Part shown: positions 1 to 13,126 of the stretch, in pieces
Layout of the letters: the number at the start of each line of letters is the position of its first letter
How positions within the stretch are numbered: position 1 is the stretch's first letter
The notes under the pieces: model-generated
Databases searched by the model: none
What the model was told of the DNA's origin: nothing
What the model saw: the letters and a program-made list of their open reading frames with translations, nothing else
Translations under genes and position numbers: made by a program
IMG/VR virus record: IMGVR_UViG_2718217868_000002
Coordinates: 1-13,126 of that record
Origin: a virus
Lineage: Duplodnaviria > Heunggongvirae > Uroviricota > Caudoviricetes
Length of the DNA: 13,126 bases
Reading direction: 5' to 3' (one strand)

Positions 1-900
1 TTAACGCAACAGTGGACAATCTGGTGGTAATCGACAACGCAACGCTGCCGGAAGTATTTCAATATGAAAATTTTGCCCACTCAACGGTTCGCCATCAAGA
101 TTAAAGGTGATGTCGTGTGGTGCCTGAATATCAAACCACGACGAAGCGCCTTCGATAATATTCGGGTTATCTTCGTCAGATTTTAAGGTTGATACGAGAG
201 CCGGAAGTATTTCATCGCCGGTAAAAATGCGCAGTTGCAGCAAGCCATCGTTAATTAACGCGTTCGGACACAATTGCTGACCGCCACCGGCCTGACGCCC
301 GTTACCAATACCAATGACCAGGGCGTCACCTTGCCAGTGAAAGTTTTCACCGCGGATTTCACAACGGTCCGGTTGCAGAGTATCCATACGCATTAAGCCA
401 TGAATGATGTAAGAGACGCTACCCAGCGCGGCTTTTAATTTTTCCGGCGTTTCTGTGGTAATACGCGTCCCAAATCCGCCTGTCGCCATATTAATAAAAC
501 AGGTTTGTTTGTTGACCTGCGCCATATCTATCGCAATGGCGTCACCGGCAATTGCCAGTTTCAGCGCCTTATCCAGTGCCTCAGGAATCCCTACACTGGT
601 GGCAAAATCATTGGCGGTTCCTAATGGCAAAATTCCCAGCGCGGGTATGTCATCCCCCTCACACTGAATCAACGCCGTAGAAACTTCATTAATGGTGCCA
701 TCGCCACCACCGGCAATCACCGTTGCGACGCCCAACTTCCGGGCCTCCTCTACATATCGTGCGGCATCGCCTTTCTCCCAGGTGACCCGCACATGGATCG
801 TCATTCCTTCCTCACGCAACAGCATAATTGCTTCGCGCAAGGGTAGATTGTCAGTACTTTTGCCATTAAGAATCAGTAAGCTGGCGGGAAATTCTGCCAT
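1..900 (-). CDS. yegS: Lipid kinase YegS (diacylglycerol-kinase catalytic-domain family)
   Basis: 299-aa ORF on the minus strand, ATG at 898-900, TAA at 1-3. Glycine-rich nucleotide-binding motif [13 protein letters not shown]. Recognised from memory as E. coli YegS; GC-rich, host-like codon usage. Confidence 0.9.
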
Positions 901-1305
901 GATCGTATGTGCCTTTATGATTGGTCTGTAGATAGTGTAGAGCAGAAAACAAAAGGTGGAGTCAGAACAGGATGAAAGTCGGAGGATAAAAAGTCAGTTC
1001 AAGTATGGAGGATTCAGTGGTTACCACCAGGAGCTTGCAATGGGGACAGCGAATACTAACGGCTGCCACCGATAAATTTCAAAAAAGAGCATATACCTAA
1101 TATTCAACTAAACAGTGGCATCTTCAATATAATATATTAAAGCCCCCATGGAGTTACCCTGAAGGGCCTCAATGTCCGTAATTCCTACTTATGTAGGAAA
1201 TGTTGTACAGAACATTTATTATAATCCTATTCAATTATAATAATCATGCCATTATTATATTTAAACACTAGAGAGTGTCGTTGGTATTTAATGGGGGAAG
1301 GTGAG

Positions 1306-1623
1306 ATGAAAAAGATAGCTGCTATATCATTAATTAGTATTTTTATTATGTCTGGTTGTGCTGTGCATAATGATGAGACAAGTATCGGTAAATTTGGTCT
1401 TGCATATAAAAGTAATATTCAGCGTAAACTCGATAACCAATACTACACCGAAGCCGAAGCTTCTTTAGCCAGGGGTAGAATATCTGGTGCAGAAAATATA
1501 GTAAAAAATGATGCAACTCATTTCTGTGTTACTCAGGGCAAAAAAATGCAAATAGTTGAGCTGAAGACAGAAGGTGTAGGATTACATGGTGTCGCTCGTC
1601 TGACATTCAAATGTGGAGAGTGA
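1306..1623 (+). CDS. yegR: Small putative lipoprotein YegR (105 aa)
   Basis: ATG at 1306 preceded by GGGGGAAGGTGAG (Shine-Dalgarno-like). N-terminus MKKIAAISLISIFIMSGC is a signal peptide with lipobox-like MSGC. The track ORF starts at 1246, but that extension lacks an RBS and precedes the signal peptide. AT-rich gene. Confidence 0.8.
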   Translation: MKKIAAISLISIFIMSGCAVHNDETSIGKFGLAYKSNIQRKLDNQYYTEAEASLARGRISGAENIVKNDATHFCVTQGKKMQIVELKTEGVGLHGVARLTFKCGE

Positions 1624-1685
1624 GAATATTTTTTGGTAAGCGTCAAATATGCGCGTTCTGGCTGTGCGTAGCCGGAACCTGTGGG

Positions 1686-1718
1686 AGCACGATGCCGATA
1701 AGTGAAAGGCATCGTGCT
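1686..1718. repeat. Perfect 11-bp inverted repeat (AGCACGATGCC / GGCATCGTGCT) with 11-nt loop; stable stem-loop in the host-side arm of attL
   Basis: Read directly: 1686-1696 is the exact reverse complement of 1708-1718. No T-tract follows on either strand, so it is not a canonical intrinsic terminator. Confidence 0.6.
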
Positions 1719-1782
1719 ATGAAGGAGGATTCTATCGATGTGGTCAATGGAAGACGGTTACCAGAGATAGGGCTTATGCATA

Positions 1783-1809
1783 AAAAAATAAGCCCGTGTA
1801 AGGGAGATT
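1783..1809. other. P2-type attachment core (attL junction) AAAAAATAAGCCCGTGTAAGGGAGATT
   Basis: 27-bp sequence matching my recollection of the phage P2 att core, lying about 80 bp downstream of the int stop codon, where P2 attP is expected. Flanked by a 7-bp inverted repeat GGCTTAT (1771-1777) / ATAAGCC (1788-1794). Confidence 0.6.
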
Positions 1810-1888
1810 TAGGGTGTCACCAGTAGGGGCTTTCAACGGTACAATGCGGGTTTGAGCGGCATAAATTACCACTGAAAGCCCTTAAACG

Positions 1889-2902
1889 TTACTCTACTGT
1901 GGACACTGTGTGGACACTCTCGGCCTCAGTACCACCTCTTAGCGGATTAAGAGAAATGGCGTCCTGAAGGTACTCTGGCGCAAAGTGAGCGTAAACCATA
2001 GTTTGCTCAATCCGCGTGTGACCTAGTATCCGTTGTAGCGTGATAATACTTCCTCCATTAATCATGAAATGAGTGGCAAAGCTGTGCCTTAGTGCATGTG
2101 TGGCTTGCCCCATTGGCAAATCCGGTTTTATTGCTTTCATTGTTCGTCTGAAGCGAGGGTAATCAGCATCAGGGAATAAAAAACCTCGTTTGTTATCCGC
2201 GATCATTTTGGCAACAGCCTCTGAGATCGGGACGGTGCGTGGTTTGTTTGTTTTCGTTTTAACAAACGTGACGCGGTTATGGATGATATTTTCTGCTTTC
2301 AAACGAGCTGCTTCTCCCCAACGTGCTCCAGTACTCAGGCAAAGAATCGCAATCTTTTTATTGTCGCCGTCAAGAGCAGCAAGCAGTAAGGCAATTTCTT
2401 CCTGCGTGAGATAGCCTGTGTCTGGTTTTTCCTCCTTAAGCCTTTTTGTCCCTCTGATAGGGTGCTCACCAAAGAATAACTCCGCTTCAATCAGGGCTGT
2501 AAACATGCCGCTAATACATGTTAAATCACGATTGATACTCGAAGGTTTAATACCCTGACTTCTTCGGGTGGCGCAGTACTGGCTGATAAGCGATTTCGTA
2601 ATTTGAAATGCGCATGGGTCATTCGTTATTTTTGTGAAGATTTCAATTTTTCCAAGATTAGATTTCCCATGCTCTTCGTGTTTACCCTTTAAATCCCACC
2701 AGATCTGTGTCAGCTCCGACAGACGTCGCTTGTCTGTTGGTTTTGATAGCCATTCTTTATTGTGGTGGTTGTACAACGTGTATTTCTCGAAAGCGACAGC
2801 TTCGCTTTTCTTATCAAACTTCCTACGGATGCGTTTTCCATTACGTCCAGTAGGGCGGATGTCCACTTCATATCGACCATCATCGAGTTTTTTGATTGCC
2901 AT
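1889..2902 (-). CDS. int: P2-type tyrosine integrase (337 aa)
   Basis: ATG at 2900-2902 (minus) with GGAGGG RBS upstream; TAA at 1889-1891. C-terminal catalytic region with HALRHSFAT...LGH...Y (R-H-R-Y tyrosine recombinase signature). Length and N-terminus MAIKKLDDGRYEVDIRP match phage P2 Int as I recall it. Confidence 0.95.
   Translation of the reverse strand: MAIKKLDDGRYEVDIRPTGRNGKRIRRKFDKKSEAVAFEKYTLYNHHNKEWLSKPTDKRRLSELTQIWWDLKGKHEEHGKSNLGKIEIFTKITNDPCAFQITKSLISQYCATRRSQGIKPSSINRDLTCISGMFTALIEAELFFGEHPIRGTKRLKEEKPDTGYLTQEEIALLLAALDGDNKKIAILCLSTGARWGEAARLKAENIIHNRVTFVKTKTNKPRTVPISEAVAKMIADNKRGFLFPDADYPRFRRTMKAIKPDLPMGQATHALRHSFATHFMINGGSIITLQRILGHTRIEQTMVYAHFAPEYLQDAISLNPLRGGTEAESVHTVSTVE
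1898..1918. repeat. Tandem direct repeat TGTGGACACT x2 (1898-1907 and 1909-1918); candidate arm-type Int binding sites (P' arm)
   Basis: Two 10-bp identical copies one helical turn apart, overlapping the 3' end of int. Assignment as Int arm sites is from recollection of P2 arm-site consensus (TGTGGACA-like), not verified. Confidence 0.4.
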
Positions 2903-3017
2903 CAGAAAACCCTCCGAGTGGTGTGTTTTTTGGCGACTACTAATCGCTTTTTTCGTGGTGGCTGAAATTTAGCCACCAATAGTAGGCACTTGTGATGAAT
3001 ATATTCACGATGAATTG

Positions 3018-3317
3018 TTAACCAGTCTTTTGACCGGAGTGGGGCGACGTTGTTTCGTTTTGCCCAAAGTGTGCGAGAGCGGGCGCAATTTGCCCGGACT
3101 CAGGAGCGATCTGATTGGTCATGAACCATAAAGTGTATTTGGTGAATTGTGGGGTCTGCAGGATGTTCATCATGACATCTGTTGGAGGTGTTGAACGACC
3201 ACTTTCATAGTAACTCAGCGTGCCATACGGAACCCCTGTTAAATCAGCAAGTTGTTGTCTGCTCAAATACTCTGATTTTCGCATTAAGACTATCTTCTCG
3301 CTTATCGTGTTTGACAT
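3018..3317 (-). CDS. C: Immunity repressor C (99 aa, P2 C-like, helix-turn-helix)
   Basis: 99-aa ORF divergent from cox; HTH-like segment LSRQQLADLTGVPYGTLSYYESG. Position (between int and cox) and size match P2 C. Confidence 0.9.
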   Translation of the reverse strand: MSNTISEKIVLMRKSEYLSRQQLADLTGVPYGTLSYYESGRSTPPTDVMMNILQTPQFTKYTLWFMTNQIAPESGQIAPALAHFGQNETTSPHSGQKTG

Positions 3318-3352
3318 GGTGTTTAGATCTCAATAGTATTTAGTTTAGATGT
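3311..3352 (+). promoter_or_regulatory. Early promoter Pe with C-operator direct repeats
   Basis: -35 TTGACA (3311-3316), 17-bp spacer, -10 TAGTAT (3334-3339). Two 10-bp direct repeats GTTTAGATCT (3321-3330) and GTTTAGATGT (3343-3352), 22 bp centre to centre, flank the -10. This is the P2-type arrangement of C operator half-sites, from memory of P2 biology. Confidence 0.55.
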
Positions 3353-3380
3353 AGATTGTTTAGTGCTTGGATGTGGGCAC

Positions 3381-3408
3381 TAAAAGGCATTATAAGGCAT
3401 TAAACGCA
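3381..3408. promoter_or_regulatory. Three phased cox-box-like repeats (TAAAAGGCA, TATAAGGCA, TTAAACGCA) overlapping a candidate Pc -10 (TATAAT on minus strand, 3389-3394)
   Basis: Tandem 9-bp repeats with about 10-bp periodicity upstream of cox; resemble the Cox recognition consensus TTAAA(G/C)NCA as I recall it. The Pc -35 is not convincingly identified. Confidence 0.45.
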
Positions 3409-3431
3409 ATTCATGAGGGCTGGAGGACGAC

Positions 3432-3707
3432 ATGAGCAAGCAAGTAACACTCATGACTGATGCGATTCCTTATCAGGAGTTCGCAAAACTAATAGGAAAA
3501 TCGACAGGAGCGGTTCGTCGGATGATCGATAAAGGAAAGCTGCCTGTAATTGATATGACCGATCCACAATCAGCTTCAGGTCGTGCAGGTGAATATTGGG
3601 TATACCTTCCGGCATGGAATAACGGACTAAAACTGGCTTATGAAAGCCGCCCTAAAGAGATTCGTGACGGCTGGTTGATGTGGTTAGGTCTCGGTGAACC
3701 ACGTTAA
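3432..3707 (+). CDS. cox: Cox (excisionase / Pc repressor, 91 aa)
   Basis: ATG at 3432 preceded by GGAGGA (3422-3427). 91 aa, first gene of the rightward early operon, as in P2. Confidence 0.9.
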   Translation: MSKQVTLMTDAIPYQEFAKLIGKSTGAVRRMIDKGKLPVIDMTDPQSASGRAGEYWVYLPAWNNGLKLAYESRPKEIRDGWLMWLGLGEPR

Positions 3708-3717
3708 GGAGAACCGT

Positions 3718-3888
3718 ATGAATGAGCCTCGTTGTATTGCTCAGTTACTGCGTAACGAAAGCCCCAGGGCGATTGACTTCAACATCACCCACGGTAAGGG
3801 GCGTAAGGGAATCATTATCCGCACCAAAAAACAGAGTCCGTTAAAAAAGGCTCTGACCTTTCTGAAAAGCCGGAGGGTATGGAAATGA
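3718..3888 (+). CDS. Small early protein, P2 orf78-like (56 aa)
   Basis: ATG at 3718 with AAGGAG RBS (3706-3711). Basic small protein. The track ORF start at 3694 overlaps the cox 3' end and lacks an RBS. Stop overlaps the B start (ATGA). Confidence 0.6.
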   Translation: MNEPRCIAQLLRNESPRAIDFNITHGKGRKGIIIRTKKQSPLKKALTFLKSRRVWK

Positions 3889-4385
3889 CAGTGATGACGC
3901 TCAATCTCGTTGAAAAACAGCCAGCAACTATGCGCCGGATAATTGGTAAGCATCTGGCCGTCCCTCGCTGGCAGGAGACATGCGATTATTATAATCAGAT
4001 GATGGAACGTGAACGGCTAACGGTTTGCTTCCATGCGCAGTTAAAACAGCGTCACGCAACGATGCGTTTTGAAGAAATGAACGACGTCGAACGTGAACGA
4101 CTGGTATGTGCAATTGATGAATTGCGTGGGGCATTCTCAAAACGCCGTCAGGTTGGCGCAAGTGAGTATGCATATATTAGTTTTTTAACAGTCAGTCAGC
4201 GTCGCACTTTATTTATGCACGCACGACTGACAGAAAAAGAATTTAACCAGCCATACTGGCGAATTAATGAAGAATCATGTTACTGGCGTGATGCTTTATT
4301 CCGTGCATTACGTGAATTATTCAGTCTGTTTGAGTATGCACCGACAATTCTGACGTCGGTAAAACCAGAGCAATATCTGCATTAA
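3885..4385 (+). CDS. B: Replication protein B (166 aa; P2 B-like, helicase-loader function)
   Basis: ATG at 3885 (7 nt after GGAGGG). Size and position match P2 gene B. Confidence 0.85.
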   Translation: MTVMTLNLVEKQPATMRRIIGKHLAVPRWQETCDYYNQMMERERLTVCFHAQLKQRHATMRFEEMNDVERERLVCAIDELRGAFSKRRQVGASEYAYISFLTVSQRRTLFMHARLTEKEFNQPYWRINEESCYWRDALFRALRELFSLFEYAPTILTSVKPEQYLH

Positions 4386-4448
4386 GTAATTAACCAGAGT
4401 TTTTAACGCACTTAATTGTGCGGGGCTTCTTTTTGCCTGGAGAAAGTC

Positions 4449-4673
4449 ATGCATACAGTTTCTGAAAATCAGTGCGGTATATACGCATTACTGCTGCAAC
4501 AGGCCAGAACCGAAGCACAGGCCGACGCTGCGACGCGCTTTTCTTCTCATCTTGACGCCATGATTCGCCACATCACAAAGGCGGAGTTATCCCGCGTGGA
4601 GATAGTCGAGCTGCTCAGTCAGGAGTCGGAAAAATTTCACAATATCGGATTGTCTCGTGGGGAGGTGCTTTGA
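4449..4673 (+). CDS. Hypothetical early protein (P2 orf80-like)
   Basis: ATG at 4449 after GGAGAAAG; stop TGA at 4671-4673 overlaps the next start. Start choice uncertain (track ORF begins at 4416). Confidence 0.5.
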
Positions 4674-4975
4674 TGTCCTGTTCTCATTCAGTTGTATTAC
4701 TGAATAACGCCTTAAAAATCGCCGTTATGGAAAATGGCGATTTGTCTCTTATTCAACTTGGTCTTGATAAAGAAAAGCGCGACATAACTGAATCTGTTAT
4801 CGCGATTTATCAGAGCGAATTAAACCTCCTGTCTGATGTGATCAATTTACTTGTGAAACGCGCTGTATTTCACAAGCAAATTTCCTCAGTGGATGAACTG
4901 ACAAAATTAACGACAGAACTCGCCAGCTATTGCGCTGATGAATTTAAGAAACTGAACGACAAAAGGAACTGGTAA
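4673..4975 (+). CDS. Hypothetical early protein (P2 orf81-like)
   Basis: ATG at 4673 (TGATG overlap with upstream stop), GGAGG RBS at 4661-4665; 100 aa. Confidence 0.6.
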   Translation: MSCSHSVVLLNNALKIAVMENGDLSLIQLGLDKEKRDITESVIAIYQSELNLLSDVINLLVKRAVFHKQISSVDELTKLTTELASYCADEFKKLNDKRNW

Positions 4976-5199
4976 TGCCGGACAACGTAGATTTCATTCA
5001 GGAACAACAGGCTGAATTACTGGAGCGCCAGATTAACGCGGCAAGGGTAAAACATTGCGGTGCTTCTGCGCTGGTTTGCGAAGAGTGTGACGCGCCAATA
5101 CCTGCTGCCCGTCGTGCGGCTTATCCGTCAGCCACGCGTTGTGTTTCCTGTCAGTCAGTCTTTGAAGCAAAAAACAAACATTACCGGAGAACGGCATGA
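4975..5199 (+). CDS. TraR/DksA-family C4 zinc-finger protein (P2 orf82-like, 74 aa)
   Basis: CEEC-x17-CVSC (Cys35/38 and Cys56/59) is the CxxC-x17-CxxC spacing of zf-DksA/TraR proteins. ATG at 4975 with TAATG overlap. Confidence 0.7.
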   Translation: MPDNVDFIQEQQAELLERQINAARVKHCGASALVCEECDAPIPAARRAAYPSATRCVSCQSVFEAKNKHYRRTA

Positions 5200-5471
5200 G
5201 TATTCGTATTGAAATTGGCGAACGTTATGTCGTTACCAGTGACAGCTTCCAGTTTATTCTCCACGAGAAAAAGAGAGCGGAAAGCGGTAAAAACGCCGGT
5301 CAGGAATGGCTGGCGGTGGTTGGTTATTACCCGAAATTAAGCCAGCTCGTTTCCGGCCTGATGCATCACGATATTCTGACCGGAAGCGCAAAGTCTTTTG
5401 CTGATTTAAACGCGCAGGTTGAGCAACTCAGCAAGCGTTGTTCAGAGGCTTTTGGCTCATATGGCCGTTAA
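5196..5471 (+). CDS. Hypothetical early protein (P2 orf83-like, 91 aa)
   Basis: ATG at 5196 (ATGA overlap with upstream gene), GGAGA RBS. Confidence 0.6.
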   Translation: MSIRIEIGERYVVTSDSFQFILHEKKRAESGKNAGQEWLAVVGYYPKLSQLVSGLMHHDILTGSAKSFADLNAQVEQLSKRCSEAFGSYGR

Positions 5472-7773
5472 AGCCTCCGGGCGTTTTGTCCCTCCGTCAG
5501 CATTTGCCGCAGGCACCGGTAAGACGTTTACCGGTGCTTATGCATGGAACGCGCCACGCGAGGCCGTCGGGCGCGAAAGACCCCTTACACGTGACGAGAT
5601 GCGTCAGGTGCAAGGTGTTTTATCCACGATTAACCGCCTGCCTTACTTTTTGCGTTCGCTGTTTACTTCACGCTATGACTACATCCGGCGCAATAAAAGC
5701 CCGGTGCACGGGTTTTATTTCCTCACATCCACTTTTCAGCGTCGTTTATGGCCGCGCATTGAGCGCGTGAATCAGCGCCATGAAATGAACACCGACGCGT
5801 CGTTACTGTTTCTGGCAGAGCGTGACCACTATGCGCGCCTGCCGGGAATGAATGACAAGGAGCTGAAAAAATTTGCCGCCCGTATCTCATCGCAGCTTTT
5901 CATGATGTATGAGGAACTCTGCGATGCCTGGGTGGATGCCCATGGCGAAAAAGAATCGCTGTTTACGGATGAGGCGCAGGCTCACCTGTATGGTCATGTT
6001 GCTGGCGCTGCACGTGCTTTCAATATTTCCCCGCTCTACTGGAAAAAATACCGTAAAGGACAGATGACCACGAGGCAGGCATATTCTGCCATTGCCCGCC
6101 TGTTTAACGATGAGTGGTGGACTCATCAGCTTAAAGGCCAGCGTATGCGCTGGCATGAGGCGTTACTGATTGCTGTCGGGGAGGTCAATAAAGACCGTTC
6201 TCCTTATGCCAGTAAACATGCCATTCGTGATGTGCGTGCACGCCGCCAGGCAAATCTGGAATTTCTTAAATCGTGTGACCTTGAAAACAGGGAAACCGGC
6301 GAGCGCATCGACCTTATCAGTAAGGTGATGGGCAGTATTTCTAATCCTGAAATTCGCCGGATGGAGCTGATGAACACCATTGCCGGTATTGAGCGTTACG
6401 CCGCAGCAGAGGGTGATGTGGGGATGTTTATCACGCTGACCGCGCCGTCAAAGTATCACCCGACACGTCAGGTCGGAAAAGGCGAAAGTAAAACCGTCCA
6501 GCTAAATCACGGCTGGAACGATGAGGCATTTAATCCAAAGGATGCGCAGCGTTATCTCTGCCATATCTGGAGCCTGATGCGCACGGCATTCAAGGATAAT
6601 GATTTACAGGTCTACGGTTTGCGTGTCGTCGAGCCACACCACGACGGAACGCCGCACTGGCATATGATGCTTTTTTGTAATCCACGCCAGCGTAACCAGA
6701 TTATTGAAATCATGCGTCGCTATGCGCTCAAAGAGGATGGCGACGAAAGAGGAGCCGCGCGAAACCGTTTTCAGGCAAAACACCTTAACCGGGGCGGTGC
6801 TGCGGGATATATCGCGAAATACATCTCAAAAAACATCGACGGCTATGCACTGGATGGTCAGCTCGATAATGATACCGGTAGGCCGCTGAAAGACACAGCT
6901 GCGGCTGTTACCGCATGGGCGTCAACGTGGCGCATTCCGCAATTTAAAACGGTTGGTCTGCCGACAATGGGGGCTTACCGTGAACTACGCAAATTGCCTC
7001 GCGGCGTCAGCATTGCTGATGAGTTTGACGAGCGCGTCGAGGCTGCACGCGCCGCCGCAGACAGTGGTGATTTTGCGTTGTATATCAGCGCGCAGGGTGG
7101 GGCAAATGTCCCGCGCGATTGTCAGACTGTCAGGGTCGCCCGTAGCCCGTCGGATGACGTTAACGAGTATGAGGAAGAAGTCGAGAGAGTGGTCGGCATT
7201 TACGCGCCGCATCTCGGCGCGCGTCATATTCATATCACCAGAACGACGGACTGGCGCATTGTTCCGAAAGTGCCGGTCTTTGAGCCTTTGACTTTAAAAA
7301 GCGGCATCGCCGCGCCTCGGAGTCCTGTCAATAACTGTGGAAAGCCTGCCAGCAGTGATACTTCGTTACCGGCTCCCACACCTTCTGAACATGCCGCAGC
7401 AGTGCTTAATCTGGTAGATGACGGTGTTATCGAATGGAGTGACCCGGAGGTTGTGAGGGCGCTCAGGGATGCATTAAAACACGGCCTGAAAACACCAAAT
7501 CGTCAGCAAAGAAACGGAAGCCCGTTAAAACTACATGAAATAGCACCGTCGGCCAGACTGACCAGGTCGGAACGAATGCAAATCACCCGTATCCGCGTTG
7601 ACCTTGTTCAGAATGGTATCAGGCCTCAGCGATGGGAGCTTGAGGCGTTGGTTCGAGGAGCGAGAGTAAATTATGGTGATATGTCATTCAAATTTCCAAT
7701 TGATGATCGATTTTATGATGATGTTAACTCTTTGAATTTATGGAGTATTGAGTCTCGTGTGAACTTCACATAA
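5461..7773 (+). CDS. A: Replication initiation protein A (rolling-circle initiator, P2 A-like)
   Basis: About 770 aa from ATG 5461 (MAVKASGRFVPP...); the track ORF begins at a TTG at 5419. Large GC-rich gene in the position of P2 A. The last ~35 codons (about 7665-7773) switch abruptly to AT-rich composition. Confidence 0.85.
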   Translation: MAVKASGRFVPPSAFAAGTGKTFTGAYAWNAPREAVGRERPLTRDEMRQVQGVLSTINRLPYFLRSLFTSRYDYIRRNKSPVHGFYFLTSTFQRRLWPRIERVNQRHEMNTDASLLFLAERDHYARLPGMNDKELKKFAARISSQLFMMYEELCDAWVDAHGEKESLFTDEAQAHLYGHVAGAARAFNISPLYWKKYRKGQMTTRQAYSAIARLFNDEWWTHQLKGQRMRWHEALLIAVGEVNKDRSPYASKHAIRDVRARRQANLEFLKSCDLENRETGERIDLISKVMGSISNPEIRRMELMNTIAGIERYAAAEGDVGMFITLTAPSKYHPTRQVGKGESKTVQLNHGWNDEAFNPKDAQRYLCHIWSLMRTAFKDNDLQVYGLRVVEPHHDGTPHWHMMLFCNPRQRNQIIEIMRRYALKEDGDERGAARNRFQAKHLNRGGAAGYIAKYISKNIDGYALDGQLDNDTGRPLKDTAAAVTAWASTWRIPQFKTVGLPTMGAYRELRKLPRGVSIADEFDERVEAARAAADSGDFALYISAQGGANVPRDCQTVRVARSPSDDVNEYEEEVERVVGIYAPHLGARHIHITRTTDWRIVPKVPVFEPLTLKSGIAAPRSPVNNCGKPASSDTSLPAPTPSEHAAAVLNLVDDGVIEWSDPEVVRALRDALKHGLKTPNRQQRNGSPLKLHEIAPSARLTRSERMQITRIRVDLVQNGIRPQRWELEALVRGARVNYGDMSFKFPIDDRFYDDVNSLNLWSIESRVNFT

Positions 7774-7776
7774 TAT
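7748..7776 (+). promoter_or_regulatory. Candidate sigma70 promoter for the cargo operon
   Basis: -35-like TTGAGT (7748-7753), 17-bp spacer, -10-like TAATAT (7771-7776), about 50 nt upstream of the SIR2 start. Weak matches; by-eye only. Confidence 0.3.
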
Positions 7777-7827
7777 GGGGCCGTTGTAGGTGTTTGAATA
7801 ATCAGACTTCAATTCAAAGGGATAATT

Positions 7828-9075
7828 ATGGTTATTTATCAAGGTGGTAAGATAATATCTGAAGATGATTTTTATTCTCATCTTTATTCGTTATGTCAGT
7901 TGGATAATGTAGGGGTTCTTTTAGGCGCGGGAGCATCGGTCGGATGTGGCGGCCAAACTATGAAGCAGGTATGGCAGTTTTTTAAATATGAACATCCTGA
8001 TCTATTGAATTTGTTACTAGAAAAATACTTATTGGTTGACAAAACTGAATCTGAACAAGATATAGTTAATGTTGAGCTTCTAATTGATGAAGTAACTAAA
8101 TTCTTGTCTGTGGCCAAAACAAGACGTAATGAAGACGAACAAAAAGAAATTAGTTTAATATTAAGTGCTTTGTATAAACAAGTAACAAAGGCTGCATTGT
8201 TAACTGGAGAAGAGTTTGGTTGTAAAAATCAAGGGAAGAAAAAACAGTTTAAGTCTCATAAAGAATTAATTTCAAAGTTGATTTCAAATAGGCAGCCGGG
8301 ACAATCGGCTCCGGCACTTTTTACTACCAACTATGATTTGGCATTAGAGTGGGCAGCTGAAGATTTAGGAATTCAGCTATTTAATGGTTTTTCAGGATTG
8401 CATACAAGACAATTTTATCCTCAAAATTTTGATTTGGCATTTAGAAATGTCAATGCAAAAGGGGAGGCTAGATTTGGTCATTATCACGCTTATCTATATA
8501 AATTGCATGGCTCTCTTACATGGTATCAGGATGATTTTTTAATAGTTAATGAGATAAGTGCATCTCAGGCATATGATAATTACATTAAAAATATTATTAA
8601 TGGTGACGGTTTTTACTATGGTCAACATTTAATTTATCCGGGGGCTAATAAATATAGCCATACAATTGGTTTTGTTTACGGTGAAATGTTTAGACGTTTT
8701 GGCGAGTTTTTGTCAAAACCTCAAACCGCTTTGTTTATTAATGGGTTTGGGTTTGGTGATTATCATATAAACAGAATTGTTTTTGGTGCTTTGTTAAATC
8801 CGTCATTTCATGTTGTTATTTATTACCCTGATCTGGAGAATGCTTTAGATAAAGTTAGTAGAGGCGTTGCTTCTGAAGGTGAAAAGGCAATTGATGCTTT
8901 AAAAAATATGCAATTCAATCAAGTGACTATCGTGGGTGGGGGGGCAGATGCTTACTTTGATAGTTTTGTGAAACATCTTCCTTATCCGGTGTTGTTCCCA
9001 AGAGAAAATACTGTTGATGACTTGGTTGAAGCTATTTCTAAATTGTCTAAAGGGGAAGGGAATGTCGCATTTTAA
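7828..9075 (+). CDS. SIR2-family (sirtuin-like / DHS-like NAD-binding) protein, predicted NAD+ hydrolase effector (415 aa)
   Basis: ATG at 7828 with AAGGGA RBS. Glycine-rich loop GAGASVGCGG (aa 33-42, nt 7924-7953). TTNYD motif (aa 166-170, nt 8323-8337). HG(S) motif in KLHGSL (His227, nt 8506-8508). Order and spacing match defence-associated SIR2 domains (ThsA/SIR2_2-like). Gene is about one-third GC against ~55-60% in flanking phage genes (hand count on sample 60-mers). Confidence 0.8.
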   Translation: MVIYQGGKIISEDDFYSHLYSLCQLDNVGVLLGAGASVGCGGQTMKQVWQFFKYEHPDLLNLLLEKYLLVDKTESEQDIVNVELLIDEVTKFLSVAKTRRNEDEQKEISLILSALYKQVTKAALLTGEEFGCKNQGKKKQFKSHKELISKLISNRQPGQSAPALFTTNYDLALEWAAEDLGIQLFNGFSGLHTRQFYPQNFDLAFRNVNAKGEARFGHYHAYLYKLHGSLTWYQDDFLIVNEISASQAYDNYIKNIINGDGFYYGQHLIYPGANKYSHTIGFVYGEMFRRFGEFLSKPQTALFINGFGFGDYHINRIVFGALLNPSFHVVIYYPDLENALDKVSRGVASEGEKAIDALKNMQFNQVTIVGGGADAYFDSFVKHLPYPVLFPRENTVDDLVEAISKLSKGEGNVAF

Positions 9076-10882
9076 ACTATCTGAATTATCTGCTATTGGG
9101 TATGTCGTTGGTCTGGAGGGCGAAAAAATAAGGATAAATCTTCATGAAGGATTGCAAGGTAGGCTCGCCTCTCATAGGGATGGTGTTAGTTCTGTTACTC
9201 AGCCTGGAGATTTGATCGGTTTTGATGCCGGAAATATTCTGGTTGTGGCTCGAGTTACAGATATGGCATTTGTCGAGGCTGATAAAGCACATAAGGCAAA
9301 AATAGGTACATCAGATATAGCAGATATGCCGTTAAGGCAAATAATAGCCTATGCAATAGGTTTTATTAGACGAGATATAGATGGATGTGTGTTTGTTTCG
9401 GAAGACTGGAGGTTACCTGCTCTGGGAGCATCCGCTGTCCCGTTAACATCTGATTTTTTAAATATCGTATATAGTATTGATAAAAATGATCTGGATAAAG
9501 CAATTGAGTTAGAAATAGATTCGAGGACTAAATCAGTTAAAATTTTAGCTAGCATTGATAAATTACTAACCAGGCATATGGCTGTTTTGGGCAGTACTGG
9601 ATATGGTAAATCTAATTTTAATGCTTTACTTACACGCCGCATTTCAGAACAGTACCCTAATGCAAGAATAGTAATTTTTGATATTAATGGCGAGTATTCT
9701 CAGGCTTTTGAAGGTGTTGCTAATGTTAAACATACTATTTTAGGTGAGTTACCAAAAGGAGAGTTTCCAAAACCACCTCTACAGAAAGGAGATATATTTT
9801 CTGAGAATGAACATTACTACTATAGAAAAATACCTTATCAAGCATTGGGATTTGCTGGGTTGATAAAATTACTACGCCCTAGTGATAAGACACAATTACC
9901 TGCATTAAGAAATGCGCTTAATGCTATAAATAGTGTTCATTTTTCCGATGATTCATTCTTTCTTAAGGATGAAGTAGGGGGCGTATTTAATATTTTTGAT
10001 GATTGTAGAGATGAAGGGCAAGAGCTTTTATCTGCGTGGTTGAGTTTCTTAAGAAGAGGGATGCTGTGTAAGGCAAATAAATGGCCGCCGTTTAAAAGTA
10101 TTGCTAACTTGGTTGCGGAGTTTGGTTGCGTGGCGGCGGATTCGCGAAAAGCTGGATCTAGTAAACGAGATGCTTTTAGCTATGGTAATGTTCTGCCATT
10201 GATTAAGATAATTCAACAGTTATCAGAGGATTCTAGATTCAAGTATGTTGTTGATTTAAATGGAGGTGGTGAATTATTAAGTGATGGCAAACATTGGGAA
10301 TTAGCTATGAGACAGGAAGTTGATTATTTCTTTGGTAAAGAAAAGGGAGAGGAGAATGACTGGAATATTCATATTGTTAATTTTAAGCATCTTTCACAAG
10401 ATCATGCTCCAATGCTGTTAAGTGCATTATTAGAAATGTTTGCTGAAGTTCTCTTTCTTAGGGGGCAAAACAAAGCTTTTCCAACCGTGTTACTTCTTGA
10501 AGAGGCGCACCACTATTTAAGAGATCCTTATTCTGAAGTTGATGCACAAATTAAAGCTTATGAAAGACTTGCTAAAGAAGGGCGTAAATTTAAATGTTCA
10601 CTTATTGTGAGCACACAACGACCATCAGAGCTTTCATCAACAGTATTAGCAATGTGTGCAAATTGGTTTTCGTTGCGCCTGACAAATGAGCGTGATTTGC
10701 AGACTTTACGGTATGCGATGGAAAGTGGAAATGAGTTAATGATTCGGCAGATTTCTGGGCTTCCAAGAGGAGATGCAATAGCGTTTGGTGCTGCTTTTAA
10801 TATACCCGTAAGAATTTCAATTCACCCTGCTGTACCCGGTCCGAGATCGTCTGACGCAAGTTATTCTCAAGAATGGCGATAA
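9062..10882 (+). CDS. HerA-like (FtsK/HerA superfamily) P-loop ATPase, 606 aa
   Basis: ATG at 9062 preceded by AGGGGAAGGGA; start lies 14 nt inside the upstream gene (translational coupling). Walker A GSTGYGKS (aa 177-184, nt 9590-9613). Walker B-like VLLLEEAHH (aa 476-484, nt 10487-10513). TQRP motif (aa 518-521, nt 10613-10624), characteristic of HerA/VirB4-type ATPases. N-terminal ~170 aa is consistent with a HAS-barrel. AT-rich like its partner. Confidence 0.8.
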   Translation: MSHFKLSELSAIGYVVGLEGEKIRINLHEGLQGRLASHRDGVSSVTQPGDLIGFDAGNILVVARVTDMAFVEADKAHKAKIGTSDIADMPLRQIIAYAIGFIRRDIDGCVFVSEDWRLPALGASAVPLTSDFLNIVYSIDKNDLDKAIELEIDSRTKSVKILASIDKLLTRHMAVLGSTGYGKSNFNALLTRRISEQYPNARIVIFDINGEYSQAFEGVANVKHTILGELPKGEFPKPPLQKGDIFSENEHYYYRKIPYQALGFAGLIKLLRPSDKTQLPALRNALNAINSVHFSDDSFFLKDEVGGVFNIFDDCRDEGQELLSAWLSFLRRGMLCKANKWPPFKSIANLVAEFGCVAADSRKAGSSKRDAFSYGNVLPLIKIIQQLSEDSRFKYVVDLNGGGELLSDGKHWELAMRQEVDYFFGKEKGEENDWNIHIVNFKHLSQDHAPMLLSALLEMFAEVLFLRGQNKAFPTVLLLEEAHHYLRDPYSEVDAQIKAYERLAKEGRKFKCSLIVSTQRPSELSSTVLAMCANWFSLRLTNERDLQTLRYAMESGNELMIRQISGLPRGDAIAFGAAFNIPVRISIHPAVPGPRSSDASYSQEWR

Positions 10883-11036
10883 TCTTGTGGGAGAATGTAA
10901 TAGGATAACGATAAGTGCATCTATCTGCATTAATTCGAATAAGGTTGAGAGGAGTTCAAAAACAAATTTAGACCGGCATTAGAGTGATTTAGATAGACAT
11001 ATGCAACTGCATTAAAACCGCCCCATGAAGCGGGCG

Positions 11037-11055
11037 GGCGAGGCGGGGAAAGCAC
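11037..11055. other. cos site: 19-nt P2-type cohesive-end sequence GGCGAGGCGGGGAAAGCAC
   Basis: Exact 19-mer matching my recollection of the P2 cohesive end, in the expected prophage position between the right-end accessory genes and Q. Preceded by a GC hairpin, CCGCCC (11018-11023) / GGGCGG (11032-11037). Confidence 0.55.
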
Positions 11056-11196
11056 TGCGCGCTGGCGGTGGTGCTGATTTTATTTTTTCAGCGTCTGAGC
11101 GCGTCGTGATGGCGTTTAGATTGTTAGCCGGGGCGTTGGTGTGTCTGCGGGCTGTTTTGTGCGGTGGTGAGCGTGTGAGGGCGTGATGGCGGGGTG

Positions 11197-11220
11197 TAAA
11201 AAAGCCGCCCGCAGGCGGCG
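11197..11220 (-). terminator. Rho-independent terminator downstream of Q
   Basis: GCCGCC (11204-11209) / GGCGGC (11214-11219) stem with CGCA loop, immediately followed on the minus strand by a T-run (plus-strand A-run 11198-11203), 4 nt after the Q stop codon. Confidence 0.65.
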
Positions 11221-11224
11221 ATGT

Positions 11225-12259
11225 TCAGCCGTTGTCAGTGTCCAGTGAGTAGTTTTTAAAGCGGATGACCTCCTGACCGAGCCAGCCGTTTATCTCGCGG
11301 ATCCTGTCCTGTAACGGGATAAGCTCATTGCGGACAAAGACCTTTGCCACTTTCTCAATATCACCCAGCGACCCGACGTTCTCCGGCTTGCCGCCCATCA
11401 ACTGAAAGGGGATGCGGTGCGCGTCCAGCAGGTCAGCGGCGCTGGCTTTTTTGATATTAAAAAAATCGTCCTTCGTTGCCACTTCACTGAGCGGGATAAT
11501 TTTAATGCCGTCAGCTTTCCCCTGCGGGGCATAGAGAAACAGGTTTTTAAAGTTGTTGCGGCCTTTCGACTTCACCATGTTTTCGCGAAGCATTTCGATA
11601 TCGTTGCGATCCTGCACGGCATCGGTAACGTACATGATGTATCCGGCATGAGCGCCGTTTTCGTAATACTTGCGGCGGAACAGCGTGGCTGACTCATTCA
11701 GCCAGGCAGAGTTAAGGGCGCTGAGATATTCCGGCAGGCCGTACAGCTCCTGATTAATATCCGGCTCCAGCAGATGAAACACGGAGCCAGGTGCGAAGGC
11801 TGTCGGCTCGTTGAAGGAAGGCACCCACCAGTAAACATCCTCCTCCACGCCACGGCGGGTATATTTTGCCGGTGAGGTTTCCAGTCTGATGACCTTGCCG
11901 GTGGTGCTGTAACGCTTTTCCAGAAACGCATTGCCGAACACCAGAAAATCCAGCACAAAGCGGCTGAAATCCTGCTGGGAAAGCCACGGATGCGGGATAA
12001 ATGTCGAGGCCAGAATATTGCGTTTGACGTAAATCGGGGAGCTGTGATGCACGGCAGCACGCAGGCTTTTTGCCAGACCGGTAAAGCTGATTGGTGGCTC
12101 ATACCATCTGCCGTTACTGATGCATTCGACGTAATCCAGAATGTCACGGCGGTCGAGTACCGGCACCGGCTCACCAAAGGTGAATGCCTCCATTTTCGGG
12201 GCGCTGGCGGTCATTTTTTTTGCCGCAGGTTGCGGTGTTTTCCCTTTTTTCTTGCTCAT
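11225..12259 (-). CDS. Q: Portal protein Q (344 aa, P2 Q-like)
   Basis: ATG at 12257-12259 (minus), TGA at 11225-11227. Size and sequence recognised as the P2 capsid portal protein; leftward-transcribed gene adjacent to cos, as in P2. Confidence 0.9.
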   Translation of the reverse strand: MSKKKGKTPQPAAKKMTASAPKMEAFTFGEPVPVLDRRDILDYVECISNGRWYEPPISFTGLAKSLRAAVHHSSPIYVKRNILASTFIPHPWLSQQDFSRFVLDFLVFGNAFLEKRYSTTGKVIRLETSPAKYTRRGVEEDVYWWVPSFNEPTAFAPGSVFHLLEPDINQELYGLPEYLSALNSAWLNESATLFRRKYYENGAHAGYIMYVTDAVQDRNDIEMLRENMVKSKGRNNFKNLFLYAPQGKADGIKIIPLSEVATKDDFFNIKKASAADLLDAHRIPFQLMGGKPENVGSLGDIEKVAKVFVRNELIPLQDRIREINGWLGQEVIRFKNYSLDTDNG

Positions 12260-12528
12260 CAGTAAAACTCCAGAATGGTGGATGTCAGCGGGGTGCTGAT
12301 ACCGGCGGTGAGTGGCTCATTTAACAGGGCGTGCATGGTCGCCCAGGCGAGGTCGGCGTGGCTGGCTTCCTCGCTGCGGCTGGCCTCATAGGTGGCGCTG
12401 CGCCCGCTGCTGGTCATGGTCTTGCGGATAGCCATAAACGAGCTGGTGATGTCGGTGGCGCTGACGTCGTATTCCAGACAGCCACGGCGGATAACGTCTT
12501 TTGCCTTGAGCACCATTGCGGTTTTCAT
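12259..12528 (-). pseudogene. P: Truncated terminase large subunit P (C-terminal ~90 codons only)
   Basis: Minus-strand frame that ends with a TGATG stop/start overlap onto Q, the P-Q operon arrangement. The frame is closed by a stop about 45 codons further upstream and the sequence beyond ~12540 instead reads as coding on the plus strand. An intact P would be about 590 aa. Upstream boundary approximate. Confidence 0.5.
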
Positions 12529-12540
12529 TTCCGGTGTGTG

Positions 12541-12624
12541 CCTCCTCTTGAAAACCTGACCCTGCGCCAGCGTATTACCGATAAATACCTGGCAAATCTG
12601 GTCACCTCGGTTAACAGCAATTAA
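12541..12624 (+). pseudogene. FI: 3' remnant of tail sheath gene FI (last ~28 codons)
   Basis: Plus-strand frame with host-typical codons (CTG, CGC, CAG, ACC) ending at TAA 12622-12624, directly upstream of the FII RBS AAGGAG (12624-12629). Assignment is by position relative to FII. Left boundary uncertain. Confidence 0.35.
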
Positions 12625-12636
12625 GGAGCCTGACCG

Positions 12637-12852
12637 ATGGCAATGCCGCGCAAACTCAAGTTAATGAACGTCTTTCTGAACGGCTACAGCTATCAGGGCG
12701 TTGCAAAGTCCGTCACGCTGCCAAAACTGACCCGTAAGCTCGAAAACTATCGCGGTGCGGGGATGAACGGCAGCGCACCGGTAGACCTCGGCCTTGATGA
12801 CGATGCTCTGTCAATGGAGTGGTCGCTCGGTGGATTCCCGGATTCGGTTATA
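12637..12852 (+). pseudogene. FII: Truncated tail tube gene FII (N-terminal 72 codons)
   Basis: ATG at 12637 after AAGGAG. N-terminus MAMPRKLKLMNVFLNGYSYQGVAKSVTLPKL... recognised as P2 FII. The reading frame breaks after ...GGFPDSVI (about 12852) and then runs to an early stop at 12898-12900. Confidence 0.6.
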
Positions 12853-12853
12853 T

Positions 12854-13126
12854 GCCACGAAAGCACAGGCCATGCGCGCCGCTCAGGCGAAGTGGGATAA
12901 ACTGCAACGGGGCGTTGCGGAGTTCTCCATCAGCCTGGCTACTGGTCGGGCAGATATTTACACGGAAACACCGGTCAAAGTGTCTGGCTTTAAGCGCGTC
13001 ATAGACGAGCAGGACTGGACAATCACTAAGGTGACACACTTTCTGAATAATAGTGGCTTCACGACGTCCTTAGAACTTGAGGTAAGGCTTTCTGATGTGG
13101 AGTACGAAACAGAAGATGATGAGTGA
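12854..13126 (+). pseudogene. D: C-terminal fragment of tail protein D (~90 codons), fused out of frame to FII'
   Basis: Second frame reads ...ATKAQAMRAAQAKWDKLQRGVAEFSISLATGRADIYTETPVKV...SDVEYETEDDE with stop at 13124-13126. Recognised as the C-terminus of P2 gpD (the K-12 yegZ-like remnant). The N-terminal part of the track ORF (12794..) is an out-of-frame read of FII. Confidence 0.55.

Follow-up and report, generated by a model that had tools for sequence, protein, structure and literature searches.

The 13,126-nt stretch of DNA analysed here (the window; record IMGVR_UViG_2718217868_000002) contains, at positions 1771–1923, what is almost certainly the attL (B-O-P′) of a P2-type prophage at E. 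coli locI, the 3′ end of the small RNA (sRNA) gene cyaR. The window is identical in sequence to positions 1939991–1953116 of the chromosome of E. coli strain H6 (NZ_CP010170.1). An earlier reading of these letters alone (the sequence-only reading) had proposed an attL of this type at the yegR site, and the homology breakpoints, a four-way comparison of attachment sites and a second copy of the core all agree with that proposal. The attL at locI/cyaR is a textbook case for P2: it has been characterised before, and the P2 record annotates its parts.

The 27-bp core is the overlap of host and phage DNA

The 27-mer that the sequence-only reading had taken for the P2 att core aligned 27/27 with the feature 'attP' of the P2 record (AF063097 24356–24382), and the same 27-base string is quoted as the core common to P2 attP and locI (PMC3931495). 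Its right edge lies 79 bp from the int stop codon, in line with the approximate 80 bp given earlier, and yegR and yegS both lie to its left, which places the site next to yegR as had been claimed. The statement that E. coli K-12 carries a cryptic P2 remnant at this locus was also sound: K-12 derivatives carry a D′-ogrK remnant here, and a P2 remnant at locI of K-12 has been reported (PMC3931495).

Megablast against phage records showed that homology to P2 (AF063097) begins exactly at window position 1783, and megablast against 5,426 complete E. coli genomes showed that prophage-free genomes match up to exactly position 1809; the overlap of host and phage homology is exactly the 27-bp core. Attachment sites attL, attR, attB and attP were then compared over 100-nt arms anchored at the core. 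attL consisted of the left arm of the empty site (B, 100/100), the core and the P2 right arm (P′, 100/100), and attR consisted of the P2 left arm (P, 93/100), the core and the right arm of the empty site (B′, 100/100), with all cross-comparisons at 18–23/100. The matching core that had been anticipated at attR was found as a second exact copy at 13528–13554 of the extended H6 locus (L004), on the same strand and hence in direct orientation, 402 bp past the end of the window and 11,745 bp downstream of the first copy. On its left are ogrK and a P2-type P arm, and on its right host DNA continues toward yegQ. Measured against P2 attP and the empty locus, the junctions are therefore reciprocal, the P2 core does not differ from the 27-mer, and the other end of the prophage does carry a second core.

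Two phage entries, ON470606 (vB_EcoM-720R8) and AY639599 ('Phage TP'), were considered as true attP variants with a host B arm and rejected. Both contain yegS/yegR or yegQ host flank, and they are therefore mis-delimited prophage or host records.

Table 1. Features of the window and of the loci compared with it. Positions are those of the window unless L003 (empty E. coli site) or L004 (extended H6 locus) is given.
Feature	Position	Strand	Remarks
yegS	1–900	minus	Host gene, left of core
Decayed core and start of P′ (putative fossil attL)	986–1042	plus	40/58 against P2 core and first 30 nt of P′
yegR	1306–1623	plus	Host-annotated small protein gene, between putative fossil attL and relic P arm
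Relic P arm, probable (B arm segment)	1736–1771	plus	29/36 identity to P2 24293–24327
8-bp inverted repeat GGGCTTAT / ATAAGCCC	1770–1777 / 1788–1795		10-nt spacer; straddles left edge of core
27-bp att core (O), AAAAAATAAGCCCGTGTAAGGGAGATT	1783–1809		Exact match to P2 attP core
Int core footprint	1783–1810		P2 record; core plus 1 nt
Cox binding region, predicted	1826–1899		P2 protein_bind 'Cox' 24399–24472, identical sequence
int stop codon	1889–1891	minus	P2 feature transfer
int, tyrosine integrase, 337 aa	1889–2902	minus	Pfam Int_N and Phage_integrase domains
Int P′ arm, predicted arm-type site	1897–1923	plus	P2 protein_bind 'Int, P′ arm' 24470–24496, identical
Direct repeats TGTGGACACT	1898–1907, 1909–1918		Period 11, inside P′ arm site
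C	3018–3317	minus	P2-type
cox, excision directionality factor (excisionase/RDF)	3432–3707	plus	Annotated as cox family protein
P2 early operon, up to A	Right of cox in window		
Two-gene insert in prophage	7828–10882		
cos, Q, fragments of P, FII and D	Right part of window		
cyaR at empty E. coli site	L003 2387–2472	minus	RF00112, overlaps core
cyaR at attR of H6	L004 13531–13616	minus	RF00112, overlaps core
P2 24356–30248	L004 1783–7675		attP core, int, C, cox, B, orf80–83, most of A
P2 cosR 33546–33593, then 1–1501	L004 11008–12539		cos, Q, part of P
P2 18756–19072	L004 12538–12854		End of FI, part of FII
P2 23677–24382	L004 12849–13554		D′, ogr, P arm, core

The target is the terminator of the sRNA gene cyaR

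In minus-strand orientation the core reads AAUCUCCCUUACACGGGCUUAUUUUUU and corresponds to the final 27 nt of cyaR, namely the end of the 5′ stem half of the terminator, its loop, all of the 3′ stem half and the U tract. Rfam returned a full-length match of 100.7 bits to CyaR/RyeE (RF00112; gathering score 47) at two sites, the empty E. coli site and the attR of H6. No CyaR match was obtained in window positions 1600–2000 even at E ≤ 10, nor across the whole window: attL holds only the 27-nt 3′ fragment, orphaned from the gene body, which lies beyond attR and outside the window. An 11-bp terminator was called at attR. An intact sRNA or terminator at attL was considered and rejected, the Rfam matches in 1600–2000 being at chance level (E 3.6–7) and no terminator being called there.

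attP contains its own copy of the cyaR terminator half, and integration therefore reconstitutes a complete cyaR at attR. Like tRNA-targeting phages, P2 inserts into the terminator of the gene and makes good the loss from its own DNA; judged by its sequence, attL keeps the displaced original 3′ end of cyaR as a presumably non-terminating orphan copy. The use of cyaR by P2 has been published: 'cyaR RNA' is entered in Table 2 of PMC3032704 as the site occupied by Wphi2 (P2) in E. coli W, by ogr-D′ in K-12 and by P2*B in E. coli B.

Scanning one genome of each species turned up the exact core in several Kluyvera, Enterobacter hormaechei, E. ruysiae, Shigella and an Escherichia sp. To the right of the core, all core-bearing loci except the E. 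ruysiae attL (L020) have the same conserved sequence, which is cyaR by Rfam; the left flanks are diverse.

The host arm probably retains relics of an older P2-like element

When attL, attP and attB were aligned, a likeness to the P2 P arm became visible in the host arm to the left of the core. The similar segment, the relic P arm of Table 1, includes TCGATGTGGTCAATG exactly and keeps the first arm repeat, TGTGGTCA, intact at 1739–1746, the second repeat being decayed. It scored 38, against a null of 14.6 ± 2.2, a value that 0/2000 dinucleotide shuffles reached, and the other combinations of host and P2 arms gave scores at null level. In Escherichia sp. MOD1-EC7003 (L027) the P-arm relic is longer and continues through the P2 IHF-site region (score 44, 0/2000 shuffles).

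Further left, a second segment resembles a decayed core with the start of P′. The similarity is weak when taken alone, as 56/3000 and 59/2000 shuffles reach its score; the ortholog in MOD1-EC7003 is 44/57 identical to P2 and scored 45 against 17.1 ± 2.2, with 0/2000 shuffles reaching that value. In a multiple alignment, this segment begins exactly at the boundary between the yegS-proximal flank and the intact core of E. ruysiae. E. ruysiae (L020) has its yegS flank immediately against the core, with no yegR in between, and in Kluyvera (L011, L015, L016) yegS lies only 40–75 nt from the core, also without yegR. The two relics have the order and orientation expected of attL ... attR and bracket about 0.8 kb.

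We consider it likely that locI is the attR of an older P2-like element rather than a naive attB, with the present prophage in tandem with a fossil of its own kind. In the simplest reading, the yegS–cyaR spacer of roughly 0.8 kb, including yegR, is what remains of that element; the fossil attR core would have survived because it is part of cyaR, and the fossil attL decayed. No recognisable phage-derived interior was found in the yegR spacer by blastn against P2, and sensitive blastn of 900–1782 returned only the P-arm relic at E < 0.01 as P2 homology. YegR had no Pfam match. When a phage origin of yegR was sought by tblastn against phages and in PHROGs and Pfam, the matches were confined to PHROG 21109 and to records that contain host flank.

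The resemblance between the arms could also have arisen with no fossil prophage at all, if a P2 ancestor took up locI-adjacent host DNA by imprecise excision or if gene conversion ran from phage to host. The direction of transfer is unreadable from two sequences, and the first arm repeat is the only well-preserved one, both of which suit such an origin. We nevertheless judge it unlikely, because capture by a phage would not yield a decayed copy of core and P′ 0.8 kb away in the host. It also leaves unaccounted for two separate relics standing in attL ... attR order, the start of the left one at the point where the E. ruysiae flank meets its core, the lack of anything between yegS and the core in Kluyvera spp., and the lesser decay of both relics in MOD1-EC7003. 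An older P2-like element thus remains the preferred explanation, and its attL and attR relics around yegR are possibly undescribed so far. Much less likely is that the surviving B-side arm-type octamer TGTGGTCA adds to the preference for locI over secondary sites.

An inverted repeat at the left edge of the core is a host feature

The sequence-only reading had described a 7-bp inverted repeat bracketing the left edge of the core. The repeat is present and does bracket that edge, but its length is 8 bp, not 7. An inverted repeat touching the core arose in 34/3000 shuffles (about 1%), which makes this one, chosen after looking, only modestly unusual. It could be imagined to function in the att site, either as a B-side core-type Int site or as a terminator hairpin: it is perfect, overlaps the core, is rare among shuffles, is predicted to form a hairpin on either strand and is kept in E. 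coli and Shigella B arms. Such a role is nonetheless very improbable, as the repeat is absent from P2 attP, where Int must recognise the same core, and from MOD1-EC7003, E. ruysiae and Kluyvera, all of which share the core; moreover, a T run is lacking after it and terminator prediction called nothing here. Because the Int core footprint of the P2 record, the core plus 1 nt only, lies within 1783–1810, leaving all but the right arm of the repeat outside, the repeat is not among the mapped Int sites. We regard it as a host B-arm feature, unchanged in the empty attB.

The phage half of attL is identical to P2

Window positions 1783–1930 are identical to P2 at 148/148 nt, and the sites mapped in P2 therefore transfer directly; the protein_bind features of AF063097 were moved to the window with an offset of 22,573 (Table 1). 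The proteins are conserved likewise. The int product is identical to P2 Int at 336/337 residues, with the single substitution E161D, and Cox is identical to P2 Cox at 91/91. Given the 100% identity to the P2 protein_bind sites, Int and Cox would be expected to bind attL at these positions, and the cox product to act on 1826–1899. We found nothing that contradicts the B-O-P′ reading, in which the predicted protein binding is carried over from P2 by identity and by the annotation of its record.

Two exact 10-bp repeats one helical turn apart had been noted at the 3′ end of int, overlapping its C-terminal codons and proposed to be arm-type Int sites. Both copies are where they had been placed, and they cover the codons for ...SVHTVSTVE*. 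As for their function, they fall within the P2-annotated 'Int, P′ arm', and the TGTGGACA repeats at 1898 and 1909 match tgTGGaCa, an arm consensus drawn from P2-type phages (PMC3448106). Neither strand of the whole 13-kb window has a further exact copy of the TGTGGACA octamer. The P arm at attR has a matching repeat pair, TGTGGTCA and TGTGGACG, likewise 11 bp apart and non-coding. The TGTGGACACT repeats do sit within the int reading frame, but that they merely encode the C-terminus of Int (VHTVSTV) or were duplicated by chance, and bind no protein, is scarcely credible, given the label that the P2 record puts on the identical sequence, the recurrence of the octamer family with the same number and spacing of repeats in a non-coding arm, the breadth of the consensus and the lack of further exact octamers in 13 kb.

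In the predicted Cox region, a box scan identified cox-box-like nonamers facing both ways, for example TGAAAGCCC at 1873–1881 (plus) and 1827–1835 (minus). For cox boxes a consensus of TTAAA(G/C)NC(A/C) has been published, and attP has six of them 'facing two different ways' (PMC3936717); the boxes in both orientations found here agree with that account. Because the boxes are inverted, the region also contains an 18-nt imperfect inverted repeat (1824–1841 / 1867–1884) and the 3′ UTR of int a predicted 15-bp hairpin. Cox filaments have been proposed to shape the excisome at attL (PMC3936717). A further direct repeat, D1 (1758–1776 / 1866–1884, 74%), and several short inverted repeats were rejected as chance or by-products of the cox boxes.

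These features suggest how the site may work. The 27-bp core is the stretch of identity in which P2 Int exchanged strands between attP and attB. During excision, by analogy with P2 and lambda biology, Int's N-terminal domains would bind the P′ repeats, and its core-binding and catalytic domains the imperfect dyad in the core (AAATAAGCCC / GGGAGATTT). Cox would polymerise on its region and bend the arm, and IHF and the P-arm sites would act at attR. Recombination of attL with attR would release a circle of 11,745 bp and restore attB; no phage particles would follow, because the prophage is a deletion remnant.

The prophage is a defective remnant

From core to core the prophage measures 11,745 bp and is a defective deletion remnant rather than a full P2. 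The map of its P2 segments (Table 1) shows that most late genes are deleted. Both deletion junctions occur together in strains H6 and H5 only, and the FII′-D′ junction is common to E. coli B strains. Among the 5,426 complete E. coli genomes, 815 have an attL-type junction at the locus and at most 4,206 an attB-type junction, the latter an upper bound in which joined pieces are counted.

Comparison with known attachment sites

The closest counterpart is P2 itself, known from the att studies by Haggard-Ljungquist and co-workers to which PMC3931495, PMC3448106 and PMC3936717 refer. P2 attP, or attL at locI, has the same core, Cox region, P′ repeats, int 3′ end, host locus and B-O-P′ layout. The att site does not differ at all; the H6 prophage differs from P2 in being cut to 11.7 kb and in carrying SIR2-HerA instead of tin/old. 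The ogrK-D′ remnant of K-12 and P2*B of E. coli B, likewise decayed P2 prophages, are found at this attachment site too (PMC3032704 Table 2). In K-12, attL is lost and the remnant begins within the core, at a point that corresponds to window position 1800, whereas attL, int, C, cox, B, A, cos and Q are all intact in H6.

With lambda attL and other sites of heterobivalent tyrosine integrases, the site shares dual recognition of core-type and arm-type sequences, and lambda attL resembles it in having direct-repeat arm sites beside int and excisionase sites on the int-proximal arm. Core identity extends over 27 bp in P2 and over 15 bp in lambda. Unlike lambda, P2 has a single annotated IHF site, on the P arm, and an arm site that overlaps the coding end of int; Cox also differs from its lambda counterpart in being a filament-forming winged-helix protein that is a transcriptional repressor as well (PMC3936717).

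Integration at the 3′ ends of RNA genes is known from phage 186 (tRNA-Ile), Fels-2/SopE-phi (ssrA) and elements at sdsR (PMC3448106, PMC3333887). In elements that target tRNA, tmRNA or sRNA genes, attP likewise carries a copy of the RNA 3′ end, so that the gene is rebuilt on one side and an orphan is left on the other. Unlike tRNA-like targets, the target of P2 is the terminator hairpin of the gene for an Hfq-binding sRNA.

As a discovery, the attL matters little; its use lies in annotation. The limits of the prophage in strain H6 are now exact (1783 to 13554), and cyaR can be annotated as intact despite the prophage. The putative fossil around yegR is of modest evolutionary interest. It suggests that one sRNA-gene terminator has seen repeated use and decay, and a fossil attR at locI would explain why locI, unlike secondary sites, matches attP perfectly.

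A deletion remnant carrying a defence pair

The strain H6 prophage is a deletion remnant about one third the length of P2 that lacks P2 1502–18755 and 19073–23676 and retains both att sites, int, C, cox, B, A, cos, Q and ogr. Strains H6 and H5 are the only ones with both deletion junctions; E. coli B strains share the FII′–D′ junction. Between A and cos, where P2 has orf91, tin and old, the H6 prophage instead carries an anti-phage defence pair comprising SIR2 (415 aa, PADLOC score 623.9 bits) and HerA (606 aa, 897 bits). The K-12 D′–ogrK remnant (2452–2520 of L148, a K-12 derivative) has its left end inside the att core, at the equivalent of window position 1800; K-12 has therefore lost attL along with the rightmost 9 nt of this copy of the core. 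The K-12 deletion is independent of that in the H6 prophage.

Features of the H6 prophage and its left host flank
Feature	Position	Strand	Note
Decayed core and P′	window 986-1042		
Inverted repeat 3′ of yegR	window 1686-1718		11 bp, perfect; loop 11 nt
Relic P arm	window 1736-1771		
Predicted hairpin, int 3′ untranslated region	window 1824-1884	minus	15 bp
Prophage deletion remnant	window 1783-13126 and 13127-13554 of the H6 locus (L004)		11,745 bp
ori nick within A	window 7319		
SIR2 and HerA	window 7828-10882		basis PADLOC
cos	window about 11037-11055		

Relics and hairpins around the left junction

Because a decayed core with P′ and a relic P arm flank the yegR spacer, we suggest that locI, the prophage insertion site, represents the attR of a more ancient P2-like element. 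Counterparts of both relics are less decayed in Escherichia sp. MOD1-EC7003 (L027, about 215–272 and 600–660). The inverted repeat downstream of yegR (AGCACGATGCC and GGCATCGTGCT) lies a short way to the left of the relic P arm, the place held in P2 by the ogr terminator; no T run follows this repeat and no terminator was called there. On the int side of the junction, the inverted cox boxes give rise to a predicted hairpin in the 3′ untranslated region of int, and the whole 131-nt piece that contains it folds at −35.7 kcal/mol (z = −2.87). This hairpin could also influence the stability of the int mRNA 3′ end.

Host flank in phage records and the cyaR terminator

YegR is matched strongly by PHROG 21109 (237.5 bits), probably owing to E. 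coli host flank inside records filed as phage. Two such records, ON470606.1 and AY639599.1, contain this flank, with gatR, yegS and yegR in one and yegR, a D′–ogr remnant and yegQ in the other, which makes it a trap when inferring prophage origin. The exact core, which is the 3′ end of the sRNA gene cyaR, is kept together with cyaR in Kluyvera spp. and Enterobacter hormaechei (loci L007, L009–L011, L014–L019, L021 and L025). To its left, these loci carry several unrelated kinds of DNA, with a distance of 40 to about 1900 bp between yegS and the core. It therefore appears that the cyaR terminator serves as a hotspot of insertion for other elements besides those of the P2 type.

Follow-up and report, generated by a model that had tools for sequence, protein, structure and literature searches.

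A P2-like prophage remnant carrying SIR2-HerA in Escherichia coli H6 looks like ordinary decay at a known P2 defense hotspot

The window analyzed here, a 13,126-nt stretch of DNA, is identical (100%) to positions 1939991–1953116 of the E. coli H6 chromosome (NZ_CP010170.1) and contains a P2-like prophage remnant located between yegR and yegQ, the P2 attachment site. The remnant looks like ordinary prophage decay at a known P2 defense hotspot. In the reading that we favor, with a probability of about 0.8, it is a defective P2-like (Peduovirus) prophage that decayed in place from a full-length parent. The ancestor would have been a full-length P2-like prophage already carrying SIR2-HerA in the variable hotspot between A and cos. 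Two illegitimate, microhomology-mediated deletions at the site would have produced the remnant, which would then have been inherited vertically within one E. coli clone.

Anatomy of the remnant and its two deletions

Alignment with the P2 reference genome (NC_001895) revealed five colinear blocks of 96.7 to 98.7% identity. Window positions 1783–7675 correspond to P2 24356–30248, from the attP core through most of A (97.8%); 11008–11055 to the P2 right end; 11037–12539 to P2 1–1501, which comprises cos, Q, and the final 281 nt of P (96.7%); 12538–12854 to P2 18756–19072, the end of FI and the start of FII (98.7%); and the sequence from 12849 onward to P2 23677–24382, the end of D, ogr, and the attP arm and core. 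Nucleotide identity to P2 is 96 to 100% over all segments in common, the gene order is that of the P2 prophage, and the proteins are 93 to 100% identical to those of P2. The remnant thus shows the colinear nucleotide homology with P2 across the early region and cos-Q that is expected of a Peduovirus prophage. Its att sites fit as well, with a duplicated 27-bp core and Int arm, IHF, and Cox sites whose arms equal those of P2 or of P22H1. The excised circle, as computed from the alignment, would measure 11,745 bp. A tRNA scan of the window found none; the att site is not a tRNA. The features are as follows (coordinates, strand where applicable, description).

1783–1809, attL 27-bp core AAAAAATAAGCCCGTGTAAGGGAGATT, 27/27 identical to the P2 attP core, whose exact first base is position 1783
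1826–1923, Cox-binding region and Int P′ arm site of attL, 100% identical to P2 24399–24496 (site labels taken from the annotation of the P2 record)
1889–2902, minus strand, int, tyrosine integrase of 337 amino acids, 336/337 identical to P2 Int; Pfam Int_N and Phage_integrase
3018–3317, minus strand, C, immunity repressor of the P2 immunity class, 99/99 amino acids identical to P2 C
3318–3431, Pe/Pc transcriptional switch with operators O1 and O2, two mismatches to P2
3432–3707, plus strand, cox, excision directionality factor and Pc repressor, 91/91 amino acids identical to P2 Cox
3718–5471, plus strand, early operon of orf78, B, and orf80-83, all reading frames intact
5461–7773, plus strand, A, rolling-circle replication initiator, 770-amino acid reading frame; Pfam Phage_GPA, E = 2e-124
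7828–9075, plus strand, SIR2 gene, full-length PADLOC SIR2 match, E = 3.2e-188; Pfam SIR2_2
9062–10882, plus strand, HerA ATPase gene, full-length PADLOC HerA match, E = 1.4e-270; Pfam DUF87/HerA
11008–11120, cos region, with the 19-nt cohesive end GGCGAGGCGGGGAAAGCAC at 11037–11055
11225–12259, minus strand, Q, portal gene, intact reading frame, 340/344 amino acids identical to P2 Q
12260–12539, minus strand, P′, pseudogene consisting of the final 281 nt of the large terminase gene (P2 1221–1501 only), annotated as partial
12538–12539, deletion junction 1, P2 1501 joined to 18756, 17.25 kb lost from P through FI
12540–12854, plus strand, FI′/FII′ fragment, P2 18756–19072, 98.7% identical, annotated as partial
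12849–12854, deletion junction 2, P2 19072 joined to 23677, 4.6 kb lost from FII through D
12855–13126, plus strand, D′, final ~278 nt of tail gene D, P2 23677–23954

Compared to P2, the remnant lacks positions 1502–18755 and 19073–23676, i.e., nearly all head, lysis, and tail genes, and has SIR2-HerA in the place that orf91, tin, and old occupy in P2. Common to both are the att core, int, C, cox, B, A with ori, cos, and Q. In the RefSeq annotation, P, FII, and D appear here only as pseudogene fragments, followed by ogrK and yegQ. The full complement of head, tail, lysis, and terminase genes that a functional phage needs is lacking, with only fragments of P, FI/FII, and D left. Since the virion gene set is missing, the remnant is a defective member of the P2-like (Peduovirus) group. 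A preliminary description of this DNA had stated that the virion genes are gone, and they are indeed truly deleted; its statement that the remainder of the prophage lies outside the window applies to ogr and attR only.

Junction 1 shows 2-nt microhomology, and junction 2 shows 6-nt microhomology (TATATG/TATCTG). The fragment between them consists of the final 87 nt of the sheath gene and the initial 218 nt of the tube gene. The late promoter of Q was lost, as deletion 1 took in the start site of the P operon (P2 3016). The ogr gene follows D′ just outside the window, and its product is identical to that of P2 at 71/72 positions (H9P).

A recurrent breakpoint in P was compared by eye with the P2 att core (a shared CGTGTA, ~11/22 positions) and with cos (~10/18 positions). 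It is accounted for by neither an Int pseudo-site nor a pseudo-cos: the partner sequences lack such similarity, and the three breaks are all at one and the same nucleotide. We also considered whether a Logan contig (L011) that ends 2 nt past cos marks a physical cos end. This was rejected, since the break lies one k-mer (assuming k = 31) past the point from which the sequence equals other P2/P4 cos regions exactly; a second Logan contig breaks nearby.

Retained phage functions and the SIR2-HerA cassette

The attR core is located 428 bp past the window end (window-equivalent 13528–13554, 27/27), and the P arm, IHF site, and core of attR match those of the isolated phage P22H1 with 100% identity. 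No internal stops were found in int, C, cox, B, or Q. Both mismatches in the Pe/Pc switch (P2 25970 and 25995) are outside the annotated operators and promoter hexamers. B, at 3885–4385, is identical to P2 B at 162/166 amino acids, and the other early-operon products are 93 to 100% identical. In A, the active-site tyrosines (YxxxY) are kept as a YIAKY motif, and the region of the ori nick site, near 7319 within the gene, is conserved with P2. The last ~30 codons of A differ from P2 and match full-length sibling prophages. The 19-nt cos is identical (19/19) to P2 cosL and cosR, and its flanks are conserved. The preliminary description had considered int, cox, B, A, cos, and the adjacent Q to be intact, which is borne out by these comparisons. 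It had also allowed that attR might be missing beyond the window or that int or A might be broken; attR is present and intact, and so are the int and A reading frames. That the excision, replication, and cos-recognition functions are all intact is an observation that counts against the decay reading.

The cassette (7828–10882) lies between A and cos/Q, exactly at the variable, cos-proximal P2 hotspot between gpA and gpQ described by Rousset et al. 2022 (PMC9122126). The GC content is 33 to 39% at the SIR2 gene, versus ~52% in the flanks. The adjacent SIR2-domain and HerA-ATPase genes fit the profiles of the SIR2-HerA system, and related prophages carry retron RT, Dcm, DUF7380, AAA ATPases, and other genes at the same position. 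The remnant most likely provides SIR2-HerA anti-phage defense, an activity expected to come with NAD+ depletion. According to a published account (PMC13017515), the way in which the system senses phages is mostly unknown, and a literature search that combined SIR2-HerA with P2 turned up no report of a trial against P2-like phages. Through C, the remnant most likely also makes the cell immune to P2-class superinfection.

Defective P2-like prophages with conserved defense genes have already been described (NAR 2026, PMC13586616), likewise with the cassette between gpA and gpQ, beside cos. In that survey, replication genes were pseudogenized more often than other core genes, whereas in the H6 remnant the losses are limited to virion genes, and the modules for replication and integration are fully intact. 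On present evidence, the H6 remnant is a further case of the described pattern, in which P2-like decay leaves the hotspot cassette and the immunity gene.

Full-length siblings, other remnants, and distribution of the junction

A full-length prophage with the same cassette at the same site is present in strain 13E0767. It is 99.2% identical to the H6 element over 12.5 kb, from yegS to P2 nucleotide 1501, with no differences over window positions 1783–5460 (3.7 kb of the early region) or in the spacer that contains cos (10883–11224, 100%). The differences cluster in A and Q and resemble recombination tracts. The 13E0767 prophage retains the late genes, with an IS in the tail-fiber gene H, and the window element is a deletion derivative of such a type. 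Four further genomes match up to the same breakpoint and look full-length. Strains 2013C-3264 and PEC395 are named carriers of full-length-type SIR2-HerA P2-like prophages at this site, where 13E0767 alone was inspected. The phage segments are 100% identical, while the host flank is only 97.4 to 98.3% identical. Because the phage segments are more alike than the host flank, the intact phage appears to have spread recently, with the deletions then occurring in place. The deletions are probably recent, and it is this recency, rather than selection for mobility, that would account for the intact int, cox, B, A, cos, and Q.

Other remnants that arose independently at this site differ in their junctions. 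The four that were measured are 10.5, 10.8, 13.75, and 15.8 kb long, and the spans of others imply sizes up to ~23 kb, so that sizes form a continuum with neither architecture nor length conserved. One of these remnants has a truncated Q and one a truncated ogr. Derivation of the H6 remnant by nested deletion from the 23CRST025 or PE15 element was rejected, since each keeps segments that the others lack.

The same set of remnants bears on whether the retained genes are adaptive, i.e., whether selection keeps the early region and cassette while removing lysis and late genes. At least nine differently sized remnants at the locus keep int through A, and in the four examined in detail, a cassette is always present and all deletions are in the late region; defense genes in defective P2 prophages have also been reported as conserved (PMC13586616). 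We nevertheless consider such domestication unlikely, if not implausible. The count suffers from ascertainment bias, because remnants without the early region, which was part of the query, would rank low. The H6 remnant, which has no differences from its full-length sibling over 3.7 kb, is too recent for purifying selection to show. Moreover, K-12-type remnants at the yegR-yegQ site are not known to retain anything beyond D′ and ogr.

A search of 5,426 complete E. coli genomes, a collection type that undersamples strains, found junction 1 in two of them. One further assembly carries it at the same site, with 2 single-nucleotide polymorphisms in 21.8 kb, flanks included. An exact-pattern scan for junction 1 gave no matches in the viral (IMG/VR), JGI metagenome, and 185,579 species-representative collections. 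The horizontal dissemination expected of a satellite is therefore not seen; the junction is confined to one clone and to the ancestral site.

Prospects of mobilization and export of the cassette

The preliminary description proposed that the remnant is a helper-mobilizable, satellite-like carrier: a superinfecting P2-like helper would excise, replicate, and cos-package it, spreading SIR2-HerA. All the cis sites (attL, attR, ori, and cos) and the early genes int, cox, B, and A are intact, as this proposal supposed, and mobilization is conceivable from the gene content. The satellite-like part is not supported. The remnant has no dedicated gene for sensing or hijacking a helper, whether through helper-driven derepression, capsid redirection, or packaging interference, everything outside the cassette being orthologous to P2; it is repressed by P2 C; its 11.7-kb circle is 35% of a P2 headful; it is found in one clone; and its siblings vary in architecture and size. 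Excision, replication, and packaging would probably occur only if its own repressor were inactivated and P2-type capsids, terminase, and tails were supplied from elsewhere.

Repression is one obstacle. Since the repressor is identical to P2 C, helpers of P2 immunity are excluded, as they cannot grow. Each P2-type repressor recognizes operators of its own class only, and P2 C is inactivated by the P4 epsilon protein, not by P2-like helpers (PMC2995052). A heteroimmune helper would therefore leave C untouched and the cox-B-A operon of the remnant repressed. Size is a further difficulty, since even three P4 genomes fit the P2 capsid only at low efficiency (PMC6893505). The A protein acts in cis, according to the title of Liu et al. 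1993 and reportedly also Lindahl 1970, and in the remnant its gene lies behind the repressed early promoter.

Two precedents speak for mobilization. Sp13 of O157 Sakai is, like the remnant, a P2-like prophage without most morphogenetic genes, head genes included, and experiments showed that it is excised, circularizes, is amplified, and yields DNase-resistant particulate DNA (Asadulghani et al. 2009, PMC2669165). The H6 remnant appears to be of the same kind, a morphogenesis-defective prophage with predicted excision, replication, and packaging-site functions retained. Sp13, however, carries a P4 epsilon-like gene, resides in a strain with 17 other prophages, and is packaged inefficiently. The Sp13 precedent is a second observation that counts against the decay reading. 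P2/P4 cos cosmids are likewise replicons with a P2/P4 cos and are packaged by the P2 machinery in trans, with an efficiency that depends on matching the P2 or P4 genome size (PMC9942202). They replicate constitutively, unrepressed and unintegrated, while the remnant would need derepression and excision beforehand. In view of the obstacles above and the lack of any sign of spread, including zero virome and metagenome matches, helper mobilization at a meaningful rate is improbable. If it did occur, plain deletion could turn a helper phage into a defense-carrying hitchhiker, and "dead" prophages would still move immune genes.

P4 itself has, like the remnant, a P2-type cos, a genome of ~11.6 kb, no virion genes, an integrase, and a defense hotspot beside cos; the circle of 11,745 bp compares with 11,624 bp for P4. 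The genes that define P4 are psu, delta, sid, alpA, and epsilon, together with the alpha primase (PMC8628076). The remnant has none of these, as all sequence outside 7676–11007 is P2-homologous and SIR2 and HerA are all that this interval contains; it replicates via the P2 A rolling circle and has P2 C immunity. To search for resident elements of H6, test pieces were added to an H6-unique 887-nt marker and the matching places were counted. By this indirect count, P4 sid, psu, and alpha pieces added two places and a P4 orf151-epsilon-cI piece added one, which suggests that P4-like satellite sequences (homologues of sid/psu, alpha, and the epsilon region), not located by the count, are present in H6. 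P2 N, J, and T pieces added no places by megablast and one in distant mode; a complete P2-family helper prophage resident in H6 was rejected on these counts, themselves indirect. In principle, the P4-like homologues could relieve repression of the remnant and supply small capsids. The length of the circle, 101% of that of P4, would suit such capsids. Both of these count against the decay reading, although sibling remnants of other sizes suggest that the size match is a coincidence.

One could picture that infection by a P2-like helper activates the resident P4-like satellite and that its epsilon inactivates C, so that Cox and A are expressed, the remnant excises and replicates, and the circle enters Sid small capsids together with P4. 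The remnant C includes Thr67, which P2 C needs for sensitivity to the P4 antirepressor (PMC2995052), and a note in the P2 record (NC_001895) states that P2 Cox activates a P4 late promoter. This P4-assisted route has a low probability, the lowest of those weighed here: the P4-like sequences of H6 are known from match counts, a helper is still required and no close one is found in H6, the size match may be chance given siblings of 10.5 to 15.8 kb (by span to ~23 kb), and spread is not evident. Highly improbable, too, is the related view of a nascent satellite from its own helper, a P4-sized mini-P2 with an autonomous replicon, cos, an integration module, and a defense cargo that would be born by deletion without acquiring hijacking genes, have its C inactivated by a co-resident epsilon, and, on infection by a P2-like phage, be carried in Sid-made small capsids or, as trimers, in those of P2. 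The remnant would make a clean test substrate, with intact cis sites, exactly mapped deletions, and a probable co-resident P4-like satellite, and it suits a question arising from PMC13586616, whether defective P2 elements still exchange or export defense genes.

The cassette is more likely to travel with intact sibling phages, or to recombine into phages that come in, than to move by mobilization of the remnant. In the case of recombination, crossovers in A and cos-Q with a superinfecting P2-like phage would export the cassette in a complete virion, a possibility to which we give somewhat less than even odds. P2 homology extends on both sides of the cassette, over 5.9 kb (97.8%) and 1.5 kb (96.7%), the clustered differences from 13E0767 in A and Q look like recombination tracts, and a swap model has been proposed for the P2 and P4 hotspots (PMC13586616). 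The mosaics at the locus could, however, predate the deletions and have formed among intact phages, with no sign that the remnant was ever a donor. Among the mosaics, which speak for such exchange, FT130 combines the H6-type int, C, and cox backbone with a retron-type cassette. In 23CRST025, the cassette of H6 (SIR2 100%, HerA 99.9%) sits in a backbone whose immunity region differs (C-cox 76% identity), and the mosaic lies within nearly identical host flanks.

Structure and integrity of the H6 prophage

The window matches the Escherichia coli H6 chromosome (NZ_CP010170.1, 1939991-1953116) with 100% identity. RefSeq annotation of this locus begins with yegS and yegR. The integrase, an HTH repressor, and cox come next, then five small ORFs with B and a replication endonuclease (A). 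Beyond these lie genes for a SIR2 protein, an ATP-binding protein, and the portal protein, and four remains of pseudogenes (the terminase C-terminal end, a small fragment, tail tube, and D); ogrK precedes the host gene yegQ. As had been noted from the window, virion genes are gone: the RefSeq annotation and BLAST against P2 revealed only fragments of them in the H6 genome itself. The preliminary description placed the remainder of the prophage outside the window; this was mistaken, as in the 48 kb around the window in H6 only ogr and attR (428 bp) lie beyond its end.

Comparison with P2 revealed five colinear blocks, and the remnant therefore contains two deletions. Deletion 1 removed P2 positions 1502-18755 (17.25 kb) and deletion 2 removed 19073-23676 (4.6 kb). 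Since att cores are located at 1783-1809 and 13528-13554 (window-equivalent), the predicted excised circle is 11,745 bp long.

Blocks colinear with P2 (NC_001895) identified by BLAST
Window 1783-7675, P2 24356-30248: attP core through most of A
Window 11008-11055, P2 33546-33593: right end
Window 11037-12539, P2 1-1501: cos, Q, and the last 281 nt of P
Window 12538-12854, P2 18756-19072: end of FI and start of FII
Window-equivalent 12849-13554, P2 23677-24382: end of D, ogr, attP arm and core

One junction reads …CATTTCCGGTGTGT followed by GCCTCCTCTTG…, and the other …GGATTCGGTTATATG followed by CCACGAAAGC…. Microhomology of 2 nt at junction 1 and 6 nt at junction 2 is a hallmark of illegitimate recombination.

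The claim that int, cox, B, A, cos, and Q are intact was borne out in every particular at the sequence level. Amino acid identity to P2 is 336/337 for Int, 99/99 for C, 91/91 for Cox, 162/166 for B, 93-100% for orf78 and orf80-83, 340/344 for Q, and 71/72 for Ogr. A is an intact ORF of 770 amino acids; its YIAKY tyrosine motif is kept, and so is the nick sequence of ori. Identity to P2 is complete for attL, including its Cox sites and P′ arm, and for the 19-nt cos sequence, whose flanks are conserved. Across its P arm, IHF site, and core, attR matches the isolated Peduovirus phage P22H1 with 100% identity. The Pe/Pc switch contains two mismatches, neither of which falls in an annotated operator or promoter hexamer. 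Neither a broken int or A nor a missing attR, which would have spoken against mobilization, was found: the ORFs are intact and attR is present past the window end.

The Q (portal) ORF at 11225-12259 is fully intact, but deletion 1 took away its late promoter along with the P gene upstream. Q is probably silent, and its retention beside cos is incidental and no part of packaging recognition. In H6, Ogr carries a His9Pro substitution two residues after the first CxxC of the zinc finger (position 16233 of the 48-kb region, window-equivalent 13233, outside the window), which is seen neither in the sister assembly GCA_045581035.1 nor in P2 or P22H1. This change may have been the first step in inactivating the late activator.

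Origin, distribution, and related remnants

In strain 13E0767, the same site is occupied by a full-length P2-like prophage that has this cassette and all late genes (an IS is present in H). From base 1 to 12539 of the window it is 99.2% identical, the match ending exactly at the first junction; four more genomes also match to base 12539 and look full-length. There are no differences between H6 and 13E0767 over 1783-5460, in SIR2, or in the cos spacer, while the host flank diverges by 1.7%. This contrast suggests that the intact phage is a recent arrival when set against host divergence and that both deletions came later, in place, in the resident prophage. The intact ORFs of the remnant would then reflect its youth and are not readable as selection for mobility. 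The H6 element is a recently gutted P2 prophage retaining immunity and the SIR2-HerA cassette.

Among 5,426 complete E. coli genomes, only two cover the segment spanning both junctions in full, those of sister strains H5 and H6. When the H6 HerA variant was looked up exactly, GCA_045581035.1 turned up as one further assembly with this remnant at the same locus; it differs by two SNPs over 21.8 kb, a stretch that takes in 8 kb of host flank, and represents the same clone. No match to a 31-mer across the junction was found among viral contigs of IMG/VR, metagenome contigs of JGI, or a set with one genome each for 185,579 species. Nothing indicates horizontal movement of the remnant.

A whole-locus search yielded many prophages reduced by independent deletions between yegS and yegQ, four of which were examined in detail; the others, judged by span, reach about 23 kb. 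Since the query included the early region, the apparently constant retention of that region is biased.

Deletion derivatives examined in detail
18AR0366, 10.5 kb: Q truncated and joined to D′
FT130, 10.8 kb: retron-type cassette; P′-M′-D′
MB7671, 13.75 kb: O and N kept; ogr truncated
23CRST025, 15.8 kb: L to S and lysis genes kept

Remnant sizes form a continuum and the late-gene sets retained are arbitrary, which is what random decay predicts and a size-constrained packaged element does not. Odd junctions were also seen in P2 remnants of many other E. coli genomes, for example baseplate J to sheath FI and capsid N to FI (FORC_082, NCTC9041, and E3; H188, H189, and H191), and FI-FII′-D′ in E. 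coli B and C strains (H53-H63). Within P2 prophages, loss of internal late-region segments appears to be very common.

Deletion endpoints are reused among independent P2 remnants. A left end in gene P (P2 1501/1502), right after TTTCCGG(C/T)GTGT(A), is common to H6 (joined to FI), 23CRST025 (to M), and PE15 (to T); FT130 and 23CRST025 share a right end in M at 5588-5591, and FT130 and JS316 one in D at 23803/23804. In the sequences compared, the endpoints lie at window 12538-12539 (P2 nt 1501/1502), 12747 in 23CRST025 (L006), 1804 in L016, 11896 and 12257 in L007, and 2257 in L015. Because none of these structures can be derived from another by nested deletion, the shared endpoints look like hot spots for illegitimate recombination.

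Constraints on mobilization by a helper

Excision requires Int and Cox, and the excision sites of the remnant are intact. Each repressor recognizes operators of its own immunity class only (PMC2995052). Since the remnant C is identical to that of P2, phages of P2 immunity cannot serve as helpers, which leaves heteroimmune or virulent relatives; a heteroimmune helper does not displace C, so the remnant cox, B, and A remain repressed. Natural inactivation of P2 C is known for the epsilon protein of P4, which acts via Thr67 (PMC2995052). This residue is present in the remnant C. The A protein acts in cis, as Liu, Saha and Haggård-Ljungquist in 1993 and Lindahl in 1970 reportedly found, and helper A would therefore be no substitute in remnant replication. 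P2 functions supplied in trans can package replicons with cos, and size strongly affects the outcome (PMC9942202). The 11,745-bp circle is 35% of P2, and three copies (35,235 bp) make 104.9%; P4 trimers (103.8% of P2) enter P2 capsids at low efficiency only (PMC6893505). Given these constraints of immunity, derepression, cis-acting A, and size, mobilization would be possible in principle but dependent on several unlikely coincidences.

The proposed satellite-like mobilizable carrier of the defence genes thus stands in part: excision, replication, and cos components are intact, but the remnant lies outside the gene-content definition of P4-like satellites (PMC8628076) and, unlike satellites in general, fails on dissemination. 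Defective P2-like prophages with conserved defence genes have been described, with the choice between domestication and continuing gene exchange left open (PMC13586616). For Sp13, a P2-like prophage devoid of head genes, excision, amplification, and packaging were shown experimentally in 2009 (PMC2669165).

P4-like sequences and proposed exchange of the defence cassette

Test sequences were appended to an 887-nt marker unique to H5 and H6, and the number of matching places in H6 was read (baseline, 2). With pieces of P2 N, J, and T, 2 places were found by megablast and 3 in distant mode; because no places were added by megablast, a complete close P2-family helper appears to be absent from H6. 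Pieces of P4 sid, psu, and alpha gave 4 places and an orf151-epsilon-cI piece gave 3. From these counts, H6 appears to carry P4-like satellite sequences (sid/psu, alpha, and orf151-epsilon-cI homologues). A virion-less P2 remnant and P4-like sequences thus coexist in H6 without a resident helper.

P4 could conceivably inactivate the epsilon-sensitive repressor and assist entry of the remnant, whose circle is 101% of P4 length, into small capsids. The presence of P4-like sequence in H6 accords with this route, but that presence is known from indirect match counts, and sibling remnant sizes suggest that the match to P4 length is due to chance; we consider the route very improbable. That the remnant is a helper-derived proto-satellite assisted by P4 is scarcely less improbable.

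Two short-read contigs with the same HerA end at or just after cos, at window 11057 (SRR25337803) and 11029 (SRR30281780). These ends fit a k-mer repeat boundary at the start of the P2/P4-conserved cos region rather than a physical DNA end, implying that another cos-bearing element may be present in those samples.

The cassette consists of SIR2 and HerA (PADLOC E = 3e-188 and 1e-270; also Pfam) and is AT-rich compared to the phage backbone. A cos-adjacent hotspot between gpA and gpQ is an established feature of P2-like phages (PMC9122126). In 23CRST025, the same cassette (SIR2, 100%; HerA, 99.9%) lies beside a different immunity region (76% identity over C-switch-cox; compared with window 2903-3707 and 7828-10882), the host flanks are nearly identical (99.9-100%), and the deletions differ; recombination at the occupied site presumably exchanged one of the two, the immunity region or the cassette. 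In FT130, a retron-type cassette is carried on an H6-type int, C, and cox backbone. Both mosaics fit the recombinational swapping proposed for P2 and P4 hotspots (PMC13586616), but they are no sign that the remnant itself was ever a donor. The H6 cassette is flanked by 5.9 and 1.5 kb, each ~97% identical to P2 by BLAST, and its export by homologous recombination into an incoming phage is a more likely route than P4-assisted packaging.

Follow-up and report, generated by a model that had tools for sequence, protein, structure and literature searches.

Organization of the C-cox region

In the window, that is, the whole stretch of 13,126 nt that was analysed, two divergent genes, C and cox, lie 114 nt apart, in agreement with the ~110-bp intergenic region that the same pair flanks in the switch of phage P2. 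C encodes a 99-residue HTH protein that matches the structures of P2 C over its full length (PDB 2L49/2XCJ), and cox encodes a 91-residue winged-HTH protein with a likewise full-length match to the structure of P2 Cox (PDB 4LHF). The sequence between them holds the hexamers of two promoters, Pe and Pc, together with repeats that correspond to the binding sites of both proteins (Table 1). The start codon of C (3317-3315) overlaps the -35 hexamer of Pe, and the C leader therefore crosses the whole Pe/operator region. The int gene is intact, and so are both attachment sites, attL and attR, and the att-side Cox-binding region. Known RNA families and tRNAs were not found in the window.

Table 1. 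Positions of the switch elements, the attachment region and the cargo genes in the window
Feature	Position	Strand	Remarks
attL core	1783-1809	+	identical to P2 24356-24382
att-side Cox-binding region	1826-1899	+	identical to P2 24399-24472
int	1889-2902	-	second gene of the Pc operon; intact, 337 aa; seven nucleotide differences from P2
C	3018-3317	-	immunity repressor, 99 aa; 0 nucleotide differences from P2
Pe -35, TTGACA	3311-3316	+	P2 25884-25889, annotated minus_35_signal
O1, C-repressor half-site GTTTAGAT	3321-3328	+	P2 25894-25901, "O1 repressor binding site"
Pe -10, TAGTAT	3334-3339	+	P2 25907-25912
O2, C-repressor half-site GTTTAGAT	3343-3350	+	P2 25916-25923, "O2 repressor binding site"
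Degenerate third half-site copy, GTTTAGTG	3358-3365	+	6/8 vs GTTTAGAT; 15 nt past O2
Perfect 8-bp inverted repeat, TTTAGTGC / GCACTAAA	3359-3384		10-nt loop; between the inferred Pe and Pc starts
cox box 1, TAAAAGGCA	3381-3389	+	1 mismatch to TTAAA(G/C)NC(A/C)
Pc -10, TATAAT (plus strand ATTATA)	3389-3394	-	P2 25962-25967, annotated minus_10_signal
cox box 2, TATAAGGCA	3391-3399	+	2 mismatches to TTAAA(G/C)NC(A/C)
cox box 3, TTAAACGCA	3400-3408	+	0 mismatches to TTAAA(G/C)NC(A/C)
Pc -35, ATGAAT	3409-3414	-	14 nt from the -10; annotated, P2 25982-25987
cox Shine-Dalgarno, GGAGGA	3422-3427	+	four bases upstream of the cox ATG
cox	3432-3707	+	Pc repressor and excision directionality factor, 91 aa; 0 nucleotide differences from P2
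Candidate sigma-70 promoter, TTGAGT-17-TAATAT	7748-7776		weak, 8/12; straddles the A stop, ~45 nt upstream of the SIR2 ATG
SIR2	7828-9075	same direction as A	top PADLOC match, E = 3e-188
HerA	~9062-10882	same direction as A	top PADLOC match, E = 1e-270

Promoters and C operators

A consensus scan of positions 2900-3800 returned one sigma-70-like match, in which TTGACA and TAGTAT are separated by a 17-nt spacer (3317-3333) and together agree with the consensus at 10/12 positions. This is the promoter that a reading of the sequence alone (in the following, the sequence-only reading) had proposed, and both direct reading of the letters and the annotated positions of Pe in P2 agree with it. Pc was not found by the same scan and has no recognizable -35 element, the annotated one being a poor hexamer in any register; it has been described as the weaker promoter of the P2 pair (PMC1904263, PMC2995052).

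Around the -10 hexamer of Pe, two direct repeats, GTTTAGATCT (3321-3330) and GTTTAGATGT (3343-3352), are spaced by 22 bp from start to start, as had been reported. They had been taken as near-identical 10-bp units: the first 8 bp of each are indeed the published C half-site, GTTTAGAT, whereas bases 9-10 (CT and GT, respectively) match only partly. The two half-sites are thus found 22 nt apart from centre to centre, spanning the Pe -10, in the configuration of which P2 C needs both 8-bp members (PMC1904263, PMC2995052); P2 loses both repression and binding when O1 reads ATCCGAGT instead of GTTTAGAT (PMC1904263). The footprint of P2 C comprises four protected patches and continues for ~12 nt past O2 (PMC1904263); the degenerate copy GTTTAGTG lies near this downstream stretch and may correspond to part of it. 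A further exact copy of GTTTAGAT at 11114-11121, between cos and gene Q, is probably a chance occurrence and was rejected as an additional half-site; the homologous P2 sequence differs there.

The 56-nt segment with the Pe -35, O1, -10 and O2 recurs as an isolated, exact copy in strain CM2. It was considered as a natural second operator and discarded in favour of an engineered construct built with the P2 operator: the copy is flanked by sequence resembling plasmid vector, polylinker and rrnB terminator, adjoins a gene for a 708-residue Dam-family methyltransferase and is present twice in that genome.

Cox boxes and converging transcripts

Cox recognizes boxes with the consensus TTAAA(G/C)NC(A/C), spaced 10-11 nt apart over the -10 and -35 of Pc (PMC3936717). 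Three same-strand boxes overlap the Pc -10 and its spacer here. The sequence-only reading had noticed them as three 9-bp repeats at a regular 10-bp phasing; the repeats and their overlap with the minus-strand TATAAT stand, but the third one begins at 3400, so that the spacing is 10 and then 9 bp. Further boxes appear only when 2-3 or more mismatches are allowed, some of them on the other strand. In the literature, each Cox target is credited with at least six boxes, compared with the three convincing ones of the present region, and the others must be degenerate or reverse-oriented. As the sequence is identical to that of P2 apart from one N position, the cox-box complement of P2 is also present here. 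Cox protects at least 70 nt, spreads toward Pe at high concentration and acts in addition as excision directionality factor (PMC3936717, PMC5009727).

In P2, transcription from Pe and Pc converges and the transcripts overlap by ~35 nt (PMC1904263, PMC2995052). The hexamers of both promoters occupy the annotated P2 positions in the window; judged from them, transcription would start near 3346 for Pe and near 3382 for Pc, giving an overlap of ~36 nt. Between these putative starts, the inverted repeat at 3359-3384, which is identical in P2, would come to lie at the extreme 5' end of the transcript made from Pc. As RNA, the hairpin has a folding energy of -11 kcal/mol and a z-score of -3.9 in a 34-nt context. 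It was nevertheless rejected as a significant leader structure: for the whole leaders, the z-scores are -0.8 for Pe (86 nt), which is nothing out of the ordinary, and a marginal -2.2 for Pc (65 nt). Two naturally variable sites, 3370 and 3376, fall into the loop of the hairpin. In the P2-switch literature searched, no description of this inverted repeat was found.

Identity with the phage P2 switch

When positions 3000-3720 were compared with phage records by megablast, phage P2 (AF063097 / NC_001895) matched over the full 721 nt with 99.7% identity. Several Peduovirus isolates reached 99.6-99.7%, and ten phage records covered at least 80% of the segment at 99% identity or more. P2 coordinates were converted to window coordinates by subtraction of 22573; on this scale, the curated Pe -35, O1, Pe -10, O2 and Pc -10 of P2 fall base for base onto the motifs of Table 1. 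An ungapped comparison revealed one difference in the 100 nt at 3311-3410 and two in the 114-nt intergenic region. The alignment to the P2 Pe-Pc region, which had been suggested as a check of the sequence-only reading, thus bears out its claim of an intact-looking P2-type immunity switch, and direct reading of positions 2800-3900 recovered every motif that it had listed, exactly where it had placed them.

On these grounds, the region is very probably the canonical lysis/lysogeny switch of phage P2, carried with P2's own immunity specificity by a defective prophage of E. coli H6; the specificity follows from the identity of its gene C to that of P2. Dissection of the Pe/Pc switch of P2 goes back to 1984, and the copy described here is essentially the reference sequence of this known region. 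Its elements presumably work in strain H6 as they do in P2, given the identity with the characterized sequence. The discovery value is accordingly low, and the practical use lies in the annotation of the 11.7-kb P2 remnant in E. coli H6.

Natural variation of the switch

Two intergenic positions distinguish the copy from P2: 3397 and 3422, each with G where P2 has A. The former falls on base seven of cox box 2, the N of the consensus, at about -15 of Pc; position 3422 changes the Shine-Dalgarno sequence of cox from AGAGGA in P2 to GGAGGA. The 151-nt switch was aligned for ten E. coli genomes, sampled at regular intervals from a match list of 405, and for P2. The P2 haplotype at 3397/3422 was present in four of the ten sampled genomes. 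Neither substitution was retained as a candidate mutation of the switch, since each allele is common among the sampled natural prophages and 3397 coincides with the degenerate N of the box. Across the ten sampled prophages and P2, no variation occurs in either O half-site, in the Pe -35 or the Pc -10, or at any specified cox-box position, and the window carries the majority base in every variable column of this alignment. The alignment thus gives no indication that an operator or promoter is damaged.

Among other strains, the prophages of JCKP02 and AF6 carry TGGTAT in place of TAGTAT at the Pe -10 (window 3335) and have thereby lost the A at position 2 of the hexamer. This base is highly conserved in sigma-70 promoters, and the variant is probably a Pe-down allele.

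Divergence from P2 is unevenly distributed along the shared early region: the immunity cassette at 2421-3781, comprising the 5' end of int, C, the switch and cox, has only three differences in 1361 nt, compared with ~2.2% (127/5893) in the rest. The low divergence of the cassette looks like the outcome of mosaic ancestry or of a conserved immunity module.

The P2 remnant and its genomic setting

The window is 100% identical to positions 1939991-1953116 of E. coli H6 (NZ_CP010170.1). The gene order in this strain is yegS, yegR, the element, ogrK and yegQ, which places the element at the yegR/yegQ attachment site. Positions 1783-7675 correspond to P2 24356-30248 with 97.8% identity and contain int, C, cox, orf78, B, orf80-83 and most of A. 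Past A, the order is a foreign 3.3-kb insert, then cos, Q and the 3' end of P (P2 1-1501), a FI'/FII' fragment (P2 18756-19072) and the 3' end of D (from P2 23677 on); ogr and the attR core lie beyond the window. P2 1502-18755 and 19073-23676 are deleted from the element, with junctions at window 12538/12539 and 12849-12854, respectively; the element has therefore lost every head and lysis gene and almost all of the tail genes, which agrees with the earlier description of the element as a remnant. From core to core, it measures 11,745 bp and retains int, C, cox, B, A/ori, cos, Q, ogr and both att cores. Its size is close to that of the satellite P4 (~11.6 kb).

A related P2 remnant is found in genomes of the E. 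coli B lineage (E. coli B, REL606, ATCC 11303 and strain C). Its FI/FII and D fragments are arranged differently, with two pieces over ~700 nt vs 411 nt in the present element.

SIR2+HerA cargo and its relation to the switch

The insert past gene A (7676-11007) encodes the defence pair SIR2 and HerA and replaces orf91, tin and old of P2 in the gpA-gpQ hotspot, a cos-adjacent site of cargo in P2-like phages that has already been described (PMC9122126). P2 homology breaks at 7675 inside the 3' end of A, which leaves A with a different, longer C-terminus. While old and tin of P2 are on the strand opposite to A, the two cargo genes of the H6 remnant run in the same direction as A. The same cargo is present in 24 of 5426 complete E. 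coli genomes at a coverage of at least 80%. The sequence-intact immunity module provides a useful context for the study of this system.

The sequence-only reading had extended the control by C to the expression context of the cargo. Mechanistically, this appears doubtful, since a defence system that is silenced in the lysogen could not protect the lysogen, and this part of the claim was not adopted. SIR2+HerA lies 4.4 kb downstream of Pe, and a terminator-like hairpin after gene B (4407-4422), which coincides with the annotated putative terminator of P2, is located between promoter and cargo. Between the stop codon of A (7773) and the start of SIR2 (7828), neither a terminator-like site nor a plus-strand promoter match of at least 9/12 was found; read-through from Pe after derepression is therefore conceivable. 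A weaker match that straddles the A stop codon (Table 1) may be the cargo's own promoter.

Proposed working of the switch

Taken together with the functions established in P2, the elements could operate in the following manner: Pe would drive rightward transcription into cox, orf78, B and onward to A, and Pc, with its opposite-strand TATAAT and poor -35, would drive leftward transcription into C and int. The two promoters would fire toward each other, with transcripts overlapping by ~35 nt if they start near 3346 and 3382. C dimers may bind cooperatively to the two GTTTAGAT half-sites, which flank the Pe -10 with a spacing of 22 nt, and a repressor bound across this hexamer would consequently shut off Pe. 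Conversely, Cox would oligomerize on the phased boxes over the Pc -10 and spacer and thus shut off the synthesis of C and Int; binding of Cox beside attL would, in addition, direct excision.

In the remnant, C expressed from a Pc relieved of Pe would be expected to silence cox, B and A, the latter with its nickase and ori, and to render the host immune to phages of P2 immunity. Because the H6 remnant encodes a sequence-intact immunity module, it is expected to be immune to such phages and to keep its remaining replication and excision genes silent. This expectation concerns strain H6.

Retention of the module and alternative readings

The switch might owe its intactness solely to the very recent gutting of the prophage; it would then be a passenger in a decaying element rather than a maintained module and would degenerate as the K-12 remnant at the same locus has. 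This reading is a tangible possibility, although the odds are somewhat against it. The full-length junction of the exact double deletion is confined to the sister genomes H5 and H6, for which reason the preservation may reflect recent deletion and not selection. Moreover, intact reading frames are kept by all remaining P2 genes and not by the switch alone, and hundreds of prophages carry an immunity region that is just as close to identical. What weighs against it is a smaller, independent remnant at the same site in GPEC1292, in which cox through U are lost while int, C and the whole switch are kept, and the immediate benefits that C brings, namely P2 immunity and the silencing of A and B. 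The C and Int proteins of GPEC1292 have the same accessions as those of H6. In that remnant, a fragment of a tail protein begins 3 nt past the switch match and is followed by D and ogrK. As a single case, GPEC1292 hints at a preferential retention of the left end of P2 remnants.

A more far-reaching reading is that selection keeps the int-C-operator module at yegR/yegQ as a domesticated immunity and silencing cassette, which anchors SIR2+HerA and retains a potential as mini-P2. We consider this unlikely. If it were true, C would keep the intact nickase A, ori, Cox and Int quiet; the element, which is of P4 size and has both att cores along with int, cox, A/ori, cos and ogr, could conceivably act as a mobilizable mini-P2 if repression were lifted while a P2-like helper is present.

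It is exceedingly improbable that the repeats arose by chance in AT-rich intergenic DNA and that the promoter-like hexamers are non-functional: although consensus scans are no evidence of function and individual 9-mers resembling a cox box are not enriched in the window (50 vs 44.6 expected), GTTTAGAT is present in three copies vs 0.46 expected (a number reached in 0/200 shuffles), a same-strand triplet of boxes with 9-11 bp phasing and at most three mismatches in total occurs once in the window and arose in one of 300 first-order Markov simulations of the whole 13-kb window, and the sequence is that of P2 operators and promoters characterized by mutation, EMSA, footprinting and primer extension.

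Comparison with known switches

The canonical P2 switch and the present copy have the same gene order, promoters, O1/O2 sequence and 22-nt spacing, cox boxes, and C and Cox proteins; they differ in the element that carries them, a defective 11.7-kb remnant here and a viable 33.6-kb phage in the case of P2. WPhi and P2 Hy dis share the divergent C and cox genes, the convergent Pe and Pc and the direct-repeat half-sites bound by a pair of C dimers. Their repeats depart from those of P2 in sequence, length and spacing, the last being 34 nt for WPhi and 2.5 turns for Hy dis; the half-sites of Hy dis span the -35 whereas those of P2 span the -10, and WPhi Cox recognizes 12-nt repeats instead of cox boxes. 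A heteroimmune switch of the WPhi, P2 Hy dis or 186 type, with another repressor specificity, has a vanishingly small probability: P2-like phages do share this architecture across many immunity classes (PMC3448106), but C is identical to P2 C, the half-sites are those of P2 at 22 nt, a spacing that neither WPhi (34 nt) nor Hy dis (2.5 turns) shares, and the sole diverged phage match to positions 3000-3720 has a query coverage of 58% and an identity of 88%.

Nor does the region resemble the CI/Apl switch of coliphage 186 in its components, the repressor being identical to P2 C and the repeats being O1/O2 and cox boxes of P2. In 186, the lytic and lysogenic promoters, pR and pL, are likewise placed face to face; 186 has an establishment function, CII, and is SOS-inducible through Tum, while P2 is non-inducible. 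Apl of 186 is reported to be, like Cox, a small excisionase and repressor that acts on direct repeats one helical turn apart, located both between the promoters and at att (PMC7498355). The 186-type repressor, CI, is only functionally analogous to P2 C (PMC3448106).

The CI/Cro switch of lambda likewise relies on two mutually antagonistic repressors for a bistable choice. Lambda uses back-to-back promoters with shared palindromic operators, and P2 uses converging promoters with direct-repeat operators; in contrast to the lambda switch, P2 Cox doubles as excision directionality factor. Within the regulatory circuit, Cox has been described as the functional equivalent of Cro (PMC3936717).

What the first reader, a model, noticed from the sequence alone, without database searches (positions are those of the whole stretch)
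7665..11015. Cargo sits in the P2 tin/old slot, with the left recombination junction inside the 3' end of gene A
In P2 the interval between replication gene A and cos holds the dispensable anti-phage genes tin and old. Here that interval holds the SIR2/HerA cassette. Composition switches from GC-rich to AT-rich about 35 codons before the A stop codon (around 7665) and returns to GC-rich just before the cos hairpin (around 11015). The in-frame AT-rich tail of A (...VNYGDMSFKFPIDDRFYDDVNSLNLWSIESRVNFT) implies the cassette was exchanged by recombination within the end of A, carrying its own A C-terminus with it. That would be a concrete mechanism for hotspot cargo swapping.
Basis: partly seen in the sequence, partly recalled or inferred. 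Interest (0 to 1): 0.7.

Follow-up and report, generated by a model that had tools for sequence, protein, structure and literature searches.

The report
SIR2-HerA cargo in P2 hotspot
A defective P2-like prophage carries a known SIR2-HerA anti-phage cassette in the well-known variable slot between replication gene A and cos, and the swapped block does begin inside the last ~35 codons of gene A, a detail I did not find in the papers I could read.

Summary
Maximum-likelihood GC change points fall at 7665 and 11018, with GC 0.54 / 0.36 / 0.55. Identity to phage P2 (96.7%) stops at 7675 and resumes at 11008.

In 80 related P2-like loci with 41 cargo types, the gpA C-terminal tail follows the cargo. 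Same-cargo tail identity is 0.93 against 0.43 for different cargo (0 of 2000 permutations). In 27 of 40 cargo types the break lies inside A's last 4-31 codons.

The window's AT-rich tail has two layers. The first is a diverged but genuine copy of gpA's last beta-hairpin. The second is a probably disordered extension carrying an NSLNxW signature. That signature also sits next to SIR2-HerA in three other, much more diverged P2-like lineages.

Linkage between cargo and flank decays over about 300 nt to the left and vanishes exactly at core cos on the right. This fits one homologous crossover in A, with the genome end at cos as the other boundary.

The hotspot and its SIR2+HerA cargo are already published (Rousset 2022). 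The junction inside A was not found in the papers I could read.

Side finding: three phased TGCAT repeats lie upstream of core cos, and P4 has them too.

The parts
5461..7773 (+). Replication gene A (gpA, 770 aa), a rolling-circle initiator. The position equivalent to the P2 ori nick is about 7319.
   Evidence: Pfam PF05840 E 1.7e-124. PGAP CDS in the identical record CP010170. 96.7% nt identity to P2 A up to 7675. The ori position is mapped from the P2 annotation.
7664..7713 (+). Tail layer 1: an AT-rich, diverged but homologous copy of gpA's terminal beta-hairpin (R-VNY-GDMS-FKFPIDDRF). The cargo-linked allele starts at about 7664 (AGA codon). Nucleotide identity to P2 ends at 7675.
   Evidence: Nucleotide alignment. 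BLAST break. The motif F.[YF]P[VIL].[DE].[WF] occurs at the same offset as in 30 of 40 other tails, with a shuffle frequency of 4e-5. The framework is conserved in A homologues down to about 43% identity. AF2 strands at residues 166-168 and 171-173, pLDDT 89-95.
7714..7773 (+). Tail layer 2: a cargo-specific C-terminal extension (YDDVNSLNLWSIESRVNFT plus stop), predicted disordered. Its DNA contains blocks conserved among SIR2-HerA cassettes of diverged P2-like lineages: AACTCnTTGAAT..TGG at 7727-7743 and TCATAAT at 7768-7774, the latter overlapping the TAA stop.
   Evidence: pLDDT 57 then 39 for residues 181-200. The NSLNxW signature occurs in L087, L099 and L003. Conserved blocks in alignment A1.
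7774..7827 (+). Intergenic leader of the cassette, with a conserved AAAGGG Shine-Dalgarno-like block before the SIR2 ATG.
   Evidence: Alignment A1. Homology to the 78% cassette (L003) starts at 7787.
7828..9075 (+). SIR2 family NADase component (415 aa).
   Evidence: PADLOC SIR2 PDLC02186 E 3e-188. Pfam SIR2_2. Full-length match to PDB 8J4U chain A, E 6e-231.
9062..10882 (+). HerA-type ATPase component (606 aa). Its start overlaps the SIR2 end by 14 nt.
   Evidence: PADLOC HerA PDLC02185 E 1e-270. Pfam DUF87. PDB 8J4U chain M, 1068 bits. PGAP start.
10916..10940 (.). Three phased repeats 10 bp apart: TGCAT 10916-10920, TGCAT 10926-10930 and a degenerate TCGAAT 10935-10940. They are conserved at -95/-82/-72 from core cos in P2-like loci whatever the cargo, and are also present in satellite P4.
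   Evidence: 45-fold positional enrichment; 35 of 41 cargo-type representatives have at least 2 exact copies. P4 right end.
10941..11007 (.). Spacer between the repeats and core cos. Its length is nearly constant, its sequence is variable, and it is still linked to the cargo.
   Evidence: Right-anchored comparison. Same-cargo identity 0.893 against 0.408 for different cargo.
11008..11064 (.). Core cos, with an inverted repeat at 11018-11037 and the 19-nt cohesive end at 11037-11055. This is the right edge of the swapped block.
   Evidence: Identity to the P2 right end. P2 cosR annotation. Linkage to the cargo disappears immediately to the right.
11225..12259 (-). Portal gene Q, the right flank of the hotspot.
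   Evidence: Pfam PF04860. PGAP annotation.

Best explanation
The window is a deletion remnant of a P2-like prophage. Its known gpA-cos accessory slot holds a SIR2-HerA anti-phage cassette. By homology, this is an NAD+-depleting abortive-infection system built from a HerA hexamer and a SIR2 assembly.

The unit that moves between P2-like genomes is larger than the two genes. It starts inside gene A at about 7664-7676 and ends at core cos at about 11007. It therefore brings its own version of the last ~35 codons of A. That tail consists of a diverged copy of gpA's final beta-hairpin followed by a cassette-specific, probably disordered extension. It also brings the TGCAT repeats and the spacer on the cos side.

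Exchange most likely happens by homologous recombination between P2-like genomes. The crossover falls in the conserved part of A. In the linear packaged genome the block is the extreme right end, so cos supplies the other boundary and one crossover is enough. Repeated crossovers have trimmed the linked flank down to the point where identity collapses.

Shown here: the break points, the tail-cargo linkage, the tail homology, and the asymmetric decay of linkage. Inferred: the recombination pathway, the single-crossover logic, and any function of the extension, such as housing the cassette's promoter.
For: Composition and identity breaks at 7665/7675 and 11008/11018.

Among 80 related loci with 41 cargo types, tail identity is 0.925 for same-cargo pairs and 0.427 for different-cargo pairs, with 0 of 2000 label permutations reaching the observed value. 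The break lies inside A in 27 of 40 cargo types: 11 at 7648-7696 and 16 at 7709-7723. Post-break tails have 0.17-0.45 GC (omitting a 6-nt tail that scored 0.0), like the cargo at 0.32-0.45.

The second break cluster coincides with the end of the confidently folded part of gpA (residue ~181 = nt 7711-7713).

The same tail and cassette occur on different A haplotypes (WIN, L060, L004), switching at about 7657-7664.

The NSLNxW extension lies next to SIR2-HerA in Scandinavium (L087), in a metagenome contig (L099), and in decayed form in L003/L088.

Cargo-flank linkage decays over about 300 nt on the left and is absent upstream of about 7400. It holds up to 11007 and is absent from 11065 onward on the right.

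The tail-bearing A occurs in an apparently complete prophage in strain 317.

Cargo identity.
Against: No experiment was done here. The recombination pathway is inferred from population patterns.

The 80 loci are the closest of at least 595 relatives and are not independent, so the permutation result overstates significance.

From my own knowledge, unverified here: classical P2 crosses show very little general recombination, so exchange may be rare, or may occur between prophages rather than in lytic co-infection.

The homologous cassette in L003 joins A at 7482. Its tail region is broken by stops and frameshifts, leaving a 706-aa A in an otherwise complete-looking prophage. The tail is therefore not strictly required to travel intact.

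No Chi site is present.

A promoter inside the tail is not supported by the consensus scan, where hits are no more frequent than in shuffles.

The tail's profile score against other tails is weak: 4.4 bits, rank 5 of 1001.
Confidence: 0.75

Rival explanations
1. Illegitimate insertion: the cassette was inserted into the 3' end of A by non-homologous joining. On this view the tail is just read-through into foreign DNA until a stop codon appears, and is not an A-derived sequence.
For: The last ~19 codons (7714-7773) have no counterpart in other tails and are predicted disordered. AT-rich DNA gives stops quickly. A capture event of this kind must have happened once, when a P2-like phage first acquired the cassette. 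Relatives in Vibrio, Shewanella and Photobacterium have no A or Q nearby and unrelated upstream DNA.
Against: Codons 169-181 keep the gpA framework F-x-[YF]-P-[VIL]-x-[DE]-x-[WF] at the correct offset, with a shuffle frequency of 4e-5. AF2 folds them as the last hairpin with pLDDT 89-95. The same framework is present in A homologues at 43-60% identity. The extension itself is conserved across four diverged P2-like lineages.
Confidence: 0.1
2. The gpA C-terminus is a hypervariable region under its own diversifying selection, for example to escape a defence or a satellite that targets gpA. On this view its association with cargo is only physical linkage and not co-transfer of a module.
For: The tail is the least conserved part of A across the family. 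Any polymorphism next to the cargo would be in linkage with it.
Against: The post-break tails share the low GC of the cargo, not the GC of A. The same extension signature follows the same cargo across A backbones that are 58-100% identical. Other cargo types also have their own extension signatures, such as FDLF, SFF[MI] and EDITDIKW. The extension is predicted disordered.
Confidence: 0.1
3. The low-GC tail is simply the native, colinear end of A in this phage lineage, and there is no junction inside A.
For: At the protein level the tail is colinear with other gpA ends as far as the conserved aromatic residue.
Against: P2 and most relatives are 93-97% identical to the window up to 7675 and unalignable after it. 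The P2-type tail is 0.53 GC against 0.31 here.
Confidence: 0.02

Closest known systems
P2 old/tin locus, the gpA-gpQ (cos-proximal) defence hotspot of P2-like phages (Odegrip 2006; Rousset et al. 2022, PMC9122126; NAR 2026, PMC13586616)
   Same: Same position between gpA and cos/portal. Low-GC, highly variable cargo among otherwise near-identical phages. Rousset's supplementary P2 table lists the arrangement SIR2_2 + DUF87, named 'SIR2 + HerA (Gao et al., 2020)'.
   Different: Those papers delimit the hotspot by whole genes (gpA, gpQ). In the text I could search they do not describe a junction inside A, cargo-specific gpA tails, or the TGCAT repeats (term searches). Odegrip 2006 and Nilsson 2004 were not available to me and may mention where homology ends.
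SIR2-HerA anti-phage system (Gao 2020; solved E. coli complex PDB 8J4U, 8SU9, 8SXX, 8UAE)
   Same: Two overlapping genes in the order SIR2 then HerA. Full-length matches to both solved chains and to the PADLOC models.
   Different: This is an allelic variant that clearly differs in sequence from the solved SIR2 (alignment). The 78%-nt E. coli variant (L003/L088 type) starts MSIY like the solved protein. Activity was not tested here.
P4 satellite cos-adjacent hotspot
   Same: The hotspot abuts the shared cos. P4 also has the three TGCAT repeats, about 64 nt upstream of core cos.
   Different: In P4 the repeats follow psu, and the cargo (gop-beta-cII) lies on the other side of cos. In P2-like phages the cargo lies on the repeat side.
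Module exchange in lambdoid phages at conserved boundary sequences, sometimes inside genes (general phage-mosaicism literature; my own knowledge, not checked here)
   Same: Homologous crossovers in conserved flanks swap non-homologous cassettes, so junctions can fall inside coding regions where the protein tolerates it.
   Different: Here one boundary is the physical genome end (cos). The other is the tolerant C-terminus of an essential replication initiator.

Membership tests
P2-like gpA-cos/gpQ defence hotspot | Left flank is the replication endonuclease gpA | tested here: met
   PF05840 E 1.7e-124. 96.7% nt identity to P2 A.
P2-like gpA-cos/gpQ defence hotspot | Right flank is the P2 cos site followed by portal gene Q | tested here: met
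   The P2 cosR 19-mer lies at 11037-11055. Portal PF04860 at 11225-12259.
P2-like gpA-cos/gpQ defence hotspot | Content varies among phages whose flanking core genes are nearly identical | tested here: met
   41 cargo clusters in 83 loci with 95-100% identical A fragments. Varied annotations in GenBank phages and E. coli genomes.
P2-like gpA-cos/gpQ defence hotspot | Cargo protects the lysogen against other phages | not testable with these tools
   Inferred only from homology to SIR2-HerA.
SIR2-HerA defence system | Adjacent SIR2-domain and HerA/DUF87 ATPase genes in one operon | tested here: met
   7828-9075 and 9062-10882, same strand, 14-nt overlap.
SIR2-HerA defence system | Full-length similarity to validated or solved members | tested here: met
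   PADLOC E 3e-188 and 1e-270. PDB 8J4U chains A and M, E 6e-231 and 1068 bits.
SIR2-HerA defence system | NADase and ATPase catalytic residues intact; NAD+ depletion on infection | not tested
   Residue-level check not done. The alignment to 8J4U is gap-free over 415 aa.
gpA (P2 rolling-circle initiator) | Complete C-terminal framework ...ERWELEALARGATVxYGxKKFxYPVxDEW | tested here: met
   The window has ...QRWELEALVRGARVNYGDMSFKFPIDDRF, with W replaced by F. AF2 hairpin pLDDT 89-95.

The most novel reading that the evidence does not exclude
The cargo-specific C-terminal extension of gpA may be more than passive read-through. On this reading its DNA is the cassette's own regulatory region, for example a -10-like TCATAAT overlapping the A stop and a conserved AACTCnTTGAAT block. 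The peptide itself might also be matched to the cargo, for example by sparing the phage's own replication from its defence system. In that case each defence cassette in this hotspot would be a three-part unit: gpA tail/adapter, system, and cos-side repeats. The disordered end of an essential gene would then act as the docking point that makes single-crossover cargo swapping possible.
Probability: 0.2. Interest if true: 0.6.

Novelty: already known. Interest (0 to 1): 0.4.

Why it matters
The two main papers on this hotspot leave open how cargo is swapped so fast. One speculates about cos ends plus a second homologous event (PMC9122126). The other says the mechanism is presumably different from that of mobile elements (PMC13586616).

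The fine structure found here makes that question testable. The left edge lies inside a tolerant, partly disordered end of gpA. The right edge is core cos. Linkage decays within about 300 nt on one side and instantly on the other. This predicts where crossovers should fall in crosses and which flanks to use when engineering cargo swaps.

It also warns that gene-level delimitation (gpA to gpQ) misses part of the module.

The TGCAT repeats shared with P4 suggest the functional packaging signal is longer than the commonly quoted 55-bp cos. That matters for P2/P4 cosmid design.

Tried and rejected
- The 78%-identical cassette matches start exactly at the SIR2 ATG and run through cos, so I suspected they sat in P4-like satellites. 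They are in a complete P2-like prophage next to pflA.
- The short match in strain T16R looked like a relic of cargo replacement. It is the same cassette with IS903B inserted in HerA.
- I looked for Chi sites as a cause of the left break. There are none in the window.
- The sigma-70 promoter scan of 7400-11300 gave 12 hits against 12.1 expected, with none on the + strand in the tail. By eye, TTGAGT-15 nt-CATAAT is weak and its -35 is not conserved.
- The direct repeat AATTATGGT... at 7669 and 7824 brackets the tail. Repeats of this quality are expected by chance in AT-rich DNA, so I left it as a note.
- An HMM built from the other tails scores the window tail at only 4.4 bits, rank 5 of 1001 shuffles. 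I relied on the positional motif test and AF2 instead.
- Upstream regions of SIR2-HerA in Vibrio, Photobacterium, Shewanella and Marinomonas show no similarity to the tail or leader, so no donor context was identified.
- Odegrip 2006 (PMC1367236) is not held.
- The first left/right flank alignment run timed out. It was redone.
Full report
**What the window is.**
The window is identical to E. coli strain H6 (CP010170). It runs from yegS through a P2-like prophage integrated between yegR and yegQ. The gene order is int, C, cox, the early genes, A (5461-7773), SIR2 (7828-9075), HerA (9062-10882), cos, portal Q (11225-12259), then only fragments of P, a tail-tube gene and D. Strain 317 has the same cassette and the same A allele at the same site in an apparently complete prophage. 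The window's element is therefore a deletion remnant.

**Checking the observation.**
- The GC drop is real and sharp.
- A two-change-point likelihood fit puts the switches at 7665 (support 7648-7680) and 11018 (support 11002-11030), with GC 0.539 / 0.362 / 0.550.
- The 98-nt tail of A has 0.306 GC, whereas no 98-nt window in the body of A falls below 0.429.
- Against phage P2 itself, identity is 96.7% from 5400 to exactly 7675, just after the VNY codons. It resumes at 11008, 48 bp before P2's right end.
- The P2 cohesive-end sequence lies at 11037-11055.
- In GenBank phages and in about 2,200 E. coli genomes, most matches to this A gene also stop at 7673-7675. Some stop at 7706.

**Is the tail part of the cargo?**
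I fetched 80 close P2-like loci from IMG/VR and anchored them on conserved A sequence and on cos. The A-to-cos intervals fall into 41 clusters among 83 loci.

- *Association.* The gpA C-terminal peptide follows the cargo. Mean tail identity is 0.925 for same-cargo pairs and 0.427 for different-cargo pairs, and none of 2000 label permutations reached that value. The loci are related, so that count is not a true probability.
- *Break positions.* Against the consensus, 27 of 40 cargo types break inside A: 11 at 7648-7696 (the window is one of these) and 16 at 7709-7723. The other 13 keep the P2-type end ...PGFSTVMEWT, and their similarity to the consensus continues past the A stop. In P2 that stop overlaps orf91 (DUF3850).
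- *Composition.* Post-break tails have 0.17-0.45 GC, like their cargo (0.32-0.45). One 6-nt tail that scored 0.0 is left out of that range. The P2-type tail is 0.53.
- *Different backbones.* Carriers of this cassette (WIN, L060, L004) are identical from about 7664 onward but differ upstream. The block has therefore been placed on different A backbones.

**The tail is a diverged gpA end, not random DNA.**
A homologues down to about 43% identity share the framework ...ERWELEALARGATVxYGxKKFxYPVxDEW, followed by a short variable end. The window has ...RGARVNYGDMSFKFPIDDRF. The pattern F.[YF]P[VIL].[DE].[WF] sits at the same offset as in 30 of 40 other tails and arises in 4e-5 of composition-matched shuffles. 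The pattern was written after seeing the data.

AlphaFold2 on the last 200 residues, using a 60-sequence alignment, gives:
- a beta-hairpin at residues 166-168 and 171-173, with pLDDT 95 and 89 for residues 161-180;
- pLDDT 57 and 39 for residues 181-200.

Residue 181 corresponds to nt 7711-7713, exactly where the second cluster of population break points lies. So the tail has two layers. The first is a diverged copy of the last folded element (7664-7713). The second is a cargo-specific, probably disordered extension (7714-7773).

**Deep linkage of the extension to SIR2-HerA.**
- A genome scan with the SIR2 protein found a P2-like prophage in Scandinavium lactucae. There A is only 78% identical in protein along its whole length, yet the tail ends ...GFCDDDNSLNHWAVSS, compared with ...RFYDDVNSLNLWSIES in the window. 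GC again drops only at the tail.
- A partial A from a metagenome, 58% identical, ends ...SFDCNNSLNLWCDHER and is followed by SIR2 and HerA.
- The 78%-nt E. coli variant of the cassette (L003, in a complete prophage by pflA) joins A further upstream, at 7482. Its tail region is broken by stops and frameshifts but still contains DGFNSLNEW.
- No other cargo type in the sample has this signature.
- Other cargo types show their own extension signatures that diverge together with the cargo, such as FDLF, SFF[MI] and EDITDIKW.
- An alignment of the six SIR2-HerA-linked junctions shows conserved DNA blocks: AACTCnTTGAAT..TGG (7727-7743), TCATAAT (7768-7774, overlapping the A stop) and an AAAGGG ribosome-binding block.
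- Non-P2 relatives in Vibrionaceae and other marine genera have unrelated upstream DNA.
- These blocks may be regulatory, but the promoter scan gives no support. This remains a hypothesis.

**Linkage around the block.**
- *Left.* Same-cargo pairs are more alike than different-cargo pairs only in the last ~300 nt of A: 0.971 against 0.941 at 7415-7489, and 0.970 against 0.872 at 7640-7714. There is no difference upstream of about 7400.
- *Right.* Linkage persists through the TGCAT repeats (0.954 against 0.616) and the spacer (0.893 against 0.408). It is marginal in core cos (0.979 against 0.954). It is absent immediately beyond (0.787 against 0.791 at 11065-11140).

In the packaged linear genome this block is the extreme right end. 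My inference, from the standard genetics of cos phages, is that one homologous crossover in A plus cos cutting exchanges it. Repeated crossovers would then erode the linked part of A down to where identity fails. From my own memory, unverified here, P2 recombines poorly in standard crosses, so these events may be rare or may occur between prophages.

**Comparison with what is known.**
- The gpA-gpQ hotspot is well described (PMC9122126; PMC13586616; a bioRxiv hotspot survey).
- Rousset's P2 table lists SIR2_2 + DUF87 as 'SIR2 + HerA (Gao et al., 2020)'.
- The cargo matches the PADLOC SIR2 and HerA models and the solved E. coli complex 8J4U/8SU9 over its full length.
- The system and its location are therefore already known.
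- In the papers I could search I found no mention of a junction inside A, of cargo-specific gpA tails, or of break points. Odegrip 2006 was not available.

**Side finding on the right edge.**
About 70-95 nt upstream of core cos, 35 of 41 cargo-type representatives have at least two exact, phased TGCAT motifs 10 bp apart, usually with a third, less exact one. This is a 45-fold positional enrichment. In the window they are at 10916-10940. Satellite P4 has the same three repeats about 64 nt upstream of its core cos, after psu, while its cargo lies on the other side of cos. Conservation in both helper and satellite suggests an extended packaging signal. One accessible paper quotes a 55-bp shared cos and notes that longer flanks improved transduction. 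In P2 the repeats also overlap the region upstream of the old-tin transcript starts.

**Verdict.**
The hotspot and cargo are known. The added value is the fine anatomy of the swapped module and a testable exchange model.

Noticed in passing
window 10916-10940 (also L085 902-930 in phage P4): There are three TGCAT repeats 10 bp apart, about 70-95 nt upstream of core cos. They are conserved in 35 of 41 cargo-type representatives of P2-like loci and in satellite P4, and are separated from core cos by a spacer of near-constant length but variable sequence. This is possibly an extended packaging (terminase) signal. In P2 the repeats overlap the region upstream of the old-tin transcript starts.
   Followed up: partly
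window 12259-13126: The prophage is a deletion remnant. After portal Q only fragments of terminase P, a tail-tube gene and D remain before ogrK (annotation of the identical record). Strain 317 has the full-length prophage with the same cassette at the same site. Strain MB7671 has a different deletion.
   Followed up: partly
L003 8701-9002 (E. coli Combat13F7) and L088 1430-1690: A 78%-identical SIR2-HerA cassette joins A at the position equivalent to window 7482. It is preceded by a decayed, frameshifted A tail, leaving a 706-aa A in an otherwise complete-looking prophage. It is unknown whether that phage can still replicate.
   Followed up: partly
window 7669-7686 and 7824-7841: The direct repeat AATTATGGTGATATGTCA / AATTATGGTTATTTATCA (15 of 18 identical) brackets the A tail. 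One copy lies at the identity break and the other at the SIR2 start codon. Repeats of this quality are expected by chance in AT-rich DNA, but the placement is striking.
   Followed up: no
window 1783-1809: A 27-nt exact match to a site at the far end of the related prophage in strain MB7671 (L004 16930-16956). It is probably the attachment-site core repeat (attL here), between yegR and int.
   Followed up: no
window 7190-7339: The stretch around the position equivalent to the P2 ori nick (about 7319) is the most conserved part of the A 3' half (pairwise identity about 0.99). Cargo-linked divergence begins just downstream of it.
   Followed up: no
L098 4995-5963 (E. coli T16R): An IS903B insertion truncates HerA in a copy of the 78% variant cassette.
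   Followed up: yes

Follow-up and report, generated by a model that had tools for sequence, protein, structure and literature searches.

Two AT-rich genes sit between the replication gene and the cos site of a P2-like prophage, and the locus raises the question of what this pair does there and whether it belongs to a system that has already been described. The window, by which we mean the whole 13,126-nucleotide stretch of viral DNA analysed (IMG/VR record IMGVR_UViG_2718217868_000002), is 100% identical to the chromosome of E. coli H6. We conclude that the pair very probably constitutes an anti-phage defence system of the SIR2-HerA (‘Nezha’) type, a lysogenic-conversion module lodged in the P2-like gpA-cos-gpQ hotspot. 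The features discussed below are as follows, in window coordinates.

5461–7773, + strand: P2-type replication gene A (gpA), left anchor of the hotspot (Phage_GPA, E 2e-124)
7676–11007, no strand: variable hotspot module of 3,332 bp and 36.3% GC, replacing P2 orf91-tin-old between gene A and cos
7710–7776, + strand: upstream block, possibly a native promoter region, picked out by alignment (TTAAC..TTGAAT..ATGG ... ATAAT)
7828–9075, + strand: SIR2 NADase gene, ATG start, 415 aa, protein identical to WP_000237502.1
9062–10882, + strand: HerA ATPase gene, ATG at 9062, 606 aa, with Walker A K183, Walker B E480/E481 and TQRP at 518–521
9512–9514, + strand: HerA codon GAA for E151, a private substitution of an otherwise invariant glycine
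11037–11055, no strand: P2 cos cohesive-end sequence GGCGAGGCGGGGAAAGCAC (P2 match), right edge of the hotspot
11225–12259, − strand: portal gene Q, right anchor of the hotspot (P2 homology)

An overlapping gene pair in the gpA-cos-gpQ hotspot

ORF analysis places both genes on the + strand with a 14-nt overlap (9062–9075), confirming the co-directional pair of 415 and 606 aa reported in the original prediction and compatible with the translational coupling suggested there. In a mechanical ORF list the HerA frame opens at an upstream TTG (9014) rather than at the ATG at 9062, which has GGGGAAGGG ahead of it; the RefSeq annotation holds the same two CDS. The two genes have a GC content of 36.5%, compared with 53.2% in the P2-homologous part of gpA and 55.4% on the cos-Q side, so that they are indeed richer in AT than their flanks. 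The proposal that the pair arrived as a separately acquired module is supported by the replacement of the P2 orf91-tin-old region.

Homology to phage P2 ends at 7675 and restarts at 11008, leaving the last ~32 codons of gpA (7676–7773) without a P2 counterpart. The cargo thus delimited lies between gene A and portal gene Q and adjoins cos, which is the position of the P2-like prophage diversity hotspot defined by Rousset et al. 2022 (PMC9122126). In P2 itself, the same A-cos position is occupied by old and tin, which have the same role as that proposed for the cassette, namely prophage-borne exclusion of other phages, but their proteins are unrelated to SIR2-HerA, and they lie on the opposite strand with their own mapped transcript starts.

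The prophage occupies a site between yegR and yegQ on the E. coli chromosome and has lost ~16 kb or more of structural and morphogenesis genes, deletions that leave the SIR2-HerA cassette fully untouched. Searches of isolated phage genomes and plasmids gave no match to the cassette DNA, even at blastn sensitivity, and within these collections the cassette is thus confined to chromosomal prophages. At the protein level, the phage and plasmid collections returned matches of only 23–24% identity, to a terminase and an unannotated contig.

Family assignment and the closest characterised relatives

Both proteins match profiles of the SIR2-HerA family along essentially their full length. The PADLOC SIR2 model (PDLC02186) aligns with residues 1–412 across model positions 3–408 of 412 (E 3e-188), and the PADLOC HerA model (PDLC02185) aligns with residues 7–606 across positions 2–580 of 585 (E 1e-270). 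The Pfam matches, SIR2_2 (E 2e-9) and DUF87 (E 1e-21), both exceed their gathering thresholds, and all of these matches lie far beyond chance. The profile searches called for by the original prediction were thus positive for both genes, and every motif that it had named was found at the residue given: in SIR2, GAGAS at 33–37, TTNYD at 166–170 (N168) and LHGS at 226–229 (H227); in HerA, GSTGYGKS at 177–184, LLLEEAHH at 477–484 and TQRP.

The system of E. coli NCTC11129 (EcSIR2-HerA) has reportedly undergone defence assays and cryo-EM structure determination, in work ascribed to Gao et al. 2020, Tang et al. 2023 and Shen et al. 2023 (PDB IDs: 8J4U, 8SU9, 8SUB, 8SUW, 8SXX, 8UAE and 8UAF). These entries match the window proteins at E 6e-231 and E 0, and the matched chains are exactly the NCTC11129 proteins. 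The two systems share their gene order, the 14-nt overlap, the gpA-cos-gpQ hotspot and the yegR/yegQ integration site. SIR2 is 415 aa in both, and it aligns with 8J4U chain A without gaps from 1–415 to 1–415 at 81.0% identity, with N168, H227 and the NAD loop (GAGAS) identical; judged from this alignment, which includes the C-terminal extension through which dodecamer contacts are made, a similar assembly may form here. HerA is 606 aa in the window and 610 aa in NCTC11129 and shares ~77% identity with 8J4U chain M, rising to ~90% over residues 1–100 (the N-terminal β-barrel region), and the ATPase motifs are again identical. With full-length PADLOC matches, this degree of identity to a tested system and N168 and H227 retained, the reading of the pair as an abortive-infection cassette of a SIR2 NADase and a HerA-type ATPase is well supported.

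The two modules have nevertheless diverged far more than the prophages that carry them, with 73.6% nucleotide identity and saturated synonymous divergence compared with a surrounding backbone that is ~98% identical. The differences are concentrated in SIR2 residues 1–120 and 330–415 and HerA residues 200–450. The left junction with gpA also differs, and HerA residue 151 is glycine in NCTC11129 and glutamate in the window.

The original prediction left undecided whether the pair had already been described or was a divergent form; it proves to be an allele, itself uncharacterised, of a system that has been described and that appears explicitly in a published catalogue of the P2 hotspot. Tables S5A/S5B of Rousset et al. 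2022 list, for the same locus class, system 14 as ‘SIR2 | DUF87 = SIR2 + HerA’ (Gao 2020) with 188 occurrences (PMC9122126). Because these tables include the exact SIR2 protein (WP_000237502), the window system counts as already known, although there SIR2 is paired with HerA WP_000017834, the G151 form, and the sequence given to represent system 14 is the allele that is roughly 84% identical. The E151 HerA of H5/H6 (WP_073464489) is not among the matches listed in those tables. The cassette is, then, a textbook prophage-borne defence cassette in the cos-proximal hotspot of P2 that has already been catalogued. With structures, biochemistry and phage counter-defences in hand for the SIR2-HerA family, the consequence beyond correct annotation is small.

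Annotation itself is affected by where thresholds are set. Both proteins miss the NCBIfam equivalog cut-offs (499.2 against 500 bits for SIR2_antiphage NF042942, and 697.3 against 800 for HerA_antiphage NF042943), even though these models are their best hits by far, and this accounts for the generic naming of both genes in RefSeq. In NCTC11129, whose system is experimentally validated, HerA too is named only ‘ATP-binding protein’, which indicates that the cut-off is stricter than the family. Automated surveys that rely on names will therefore miss the allele.

Allelic variation and the HerA G151E substitution

Across the five E. coli alleles compared, N168, H227, Walker A, Walker B and TQRP are identical. 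The alleles include three deeply diverged groups (dN 0.10–0.17, dS ~1.6 to saturated) that share the P2 hotspot and differ most in the HerA helical insertion (~200–450) and the SIR2 termini. With ω of ~0.06–0.08 across these groups, both genes are under purifying selection; for the close pair formed by the window and strain 410, ω is 0.10–0.15. In a sliding-window dN/dS analysis ω stayed at or below 0.25, with dS saturated, giving no evidence of diversifying selection.

The family-invariant residues are not all intact in this copy. HerA position 151 is glutamate in the window, whereas all 111 full-length homologues, which reach down to 40% identity, have glycine, a conservation equal to that of the Walker A Gly and Lys. 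The remaining four E. coli alleles compared also have glycine here, and the position aligns with glycine in 9C1M and in the HerA of S. aureus (8WIV). In an AlphaFold2 model of HerA (pLDDT 85), which is predicted to comprise an N-terminal β-barrel, an ATPase core and a helical insertion, residue 151 falls in a putative β-strand (147–153) some 25–30 residues ahead of the P-loop. The exact E151 protein was found on 4 contigs only, compared with 653 for the exact SIR2 protein, which is also present in P2-like prophages that look intact.

Since an invariant glycine has been replaced and the host prophage is degraded, this SIR2-HerA copy may be impaired. The strongest form of this argument is that the pair belongs to the same family but is a decaying relic, in which G151E breaks the ATPase fold or the hexamer, SIR2 is never activated and the remnant has yet to be purged. 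The invariance of G151, its predicted position before the P-loop, the rarity of the E151 protein and the loss of more than 16 kb of morphogenesis genes all speak for it. On the other side, neither ORF is interrupted and every catalytic motif is in place (K183, E480/E481 and Q519/R520, which are invariant across the 111 homologues, are present), a single missense change is perhaps tolerated, the deletions bypass the cassette entirely, and cryptic prophages often keep defence genes. We regard a relic as a serious possibility, though the less probable state of this copy.

More speculatively, the three allele groups might be specificity variants, each sensing or resisting different phages or phage inhibitors, and G151E might separately be a variant that has lost function or regulation and reflects selection against the cost of the system; we put this forward as a doubtful but useful suggestion, since either reading, if true, would provide a natural allelic series with which to map the Nezha trigger. 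Together, the three alleles and the natural G151E variant are material for work on Nezha trigger specificity and HerA function.

Proposed mechanism and competing functions

The mechanism that we propose for the SIR2-HerA pair is carried over from characterised homologues, in part through the summaries that later papers give of earlier studies. By analogy, SIR2 would form a dodecameric ring and join a HerA hexamer in a 12:6 complex, the assembly of which would turn on the SIR2 NADase through N168 and H227, with physiological ATP on HerA holding the complex quiet. Upon infection the complex would cleave NAD+ to ADP-ribose and nicotinamide, and the infected cell would no longer support phage replication. 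For the window pair, we infer complex formation, NAD+ depletion and the choice of phages blocked.

EcSir2-HerA protects against lambda, is activated by assembly and is inhibited by ATP (PMC11514289). The Nezha system of classical-biotype V. cholerae, with its SIR2 active site likewise numbered N168/H227 by alignment to E. coli SIR2, depletes NAD+ and requires HerA, but its setting is a 25-kb defence island of the chromosome rather than a prophage (PMC11559045); Vibrionaceae HerA relatives are ~57–62% identical to that of the window. The SIR2-HerA systems of Paenibacillus sp. 453MF and S. aureus follow the same two-gene logic, with HerA-dependent NADase activation and ATP inhibition (PMC11472057, PMC11514289). 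They differ from the Ec type in stoichiometry and interfaces, with a tetradecamer and a dimeric SaSir2 without the C-terminal helix (PMC11472057, PMC11514289), and they are very distant, EcSIR2 and EcHerA sharing 28% and 23% identity with the Paenibacillus proteins (PMC11472057).

Four enzymatic activities have been reported for SIR2-HerA (PMC11472057), and besides hydrolysing NAD+ the characterised complexes show nuclease and helicase activity in vitro. Defence could then proceed chiefly through DNA unwinding and cleavage rather than NAD+ depletion, in keeping with reports that the complexes of Paenibacillus and E. coli act as nucleases, helicases and ATPases (PMC11472057 and the summary in PMC11559045). 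We consider this unlikely, as NADase active-site point mutations alone abolish immunity in homologous systems, according to the summary in PMC11559045, and the phage NAD+-regeneration system NrsAB restores plaques on a Nezha-carrying host (PMC11559045).

A role for the pair in the phage life cycle, for instance with HerA translocating DNA during replication or packaging under the control of SIR2, was rejected as highly improbable. HerA/FtsK ATPases are distantly related to packaging ATPases, and one weak tblastn match (24%) is to a Blautia phage terminase, but the cassette is absent from P2 and from most P2-like phages, which have unrelated cargo in its place, no phage record in the collection searched carries it, its composition is foreign, and its nearest homologues are tested defence systems. 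Least probable of all is membership in another SIR2- or HerA-based system (Thoeris ThsA, DSR1/2, SPARSA/pAgo-SIR2 or DUF4297-HerA), rejected because the weak secondary PADLOC matches to Aga_SIR2 (E 2e-16) and other HerA models fall more than 100 orders of magnitude short of the full-length matches to the paired SIR2 and HerA models and because the 3.3 kb module contains no gene for a SLOG, Argonaute, DUF4297 or TIR partner.

The SIR2-HerA defence cassette is presumably expressed in the lysogen. A consensus scan for promoters and terminators over 7500–11300 found no + strand σ70 promoter above threshold upstream of SIR2, and promoter-like sites in this interval were no commoner than in shuffled sequences (12 versus 11.6); no promoter is claimed at this position. 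By eye, a weak candidate can be made out (TTGAGT at 7748–7753, a 17-nt spacer and TAATAT at 7771–7776), matching 8 of 12 consensus positions. The upstream block at 7710–7776, which overlaps the 3′ end of gpA, is partly conserved among three diverged E. coli alleles.

A SIR2–HerA gene pair of the Nezha type

The cassette, a SIR2 gene followed by a HerA gene (7828–10882), comprises two co-directional ORFs whose positions are exactly those of the original prediction. It lies in a P2-like prophage with the following features.

Features of the window (coordinates, strand where assigned, description)
1–900, − strand: yegS, host gene flanking the prophage
1306–1623: yegR, host gene flanking the prophage
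1889–2902, − strand: int, P2-like prophage
3018–3317, − strand: C, P2-like prophage
3432–3707: cox, P2-like prophage
Between cox and gene A: B, then four small ORFs, P2-like prophage
5461–7773: gene A (gpA), P2-like prophage, left of the cassette
7828–9075, + strand: SIR2 gene, ATG start, 415 aa
9062–10882, + strand: HerA gene, ATG start, 606 aa, matching the RefSeq annotation
11037–11055: cos, right of the cassette
11225–12259, − strand: portal gene Q
12259–12543, − strand: remnant of terminase gene P
12637–12852: fragment of tail-tube gene FII
12848–13126: fragment of gene D

The HerA start codon, ATG 9062, has GGGGAAGGG just upstream, while the mechanical ORF opens instead at TTG 9014. With the ATG start, HerA overlaps the SIR2 gene by 14 nt. 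The motif residues named earlier were all found in place: GAGAS (33–37), TTNYD (166–170, with Asn168) and LHGS (226–229, with His227) in SIR2, and GSTGYGKS (177–184, with Lys183), LLLEEAHH (477–484) and TQRP (518–521) in HerA.

The pair had been read as a SIR2–HerA defence system, with profile-HMM searches proposed as a check, and this interpretation was right. Significant matches were obtained in Pfam (SIR2_2, E = 2e-9; DUF87/HerA central domain, E = 1e-21; both above gathering thresholds) and, over the full length of each protein, with the PADLOC defence models PDLC02186 (SIR2, E = 3e-188) and PDLC02185 (HerA, E = 1e-270). In the PDB, both proteins (SIR2, E = 6e-231; HerA, E = 0) matched the E. 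coli SIR2–HerA complex (8J4U, 8SU9, 8SUB, 8SUW, 8SXX, 8UAE and 8UAF), whose chains have exactly the sequences of the E. coli NCTC11129 proteins; it is the system of this strain that was assayed against phage lambda (PMC11514289). The window SIR2 is 81.0% identical to its NCTC11129 counterpart across all 415 residues without gaps, and the HerA proteins are ∼77% identical. The cassette thus belongs to an already described and catalogued system, Nezha, and is closely allelic to the member whose structure has been solved. The RefSeq names are only generic (‘SIR2 family protein’ and ‘ATP-binding protein’) because the NCBIfam scores fall below the equivalog cut-offs, just under for SIR2_antiphage (499.2 against 500 bits) and further for HerA_antiphage (697 against 800).

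The mechanism of the window allele is inferred from its homologues, by analogy with which a SIR2 dodecamer and a HerA hexamer would form a 12:6 assembly (PMC11514289, PMC11472057, PMC11559045). Assembly would switch on the NADase, which would be inhibited by ATP at sub-physiological concentration (PMC11514289), and the complex may additionally act as an ATPase, helicase and nuclease (PMC11472057). Defence is lost in SIR2 active-site mutants of homologous systems, and the active-site residues in the V. cholerae study are N168 and H227 (PMC11559045), the same numbers as in the window SIR2.

An imported module at the gpA–cos–gpQ hotspot

The window is 100% identical to the E. coli H6 chromosome (NZ_CP010170.1, 1939991–1953116). 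Homology to phage P2 (97.7%) runs up to 7675 and picks up again at 11008, so a 3,332-bp module (7676–11007) stands in place of P2 orf91-tin-old. The proposal of a separately acquired, AT-rich module was borne out: the gene pair has 36.5% GC, against 53.2% in the P2-homologous part of gpA to the left and 55.4% on the cos–Q side. Because P2 homology stops at 7675, the last ∼32 codons of gene A (7676–7773) derive from the imported, AT-rich DNA. Each allele group has its own left junction (7675 in the window, 7449 and 7482 in the others), and the annotation of NCTC11129 treats gpA as a truncated pseudogene.

The module occupies the gpA–cos–gpQ hotspot that Rousset et al. 2022 reported (PMC9122126). 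There, system 14 of Table S5B, ‘SIR2 | DUF87’, has 188 occurrences and is annotated ‘SIR2 + HerA (Gao et al., 2020)’, and entries of Table S5A include the window's exact SIR2, WP_000237502, paired with the HerA WP_000017834. The NCTC11129 system also occupies this hotspot, in a P2-like prophage that shares the window's yegR/yegQ site, where the strain H6 annotation additionally places ogrK and gene D remnants. Phage record ON470606 (vB_EcoM-720R8) appears to carry host flank, since its match starts at window base 1 and it lists a ‘lipid kinase’.

A sigma-70 scan of the + strand upstream of the cassette gave no site above threshold. A block at 7710–7776 (TTAAC..TTGAAT..ATGG...ATAAT), which overlaps the gpA end in the window, lies ∼55–120 nt before the SIR2 ATG. 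Its partial conservation in three alleles, though their synonymous sites are saturated, suggests a candidate regulatory element moving with the cassette, and plausibly holding the native promoter. The − strand has a GC-rich hairpin with a trailing T-run at two positions: 11018–11037 abuts cos, and 11204–11219 lies just downstream of gene Q, where the P2 terminator tQ is annotated.

Distribution and divergence of the alleles

We found the cassette in 46 of 5,426 complete E. coli genomes, as one chromosomal copy in each, and it was absent from the isolated-phage and plasmid records searched. These 46 genomes form three allele groups: the window type (15 genomes, 97–100% nucleotide identity), a second group at ∼77.5% identity to the window, and the NCTC11129 group at ∼73.6%. 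The second-group representative, Combat13F7, likewise has it in the hotspot of a P2-like prophage, though this one is at another chromosomal site, adjoining pflA. Full-length HerA homologues (57–84% identity), many named ‘anti-phage-associated helicase HerA’, occur in Klebsiella, Enterobacter, Yersinia, Serratia, Vibrio, Shewanella and Aeromonas.

Comparisons across allele groups yielded a dN of 0.10–0.17 and a dS from ∼1.6 to saturated, for an omega of ∼0.06–0.08; for the close pair of the window and strain 410 omega is 0.10–0.15, and no window of a sliding 60-codon scan exceeded 0.25. These low values indicate that purifying selection keeps both genes. Divergence peaks in SIR2 residues 1–120 and 330–415 and in HerA residues 200–450, which the AlphaFold2 model places in a partly helical insertion between the Walker A and Walker B motifs. 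The alleles represent old lineages that were swapped into a near-identical P2 backbone rather than diverging in place, and the existence of three such deeply diverged alleles at one hotspot is noteworthy.

Prophage decay and HerA residue 151

The window prophage is defective. Strains 2013C-3264 and 317 encode the window's SIR2 protein in P2-like prophages that are apparently complete. Relative to the intact 2013C-3264 prophage, the one in the window lacks a 16.2-kb stretch that begins inside P and stops just short of FII, and has another deletion running from FII into D. Strain 410 (97% allele) has different prophage deletions, and thus decay was independent in two lineages, with the cassette kept in both.

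Within this decaying prophage, a private change in HerA is noteworthy: residue 151 is Glu (GAA, 9512–9514), whereas 111 of 111 full-length homologues, with identities as low as 40%, have Gly there, an invariance equal to that of the Walker A Gly and Lys. Gly is likewise present in all four other E. coli alleles compared, and the position aligns with a Gly of S. aureus HerA and of another solved HerA. In the AlphaFold2 model (pLDDT 85), residue 151 sits in strand 147–153, ∼25–30 residues ahead of the P-loop. G151E may be an inactivating change. The exact E151 HerA was found in only four contigs, H5 and H6 among them, and the exact SIR2 protein in 653.

Follow-up and report, generated by a model that had tools for sequence, protein, structure and literature searches.

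The window, by which we mean the whole 13,126-nucleotide stretch of DNA analysed here, carries on its plus strand two adjacent genes whose reading frames overlap at their junction. The first, at 7828..9075 (+), encodes a SIR2-family NADase of 415 residues ending at the stop codon TAA (9073-9075), as concordantly given by the open reading frame list, PADLOC, Pfam and RefSeq. The second, at 9062..10882 (+), encodes a HerA-family ATPase of 606 residues, as given by PADLOC, Pfam, a PDB chain and RefSeq. Residues 1-412 of the 415 in SIR2 match the PADLOC SIR2 model PDLC02186 (E = 3e-188), and the protein also matches Pfam SIR2_2. HerA matches the PADLOC HerA model PDLC02185 (E = 1e-270) and the Pfam DUF87/HerA central domain, with a Walker A motif (GSTGYGKS) at residues 177-184 and a Walker B-like motif (LLLEEAH) at residue 477. 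The PADLOC and Pfam matches thus uphold the names SIR2 and HerA that the first-pass annotation, made from the letters of the window, had given to the two genes.

Read directly, the HerA ATG occupies 9062-9064 and the SIR2 TAA 9073-9075, so that the genes share the 14 nt ATGTCGCATTTTAA at 9062..9075 (+), which encode (N)VAF-stop in the SIR2 frame and MSHFK in the HerA frame. The 3' end of SIR2, as seen in the stretch 8940-9180, runs in frame TCT AAA GGG GAA GGG AAT GTC GCA TTT TAA. Immediately before the HerA ATG, and within the SIR2 codons for K-G-E-G, lies the Shine-Dalgarno-like purine tract AAGGGGAAGGGA (9050..9061, +), of which AGGGGAAGGGA forms positions 9051-9061 and which probably serves HerA as its ribosome-binding site. 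Positions 1939991-1953116 of the E. coli H6 chromosome have exactly the sequence of the window, and the RefSeq/PGAP annotation of the identical E. coli H6 sequence (our locus L001) places SIR2 at 9049-10296 and HerA at 10283-12103, which correspond to 7828-9075 and 9062-10882 of the window. The 14-nt overlap noticed in the first-pass annotation is therefore confirmed by direct reading, the open reading frame list and the RefSeq coordinates alike.

A defence system between two phage genes

The best solved-structure matches were 8j4u_A for SIR2 and 8j4u_M for HerA. Across all 415 residues SIR2 is 81% identical to the SIR2 of E. coli NCTC11129, whose sequence is that of 8j4u_A; this chain, likewise of 415 residues and ending GEGNVPF, aligned end to end with the window SIR2. 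HerA is 77% identical to its NCTC11129 counterpart (PDB 8J4U). A 2026 survey clustered the Sir2 proteins of E. coli at 70% identity and gave the name 'Nezha' to the cluster containing 8J4U, its cluster 1 (PMC13434337), and since 81% identity to the 8J4U SIR2 lies above that threshold, the pair is assigned by sequence to the Nezha-type anti-phage defence systems. The order of the genes, SIR2 followed by an adjacent HerA on the same strand, was identical in 71/71 comparable loci.

The EcSir2-HerA of the published work came from E. coli NCTC 11129 (PMC11514289), and the EcSir2-HerA/Nezha structures, PDB 8J4U, 8SU9 and related entries, are credited in the same paper to Tang et al. 2023 and Shen et al. 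2023. The NCTC11129 locus resembles the window in gene order, in protein lengths (within 4 residues), in the 14-nt overlap (SIR2 at 3027-4274, HerA at 4261-6093; locus L085) and in its placement between a P2 gene A and a portal gene. The two differ by about 20% amino-acid divergence and in the state of gene A. In the window this gene is intact and stops 54 nt short of SIR2; the NCTC11129 annotation has it as a truncated pseudogene, the end of which lies 226 nt ahead of SIR2.

On its left the pair is bordered by the P2-type replication gene A (5461..7773, +; Pfam Phage_GPA, E = 2e-124; RefSeq 'replication endonuclease') and on its right by the P2-type portal gene, gpQ (11225..12259, -; Pfam Phage_portal; RefSeq 'phage portal protein'). 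The mechanically called open reading frame of gene A starts further upstream, at TTG 5419. Together the SIR2 and HerA genes make up a low-GC cargo block (7774..10882, +) with 36.5% GC, compared with 53% in gene A and the portal gene. The overall order is yegS, yegR, a P2-like prophage with integrase, C-type repressor, cox, small early genes and gene A, then SIR2-HerA and the portal gene, beyond which only fragments of terminase, tail tube and gpD are found. The host element is a defective (decayed) P2-like prophage of E. coli.

The interval between gpA and gpQ, in which SIR2-HerA sits, is a defence hotspot of P2-like phages in the relevant passages of Rousset et al. (PMC9122126). The hotspot cargo of phage P2 itself, old and tin, resembles that of the window in being a low-GC defence insert beside the cos-proximal region, and SIR2+HerA is named in those passages explicitly for the P4 hotspot. 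In short, the locus holds a variant of a defence system already characterised by experiment and by structure, and the prophage hotspot it occupies was known before.

The start codon of HerA and reading of the overlap

The HerA frame is open from TTG 9014 to 10882, and it offers four in-frame starts: TTG 9014, ATG 9017, TTG 9026 and ATG 9062. Translation from TTG 9014 or ATG 9017, which the first-pass annotation had set against its own choice of 9062, would produce a protein of 622 or 621 residues and lengthen the overlap to 59-62 nt. The open frame allows it, and ATG 9017 is preserved at the DNA level in the clade, as is the TTGATGA around 9014-9019. This conservation at 9014-9028 is, however, accounted for by SIR2, residues V-D-D of which are encoded there. 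The longer protein is contradicted by Scandinavium lactucae (L003, 79% HerA identity), in which an in-frame TAA separates the 9014/9017 equivalents from the conserved ATG, so that the ATG at -14 is the sole possible HerA start in that genome.

Further evidence points the same way. The predicted duplex with the 3' tail of 16S rRNA amounts to -7.9 kcal/mol for 9062 and to only -2.9, -2.9 and -0.9 kcal/mol for 9014, 9017 and 9026, respectively, which leaves the upstream codons without a Shine-Dalgarno sequence; relatives carry AAAGGAGAAGG at the HerA site, with -8.7 kcal/mol. The PDB chain 8j4u_M opens MSLFKL and aligned to residue 17 of the 9014 open reading frame, which is the Met at 9062; RefSeq/PGAP uses the 9062-equivalent start in 5/5 annotated E. 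coli variants; and in the protein read from 9062 the alignment to the PADLOC HerA profile sets in at residue 7. Family-wide, a conserved IGYVV strand follows the chosen HerA start by 5-12 residues, and in other clades it lies only 5-8 residues past the start. Keeping in mind that the N-terminal barrel of HerA inserts into the SIR2 ring (PMC11514289), a 16-residue extension from 9014 would also be structurally less plausible. From the Scandinavium stop, the Shine-Dalgarno energies, the PDB and RefSeq starts and the PADLOC profile we assign the HerA start to ATG 9062, where the first-pass annotation had put it, and reject the upstream codons TTG 9014, ATG 9017 and TTG 9026 (9014..9028, +); initiation at 9014 or 9017 is hardly credible. 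Correct annotation, with the HerA start fixed at 9062, is the main use of this analysis.

The ribosome-binding site ahead of this start had been called strong. The wording is apt to the extent that its duplex of -7.9 kcal/mol beats that of SIR2's own site, at -5.1 kcal/mol, and somewhat generous in that 7.5% of all 20-nt windows in SIR2 and HerA pair just as well.

The last codons of the overlap lend themselves to another reading, by which some ribosomes would shift +1 at UUU-UAA (9070-9075), enter the HerA frame and produce a SIR2-HerA fusion protein. The tRNA-Phe could re-pair perfectly one base downstream (TTTT, 9070-9073) with the stop codon in the A site, the next codon in the HerA frame is AAA at 9074, and TTTTAAAC is invariant in six clade sequences. 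Dual coding, with F-stop in SIR2 and F-K in HerA, nevertheless fully accounts for this invariance, the junctions of other clades are of the ATGA type lacking a UUU-UAA motif, and a protein of fusion length was found in 0 of the best 120 HerA homologues. The shift codon comes 9 nt after the end of the Shine-Dalgarno-like tract, and from prfB such a spacing is not known to stimulate +1 shifts. Since the conservation is explained by dual coding and no homologue of fusion length was found among those 120, we set the frameshift aside as exceedingly improbable.

Overlap across the SIR2-HerA family

For comparison, 80 loci were gathered through an alignment of 26 HerA homologues, taking one genome per species, and E. 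coli variants were added. The family count covers the 71 non-redundant loci in which both genes were readable, the SIR2 stop and the HerA start being located in each. To lessen the non-independence of related loci, which such grouping does not remove, HerA proteins were also clustered by single linkage at 70% identity. SIR2 and HerA overlap in 65 of the 71 loci and in 30 of the 34 HerA clusters, with the start codons of distant loci picked by rule and a few of them ambiguous (L029, L038, L044, L059 and L070). The junctions fall at -4 in 35 loci, at -1 in 5, at -8 in 8, at -14 in 8, at -11 in 6 (the SIR2 stops of L041 and L042 having been set by hand to give this value) and at -17 or -20 in 3. 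In the remaining 6/71 loci the genes stand slightly apart (+2 to +35), and overlap is therefore not indispensable.

These counts have to be viewed against how often neighbouring genes overlap in general. Up to one third of prokaryotic genes do so, mostly by a short stretch and with -4, -1 and -8 favoured (reviewed in PMC12548453), and spacings between -8 and +6 nt account for 24% of the 2,987 same-strand pairs of E. coli (PMC10666635). Among the first 71 same-strand E. coli K-12 pairs in Table S2 of PMC10666635, we counted 18 that overlap, one of which, ftsI-murE, does so by exactly 14 nt; the same table does not score ftsI-murE as a complex. A general overlap rate of about 25-33% for same-strand pairs emerges from these figures. 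Six other same-strand junctions within this very prophage overlap too, by 1, 4 or 11 nt. Given the background rates and the overlaps in the prophage, a single 14-nt overlap is unremarkable.

The family as a whole is another matter, as the binomial probability of finding 30/34 clusters overlapping against a background of 33% is 4e-11. Overlap persists among clusters while its length changes repeatedly, and this combination points to selection for a tight junction more than to mere inheritance. The comparison of sequences thus argues for a tight junction having been selected in the SIR2-HerA family, which would fit selection for coordinated synthesis. Subunits of heteromeric complexes are over-represented among the products of overlapping gene pairs (PMC10666635), and the family count offers a comparative example of tight-junction selection between partners in such a complex.

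The length of 14 nt, on the other hand, is by these alignments specific to a clade, the mode for the family being 4 nt. The enterobacterial Nezha cluster alone has it throughout (5/5), and otherwise it occurs in three single, unrelated loci. A 14-nt overlap is annotated in four other E. coli variants with nucleotide identities of 76-97% (97%, 80%, 76%; NCTC11129 included) and is also present in the Scandinavium locus L003 and in contig L004.

A Shine-Dalgarno motif for HerA inside SIR2 is present in the window, conserved in the clade and enriched family-wide, the junction site ranking in the top 10% of windows inside SIR2 at 42 of the 71 loci. The C-terminal tails of SIR2 show no sequence conservation, but codons for Gly, Glu, Lys and Asp, which spell Shine-Dalgarno-like motifs, are abundant in them. 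A modest by-product of this work is the finding that in about 90% of lineages the two genes either overlap or abut, the variable SIR2 tail carrying a Shine-Dalgarno sequence.

Probable co-expression of SIR2 and HerA and the stoichiometry of homologous complexes

SIR2 and HerA would be read from one transcript; no promoter or terminator signal above shuffle expectation was found between them. The search for an internal HerA promoter gave 12 promoter-like matches compared with 11.1 expected, including only one weak plus-strand match inside SIR2, and the search for a terminator between the genes found none on the plus strand before 11059. No match to Rfam was obtained anywhere in the window, and the region upstream of SIR2, aligned among four variants for a conserved promoter, showed patchy similarity only.

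In homologous systems, Sir2 alone has no NADase activity and is activated upon HerA binding, a result obtained with the S. aureus system and ascribed to that of E. coli too (PMC11514289). ATP at sub-physiological concentration inhibits the Sir2-HerA complex, again in S. aureus and with the same attribution to E. coli (PMC11514289). The stoichiometry measured for SaSir2-HerA is 12 SIR2 : 6 HerA, and EcSir2 is described as a dodecamer (PMC11514289). Anti-phage protection through NAD+ depletion by the assembled complex is known for homologues only (PMC11514289, PMC11472057, PMC13434337). For homologues it is thus already known that the two proteins form a complex and that HerA activates a SIR2 which is inactive by itself; by analogy the same would apply to the pair in the window. 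The first-pass annotation had expected an ATPase-NADase complex in which the ATPase restrains or activates the effector; close homologues agree, with HerA as the activator and ATP as the restraint (PMC11514289), and the outcome of the experiments it proposed, namely co-purification and a SIR2 inactive on its own, has already been published for homologues.

It had further concluded from the geometry of the junction that co-expression is obligate and stoichiometry fixed. Strict coupling of this kind would mean that HerA is translated only by ribosomes fresh from SIR2, which would fix the ratio of the two proteins. The overlap is indeed tight, with the stop codon 11 nt past the start, the products of homologous genes form a defined complex (PMC11514289), and strict translational coupling was found in 13/14 overlapping pairs examined and in most of the E. 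coli pairs examined (PMC6728339). For strict coupling in E. coli, however, local structure that blocks fresh initiation at the internal Shine-Dalgarno site has been proposed as necessary (Huber et al., PMC6728339), and a search of the 121-nt junction for a hairpin that would conceal the ribosome-binding site of HerA found none. The predicted folding energy of this junction is -14.3 kcal/mol versus -21.9 ± 2.9 kcal/mol for shuffles (z = +2.67), making it less structured than 200/200 of them, and the energy for opening positions -20..+12 around the HerA start (9.9 kcal/mol) is average for the operon (10.9 ± 3.2 kcal/mol). As the site is not buried in RNA structure, free ribosomes could initiate there.

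As for distance, the range of -8 to +10 nt has been used to predict termination-reinitiation (Huber et al., PMC10666635), and a junction at -14 nt falls outside it. In a synthetic series, coupling dropped steadily as the overlap went from 4 to 25 nt (reviewed in PMC12548453), efficiency thus falling with overlaps longer than 4 nt. The pairs known to be coupled by reinitiation (PMC6728339, PMC10666635, PMC12548453) resemble SIR2-HerA in their co-directional overlap, internal Shine-Dalgarno sequence and heteromeric complex products, but they typically overlap by 4 or 1 nt, whereas SIR2-HerA overlaps by 14 nt and has no structure masking the start. A search of the available literature found no paper that connects SIR2-HerA with translational coupling. 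Obligate co-expression is consequently not implied by the geometry, considering the open site, the distance of -14 nt and the weaker coupling of long overlaps. Nor does a fixed stoichiometry follow, as the reported 12:6 assembly is not 1:1, so that equimolar output, which is what such coupling would deliver, is not what the assembly needs. We consider strict coupling quite improbable.

The opposite possibility is that HerA initiates independently on the shared mRNA and that the overlap came about merely through genome compaction and because short overlaps form easily. The properties of the HerA site described above (a stronger duplex than that of SIR2, average opening energy and a junction RNA less structured than every shuffle) all speak for it, as does the distance of -14 nt, and there is a precedent in bioBF, one of five E. 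coli overlapping pairs examined, which showed de novo initiation and no coupling (PMC6728339). Drift alone, however, would hardly maintain overlap in 30/34 clusters through changes in its length when the background is 25-33%, and the predominance of strictly coupled pairs (13/14) also weighs against it. Complete independence of the two genes is therefore unlikely in our judgement, though it deserves some weight.

We favour, with a probability of roughly three in four, the view that 9062-9075 is the ordinary internal junction of a two-gene Nezha-type operon, carried as gpA/gpQ cargo by a defective P2-like prophage, with partial translational coupling. Part of the ribosomes terminating at TAA 9073-9075 would be caught again by the Shine-Dalgarno site, which lies 11-25 nt upstream of them, and re-initiate at HerA, the start of which lies 11 nt upstream of that stop, and other ribosomes would bind the accessible HerA Shine-Dalgarno site afresh. 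HerA would in this way be made beside and together with SIR2, in a ratio that is not rigidly fixed. By comparison with homologues, HerA binding would then turn on the inactive SIR2 NADase, and cellular ATP would restrain the complex until infection. The overlapping or abutting junction seen throughout the family may reflect selection for coordinated, co-localised synthesis of SIR2 and HerA, and the 14 nt found here would be a lineage-specific accident of where the SIR2 tail ends. The original interpretation of the junction is accordingly retained with respect to operon, complex and activation, and goes too far in the words 'obligate' and 'fixed stoichiometry'.

A more elaborate variant, which we regard as very doubtful, treats the length of the overlap as a tuning knob that would set HerA synthesis at roughly half the SIR2 rate and so match the 12:6 complex. 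Backward re-initiation over 14 nt would be only partly efficient, and ribosomes translating SIR2 would transiently block fresh initiation at HerA. If this were true, the overlaps of 1, 4, 8, 11 and 17 nt in other clades would set the ratios for their own assemblies.

The junction of this characterised defence family is itself a known feature. SIR2-HerA of Paenibacillus sp. 453MF is likewise a two-gene operon with overlapping reading frames (PMC11472057), differing from the window in its longer overlap (26 nt) and distant sequences. Liao et al. state that the two Paenibacillus open reading frames have 26 nt in common; they cloned the native DNA and co-expressed the complex in E. coli (PMC11472057). 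By virtue of that statement, overlap in the SIR2-HerA family has already been noted in print. In the Paenibacillus system, SIR2 passes from a 12-mer to a 14-mer upon HerA binding (PMC11514289).

A defence operon within a decayed prophage

The P2-like prophage that carries the SIR2-HerA operon is defective, as seen in the region 11225-13126, where almost all of the morphogenesis genes are missing. The portal gene (gpQ; 11225-12259, minus strand) is intact and is followed directly, in the RefSeq annotation, by a terminase fragment (12259-12543, minus strand), beyond which the tail tube gene (12637-12852) and gpD (12848-13126) are likewise present only as fragments, all three being annotated as partial pseudogenes. 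The early region of the same prophage is intact, as is its SIR2-HerA cargo, and a dead prophage appears still to keep its defence operon.

Nezha-type (SIR2-HerA) loci detectable with the query used were present in only 46 of 5,426 complete E. coli genomes, where they were chromosomal in every case and fell into three sequence groups, at ≥97%, ~80% and ~76% nucleotide identity. Five E. coli loci spanning all three groups were inspected, and each of them (5/5) occupied the interval between replication gene A and the portal gene.

Boundaries of the cargo

The left edge of the cargo, compared between window 7480-7830 and the corresponding segments of two related loci, L083 (3180-3530) and L085 (the NCTC11129 locus; 2680-3030), varies by lineage; an alignment of four variants upstream of SIR2 showed only patchy similarity and revealed no operon promoter. 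In the window, gene A is intact (5461-7773; 770 aa in RefSeq) and ends 54 nt upstream of SIR2, with its final ~150 nt already low in GC. The gene A product of Combat13F7 has 706 aa and the spacer is 202 nt long, while in NCTC11129 and N58 the annotation makes gene A a pseudogene truncated at its C-terminal end, and the spacer measures 226 nt. The 3' end of gene A seems to contain the recombination boundary.

On the right-hand side, 342 nt (10883-11224) separate the HerA stop from the portal gene stop. On the minus strand this spacer holds two GC-rich terminator-like hairpins, at 11219-11204 and 11037-11018; the plus strand has a weak one at 11059-11074. According to a published account (PMC9122126), the cos site adjoins the equivalent interval in P2-like phages.

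The SIR2-HerA junction

The junction RNA (9000-9120) is unusually unstructured (z = +2.67), with all 200 of 200 dinucleotide shuffles folding at least as well. Across the family (junctions of loci L003-L084), the sequence of the SIR2 C-terminal tail is not conserved; the tails nevertheless abound in Gly, Glu, Lys and Asp, residues with codons that spell Shine-Dalgarno-like motifs for HerA. The tail of the SIR2 protein seems to be shaped by the ribosome-binding site of the downstream gene.

At the SIR2 stop (9070-9077) a SIR2-HerA fusion produced by +1 frameshifting is possible, since on TTTTAAAC tRNA-Phe could re-pair one base 3' and translation would then continue in the HerA frame. The motif is invariant across six clade sequences. 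This invariance is, however, accounted for by dual coding, the same bases specifying F-stop in SIR2 and F-K in HerA, and no homologues of fusion length were seen among the 120 best HerA matches.

One junction came from a contig labelled 'MAG: Bacillota bacterium' (L004; JAEYGZ010000011.1, 7015 bp), in which a Nezha locus is present. Over 121 nt its junction matches that of E. coli N58 exactly, and its identities to the window (81% for SIR2, 77% for HerA) equal those of N58. The contig is probably of enterobacterial origin and misbinned.

What the first reader, a model, noticed from the sequence alone, without database searches (positions are those of the whole stretch)
12529..13126. Prophage is gutted: P, FI, FII and D survive only as fused fragments
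Upstream of the intact portal gene Q, only the last ~90 codons of P remain. They abut a ~28-codon tail of FI, then the first 72 codons of FII, joined out of frame to the last ~90 codons of D. At least two deletions therefore removed most of P plus the capsid (O, N, M, L), lysis and tail genes, and most of FII through D. The element cannot make virions, yet the regulatory and replication arm and the defence cargo look intact. That pattern is consistent with retention of the remnant for its cargo.
Basis: partly seen in the sequence, partly recalled or inferred. Interest (0 to 1): 0.65.

Follow-up and report, generated by a model that had tools for sequence, protein, structure and literature searches.

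The report
Gutted P2-like prophage remnant
This is an ordinary defective P2-type prophage in E. coli that lost its virion and lysis genes through two clean deletions but kept its control, replication and SIR2-HerA defence genes. The less ordinary part is that its breakpoints fall on sites reused, to the nucleotide, in many unrelated P2 remnants.

Summary
The window is E. coli H6/H5 chromosome, from yegS to the stop codon of D, across a P2-like prophage at the yegR/cyaR-yegQ attachment site.

Window 12259-12539 holds the last 93 codons of P. Window 12538-12624 holds the last 28 codons of FI, and 12637-12852 the first 72 codons of FII. These are joined out of frame to the last 91 codons of D (12849-13126). 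Identity to P2 proteins is 99-100%.

Two simple deletions explain everything. They remove P2 1502-18755 and 19070-23676. Both junctions share only 2-3 nt (GT, TAT). All four late promoters are gone.

The int, C, cox, B and A genes, ori, SIR2-HerA, cos, Q, ogr and both att cores are intact.

The junction is real. It occurs in H5, H6, a third assembly, a metagenome and two Logan runs. RefSeq already annotates the four fragments as pseudogenes, and defective P2 prophages with conserved defence genes are published. "Kept for its cargo" is neither shown nor excluded.

One result was unexpected. In 35 distinct junctions from other P2 remnants, 19 cross at a TA present in both parents (3.6% expected). 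The H6 breakpoint in P (P2 1501/1502) is reused with 12 different partners. The mechanism is unknown.

The parts
1783..1809 (.). attL core. It is a perfect copy of the 27-bp P2 att core AAAAAATAAGCCCGTGTAAGGGAGATT and marks the left end of the prophage.
1889..2902 (-). int (337 aa), an intact ORF
   Evidence: 0 differences from 13E0767 and 18AR0366
3018..3317 (-). C immunity repressor (99 aa), intact
3432..3707 (+). cox (91 aa), intact
3718..5471 (+). orf78, B, orf80, orf81, orf82 and orf83, all intact
5461..7773 (+). A replication endonuclease (770 aa). The ori nick site is at about window 7319, derived from P2 29892. There are three H6-specific substitutions: A22T, R368H and A384V.
7828..9075 (+). 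SIR2 protein of the SIR2-HerA defence pair (415 aa). This is low-GC cargo in the P2 A/cos hotspot.
9062..10882 (+). HerA ATPase (606 aa). Walker A lies at residues 177-184. There is an H6-specific G151E substitution.
11008..11055 (.). cos region (P2 33546-33593 joined to P2 1-19). The 19-nt cohesive-end sequence lies at 11037-11055.
11225..12259 (-). Q portal gene. The ORF is intact (344 aa), but its promoter P_P has been deleted.
12259..12539 (-). P' pseudogene, the last 93 codons of the terminase large subunit (P2 1221-1501)
12538..12539 (.). Junction 1 joins P2 1500-1501 to 18756-18757. The shared bases are GT. It deletes 17,254 bp relative to P2. The left side sits on the recurrent breakpoint ..CCGG(C/T)GTGTA|.
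12538..12624 (+). FI' pseudogene, the last 28 codons of the tail sheath gene plus its stop codon
12637..12900 (+). FII' fusion ORF. It has the first 72 codons of the tail tube gene, then 15 out-of-frame codons read from D DNA.
12849..12851 (.). Junction 2 joins P2 19067-19069 to 23677-23679. The shared bases are TAT. It deletes about 4.6 kb. P2 19067 is also the right endpoint of the deletion in strain PE15.
12849..13126 (+). D' pseudogene, the last 91 codons of D plus its stop codon. The intact ogr gene and attR follow just outside the window.

Best explanation
The region is the right-hand scar of a recently 'grounded' P2-like (Peduovirus) prophage. It sits at the P2 locI-type attachment site at the 3' end of cyaR, between yegR and yegQ/trhP.

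What is shown:
- Two RecA-independent, illegitimate-recombination deletions removed the whole late region except Q and four gene stubs. They share only GT and TAT at the joints.
- The first took out 17.25 kb, from inside P to inside FI. The second took out 4.6 kb, from inside FII to inside D.
- All four Ogr-dependent late promoters went with them.

What this means for function:
- The element can no longer build capsids or tails, package DNA or lyse the cell.
- The fragments P', FI', FII' and D' are inert pseudogenes. Q is an orphan without a promoter.
- What remains is an 11,772-bp element with both att cores, int, C, cox, B, A/ori, a SIR2-HerA defence pair, cos and ogr.

What is inferred:
- The host keeps repressor immunity and NAD-depleting abortive-infection defence without the risk of induction.
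- The deletions began as DNA breaks at preferred sites. The left endpoints of both H6 junctions are sites reused in unrelated remnants.
For: Collinear near-identical blocks against P2, with breakpoints mapped to the base.

The same mapping holds against the closest near-intact relative, 13E0767. The match is 99.3% over 10.9 kb without gaps, FI'/FII' 316/317 and D' 278/278.

P_P, P_O, P_V and P_F (P2 3016-3127, 10239-10308, 17555-17628) lie inside deletion 1.

All early ORFs, SIR2, HerA and Q are open and almost identical to relatives. The padloc matches are SIR2 3e-188 and HerA 1e-270.

Both 27-bp att cores are perfect, and ogrK is annotated as intact.

The identical junction is present in H5, H6, GCA_045581035.1, metagenome ERZ28603213 and two Logan runs.

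Endpoint reuse is documented.
Against: There are no expression or induction data. Intactness of the early arm and cargo rests on ORFs only. HerA carries an H6-specific G151E and A carries three H6-specific substitutions of unknown effect. Whether the remnant still excises or replicates was not tested. The claim that the deletions are recent rests on low divergence, not on a dated phylogeny.
Confidence: 0.9

Rival explanations
1. Cargo-driven domestication. On this view the remnant persists because selection keeps SIR2-HerA (and perhaps C immunity), while the dangerous late genes were selected away.
For: - Independent gutted derivatives of the same prophage at the same locus keep SIR2 100% identical: 18AR0366, and the 23CRST025 type.
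- GCA_019297415.1 has additionally lost cox'-A but keeps SIR2-HerA.
- The literature reports conserved defence genes in defective P2 elements (PMC13586616).
Against: - The deletions are too young to show differential decay. Q, useless here, is also intact.
- K-12 lost cargo and everything else at this site.
- The late region is about 70% of the genome, so random deletions hit it most often.
- My sample was selected for retained genes.
- Most copies of this SIR2 protein sit in prophages that still have P-O-N-M (7 of 10 contexts).
Confidence: 0.3
2. Helper-dependent mobilisable mini-P2. The 11.8-kb remnant keeps attL/attR, int, cox, A/ori, cos and ogr, and is the size of P4. It could therefore excise, replicate and be packaged as multimers by a superinfecting P2-like helper, behaving like a satellite.
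For: All cis and trans functions for excision, replication and cos recognition are intact on sequence. The length is 11,772 bp.
Against: - There are no capsid-size or helper-exploitation genes (sid, psu, delta, epsilon, alpha).
- C immunity would repress a homoimmune helper.
- In the 10 SIR2 contexts shown, the element is always at the yegR locus. The H6-type junction itself occurs in few samples and only at this locus. This suggests vertical descent.
- No helper was identified in H6.
Confidence: 0.07
3. Assembly artefact or chimeric contig.
For: None found.
Against: The identical junctions occur in two complete genomes, a third assembly, one metagenome assembly and two independent Logan assemblies.
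Confidence: 0.01

Closest known systems
Bacteriophage P2 (NC_001895) and Peduovirus prophages of E. coli
   Same: Gene order, att core, cos, and 96.7-98.7% nucleotide identity in every retained block. The cargo sits in the known A/cos (old-tin) defence hotspot.
   Different: It lacks P2 1502-18755 and 19070-23676. The cargo is SIR2-HerA instead of old/tin. It is not a functional phage.
E. coli K-12 cryptic prophage PR-X (ogrK, yegZ = D')
   Same: Same chromosomal site (yegR / cyaR-yegQ). It retains the 3' end of D, ogr and attR.
   Different: K-12 keeps only P2 23745-24382. Its left junction lies inside the attL core, right after GTGTA (..AAGCCCGTGTA|GCAGAGTTC). The D breakpoint is 23745, against 23677 in H6, so it was a separate event. 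K-12 lost int, the early genes, any cargo, cos and Q.
Defective P2-like prophage of E. coli B (REL606)
   Same: Same locus. It also has an FII'/D' fusion and a truncated head region.
   Different: The breakpoints differ (P2 945|9206 and 19155|23463). It keeps V-H, FI and different cargo.
Defective P2-like elements with conserved defence genes ('UGRs', NAR 2026, PMC13586616)
   Same: The same phenomenon: pseudogenised mobility or virion genes beside near-identical defence genes.
   Different: That study gives no breakpoint anatomy. The passages I read do not mention recurrent TA junctions.
SIR2-HerA (Nezha) anti-phage system
   Same: A two-gene SIR2 + HerA architecture, with full-length matches to the PADLOC models and Pfam SIR2_2 and HerA/DUF87.
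   Different: Activity was not tested here. HerA carries G151E in H6.
Satellite phage P4
   Same: Similar size (11.8 kb against 11.6 kb from my own knowledge of P4). It carries a P2-type cos, an integrase, and an Ogr/Delta-family activator.
   Different: There is no alpha primase, sid, psu, delta or epsilon. Every gene is P2-derived. It is not a P4-family member.

Membership tests
P2-like (Peduovirus) prophage | Collinear int-C-cox-B-A early arm and cos-Q-P ... D-ogr late arm homologous to P2 | tested here: met
   96.7-98.7% nucleotide identity in all retained blocks, in P2 order
P2-like (Peduovirus) prophage | Flanked by direct copies of the 27-bp att core at a known P2 attachment site | tested here: met
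   perfect cores at L001 4784 and 16529; same site as K-12 PR-X, overlapping the 3' end of cyaR.
P2-like (Peduovirus) prophage | Complete set of head, tail, terminase and lysis genes (a functional phage) | tested here: not met
   P, O, N, M, L, X, Y, K, lysABC, R, S, V, W, J, I, H, G, FI, FII, E, T, U and D are absent or truncated
Defective / cryptic prophage | Prophage-derived DNA lacking genes essential for particle formation, fixed in the chromosome | tested here: met
   Non-inducibility itself is not testable with these tools.
SIR2-HerA (Nezha) defence system | Adjacent SIR2-domain and HerA-ATPase genes matching the system's profiles over their full length | tested here: met
   (PDLC02186 3e-188; PDLC02185 1e-270)
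SIR2-HerA (Nezha) defence system | Protection against phage through NAD+ depletion | not testable with these tools
   needs plaque and NAD assays
P4-like satellite | alpha primase-helicase, sid/psu capsid-size genes, delta/epsilon helper-control genes | tested here: not met
   every ORF between attL and attR is a P2 homologue or the SIR2-HerA pair
Int-promoted secondary-site deletion (P2 eduction or lambda-type) | One deletion endpoint inside an att core | tested here: not met
   both H6 junctions lie far from attL and attR. The K-12 PR-X junction does meet it.

The most novel reading that the evidence does not exclude
P2-like prophages are not gutted by random illegitimate recombination. A site-preferring DNA break-and-rejoin activity centred on TA dinucleotides does it.

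Evidence for a non-random process:
- Of 35 distinct deletion junctions from unrelated E. coli remnants, 19 cross at a TA present in both parents. No other homology is shared between the partners.
- Endpoints recur to the nucleotide with different partners.
- The H6 breakpoint in P (..CGTGTA|, identical to the centre of the att core CCCGTGTA|AGGG) is used with 12 partners.
- The K-12 PR-X remnant is cut at exactly that position inside attL.

The agent could be the prophage's own tyrosine integrase acting on core-like pseudo-sites. It could also be an unidentified TA-specific nuclease, transposase or topoisomerase.
Probability: 0.5. Interest if true: 0.7.

Novelty: new member of a known kind. 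Interest (0 to 1): 0.4.

Why it matters
As given, the finding is a textbook example of prophage decay with a retained defence system. It is useful for annotation but not surprising.

The breakpoint pattern would matter more. If TA-centred, reused breakpoints reflect a specific enzyme, then 'grounding' of P2-type prophages is a directed, repeatable reaction rather than slow random erosion. P2-type prophages are a major reservoir of E. coli defence systems. That would make the long-standing question of how prophages become domesticated testable with simple genetics: which mutant stops the deletions?

Tried and rejected
1. The K-12 D' stub as the same event: rejected, because the D breakpoints differ (23745 against 23677).
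2. Assembly artefact: rejected.
3. IS-mediated deletion: no IS or foreign DNA lies at either junction.
4. Longer microhomology as the driver: partners share nothing beyond TA. Flanking identity is 1.41/6 and 1.71/6, against about 1.5/6 at random.
5. Type IIA topoisomerase (gyrase or Topo IV) cleavage motif (-4G, -2A, -1T): it does not fit the CGGnTAnCCG context.
6. Topoisomerase I: it does prefer T|A in vivo (PMC9352719). However, by my hand count from the site list, its obligatory C at -4 is present at only 12 of 25 TA endpoints. That equals my rough background estimate of about 45%.
7. Int arm-type sites near the P hotspot: none found.
8. Gin/Pin-type invertase carried by some P2-like prophages (Z217-4): its cix-like sites cross at TT/AA, not TA.
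9. A purely P2-Int-specific explanation is weakened. The same hotspots are used in prophages with different att cores at the fieF and pflB loci. Those sequences also have a central TA.
10. Literature searches found no description of TA-biased or recurrent breakpoints in P2 remnants.
11. The presence of a helper P2-like prophage in H6 could not be determined.

Full report
**Identity of the window.** The 13,126-bp window is 100% identical to E. coli strains H6 (NZ_CP010170.1, 1939991-1953116) and H5. It runs from yegS and yegR into a P2-like prophage and ends on the stop codon of gene D. The intact ogrK, attR, cyaR and yegQ follow immediately outside it.

**Check of the observation.** blastn against phage P2 (NC_001895) gives collinear blocks.

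| Window | P2 | Content |
|---|---|---|
| 1783-7675 | 24356-30248 | attL core, int, C, cox, orf78, B, orf80-83, A |
| 11008-11055 | cosR/cosL join | cos |
| 11037-12539 | 1-1501 | tQ, Q, 3' end of P |
| 12538-12854 | 18756-19072 | 3' end of FI, 5' part of FII |
| 12849-13126 | 23677-23954 | 3' end of D |

Translations give the following.
- P residues 498-590 (92/93 identical).
- FI residues 369-396 (28/28).
- FII residues 1-72 (72/72).
- D residues 297-387 (91/91).
- A full-length Q (340/343).

FII' runs on for 15 out-of-frame codons, because FII and D are in different frames. NCBI's PGAP annotates the same four partial pseudogenes.

**The two deletions.**
- Deletion 1 joins P2 1500/1501 to 18756/18757. 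The shared bases are GT, and 17,254 bp are lost.
- Deletion 2 joins P2 19067-19069 to 23677-23679. The shared bases are TAT, and about 4.6 kb are lost.
- There is no IS, no filler DNA and no inversion.
- The same mapping holds against the closest near-intact relative, the prophage of strain 13E0767. Window 1603-12539 is 99.3% identical without gaps. FI'/FII' is 316/317 and D' is 278/278.
- All four late promoters and their Ogr-binding sites (P2 3016-3127, 10239-10308, 17555-17628) lie inside deletion 1. Q is therefore an orphan ORF, and Ogr has no target in cis.

**What survives.**
- int, C, cox, orf78, B, orf80-83, A, SIR2, HerA and Q are all open reading frames of full length. They have 0-3 amino-acid differences from relatives.
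- The cargo at 7828-10882 has low GC. It matches the PADLOC SIR2 and HerA models end to end (3e-188 and 1e-270; Pfam).
- It sits in the known P2 A/cos defence hotspot.
- Both 27-bp att cores are perfect.
- The element is 11,772 bp from attL to attR.
- H6-specific changes are A22T, R368H and A384V in A, and G151E in HerA. The HerA change lies outside Walker A at residues 177-184. Their effect is unknown.

**Is it real, and how widespread?**
- Both junctions occur in only 2 of 5,426 complete E. coli genomes, H5 and H6.
- The junction-2 fusion ORF is also found in GCA_045581035.1, in a metagenome assembly (ERZ28603213) and in two Logan runs, always with the same structure.
- It is therefore a genuine feature of a small lineage and not an artefact.
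- The exact SIR2 protein is far more common (1,249 index blocks). In all ten contexts shown it sits at the yegR locus. Seven of those still have P, O, N and M.

**Interpretation.**
- The remnant is an ordinary defective P2-like prophage.
- The same locus holds differently decayed copies in E. coli B (P2 945|9206 and 19155|23463) and in K-12 (PR-X, only P2 23745-24382).
- Three other independently gutted versions of the same SIR2-HerA prophage exist. These are 18AR0366 (628|23726), the 23CRST025 type (1502|5591 and 10670|23485), and a derivative of the 23CRST025 type that also lost cox'-A.
- A 2026 survey already reports defective P2 elements whose defence genes stay nearly identical to those of intact phages. 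It leaves open whether this is domestication (PMC13586616).
- My data cannot decide that question. The deletions are young, Q is intact although useless, K-12 shows total loss, and the sample is ascertained through retained genes.
- I therefore rate 'retained for its cargo' as possible but unproven.

**Unexpected pattern in the breakpoints.** I mapped junctions in other remnants in four ways.
- From BLAST hits.
- From contigs that encode the 89-aa P' ORF of this window.
- From contigs that encode the 84-aa D' ORF.
- From a metagenome pattern scan.

Together these gave 35 distinct direct junctions. Four results stand out.

1. *TA at the crossover.* Of the 32 junctions with at least 2 nt of shared sequence, 19 cross at a TA present in both parents. 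Simulated random junctions give 3.6% (p about 1e-19). In the subset found without the ORF look-ups the figure is 12 of 21 (p about 1e-12). TA is the rarest dinucleotide in P2.

2. *Endpoint reuse.* Endpoints recur to the nucleotide with different partners. There are 16 coincident pairs in the unbiased subset, against 0.28 expected.
   - The left endpoint of H6 junction 1, P2 1501/1502 (..CCGG(C/T)GTGTA|GCGG), is joined in other genomes to P2 2090, 2652 (inverted), 5591, 11317, 12757, 18030, 19067, 22304, 22410 and two divergent tail-fibre sequences.
   - These occur in prophages at three different chromosomal loci and with different cargo.
   - The left endpoint of H6 junction 2 (P2 19067) is the right endpoint of the PE15 deletion.

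3. *No flanking homology.* The partners share nothing beyond the TA. The TA endpoints do share a dyad-symmetric context, roughly CGGnTAnCCG.

4. *The K-12 junction.* The K-12 PR-X remnant is cut inside the attL core, exactly after GTGTA (..AAGCCCGTGTA|GCAGAG..). It is joined to a D site that another remnant also uses. TA endpoints resemble the centre of the att core more than background TA sites do (p = 8e-5 for the +/-5 nt flank).

H6 junction 1 itself is GT rather than TA-TA. It lies one base inside the hotspot TA, and its right partner is not a TA site.

**Candidate mechanisms for the pattern.** Gyrase and Topo IV motifs do not fit. Topoisomerase I prefers T|A in vivo, but its required C at -4 is not enriched at these sites. 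No Int arm-type sites lie near the hotspot. The invertase of some P2-like prophages crosses at TT/AA.

An integrase acting on core-like pseudo-sites is attractive. The central hexamer CGTGTA is shared, the K-12 junction lies in the core, and an inversion occurs at the hotspot in L020. Two points argue against it. Such an event would be unprecedented for two arm-less sites. The same hotspots are also used in prophages with other att cores, although those sequences also carry a central TA. I found no published description. The pattern is statistically solid, but it is small-sample and mechanistically unexplained.

**Verdict.** The structural interpretation is supported, and the adaptive interpretation is unproven. 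The object is a new member of a well-known kind and is of low intrinsic interest. The recurrent TA-centred breakpoints, on which both H6 junctions sit, are the part worth following up.

Noticed in passing
window 12530-12540 (P2 1496-1502), and loci L007, L012, L017, L018, L020, L022, L025, L026, L053, L065, L066: The sequence ..CCGG(C/T)GTGTA| in gene P is a deletion endpoint reused with 12 different partner sites. The remnants involved are unrelated, sit at three chromosomal loci and carry different cargo.
   Followed up: yes
35 junctions in loci L001-L067 (P2 coordinates in notebook entries 2-5): 19 of the 32 junctions with at least 2 nt of shared sequence cross at a TA present in both parents, against 3.6% expected. 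The partners share no other homology. The endpoints have a dyad-symmetric CGGnTAnCCG context. The mechanism is unknown.
   Followed up: partly
L005 7770-7900 (E. coli K-12 PR-X): The left junction of the K-12 D'-ogr remnant lies inside the attL core, exactly after GTGTA. It is fused to P2 23745, a D site that remnant L022 also uses. This looks like an integrase-type secondary-site deletion.
   Followed up: partly
L001 16532-16617 (just right of the window); window 1783-1809: The sRNA gene cyaR (Rfam RF00112, 100.7 bits) ends inside attR. The P2 att core is therefore the 3' end of cyaR. attL in the window carries a duplicate of that end.
   Followed up: partly
L045 / L021 (GCA_019297415.1): This copy of the same SIR2-HerA prophage has lost P-M, V-D and also cox'-A. 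The early-region junction shares TACC. SIR2-HerA and Q remain intact.
   Followed up: partly
L020 (GCA_022354705.1), P2 2343-2652: A 310-bp segment of P is inverted and joined to the 1502 hotspot at a TA. This is the only inversion seen among the junctions.
   Followed up: no
window 9062-10882 and 5461-7773: There are H6-lineage-specific substitutions: HerA G151E, which is 26 residues before Walker A, and A protein A22T, R368H and A384V. Their functional effect is unknown.
   Followed up: no
window 1783-13126 plus L001 16128-16555: The remnant is 11,772 bp, about the size of satellite P4. It keeps cos, int, cox, ori/A, ogr and both att cores, so it could in principle be mobilised by a helper.
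   Followed up: no
L051 23109-25411 (strain 13E0767): The closest 'intact' relative is itself defective. An IS21-family ISEc12 element interrupts tail-fibre gene H.
   Followed up: no
L064 13416-15996 (strain Z217-4): This P2-like remnant carries a Gin/Pin-type serine invertase. Cix-like inverted sites (crossover TT/AA) flank alternative tail-fibre genes.
   Followed up: partly
window 12259-12528 (minus strand): The 89-aa P' ORF (Terminase_6C) with exactly this sequence is listed in 794 index blocks of public assemblies. Truncation of P just upstream of this ATG is therefore very common.
   Followed up: partly
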